Shown here: positions 1 to 11,549 of the stretch, piece after piece
How the letters are laid out: the number at the start of each line of letters is the position of its first letter
Position numbering within the stretch: the stretch's first letter is position 1
Notes under the pieces: generated by a model
Told to the model about the DNA's origin: nothing
The model's input: only the letters and a program-made list of their open reading frames with translations
Database searches by the model: none
Position numbers and translations under genes: made by a program
Source of the DNA: Deinococcales bacterium
Lineage (GTDB): Bacteria > Deinococcota > Deinococci > Deinococcales > JAAFIG01
Assembly (NCBI GenBank): GCA_043778225.1
Contig: JAYWGM010000107.1
Location: forward strand, 1 to 11,549
DNA length: 11,549 bases
Reading direction: 5' to 3'

Positions 1-58
1 CGGCAGCGCCCGAGAAAAACAGCAGGCTCGAGACTAGAAACAGCATAAGTTTTTTCAT
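1..58 (-). CDS. 5' end of an exported protein, running off the window edge (MKKLMLFLVSSLLFFSGAA...)
   Basis: ATG at 58-56 is preceded by GGGAG, just after the stop of 67..495. Manual translation gives a signal-peptide-like N-terminus resembling its neighbours. Confidence 0.75.
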   Translation of the reverse strand, partial: MKKLMLFLVSSLLFFSGAA

Positions 59-66
59 GGTTCTCC

Positions 67-495
67 CTAAAAGAATTTCTGAATGGCTTTACTGAGTTCA
101 AAGCCACGTTTATCAAGGTTGACACAGCGTAAACGGGCAGTCGTCACATCGCAAGTAAAACCGCCAGCTTTCCACGTTTTGCCATAAGCAAGGGTTTTAT
201 AATTAGGATTTTTGATCGTGTCACCATAACAACCGCGTTCGGCTCTGCCACGCTCACTCAAACCAAATCGGTAGCCATAATCAAGCTCGCAGTCTTTGGG
301 TGTGGCTGGGATTTTTGCCGTGATTTCACTCATTTCGCATTGCAACTCGGCGGTGTTATTGCGGGTATCGCGGAAAGCAATACAGTAAATGTTGTTGCTT
401 GGAGTTTTGAAGCTGCCAATGTCCTCAAAACCTTGGGCATACACCAAAGTCAGCAGTAAAAGGCTCGAACACACAACGAGAATCAATTTTTTCAT
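67..495 (-). CDS. Secreted Cys-rich protein, DUF6636-like
   Basis: Signal peptide ending VYA|Q and AAGGAG SD at 505-500. Pattern F.TPS.NI.C...C...C...CYGDT...L.YG..W..GGFTC...LRC.N...GF.LS with 6 Cys in the mature part. Family assigned from recalled pattern. Confidence 0.75.
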   Translation of the reverse strand: MKKLILVVCSSLLLLTLVYAQGFEDIGSFKTPSNNIYCIAFRDTRNNTAELQCEMSEITAKIPATPKDCELDYGYRFGLSERGRAERGCYGDTIKNPNYKTLAYGKTWKAGGFTCDVTTARLRCVNLDKRGFELSKAIQKFF

Positions 496-511
496 AAATC
501 TCCTTTAATCC

Positions 512-520
512 AGTCTAGCA
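512..520 (-). promoter_or_regulatory. Extended -10 element (TGcTAGACT) for 67..495
   Basis: TGn-TANNNT match lying just upstream of the SD. Confidence 0.45.
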
Positions 521-529
521 GGAAAGCTC

Positions 530-570
530 AATCCTCGAGACCATTTTGGGAGGAAACCGTCTCGAGGATT
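530..570. repeat. 12-bp perfect inverted repeat AATCCTCGAGAC / GTCTCGAGGATT with 17-nt spacer
   Basis: Arms 530-541 and 559-570 are exact reverse complements, each containing CTCGAG. Confidence 0.9.
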
Positions 571-598
571 AAAGATGCTTTTTTGGCATCTGCCAAAG

Positions 599-630
599 AT
601 TTTATTTGATTGCCGTGACAACAGCGTGAC
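599..630 (-). promoter_or_regulatory. Direct-repeat promoter A: GTCACGCTGTT-GTCACG-N9-TAAAAT
   Basis: 11-bp-period repeat, 9-nt gap, then a -10 hexamer. Identical geometry at 1191-1222 and 11147-11178. Confidence 0.7.
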
Positions 631-654
631 TCGAGTTTATAACTCGAGTCACGC
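624..654. repeat. 14-bp perfect inverted repeat GCGTGACTCGAGTT-tat-AACTCGAGTCACGC
   Basis: Arms 624-637 and 641-654 with a 3-nt loop. Confidence 0.9.
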
Positions 655-671
655 GATTTCTACTTCACTTC

Positions 672-702
672 AAAAAATTGAAACCTTGAGTAAAGGTGTT
701 TC
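672..702 (-). terminator. Possible weak intrinsic terminator after the Ig-like lipoprotein gene
   Basis: Minus strand reads GAAACACCTT-TACTC-AAGGTTTC then AATTTTTT. The stem is bulged and AT-rich. Confidence 0.3.
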
Positions 703-755
703 TATCTTGGGGGTAGGGTAACTGCTTGTGGCGCAATAGCACCCCTAAAGCTGGT

Positions 756-1109
756 TTACTGGGCTGCATTCGGGTTTGTGACTGTCAGCACCACGGCATT
801 GGAGATGGTTATCCCGACCGCACGAAACTGAGCCGTAATGCTACTCGAGCCAGCCGCCACACCCGTCACCACACCTGCGCTCGAGACTGTGGCTTTGGCA
901 GTGTCACTCGAGACAAAGGTGAAGGTCGGTTGGGTGCTTAAATTTGTGCCACTCGAGTCTTTAGCAACAGCACTGCAAGTTGTTGTGGCTGCCACGGCAA
1001 TGCTGTTTAGGGTACAAGTTAAAGCAATGCTCGAGATGGTCTGGGTTGGTGCTGGTGGGCAAGCAGTTAAAACGCCTGCTAATGCGAGAACTCCAATAAT
1101 TTTTTTCAT
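756..1109 (-). CDS. Lipoprotein with a single bacterial Ig-like (Big_2-type) domain
   Basis: Lipobox LTA|C and AAGGAG SD. Motif FVSSDTAKATVSSAGVVTGVAAGSSSITA is typical of Big_2 repeats. Confidence 0.85.
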   Translation of the reverse strand: MKKIIGVLALAGVLTACPPAPTQTISSIALTCTLNSIAVAATTTCSAVAKDSSGTNLSTQPTFTFVSSDTAKATVSSAGVVTGVAAGSSSITAQFRAVGITISNAVVLTVTNPNAAQ

Positions 1110-1190
1110 ATTGCTCCTTTGCTCGAGACTCCCCTCAAGACTTTGCTTTGGTCATCCCCGAGCCATTTGGGAGTTAATAACTCTACGCTT

Positions 1191-1222
1191 AGTTTAGGCT
1201 GTCAGCGTGACAAAAGCATGAC
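1191..1222 (-). promoter_or_regulatory. Direct-repeat promoter B: GTCATGCTTTT-GTCACG-N9-TAAACT
   Basis: Same geometry as A and C. Overlaps the last codons and stop of the adenine deaminase gene. Confidence 0.65.
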
Positions 1223-2960
1223 TTGAGACATCAACAAACTCTTGAGTCAACGTATTGACCAGTCCTTTATCGGTTAAGCGGTAAAAAGGCGCAACGGGTA
1301 GGGCTAAACTCGAGATAGACAGCATCGGCGATGCCCCACCAAGTCCGTGTTCTCGAGCCACTTGGTTAAAAGCCTTGACTTCGGCAGCAACTTCAAACAA
1401 ATGTTTATCAGACATCAGCCCGGCAATCGTCAGTGGCAGACTGGCTAAAACTTGACCATTTAAGACCAGAACTGCTCCGCCGTGCATAGCTTCTACGGCT
1501 TGTACTGCAATCAGCATATCCTCGGGGTTGCTGCCCACCACCATTAGGTTATGGCTGTCGTGGCTGATGGTCGTGGCAAGTGCGCCATGCCGTAAGCCCA
1601 AGCCACGCAGCAAACATAAACTGGGCGCGTGAGTCTGCCCGTGGCGTGGCACAACACTTAAAAGCAGTAAATCAGCAGGCAATGGAAACTCGAGTAAGCC
1701 AGCTTCAAAGCGCAGTTCTTGGTGAGCAAGCGTAGTGGTACGAATCGGGTCAATCTCGAGGATATGAACTTGGGCGAGTCCAGTCAAGCCAGTTTGTTTA
1801 GGAATAAAATCCGATGTGGTGATTTTGCCAATTTGTACCGTGTTTTGTTTTGGGGCTGGAACAACGGGCGGTAACTTGGCAGTGATCACTCCATCTCGAG
1901 CCACGATTTTTCCGTCGGCAATCACAATTTTGGGGCGAAGGTCGGTTAGATTCTCGAGCAGTACCATATCGGCAAGTTTGCCCGAAGCAATTGCGCCAAG
2001 GTCGGTCAGCCCAAAACGGGTGGCAGCGTTTAAGGTTGCAATTCGCACTGCTTTGGCTGAATCAATGCCATGCTCGAGTAAGACCCGTAAGCCCCTGTTG
2101 AGGTGTCCATGACGAAGCAAATCATCGGGGTCGGTGTCGTCGGTACACAGCGCGGCATTCCAGGCATGGGGCAGAATTTTCAGGGCTTGGGCAAGAAAAC
2201 CAACCGTATGGCGAAAAGTATTTTCTCGAGCATAGACCCACATTCCAGCCCGTAGTTTCTCGAGCATTTCGCTGGCACTGCGACATTCATGGTCGGAATA
2301 AACCCCAGCCGCCATATAGGCTGCCAAGTCGCGCCCAGACAAAAGCGGTGCATGACCCTCAAGGGCTTTACCCGAATCTAAGCCAGCTTCAACAATTGCC
2401 GAGGTGCGTGGACGCTGCCCAATCACACCGGGGTAATCCATCAGTTCTGCTACACCAAGCACCCGTGGCTGTTTGAGCATCTGGGCAATTTCTGGGGCTT
2501 CAAAGGTTGCTCCAGCACTCTCGAGTTCGGGTACAGCCGGCACACTCGAGGGGACAGTCAAAAAAACCCGCAAAGGCAGATTGGCACTGGCGGCAAGCAT
2601 ATAATCAAAGCCCTCGAGTCCAAGCACATTGCAGATTTCGTGGGGGTCAATTACCACACTGGTTGTACCAAAAGGCAGTACACCTCGAGCAAACTCGGCT
2701 GGTGTGACCAGACTCGATTCGATATGGACATGGGTGTCTATCAGTCCGGGGATGGCGGTCAGTCCATCTGCCTCGATAACTGTAGCAGCGCTTAGATTAA
2801 AGGCTGAATCATAATCTACAACCGCAATTCGATTGCCCAAAATACCAATATCTGCTTCTCGTATCTCGAGCGTAAAAACATTGACCACTTTTGCGCCACG
2901 AATCAGCAAATCCAGTGGCGCGTCCCCTCGAGCCGCCGCAATTAGGGCAGCCCGGCTCAT
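1194..2960 (-). CDS. ade: Adenine deaminase
   Basis: Motifs PGLIDTHVHIESS, DPHEI, AELMD, EGHAP, SDHE, CTDD and SHDSHN. 588 aa. ATGA overlap with the upstream gene. Confidence 0.93.
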   Translation of the reverse strand: MSRAALIAAARGDAPLDLLIRGAKVVNVFTLEIREADIGILGNRIAVVDYDSAFNLSAATVIEADGLTAIPGLIDTHVHIESSLVTPAEFARGVLPFGTTSVVIDPHEICNVLGLEGFDYMLAASANLPLRVFLTVPSSVPAVPELESAGATFEAPEIAQMLKQPRVLGVAELMDYPGVIGQRPRTSAIVEAGLDSGKALEGHAPLLSGRDLAAYMAAGVYSDHECRSASEMLEKLRAGMWVYARENTFRHTVGFLAQALKILPHAWNAALCTDDTDPDDLLRHGHLNRGLRVLLEHGIDSAKAVRIATLNAATRFGLTDLGAIASGKLADMVLLENLTDLRPKIVIADGKIVARDGVITAKLPPVVPAPKQNTVQIGKITTSDFIPKQTGLTGLAQVHILEIDPIRTTTLAHQELRFEAGLLEFPLPADLLLLSVVPRHGQTHAPSLCLLRGLGLRHGALATTISHDSHNLMVVGSNPEDMLIAVQAVEAMHGGAVLVLNGQVLASLPLTIAGLMSDKHLFEVAAEVKAFNQVAREHGLGGASPMLSISSLALPVAPFYRLTDKGLVNTLTQEFVDVSSHAFVTLTA

Positions 2961-3871
2961 GCGGTCAGTGCCTCAAGGATAAGTGCAATCACGGCTTGAC
3001 CATCGGCTTGGGTGGCAATCATGGCGTTAGGGCTGGCTTTGGCTGGCACACGAAATTCGCAGATACTCGCGCCAAGGCTGTGTGTGCCACTGGTTTCGAT
3101 TTGCACAAAAGCTGGCTCGAGCTTAAATAATTTTGGCTGCAACAAATAGGCAATCGTTACAGGGTCGTGCAAAGGCATGATGCGGTTTTGACGAATCGCT
3201 AAATAATGCGCCATCATGTCGGCGAGGGCGGCGGCATGGGTGGCTTGGCTGGTTCGGATTTGCGCCACGTGTTGGTCGGTCAGCAGCACTTGGCGCGTTA
3301 AGTTTAAGCCAAACATGGTTATTTTTGCACCACTGCCAAAAACAATGGCGGCGGCTTCGGGGTCGGCATAAAAATTAAATTCTGCCGCCGCAGTGTGGTT
3401 GCCGCTTGTACTCGAGCCACCCATTATCACAATTTCTTTCAGCAAACCAGCTAACCTTGGCTCAAGCCGCAGAGCAAGCGCAATGTTGGTCAGTGGGGCA
3501 ATGGCCACCAGTGTGATTTGATGAGGGTTGGCTAAAACCGTTTCAATCAGTTTGAGTACCGCATGACCGCTATCAGCTTGGCGCGTGGGCGGTGGCAGAC
3601 TCGAGCCGATTGTGCCAAATGCCCCAACCCCCAGCACATTTTCGGCAGTGCCAAGCGAGCGCAATAAGGCACGGTCGCAACCCGCATAGACTGGCGCGGT
3701 TATTCCGTAAGCATCCGCCACTGTCAAGGCATTGTGCAGGGTTCGCTCGAGTGGTGCATTGCCAGCCACCACGCCAATCCCCTCGAGTTGCAGGGTTTTG
3801 TGGCGTGCCGCCAACACAAGCGTGACCAGATCGTCAAAACCGGGGTCGGTATCAATCCAGATTTTAGGCAT
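2957..3871 (-). CDS. Nucleoside hydrolase (IU-NH/Rih family), start revised to ATG 3871
   Basis: Motifs IDTDPGFDD, VAGN, APLTNIA, IMGG, AEFNFYADPEAA and HDP. GAGG SD before ATG 3871, overlapping the ATPase stop. Confidence 0.92.
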   Translation of the reverse strand: MPKIWIDTDPGFDDLVTLVLAARHKTLQLEGIGVVAGNAPLERTLHNALTVADAYGITAPVYAGCDRALLRSLGTAENVLGVGAFGTIGSSLPPPTRQADSGHAVLKLIETVLANPHQITLVAIAPLTNIALALRLEPRLAGLLKEIVIMGGSSTSGNHTAAAEFNFYADPEAAAIVFGSGAKITMFGLNLTRQVLLTDQHVAQIRTSQATHAAALADMMAHYLAIRQNRIMPLHDPVTIAYLLQPKLFKLEPAFVQIETSGTHSLGASICEFRVPAKASPNAMIATQADGQAVIALILEALTA

Positions 3872-4925
3872 TTTTTTCCTCGAGCCAGACGGCTTTCTCG
3901 AGTGGTAAGCCAAAAGTGAGGTTTTGATTTTCTTGCCAAATGGCTTGGGCTGACTCAACCGAAGCCCGAATTAAACCCAGTTCGGTCTCGAGTTGATACT
4001 CGACCCGTTGCCCTTCAAAACTGCGGGTGATAACTCTGCCAGCCCATGTGTTGCCACCCAGCAGCACGCTTTCCGAGCGCCATGCGGCTCGATTAACTCC
4101 CGCTAAGACTTTCTGAGGTAGAACTTGCTCGAGTTTGCCGATTTTAAGACGGTTCTCGAGGATTTGGACAGGCAAGATATTGTCAAAGCCAACAAACCGA
4201 GCCGCAAAAACCGTGGCTGGAGCATTATAAATCACTTCTGGGGTAGCAAGTTGCTCGATTTTTCCGCCATTCATAATCGCCACGCGGTCAGCCAGCGCCA
4301 GTGCTTCGGCTTGGTCGTGGGTCACATAAAGCATTGTTACCCCAAGTTGCTTTTGCAGGCGGCGAATTTCGACCCGCATCTCGAGCCGTAACCGAGCATC
4401 AAGGTTCGAGAGTGGTTCATCGAGCAGCATTAATTGTGGGCGAATCACAAAGGCTCGAGCCAGTGCCACACGCTGCTGCTGTCCACCCGACAACTGAGCG
4501 GGTAAGCGCTGATGGAAATTGCCAAGGTCTACGGTTTTAAGCGCTTCGGTCACGCGGCGTTGCAGTTCTTGGCTTTCGATACGGCGAATCCGCAATCCAA
4601 AAGCCACGTTCTCGAAGACACTCAGGTGTGGAAAAAGCGCATAGCTCTGGAAAACCATTCCAATATCGCGCCGATTGGCTGGAAGTTTGGTGATGTCGGT
4701 CTGACCCAGTTGAATACTGCCAGCCTGCGGCTCGAGCAAACCCGCCACCGCTCGCATGGTCGTGGTTTTCCCGCAGCCACTTGATCCAAGCAGCGCCAGC
4801 AATTCACCGCTCTCAACACTTAAATTGAGTTTCTGGACTGCTATTTGGTCTCGAGCATAGGACAAAGTAAGATTGCTCAGTTGTAAAGCGGTTGGGTTCA
4901 CACGTACCTCGGTTGCAGGGTTCAC
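3864..4925 (-). CDS. ABC transporter ATP-binding subunit, PotA-like
   Basis: Walker A GSSGCGKTT, Q-loop VFQSYALFPH, signature LSGGQQQR, Walker B LLDEP, switch VTHDQ. Alternative in-frame GTG at 4901. Confidence 0.95.
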   Translation of the reverse strand: MNPATEVRVNPTALQLSNLTLSYARDQIAVQKLNLSVESGELLALLGSSGCGKTTTMRAVAGLLEPQAGSIQLGQTDITKLPANRRDIGMVFQSYALFPHLSVFENVAFGLRIRRIESQELQRRVTEALKTVDLGNFHQRLPAQLSGGQQQRVALARAFVIRPQLMLLDEPLSNLDARLRLEMRVEIRRLQKQLGVTMLYVTHDQAEALALADRVAIMNGGKIEQLATPEVIYNAPATVFAARFVGFDNILPVQILENRLKIGKLEQVLPQKVLAGVNRAAWRSESVLLGGNTWAGRVITRSFEGQRVEYQLETELGLIRASVESAQAIWQENQNLTFGLPLEKAVWLEEKNA

Positions 4926-4935
4926 ACGTACCTCG
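4894..4935. repeat. 18-bp direct repeat GGGTTCACACGTACCTCG x2, period 24
   Basis: Exact copies at 4894-4911 and 4918-4935. Confidence 0.9.
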
Positions 4936-5701
4936 AGAGTCCAAGCAGGCGCTCGGTCAGCAGCACAAAAAAGATCGAAAAAAGAATCACCAACATCGAA
5001 AGCGCTGCAATACTTGGGTCATAACTCGATTCCATATGCAGCAACATCCGAATTGGCAAGGTCGTGATGCCTGGTCCGGTCAAAAACAACGAAACTGGCA
5101 CATGATTAAACGAATTGATAAACGCCAGCACGGTGGCTGCTGCCACGCCGCCACGCACATTGGGCAAGACCACGCGCCAAAAAATCTGCATTCGGGTTGC
5201 GCCAAGGCTAAAAGCCGCATCTTCGATGTCTCGAGGCAGATTAGCAAGGCTCGCACCAACCACCCGCACCGCGTAGGGCAGCACCAAGGCGCTGTGTCCA
5301 AGCAGCAGTGCCAGATTGACCGAGCCATCGCGGATAAGCACAAATTGGCGCAAGAGCGCCACCCCAATCACCAAGCCGGGGATAATCAAGGGGCTGGTCA
5401 GGGCGGTGCGAATCCATTCGGTTTCTGGCAGACGGTAGCGCTGCAAGGCATAGGCGGCTGGCACACCAAGCAGCAGTGCAATGATGGTTGCGCCAATGCC
5501 CAGCCATAAACTGGTGACCAGACTCGAGGCAAAAACTTCGGTTTGTAAAACACTGGTTATCCAACGGAATGAATAGGCTTGAGGTGGAAAAATTAGGCTG
5601 TTGTCGTCCGAAAAAGCCGTCATAAAGACAATCGTAAACGGGGCAATCAAGAAAAATAAAACGACAAATAAAATCGTATTGTTGAATCGGGAAGGTCTCA
5701 T
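4922..5701 (-). CDS. ABC transporter permease, PotC-like
   Basis: Multiple hydrophobic segments and EAA loop IEDAAFSLGA...FWRVVLP. ATGA and GTGA overlaps with neighbours. Confidence 0.93.
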   Translation of the reverse strand: MRPSRFNNTILFVVLFFLIAPFTIVFMTAFSDDNSLIFPPQAYSFRWITSVLQTEVFASSLVTSLWLGIGATIIALLLGVPAAYALQRYRLPETEWIRTALTSPLIIPGLVIGVALLRQFVLIRDGSVNLALLLGHSALVLPYAVRVVGASLANLPRDIEDAAFSLGATRMQIFWRVVLPNVRGGVAAATVLAFINSFNHVPVSLFLTGPGITTLPIRMLLHMESSYDPSIAALSMLVILFSIFFVLLTERLLGLSRYV

Positions 5702-6525
5702 GTTGTCCTCGAGCTTCGGCTGCGTAAAATCGCATTGACCAGCAGTGTGGTTAATAGCATCACCACCGAAATTACCGTCGTGGCAGCTTCATCCACTGTC
5801 ACACTGGCTTTTTGATAGAGCAGCGTTGCCAGCATTGTGACACGAGGACCACCCAAAAGGGCTGGTGTGACATAAGCCGTGATACAGCCCGTAAAAACCA
5901 GTGTGCCACCAATTGCTAAGCCATCTCGAGTCAGCGGCAGAATAACCCGCCAAAAAGTCTGCCATTCGTTCGCGCCAAGGCTTTTGGCGGCGGCTTGTAC
6001 ATCCTTGGGTAAGTTCTCGAGCGCACTGGTTAAAGAAAGCAGCATTAACGGCAGCATCAATTGCAATAAGCCAATAAAAACCGCACTTTCGGTGTATAAA
6101 ATCGGGATAGACTCGCTTAGAACCCCACTGCCAACCAAGGTTTTATTCAGTAAGCCTTCGCGCCCAAGCACCACCAGCCAAGCAAACGAACGTGCCACTG
6201 GCGAAATCATTAGCGGCAGAATAATCAAACCAGTCAGTAAACCACGGTACTGACCACCAAGCCGCATAATGGCTAAAGCAGCCGGATAACTGACCGCCGC
6301 ACTCAGTAGCGTCACCAATAAGGCGATTCTGACCGTGCGCCAATAGACCTCGAGATTGATTTCATCGCTCAAAAAAGTGCTGTAGTTACCTAGACCAACG
6401 CCCTGCCCAACCTTAAAACTCTCGAGCAGAAATGTGCCAACCGGATACAAAAAACAAATCACCAAGAAAGTCACGGCGGGCAGCAGCAACCACCAAGCTC
6501 GAGACCGATTTGCACTGATGTTCAT
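5698..6525 (-). CDS. ABC transporter permease, PotB-like, start revised to ATG 6525
   Basis: EAA-like loop QAAAKSLGA...FWRVILP and YVTPALLGG. GAGGT SD 6 nt before ATG 6525. The longer ORF start lies within repeat and hairpin DNA. Confidence 0.9.
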   Translation of the reverse strand: MNISANRSRAWWLLLPAVTFLVICFLYPVGTFLLESFKVGQGVGLGNYSTFLSDEINLEVYWRTVRIALLVTLLSAAVSYPAALAIMRLGGQYRGLLTGLIILPLMISPVARSFAWLVVLGREGLLNKTLVGSGVLSESIPILYTESAVFIGLLQLMLPLMLLSLTSALENLPKDVQAAAKSLGANEWQTFWRVILPLTRDGLAIGGTLVFTGCITAYVTPALLGGPRVTMLATLLYQKASVTVDEAATTVISVVMLLTTLLVNAILRSRSSRTT

Positions 6526-6546
6526 GGGCGACCTCGCAAATAACGA

Positions 6547-6573
6547 TGGGGCGATTGAAAGCCAATCGCCCCA
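6547..6573. other. Intercistronic stem-loop TGGGGCGATTG-aaagc-CAATCGCCCCA
   Basis: Perfect 11-bp stem between the SBP and first permease genes, with no adjacent U-tract. Confidence 0.8.
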
Positions 6574-6591
6574 GTTGAGCGCATCAAAACT

Positions 6592-6662
6592 AACGGGCAA
6601 TTTCTTGATGCCGAATATCAACGGGCAATTTCTTGATGCCGAATATCAACGGGCGATTTCTT
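6592..6662. repeat. 28-bp tandem repeat AACGGGCAATTTCTTGATGCCGAATATC, about 2.5 copies
   Basis: Exact copies at 6592-6619 and 6620-6647. A partial third copy at 6648-6662 has one mismatch and lies inside the SBP 3' end. Confidence 0.92.
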
Positions 6663-7677
6663 TGTTCCAACGGGTAATCCACTCGTCACGTACACCCAAT
6701 AAGTAGCCAGCATCCAAAAAGCGCATATTGGCAAACTCGGCAAGGGTGGTCAATTGAGCCGCTTTGGCAGGTTTGATTTGGATGGTTTTATTGACCGGTG
6801 AATCCACAAGGTCGTTGGCTTGCGCCGTTTGTACCCCTTTGGAAATCATAAAGTTAATAAACTGATGCGCCAAATCTTCATTCTTTGTGCCTTTGATGAT
6901 CGAGGCGGTGTTCATTAGACCGACTTGACCCTCGCGCAAACGCGCCCAAGCCAGTGGTTTACCGGTATTGAGCATTGTCCCCCACGCAAAACGACCGATT
7001 GGCGCAGCCCAGATTTCGTCTTGGGCAAATAACGAAGCCACCTGTGAGGATTGATTGTAAAAAGTCAAAACATTGGCTTTGAGGGCTGCCAATTGCTTAA
7101 AGCCGGGGTCAACATTGGTGTCTGTACCGCCGTAAGCACGGTTGGTGGCAAAAACCACGGGCGGTCCTTGGGTGGTGGTGATGTTTGGCAGCGCCACCCG
7201 ACCTTTGAGTTCTGGTCGCCATAAATCTTTCCAAGAAGTGATAGGCACACTGATTTTGTCGGTGCGGTAAGCAATGCTAATCGAGTAGGCGGTAAACGCC
7301 ACGCCATAATTATTGCCGAGCGGATTCTTGGCAAAGTCATAAATCTGAACAGCGTTGCTGATTTTTTTCATCTCGAGTGGCTCGAGTAAATCTTGTTTGA
7401 TGGCTGAACGGGCAAAATAATCGCCTAAAAGCGCCACATCTATGTTGGGGTTATCTTTGCGGGCAATCAGTTTGGCGAGGCGGTCGGCGTTGTTGCCAAC
7501 CTCATGCACCACTTTGCAACCACAGATGGCTTCAAACGGACGGGTGATGTTTTTATCTATCAAAGGCTGATTTAACCCAAAGCTCGAGATTGTCAAAGTG
7601 CGGGTTTGTCCTAATGCCAAAGAGACCAGTGCGCCCAGCGATACAGCGCCAGCCAGAACAACAACGGATTTTTTCAT
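6646..7677 (-). CDS. ABC transporter substrate-binding protein, PotD/PotF-like
   Basis: Signal peptide, motifs ITSWKDLWRPELKGRVALP and NEDLAHQFINF. GAGGAG SD. First gene of the operon. Confidence 0.9.
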   Translation of the reverse strand: MKKSVVVLAGAVSLGALVSLALGQTRTLTISSFGLNQPLIDKNITRPFEAICGCKVVHEVGNNADRLAKLIARKDNPNIDVALLGDYFARSAIKQDLLEPLEMKKISNAVQIYDFAKNPLGNNYGVAFTAYSISIAYRTDKISVPITSWKDLWRPELKGRVALPNITTTQGPPVVFATNRAYGGTDTNVDPGFKQLAALKANVLTFYNQSSQVASLFAQDEIWAAPIGRFAWGTMLNTGKPLAWARLREGQVGLMNTASIIKGTKNEDLAHQFINFMISKGVQTAQANDLVDSPVNKTIQIKPAKAAQLTTLAEFANMRFLDAGYLLGVRDEWITRWNKEIAR

Positions 7678-7715
7678 GATTTACTCCTCTTGTATGCCAC
7701 CCAACATCGCCATGA

Positions 7716-7745
7716 ACTATAACCACCTTCAACAGCTTGCGTCAA
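7716..7745 (-). promoter_or_regulatory. Sigma70-type promoter of the ABC/purine operon: TTGACG-N18-TATAGT
   Basis: Both hexamers match consensus at 5/6 positions, about 40 nt upstream of ATG 7677. Confidence 0.6.
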
Positions 7746-7847
7746 TAAAACCCTAACACATCTGGTGGATAGATGATTGTGAAAAACCGAGTGGTAGCCA
7801 TGACAAAAAAAGGATAGGCTGCTCGAGGTTTGGCTCAGGAGAAAGCA

Positions 7848-9137
7848 ATGAAATCTAAAAATGCTAAAATTCAAGTTGTTTTTCGCCCAATGCACTGGAT
7901 TATTGGCTTTGGTTTTTTGTTTGGGGTGGCACTGTCTACCCAAGTAGCCCAAAGCACGCTCTGGACAGCTAAAGAATTGCAGGTTATCCGTTCTTTGTGG
8001 GTCAATAATTTAGCCCCAGTACCTCGAGATTCTTCCAATAAATTTGAAGCCATTCCAGAAGTTGCAGAATTTGGCAAATTGCTTTTTATGGAAAAAAAGC
8101 TCAGTGGTAACGATGATGTTTCGTGTGCCAGTTGTCACAACCCAGAAACAAAATTTAGCGACCATCAAGACCTTTCCGAAGGTATGGGTTTGGCAGCGCG
8201 GCACACCCCCAATATCGTGGCATCCGCCTACAGCCCCTATCAGTTTTGGGATGGACGAGCCGATTCGTTGTGGTCTCAAGCCCTTGGACCACTTGAGAAT
8301 CCCATGGAACACGGTATTGACCGCACCCAACTGATGCGTACTGTCCAAGCCTTGTATGCAGCCAATTACGAAAAATTATTCGGTAGTACCCCCGATTTTA
8401 ACGATGCTGAGCGTTTTCCAACTCATGCCAGTCCACTGGGTGATGAAACCGCCCAGCAGAATTGGCGCAGTATGAATCCAGACAGCCGAAATGCAGTCAA
8501 TCGGGCTTTTAGTAACGTTGGTAAAGCCTTAGCAGCCTATGTCCGCACCCTCTCGCCTAAAGTCACCCGCTTTGACCAGTATGTGGCAGCCTTGAGTCAG
8601 GAAAACGTAGAAATTGCGTTTAACCCCGATGAAACGGCTGGCTTAAAGCTCTTTATCGGTAAAGCCAACTGTATTATTTGTCATAGCGGCGCACTTTTTA
8701 CCGACCAGCAGTTCCACAATACTGGTTTGCCCGTCGAAAGCAACACCACTCCAGATTTGGGTCGTTTTGAAGGCTTAAAACAGCTTATCAGCAGCGAATT
8801 TAATTGTCGCTCGGTCTACAGCGATGCCCCCAGCGATGAATGTTTGGCGCTCTCTAAAGCCGAACTTGATATGCTCGAGTCTGATGCTACCGCCACCGCA
8901 GGGAATAAAAATGCTGGTGCGTTCAAAACCCCAAGTTTACGCAATGTTGCCGAGACCATGCCCCTGATGCACACTGGGCAGTTTAAGAATTTAAGACGGG
9001 TTCTCGAGCATTACAACAAAGCCCCCAAAAGTAAATGGGGGACTACGGAGTTAAAACCATTGGATTTAAGCCAACAAGAAATTTTTCAACTCGAGCAATT
9101 TTTAGAAACCCTGACCGATGCCGACACGATTCGCTGA
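7848..9137 (+). CDS. Di-heme cytochrome c peroxidase / MauG-family protein, start revised to ATG 7848
   Basis: Two CxxCH motifs (CASCH, CIICH), QFWDGRA, FTDQQFHNTG, GAFKTPSLRNV and PLMHTG. N-terminal signal/anchor. AGGAG SD. Confidence 0.92.
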   Translation: MKSKNAKIQVVFRPMHWIIGFGFLFGVALSTQVAQSTLWTAKELQVIRSLWVNNLAPVPRDSSNKFEAIPEVAEFGKLLFMEKKLSGNDDVSCASCHNPETKFSDHQDLSEGMGLAARHTPNIVASAYSPYQFWDGRADSLWSQALGPLENPMEHGIDRTQLMRTVQALYAANYEKLFGSTPDFNDAERFPTHASPLGDETAQQNWRSMNPDSRNAVNRAFSNVGKALAAYVRTLSPKVTRFDQYVAALSQENVEIAFNPDETAGLKLFIGKANCIICHSGALFTDQQFHNTGLPVESNTTPDLGRFEGLKQLISSEFNCRSVYSDAPSDECLALSKAELDMLESDATATAGNKNAGAFKTPSLRNVAETMPLMHTGQFKNLRRVLEHYNKAPKSKWGTTELKPLDLSQQEIFQLEQFLETLTDADTIR

Positions 9138-9141
9138 CAAC

Positions 9142-9708
9142 TTATTTAGCGAGTTCAAACACAAAGCCAGTGCCGTTGAATTTGTAGTAGCCAAGCACCA
9201 CATCCGAATCCGAGAATTCGCCGCTCTGAATCGTGATGGTCGTGCCAAGACGCGGAAATTTAAGATAATACGACATCTGTTCGGTTGTGTATTTTTCGCC
9301 AGTTTTTCGGTTATACACCGCCAGAATTTTCTGCTCGAGGGCTGGGCTTAGGCTTGGGTTGTCGGCAGCCGGAAAGACCATCCCGGGCAGCATTTTTTGG
9401 GTCACATCCACAAATTTTGTACCGCGTGGTTCGACAAACTTAACCCTCGAGATAAAACAGCCCGGTCCACAGCCATAGCTCGAGTCGCCGATTAAATCTA
9501 TGCCGTTTTTTCTGCGCCAGATGGCAAATTCACCGCCGCCTTCCCAGCCGCCCGAATACGCAATGTAATCGTTTTTCAGGTCGGCAGCATACTCAGAAAC
9601 ATTGATTTTATTGCCAACCACTTTCCAATAATCCAGCACAGTTTTTTTACTTTGGGCAGCCACCAAGCTCGAGACCAGCAGCACCGCCAGTACCATTATT
9701 TTTTTCAT
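9142..9708 (-). CDS. Secreted hypothetical protein, paralog of 10550..11140, start revised to ATG 9708
   Basis: MKK signal peptide ending VAA|Q. ATGA overlap with the upstream stop at 9705-9707. Confidence 0.8.
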   Translation of the reverse strand: MKKIMVLAVLLVSSLVAAQSKKTVLDYWKVVGNKINVSEYAADLKNDYIAYSGGWEGGGEFAIWRRKNGIDLIGDSSYGCGPGCFISRVKFVEPRGTKFVDVTQKMLPGMVFPAADNPSLSPALEQKILAVYNRKTGEKYTTEQMSYYLKFPRLGTTITIQSGEFSDSDVVLGYYKFNGTGFVFELAK

Positions 9709-10550
9709 ACCCCACAACCCCAGTCAAGCATTCTCGAGAAACCTTTGCCGTTCCAAGTGTAAATCGTTACGCCATAGCCTTCGTGTACAAGGTCATCCAC
9801 AAAAACTTCCATCTTCCCATCGCCGTTTATATCGGCAATCGCGCTGATGAACTGGGTCATGACTTGAGGTTGCCCAGAAGTGCCATCAAAAACCTTGGTT
9901 ACGATTCGTTCGCCAAGCGTAAAAGTCTGGACTTTTCCAGCCACGACTTTACGTACCAGCACCAATGAATACTCGCCTTTTTCTTGTCCGTATGAGCCAT
10001 TTAAGCGATTCTGAGCATCAAAACTCAAGCGCGGATTTTGTGCCACCAACAGCACTTCGTTGCTTTTGTCGTTGTCGAGGTCGGTTTGAATGATTTGCGA
10101 AAGCATGACTGGTTGGCTGATTTTACGTTTTTTTAGCTCGTCGGTCATGACTTTTTGATAGGCTACATTGGTGTTTGGAATAGCGGTTATGGCTCGAGGC
10201 ACTGGATTCCACGCGGCGGCTAAAGCATAGGTTGGTAAATACGGTAATTTGACAGGTGTACTGATGCTCGTAACCCGAACCCAATCGCAAAAGCCAGTCT
10301 CAATTTTACCGCCAGACATGGCTTTGCCGATTGCGCCAGTGTTATTGAGCAGCACTGTTTGTAAACCATTTTTAATTGCGTTCTGGCTACCAAGCGAAAG
10401 TTTTTCGCCAACCGCCCATGTGTTGCCCTCGAGCGCCCCGACGATGGCGGTTTCTTCTAAGTCCAAGCGAAACAGCACCGCTTTAGGTGTGCTTTGTGCC
10501 AGTGCCACAAGGCTCGAGCCGAGAAGTATTGCAACAATTATTTTTTTCAT
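9705..10550 (-). CDS. Secreted protein with two FG-GAP/VCBS-like DxD/NxD Ca-binding loops
   Basis: Signal peptide ending ALA|Q, loops DLDNDKSNEVL and DINGDGKMEVF. TGATG coupling at 10552-10548 (alternative ATG at 10556). Confidence 0.8.
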   Translation of the reverse strand: MKKIIVAILLGSSLVALAQSTPKAVLFRLDLEETAIVGALEGNTWAVGEKLSLGSQNAIKNGLQTVLLNNTGAIGKAMSGGKIETGFCDWVRVTSISTPVKLPYLPTYALAAAWNPVPRAITAIPNTNVAYQKVMTDELKKRKISQPVMLSQIIQTDLDNDKSNEVLLVAQNPRLSFDAQNRLNGSYGQEKGEYSLVLVRKVVAGKVQTFTLGERIVTKVFDGTSGQPQVMTQFISAIADINGDGKMEVFVDDLVHEGYGVTIYTWNGKGFSRMLDWGCGV

Positions 10551-11140
10551 CAGCATTTTCCTTTACCCAATACAAAGATATTGGTTTTATTATTCCAATC
10601 TAAGCTGTACTCGAGATTTTCACTACCTTTCACCAGAATACTTGTACCACGTTGCGGAATTTTATAACGTGCTTCATTAAAACTTATTTTACATTTGCTA
10701 AAGGTATTTTTTAAGGCAGTCATTGGCAGTATTTTATTGGTTACATCCCTAAATTTTTGACCATCAGTGGTACTTGAGAACACCAGACTACTGGCAAAAA
10801 AATCTGTGGAATATCCGTACTGAGCGCCAATAAAAACAGTTTTAGAACTCACTGAACGCCAGACTGCTAAGGCATAAACATTGAGGTCGCCACTGCCTGG
10901 TTCGCATCCACCGAACACCAGACTGAGGTAATCGTTTTGAAGGTTCTTATTGACGGTTGCACAACCACGTTGTAGCTTCTCCGAAATTTTCGGGTTGCCA
11001 ATCCAAGTTTTGAGTTCTGGATTTTCCACCAGCCGCAAATCGTTCGGCATGGCAAGTACATAATCAGCCACGGTTAAGCGGCTTTGGGCAACACCAAAAC
11101 TCGAGACCAGAACACCAAATAGTAAAAACGCTTTTTTCAT
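10550..11140 (-). CDS. Secreted hypothetical protein, probably leaderless first gene of a 3-gene operon
   Basis: MKK signal peptide ending GVA|Q. No SD, with TAAAAT 6 nt before the ATG. Confidence 0.8.
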   Translation of the reverse strand: MKKAFLLFGVLVSSFGVAQSRLTVADYVLAMPNDLRLVENPELKTWIGNPKISEKLQRGCATVNKNLQNDYLSLVFGGCEPGSGDLNVYALAVWRSVSSKTVFIGAQYGYSTDFFASSLVFSSTTDGQKFRDVTNKILPMTALKNTFSKCKISFNEARYKIPQRGTSILVKGSENLEYSLDWNNKTNIFVLGKGKC

Positions 11141-11146
11141 GCTGCT

Positions 11147-11178
11147 ATTTTACCAACCCAGCGTGACTCGAGCGTGAC
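11147..11178 (-). promoter_or_regulatory. Direct-repeat promoter C: GTCACGCTCGA-GTCACG-N9-TAAAAT-N6-ATG
   Basis: Same geometry as A and B. The -10 position would place the transcription start at the ATG. Confidence 0.75.
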
Positions 11179-11186
11179 ATGAGGAT

Positions 11187-11472
11187 TCACGACTTGCGGT
11201 ATGGTTTTAATCTGCCCAAGTTGCGTTTAGAGTACACTTGGTCTCGAGTATCAATCAGCACAACGGTGATAAGCAGACCAATAATACTGAACACCACGCG
11301 AAAAGGTGGGACTTTCAGACACATTAAATAATAGCCCTGCATTTGTTCAACACTACCTGTTCCTATTTGTGCCATACAGGCAAGATTGATTCTAAGGTGT
11401 TCACTCTCAGCTTGGTTAAGTTCGGACAAATCATCAATGGCTTTATCAGTAATACCGAATTAACTTAATCAC
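11187..11472 (-). pseudogene. RelE/StbE-like toxin with an apparent frameshift near the 5' end
   Basis: The open frame from 11459 reads FGITDKAIDDLSEL...GSVEQMQG...LKVPPFRVVFSI...ITVVLIDTRDQVY, matching the RelE layout. The plausible GTG at 11472 is one base out of frame, and an in-frame TAA lies at 11462-11460. Confidence 0.6.
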
Positions 11473-11483
11473 TCTCGTTTGCC

Positions 11484-11504
11484 AAAAAACGGCAAACTGC
11501 CGTT
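11484..11504 (-). terminator. Intrinsic terminator AACGGCA-GTT-TGCCGTTTTTT
   Basis: 7-bp stem (11488-11494 / 11498-11504) whose 3' arm runs into T6 on the minus strand. Confidence 0.6.
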
Positions 11505-11549
11505 CTCGCGTTAAATTCGGTATCGTTAATACTCCCGTTGGTCGGGTAA

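Follow-up and report, generated by a model that had tools for sequence, protein, structure and literature searches.

HIP1 (GCGATCGC) is an 8-bp palindrome of cyanobacteria that occurs about once per kb (PMC4390886), for which an over-representation of 15- to 300-fold and a periodic distribution, at 10 to 90 kb, have been reported (PMC5861425). Alternate HIPs (GGCGCC, GCCGGC, and GCsGC) are described as palindromes of 5 or 6 letters that replace HIP1, so that the word changes while the phenomenon persists; they are sporadic, found in single strains, and each is accompanied by a matching methyltransferase (MTase) (PMC4390886). HIPs have puzzled researchers for three decades, and the literature that we searched describes them only in cyanobacteria.

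Uptake sequences, such as the USS of Pasteurellaceae and the DUS of Neisseriaceae, are nonpalindromic words of 9 to 12 bp that occur about once per kb and are frequently arranged in terminators as inverted pairs. They lie in genes in all frames, affect the encoded peptides, are shared by related species, are scarce in recently imported DNA, and are thought to accumulate by transmission bias. We know of no uptake specificity for Deinococcota. Restriction systems, for their part, drive the avoidance of their own sites.

Here, we describe CTCGAG as a highly iterated palindrome that an uncultured family of Deinococcales carries about once per 160 bp. HIP1, as portrayed in the sources cited here, and CTCGAG are both short palindromes containing G and C that are hyper-abundant genome-wide (27-fold in the case of CTCGAG), lie within and between genes, do not belong to any longer repeat, are common to a whole lineage, and show interspecies site sharing above background, while the inner core (CGATCG or TCGA) is not over-represented outside the full word. 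They differ in length (8 versus 6 bp), density (∼1 versus ∼6.2 per kb), and phylum; moreover, HIP1 has DmtA and DmtC (PMC13756078), whereas no conserved cognate MTase was found for CTCGAG, which also differs from the alternate HIPs in being family-wide. HIP1 proper is absent from this genome, its core CGATCG being present in 182 copies (observed/expected ratio [o/e], 0.20). Among the properties by which HIPs are recognized, CTCGAG displays genome-wide excess, independence of frame and gene, and above-background site sharing, but not the density of about one site per 1,000 nt given by Elhai. The existence of a second such word, at higher density and in a phylum unrelated to the first, shows HIPs to be a broader phenomenon. 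With USS and DUS, CTCGAG has in common its genome-wide over-representation, its presence in all frames, its effects on peptides, and the presence of comEC and dprA; their format is different, since CTCGAG is palindromic, measures 6 bp, and occurs at 6.2 per kb, with only a small rise after stop codons.

Abundance of CTCGAG in the window and in the genome

The window, that is, the whole stretch of DNA analyzed (11,549 nt of contig JAYWGM010000107.1 from assembly GCA_043778225.1, an uncultured Deinococcales MAG in 107 contigs), contains exactly 69 copies of CTCGAG, the first at 27-32 and the last at 11243-11248 (Table 1), and the count of about 69 given in the earlier note was thus exact. Dinucleotide-preserving shuffles rendered a mean of 1.22 copies and a maximum of 5, with 69 being reached in 0 of 200. 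Of the 92 TCGA tetramers present, 75% are inside the word, as had been claimed, although those outside it number 23 and not about 21. No copy of the reversed word, GAGCTC, was found in the window. Twenty-seven sites are read as CTC GAG, 12 and 21 fall in the other two codon phases, and 9 are intergenic or outside ORF assignments, in agreement with the claim that the word occurs in coding and intergenic DNA and in all three phases. Annotation of the window genes also agreed with the statement that no candidate enzyme is encoded there.

Table 1. CTCGAG sites and genes in the window
Feature	Position(s)	Strand	CTCGAG
CTCGAG starts, part 1	27, 534, 561, 630, 643, 844, 880, 907, 952, 1030, 1122
CTCGAG starts, part 2	1309, 1352, 1689, 1755, 1895, 1953, 2073, 2225, 2259, 2520, 2545, 2613
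CTCGAG starts, part 3	2684, 2865, 2927, 3116, 3411, 3600, 3746, 3782, 3879, 3897, 3987
CTCGAG starts, part 4	4128, 4155, 4380, 4454, 4731, 4850, 4932, 5230, 5523, 5708, 5925
CTCGAG starts, part 5	6016, 6349, 6421, 6498, 7372, 7381, 7583, 7822, 8023, 8874, 9003, 9090
CTCGAG starts, part 6	9334, 9446, 9479, 9668, 9733, 10193, 10428, 10513, 10610, 11100, 11167, 11243
Adenine deaminase gene	1194..2960	-	15 (8.5 per kb)
Inosine-uridine nucleoside hydrolase gene	2957..3958	-	7
ABC transporter ATPase gene	3864..4925	-	7
Two ABC permease genes	4922..6621	-	3 and 6
Solute-binding protein gene	6646..7677	-	3
Di-haem cytochrome c peroxidase gene	7830..9137	+	4
Three ORFs (191, 283, and 196 aa)	9142..11140	-	4, 4, and 2
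Sites outside ORF assignments	534..648	.	4 (starts 534, 561, 630, 643)
Other sites, intergenic or without ORF assignment	27, 1122, 7822, 11167, 11243
Closest pair in the window	7372..7386	.	starts 9 bp apart

The whole genome holds 24,877 copies, which exceeds the zero-order expectation by a factor of 26.7, at a density of ∼6.2 per kb and with a mean gap of 160.6 bp. CTCGAG is three times as frequent as the next hexamer, the next palindrome reaching 2,854 copies and the reversed control, GAGCTC, only 24. Outside the word, TCGA (11,565 copies) showed no over-representation, and 68% of all TCGA lay within it. The enrichment extends well beyond a single contig, as all 107 contigs carry the word, at 3.99 to 10.6 per kb. 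Flanking base frequencies stayed between 0.17 and 0.31 in the 10 positions on either side of the word, the strongest preference being for G at -1 (0.31 versus 0.18 for C), which bears out the claim that the flanks are unconserved and that no longer repeat is involved. A dispersed repeat of the REP or MITE type was likewise rejected, no sequence being conserved beyond the CTCGAG core. A literature search found no published account of CTCGAG hyper-abundance.

Codon usage

Were codon usage, dipeptide content, or neutral context-dependent mutation bias to produce CTCGAG as a by-product, no factor would be needed to read it. The word is made of minor codons, however; away from it, CTC accounts for 9.5% of the Leu codons and GAG for 20.5% of the Glu codons of the genome. 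When compared with a within-gene synonymous shuffle (10 replicates), the copies in the three phases (13,221, 4,514, and 4,667) greatly exceeded those expected (1,664, 384, and 324), the excess being 9.4-fold overall and 8- to 14-fold in each phase. Because CTCGAG is itself one dicodon, a shuffle that strictly preserves dicodons says nothing about phase 0, and the spelling of Leu-Glu pairs was used in its place. CTCGAG was the spelling in 69% of the pairs, versus 1.95% expected, with log odds of ∼4.7 over background codon choice. The pressure on the word runs counter to the genome's own codon preferences, for which reason synonymous choices give a clean measure of it. These values uphold the earlier judgment that codon usage is unlikely to be the cause.

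The word was equally frequent in coding (6.18 per kb; o/e, 26.2) and noncoding (6.11 per kb; o/e, 32.0) DNA, and its profile was flat across gene starts and stops, apart from a slight increase (7.4 to 7.6 versus ∼6.2 per kb) immediately downstream of stop codons. The 32-fold enrichment in noncoding DNA and the scarcity of GAGCTC argue against a by-product, as does the neighbor dependence described below, which site-autonomous mutation bias does not predict. In high-GC relatives, part of the signal does conform to that explanation: in genus g9, CTCGAG and its reversed control are about equally common (ratio, ∼1), in a sample of another genome (G114) 50 of the 55 coding copies were in phase 0, and many high-GC viral contigs carry CTCGAG at 2 to 7 per kb along with GAGCTC. 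For the genome studied here, we consider an origin as a by-product very improbable.

Distribution in relatives

All 18 other genomes of the family, one of which is a single 5.1-Mb contig, carry CTCGAG at 4.3 to 6.8 per kb. Five MAG records with separate titles, from Deinococcales or Deinococcota, showed a similar density, versus 0.154 per kb in a control of 75 loci from other phyla (1.26 Mb in total). The family comprises at least five genera, throughout which the word is fixed, and every sampled lineage has kept it. An artefact of assembly, binning, or library construction, or a dispersed mobile repeat carrying the word, might be suspected in a MAG of 107 contigs whose contig ends are repeats; with every contig positive, the flanks unconserved, and the word equally dense in the other family genomes and in these records, its probability is negligible, and the artefact that the earlier note had named as a possible refutation fails.

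The word is thus genome-wide, present in coding and noncoding DNA in all phases, and common to relatives, in concordance with the claim that a genome-wide process creates or maintains the site in the manner of HIP1. The best reading of the data is that CTCGAG is kept by a persistent force on the word itself, that is, selection or biased transmission at the DNA level. Neither base composition nor codon usage nor a mobile repeat accounts for it.

Across the order, the trait varies by degrees, being absent at one end and extreme at the other, and the genera with 2 to 3.4 copies per kb include genomes that are 96 to 100% complete. Since the gradation occurs within one order, a phylogenetic search for the responsible gene is feasible. 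In comparisons of this genome with four others of the same genus (70 to 75% nucleotide identity), 54 to 62% of the sites were common (24 to 45 sites each), versus a background sharing of 17 to 23% for any hexamer window. Eighteen of the 43 occupied positions were lineage specific, with balanced totals (45 versus 47). When the Leu-Glu pairs kept in two genomes (G000 and G003; n = 21) were compared, the word was found in both in 15 cases, and the association was not significant (odds ratio, 2.5; P = 0.49). Interspecies sharing of sites does not prove inheritance, given that repeated re-creation accounts for it as well as retention does.

Spacing and neighbor dependence

Leu-Glu was spelt CTCGAG in 37% of the cases when the pair lay 7 to 12 bp from another site and in 78% when it was isolated, whereas the permutation null ranged from 0.58 to 0.72; the effect held when only neighbors in other phases were considered. 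Expressed as log odds per site, the values were ∼5 for isolated sites and ∼3.4 for those beside a neighbor. Close pairs were under-represented genome-wide, still standing at 0.52 at 13 to 18 bp and at ∼0.79 at 19 to 40 bp, while GC-matched inverted 6-mers, by contrast, recovered by 13 bp. The neighbor effect therefore exceeds general hairpin avoidance, and the force on the word weakens when another copy is present within ∼60 bp, a length scale that constrains any mechanism. Spacing was near exponential (coefficient of variation, 0.998) and thus gave no sign of selection for even coverage, and only the 3-bp coding period was seen among periodicities up to 400 bp.

A binding site for an abundant nucleoid or chromosome-architecture protein, with many dispersed copies helping to organize or compact the chromosome, would be in agreement with the uniform density whatever the coding status or gene position, and an interference over ∼60 bp is comparable in size to the footprint of a protein. 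A role in nucleoid structure is argued for HIP1 by Xu, Lawrence, and Durand (PMC5861425). However, this explanation comes without a candidate protein, 6 bp is short for specific binding, and the periodicity was limited to 3 bp; we regard it as rather unlikely.

Methyltransferases, restriction enzymes, and repair genes

In Elhai's model for HIPs, a resident MTase would mark CTCGAG or its TCGA core, and methyl-directed mismatch-repair nicking would favor the fixation of word-creating mutations, saturating once every base is within repair range. CTCGAG is a classic restriction-modification target, and the neighbor dependence observed is what such saturation predicts. The lack of TCGA over-representation outside the word parallels that reported for CGATCG outside HIP1 (PMC4390886), and both CTCGAG and TCGA have been reported among the methylated motifs that one group of hot-spring genomes has in common with its phages (10.64898/2026.06.24.734251).

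No MTase ortholog (PF00145, PF01555, PF02384, PF07669, or PF02086) was, however, shared by this genome and either the closed family genome G013 or G010, a comparison of orthology in which unrelated enzymes could still share one specificity, as specificity is unreadable from sequence. G013 has no PF01555 match and one PF00145 match, and G010 has no PF00145 match. All 7 MTase-like genes of G013 and the 5 examined from G010 showed at most 33% identity to anything in this genome; the genes flanking them showed 73 to 79%. The sole TaqI_C-type MTase of ordinary size in this genome is located in a defence island and is present in 2 of the 18 other family genomes. The candidates tested by protein search were sporadic (C65 in 2/18 and C89 in 1/18). 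Vsr was not found in this genome, which is 89% complete. The suggestion of a PaeR7I/TaqI-like MTase with adjacent Vsr or repair genes was therefore not borne out.

Other observations also sit poorly with the model. One-off variants of the word were not depleted, transition variants showing o/e values of 1.14 to 1.42 at every position. CTCGAG has no GC dinucleotide, and a literal G-methyl-C version would therefore need a G beside the word, for which the preference is only mild (0.31). Finally, the density is 6 times the ∼1 per kb derived from the model. The methylation idea is weakened, and we hold this mechanism to be improbable, though far from negligible; the absence of a conserved MTase bears on methylation-based HIP models in general.

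Restriction-modification of the XhoI/PaeR7I type, whose target is the same hexamer, acting on the cell's own genome was rejected, given that none of 19 family genomes yielded the XhoI-type endonuclease (PF04555) and that the site is enriched 27-fold rather than avoided. Outside the family, one relative (G021) encodes an XhoI-family endonuclease next to an N6_N4 methyltransferase, and no close homolog of that methyltransferase, the third candidate tested, was found in this genome.

Possible role in kin-DNA transactions

We infer that CTCGAG is recognized by a DNA-handling factor specific for its sequence. By analogy with known systems, our preferred, though tentative, proposal is that it may serve as an orientation-free tag of self or kin where DNA is recombined, whether kin DNA is taken up or processed during natural transformation, DNA is repaired by recombination, or both. 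Segments with a copy would be transmitted or repaired slightly better, and copies would accumulate until neighbors became redundant and protein constraints pushed back. For HIP1, enhanced transformation has been reported and a Chi-like role suggested (10.1101/2024.09.10.611283), and a role in DNA-uptake recognition has been proposed (PMC13756078). More doubtful is the narrower proposal that a family-conserved system reads CTCGAG with no need of a cognate MTase, as an orientation-free counterpart of Chi or uptake sequences marking kin DNA for recombination or repair. If true, such MTase-independent reading, together with the graded trait, would offer a route to solving the purpose of HIPs.

Against a tag, a 6-bp word separates kin DNA only quantitatively, and no protein reading CTCGAG was identified in this analysis. 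ComEC and DprA were found in this genome and each in 17 of the 18 other family genomes; the competence genes do not discriminate, since both are just as widespread in the relatives beyond the family (12 of 12), which are without the trait. In practical terms, CTCGAG flags imported DNA in the genomes of the family and biases composition-based or restriction-based analyses of them.

Effects on encoded proteins

Leu-Glu has the highest o/e of all dipeptides in this genome (2.32, versus 0.97 for Glu-Leu), and its o/e climbs from 0.97 to 2.32 with word density across seven sampled relatives and this genome. The force on CTCGAG has thus raised the Leu-Glu content of the proteome. When variable sites were compared with relatives, 28 of 36 were accompanied by amino acid differences. 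Several sites in the ABC transporter ATPase gene are lineage specific, with differences such as LE versus IE and HE, and one in the solute-binding protein gene (alignment position 300) encodes LE here, where two relatives have LD. The adenine deaminase orthologs of five Chloroflexota (61 to 63% identity) contain 0 to 3 copies of the word, versus 15 here. In this one gene, compared with word-free orthologs, the residues under the word were 65.4% conserved and those elsewhere 61.7%; as the former are no less conserved than the others, the rewriting of proteins is real in bulk but mild per site.

The word CTCGAG in the window and in the genome

The window contained exactly 69 copies of CTCGAG, the first starting at position 27 and the last at position 11243. 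Dinucleotide-preserving shuffles of the window yielded a mean of 1.22 copies and a maximum of 5, and the control word GAGCTC (the reversed hexamer) had no copies there. The core tetramer, TCGA, occurred 92 times, with 75% of its copies within the word and 23 outside it. According to the ORF assignments of this analysis, the sites fell into the three codon phases as 27/12/21, the other 9 being intergenic or outside assigned ORFs. An earlier note, made from the window alone, had therefore counted accurately (about 69 copies of the word, about 21 other TCGA tetramers, and three quarters of TCGA within the word), and it had rightly placed the word in all codon phases and in intergenic DNA. It had also seen no candidate enzyme, and indeed no DNA-modifying enzyme was present among the genes of the window, which are ordinary (adenine deaminase, nucleoside hydrolase, ABC transporter, and di-haem cytochrome c peroxidase).

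The assembly of the genome under study, G000 (4.03 Mb in 107 contigs, 48.7% G+C, 89% complete), of which the window is the entire contig C107, carried 24,877 copies, a 26.7-fold excess over the zero-order expectation. CTCGAG was the top hexamer by a factor of three, the next palindrome reaching 2,854 copies. Every contig was positive, with densities of 3.99 to 10.6 per kb (median, 6.27), and the excess is thus not limited to the contig of the window. An artefact as its origin is contradicted for this genome and is given practically no credence. Of the 36,442 TCGA tetramers of G000, 68% lay within the word. From position −10 to +10 the flanks showed nothing beyond a slight bias towards a preceding G and a following C, in line with the earlier claim that they are not conserved; CTCGAG is therefore a bare hexamer rather than part of a longer repeat. 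The Markov ratio at maximum order was only 1.16, a value that carries no information, since the word itself makes up the flanking pentamers.

Several local features were observed. The eight-letter palindrome CCTCGAGG was strongly avoided around the word in G000, making up 1.0% of the flank pairs versus 4.5 to 8.9% for the others. CTCGAG was present in six of the 68 tRNA genes detected with Aragorn, whereas the density of the genome would predict 32.6; four of the six belong to one cluster on contig C19. The 5-kb windows poorest in the word (3, 6, and 7 copies, the mean over all such windows being 31) were found on C44, C41, and C93, respectively, and are probably imported DNA. The assembly contains no 16S rRNA gene.

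Codon usage and effect on proteins

Gene calling by a greedy longest-ORF rule gave 3,531 genes (90% coding). The density of the word was 6.18 per kb in coding and 6.11 per kb in non-coding DNA, and its composition-corrected enrichment was 26.2-fold and 32.0-fold, respectively. Coding copies numbered 13,221, 4,514, and 4,667 in the three phases; synonymous shuffling within genes left 1,664, 384, and 324, and permutation of codon order left 647, 227, and 178 (10 replicates each). The excess thus persists in the codon-shuffled control that the earlier note had proposed. Outside the word context, CTC made up 9.5% of Leu codons and GAG made up 20.5% of Glu codons. Leu-Glu pairs were spelled CTCGAG in 69% of cases versus 1.95% expected (odds ratio, 113; log odds, 4.7), and the word therefore runs counter to the codon preference of G000. 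That codon usage or a neutral bias generates the word is contradicted for this genome and appears very improbable.

Leu-Glu was the most over-represented dipeptide of G000 (observed/expected ratio [o/e], 2.32), Glu-Leu being at 0.97. In small samples of 23 to 60 kb each from seven relatives, the Leu-Glu excess climbed with the density of the word, the o/e being 0.97, 1.11, 1.40, 1.43, 1.60, 1.68, and 2.12 at 0.05, 0.98, 1.5, 2.5, 3.1, 3.2, and 4.5 copies per kb, respectively, up to the G000 value at 6.2 per kb; Glu-Leu showed no trend among the relatives (0.58 to 1.24). The adenine deaminase gene of the window contained 15 copies, and five Chloroflexota orthologs contained 0 to 3. Residues under the word were 65.4% conserved, versus 61.7% for the rest of the protein. 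Out-of-frame copies mostly lay over conserved residues by means of synonymous choice, and in-frame copies often put Leu in place of Ile, Val, Gly, Cys, or Ala. The rewriting of proteins by the word is real in bulk and mild per site.

Distribution across the family and the order

All 18 other genomes of the family (5 genera, 57 to 94% complete, one of them a single 5.1-Mb contig) carried the word at 12,028 to 35,442 copies (4.3 to 6.8 per kb), with 0 to 568 copies of the control word. When 150 more genomes of the phylum were sampled, all from the same order and 96 to 100% complete, the trait proved to be graded; over all genomes counted, the family included, densities ranged from about 0.01 to 6.8 per kb. 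The trait was absent from genus g7 (77 genomes; 26 to 1,010 copies, near the control word) and from genus g9 (27 genomes; ratio to the control word, ∼1). Genera g13, g14, and g15 had 3,336 to 12,522 copies (up to 3.4 per kb), and genera g6 and g27 had 6,990 to 10,639. The moderate signal of high-GC genomes is codon-driven in part; in the sample of genome G114, 50 of 55 coding sites were in phase 0. In a 60-kb sample (L078 to L080) of G022, a small, high-GC g9 genome without the trait, the 59 copies of CTCGAG represented 97% of all TCGA, the tetramer being nearly eliminated elsewhere.

Five metagenome-assembled genome (MAG) loci titled Deinococcota or Deinococcales, the closest public matches to the adenine deaminase of the window, carried 5.75 to 7.59 copies per kb, and 75 loci of other phyla (1.26 Mb) carried 0.154 per kb (largest o/e, 4.1). 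A DdrB gene is present in G000 and fits its placement in the Deinococcota/Deinococcales.

Turnover of sites between species

Nine genes of the window were codon-aligned with those of four genomes of the same genus, at 70 to 75% nucleotide identity. The CTCGAG sites shared with G000 amounted to 28 of 45 for G003, 27 of 45 for G004, 24 of 40 for G005, and 13 of 24 for G007, any hexamer window being identical in 23%, 22%, 23%, and 17%, respectively; the first three are not independent comparisons because these genomes are about 90% identical to one another. Totals in the aligned genes were balanced (45 in G000 and 47 in G003). Among G000, G003, and G007, which are roughly equidistant, the word was present in all three at 7 positions, in two at 18, and in one at 18, and 28 of the 36 variable positions were accompanied by an amino-acid difference.

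At the 21 Leu-Glu pairs retained in G000 and G003, the word was used by both at 15, by only one at 3 and 2, and by neither at 1 (odds ratio, 2.5; P = 0.49). Such counts would also arise if occupancy were high and independent in the two genomes. Site sharing is no proof that single sites are preserved, and it was rejected as proof of purifying selection on them. From these alignments we conclude that a persistent force acts on CTCGAG in every lineage, retention and re-creation not being told apart by the data.

Spacing and the effect of neighboring sites

The mean gap between sites in G000 was 160.6 bp (coefficient of variation, 0.998), and no periodicity up to 400 bp was observed besides that of 3 bp. 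The profile over gene starts and stops was flat at about 6 per kb, except for a dip to 4.5 per kb within the initial 20 bp of genes and small rises at stop codons (8.6 per kb before and 7.4 to 7.6 per kb after). Close pairs were rare: 4.0% of gaps were no longer than 20 bp, versus 11.7% expected. No tandem copies (gap of 6) occurred in G000, because their junction is GAGCTC, which has only 24 copies genome-wide.

In an equal-opportunity test, the share of Leu-Glu pairs spelled CTCGAG was related to the distance to the nearest other site. This share was 0.37 at 7 to 12 bp, 0.50 at 13 to 18 bp, 0.60 at 19 to 24 bp, 0.66 at 25 to 30 bp, 0.68 to 0.72 at 31 to 60 bp, and 0.75 to 0.79 at 61 to 300 bp; in islands, with the nearest site more than 500 bp away, it was 0.25. 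The within-gene permutation null was nearly flat (0.58 to 0.72). When neighbors were restricted to other phases or to DNA outside genes, the share still rose with distance from 0.44 to 0.73, and phase-1 contexts likewise rose from 0.30 to 0.73. In the hairpin control, GC-matched inverted 6-mers reached 0.60 to 0.68 of baseline at distances of 12 bp or less and 0.94 to 1.0 from 13 bp, and direct repeats were enriched; CTCGAG pairs were at 0.52 of baseline at 13 to 18 bp, about 0.79 at 19 to 40 bp, and 0.87 to 0.90 at 41 to 60 bp. Avoidance of hairpins or short repeats was thus rejected as the entire cause of the short-range deficit, as it covers distances of 12 bp or less only. Taken with the distance trend and the flat null, this control indicates that a neighbor within about 60 bp lowers the pressure for a site, an effect outside what a site-autonomous mutation bias predicts.

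Search for methyltransferases, endonucleases, and Vsr

A methylation-linked repair ratchet, Elhai's model, predicts saturation (PMC4390886), and the earlier note had suggested a link to a PaeR7I/TaqI-like methyltransferase with adjacent Vsr or repair genes. The searches made here did not support such a link. G000 is rich in methyltransferase genes, and no candidate tracking CTCGAG was found among PF00145, PF01555, PF02384, PF07669, and PF02086 in this 89% complete genome, specificity being unreadable from sequence. The sole ordinary-sized Eco57I plus TaqI_C methyltransferase of G000 (650 aa, contig C65) is surrounded by defence genes and occurs in only 2 of the 18 other family genomes, and it was rejected as a general cause; no Vsr was found in the assembly. 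The ratchet has no matching methyltransferase among these five classes in G000 and seems rather unlikely. The D12-class methyltransferase on C89, near dprA, was present in 1 of the 18 (G007, 86% identity).

Eighteen methyltransferase-like loci of family members were compared with G000 (7 from the closed genome G013, 5 from G010, and 6 from G006). Those of G013 and G010 had no ortholog in G000 and nothing more than 33% identical, their adjoining housekeeping genes being 73 to 79% identical, and three methyltransferases of G006 were common to G000 (80%, 61%, and 41% identity). In G013, with 23,515 copies of the word, PF01555 had no match and PF00145 a single one, and in G010 (21,883 copies, 91% complete) PF00145 had none. 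Motif density within a gene was rejected as a filter to tell resident from imported methyltransferases, since defence genes of low GC content, too, have about 5 copies per kb.

None of the 19 family genomes yielded a member of the XhoI endonuclease family. Outside the family, one relative (G021) had such an endonuclease, beside an N6_N4 methyltransferase without a close homolog in G000; the two form a probable CTCGAG-specific restriction-modification pair. In G000, 35 of the 64 hexamer palindromes were at an o/e of 0.10 or less (e.g., GGCGCC, 3 copies; GACGTC, AGGCCT, and GGGCCC, 1 each), so restriction pressure has been heavy, and this unusually broad avoidance suggests that many restriction systems have acted over a long time. 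One-off variants of CTCGAG were not depleted (o/e of 1.14 to 1.42 for transitions at every position and 0.13 to 0.99 for transversions).

Viral records

A pattern scan of viral contigs matched at least 125 stretches, mostly high-GC contigs. Among the matches listed, the word occurred with zero GAGCTC in G169 (318 copies in 110 kb), G170 (107 in 36.9 kb), and G171 (40 in 15.7 kb). G170 is a real tailed phage, and its major head protein had matches in none of 201 Deinococcales genomes. Nothing follows from these word-rich records for the Deinococcales family. G169 has direct terminal repeats and opens with a 15-bp tandem repeat carrying one CTCGAG per unit.

Comparison with HIP1 and possible roles

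By its descriptive features, CTCGAG is a highly iterated palindrome (HIP). It differs from HIP1, the cyanobacterial case, and from the alternate HIPs in its word and phylum, in a six-fold higher density, in being fixed across a family, and in being without a conserved methyltransferase among the five Pfam classes searched. No published description of it was found in the main texts of the openly available papers searched, and the word is absent from the main text of Elhai 2015 (PMC4390886).

A strong, persistent, and neighbor-sensitive force acts on the DNA word itself, and we infer that CTCGAG is read by some factor. The reading ranked first, tentatively, is that the word could tag DNA as self or kin during recombinational transactions (such as transformation or recombinational repair); tag-type roles are currently proposed for HIP1 (PMC13756078; 10.1101/2024.09.10.611283). 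ComEC and DprA are present in G000 but likewise in relatives without the trait. Ranked below the tag, on a par with the methylation ratchet, is the somewhat doubtful alternative that CTCGAG is the site of a nucleoid protein, a role for which Xu et al. argued in the case of HIP1 (PMC5861425).

Locations of features in the window, in other contigs of G000, and in other records
Feature	Location	Details
Adenine deaminase	Window, 1194-2960 (−)	
End repeats	Window, 1-99 and 11447-11549	First 99 bp equal C42:1-99 reversed
CTCGAG-poor 5-kb windows	C44:60000-65000; C41:55000-60000; C93:10000-15000	3, 6, and 7 copies, respectively
tRNA cluster	C19:9937-12769	
Defence island L023	C65:8000-19662	Reverse transcriptase, AAA_21 ATPase with DUF4276, HicB, YhcG PD-(D/E)XK nuclease, PIN protein; the Eco57I/TaqI_C methyltransferase overlaps a 264-aa ORF without family match
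L299	C89:18000-28000	Order: ddrB, shikimate kinase, dprA, 277-aa ORF without family match, D12-class adenine methyltransferase (380 aa; 4-bp overlap with the ORF)
L093	G021:C1:73699-77256	XhoI-family endonuclease (312 aa) convergent with N6_N4 methyltransferase (340 aa)
Opening of G169 (L165)	1-190	Tandem repeat, 8 units in register at 8-118, more beyond

Repeats at the window ends and origin of the adenine deaminase

Both ends of the window are repeats. The last ∼100 bp recurred in at least 12 other places of G000 at 93 to 100% identity (C70, C75, C94, C67, C80, C21, C61, C99, C52, C2, and C29) and in relatives at 79 to 92%; they represent a short, dispersed repeat at which the assembly breaks. 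For its part, the adenine deaminase had its nearest matches outside the family in Chloroflexota and Roseiflexaceae MAGs (61 to 63% identity; L221, L223 to L225, and L228), with matches from Bacillota, Planctomycetota, Enterobacterales, and others at 37 to 47%, and these identities hint that the gene may have been transferred between the two groups.
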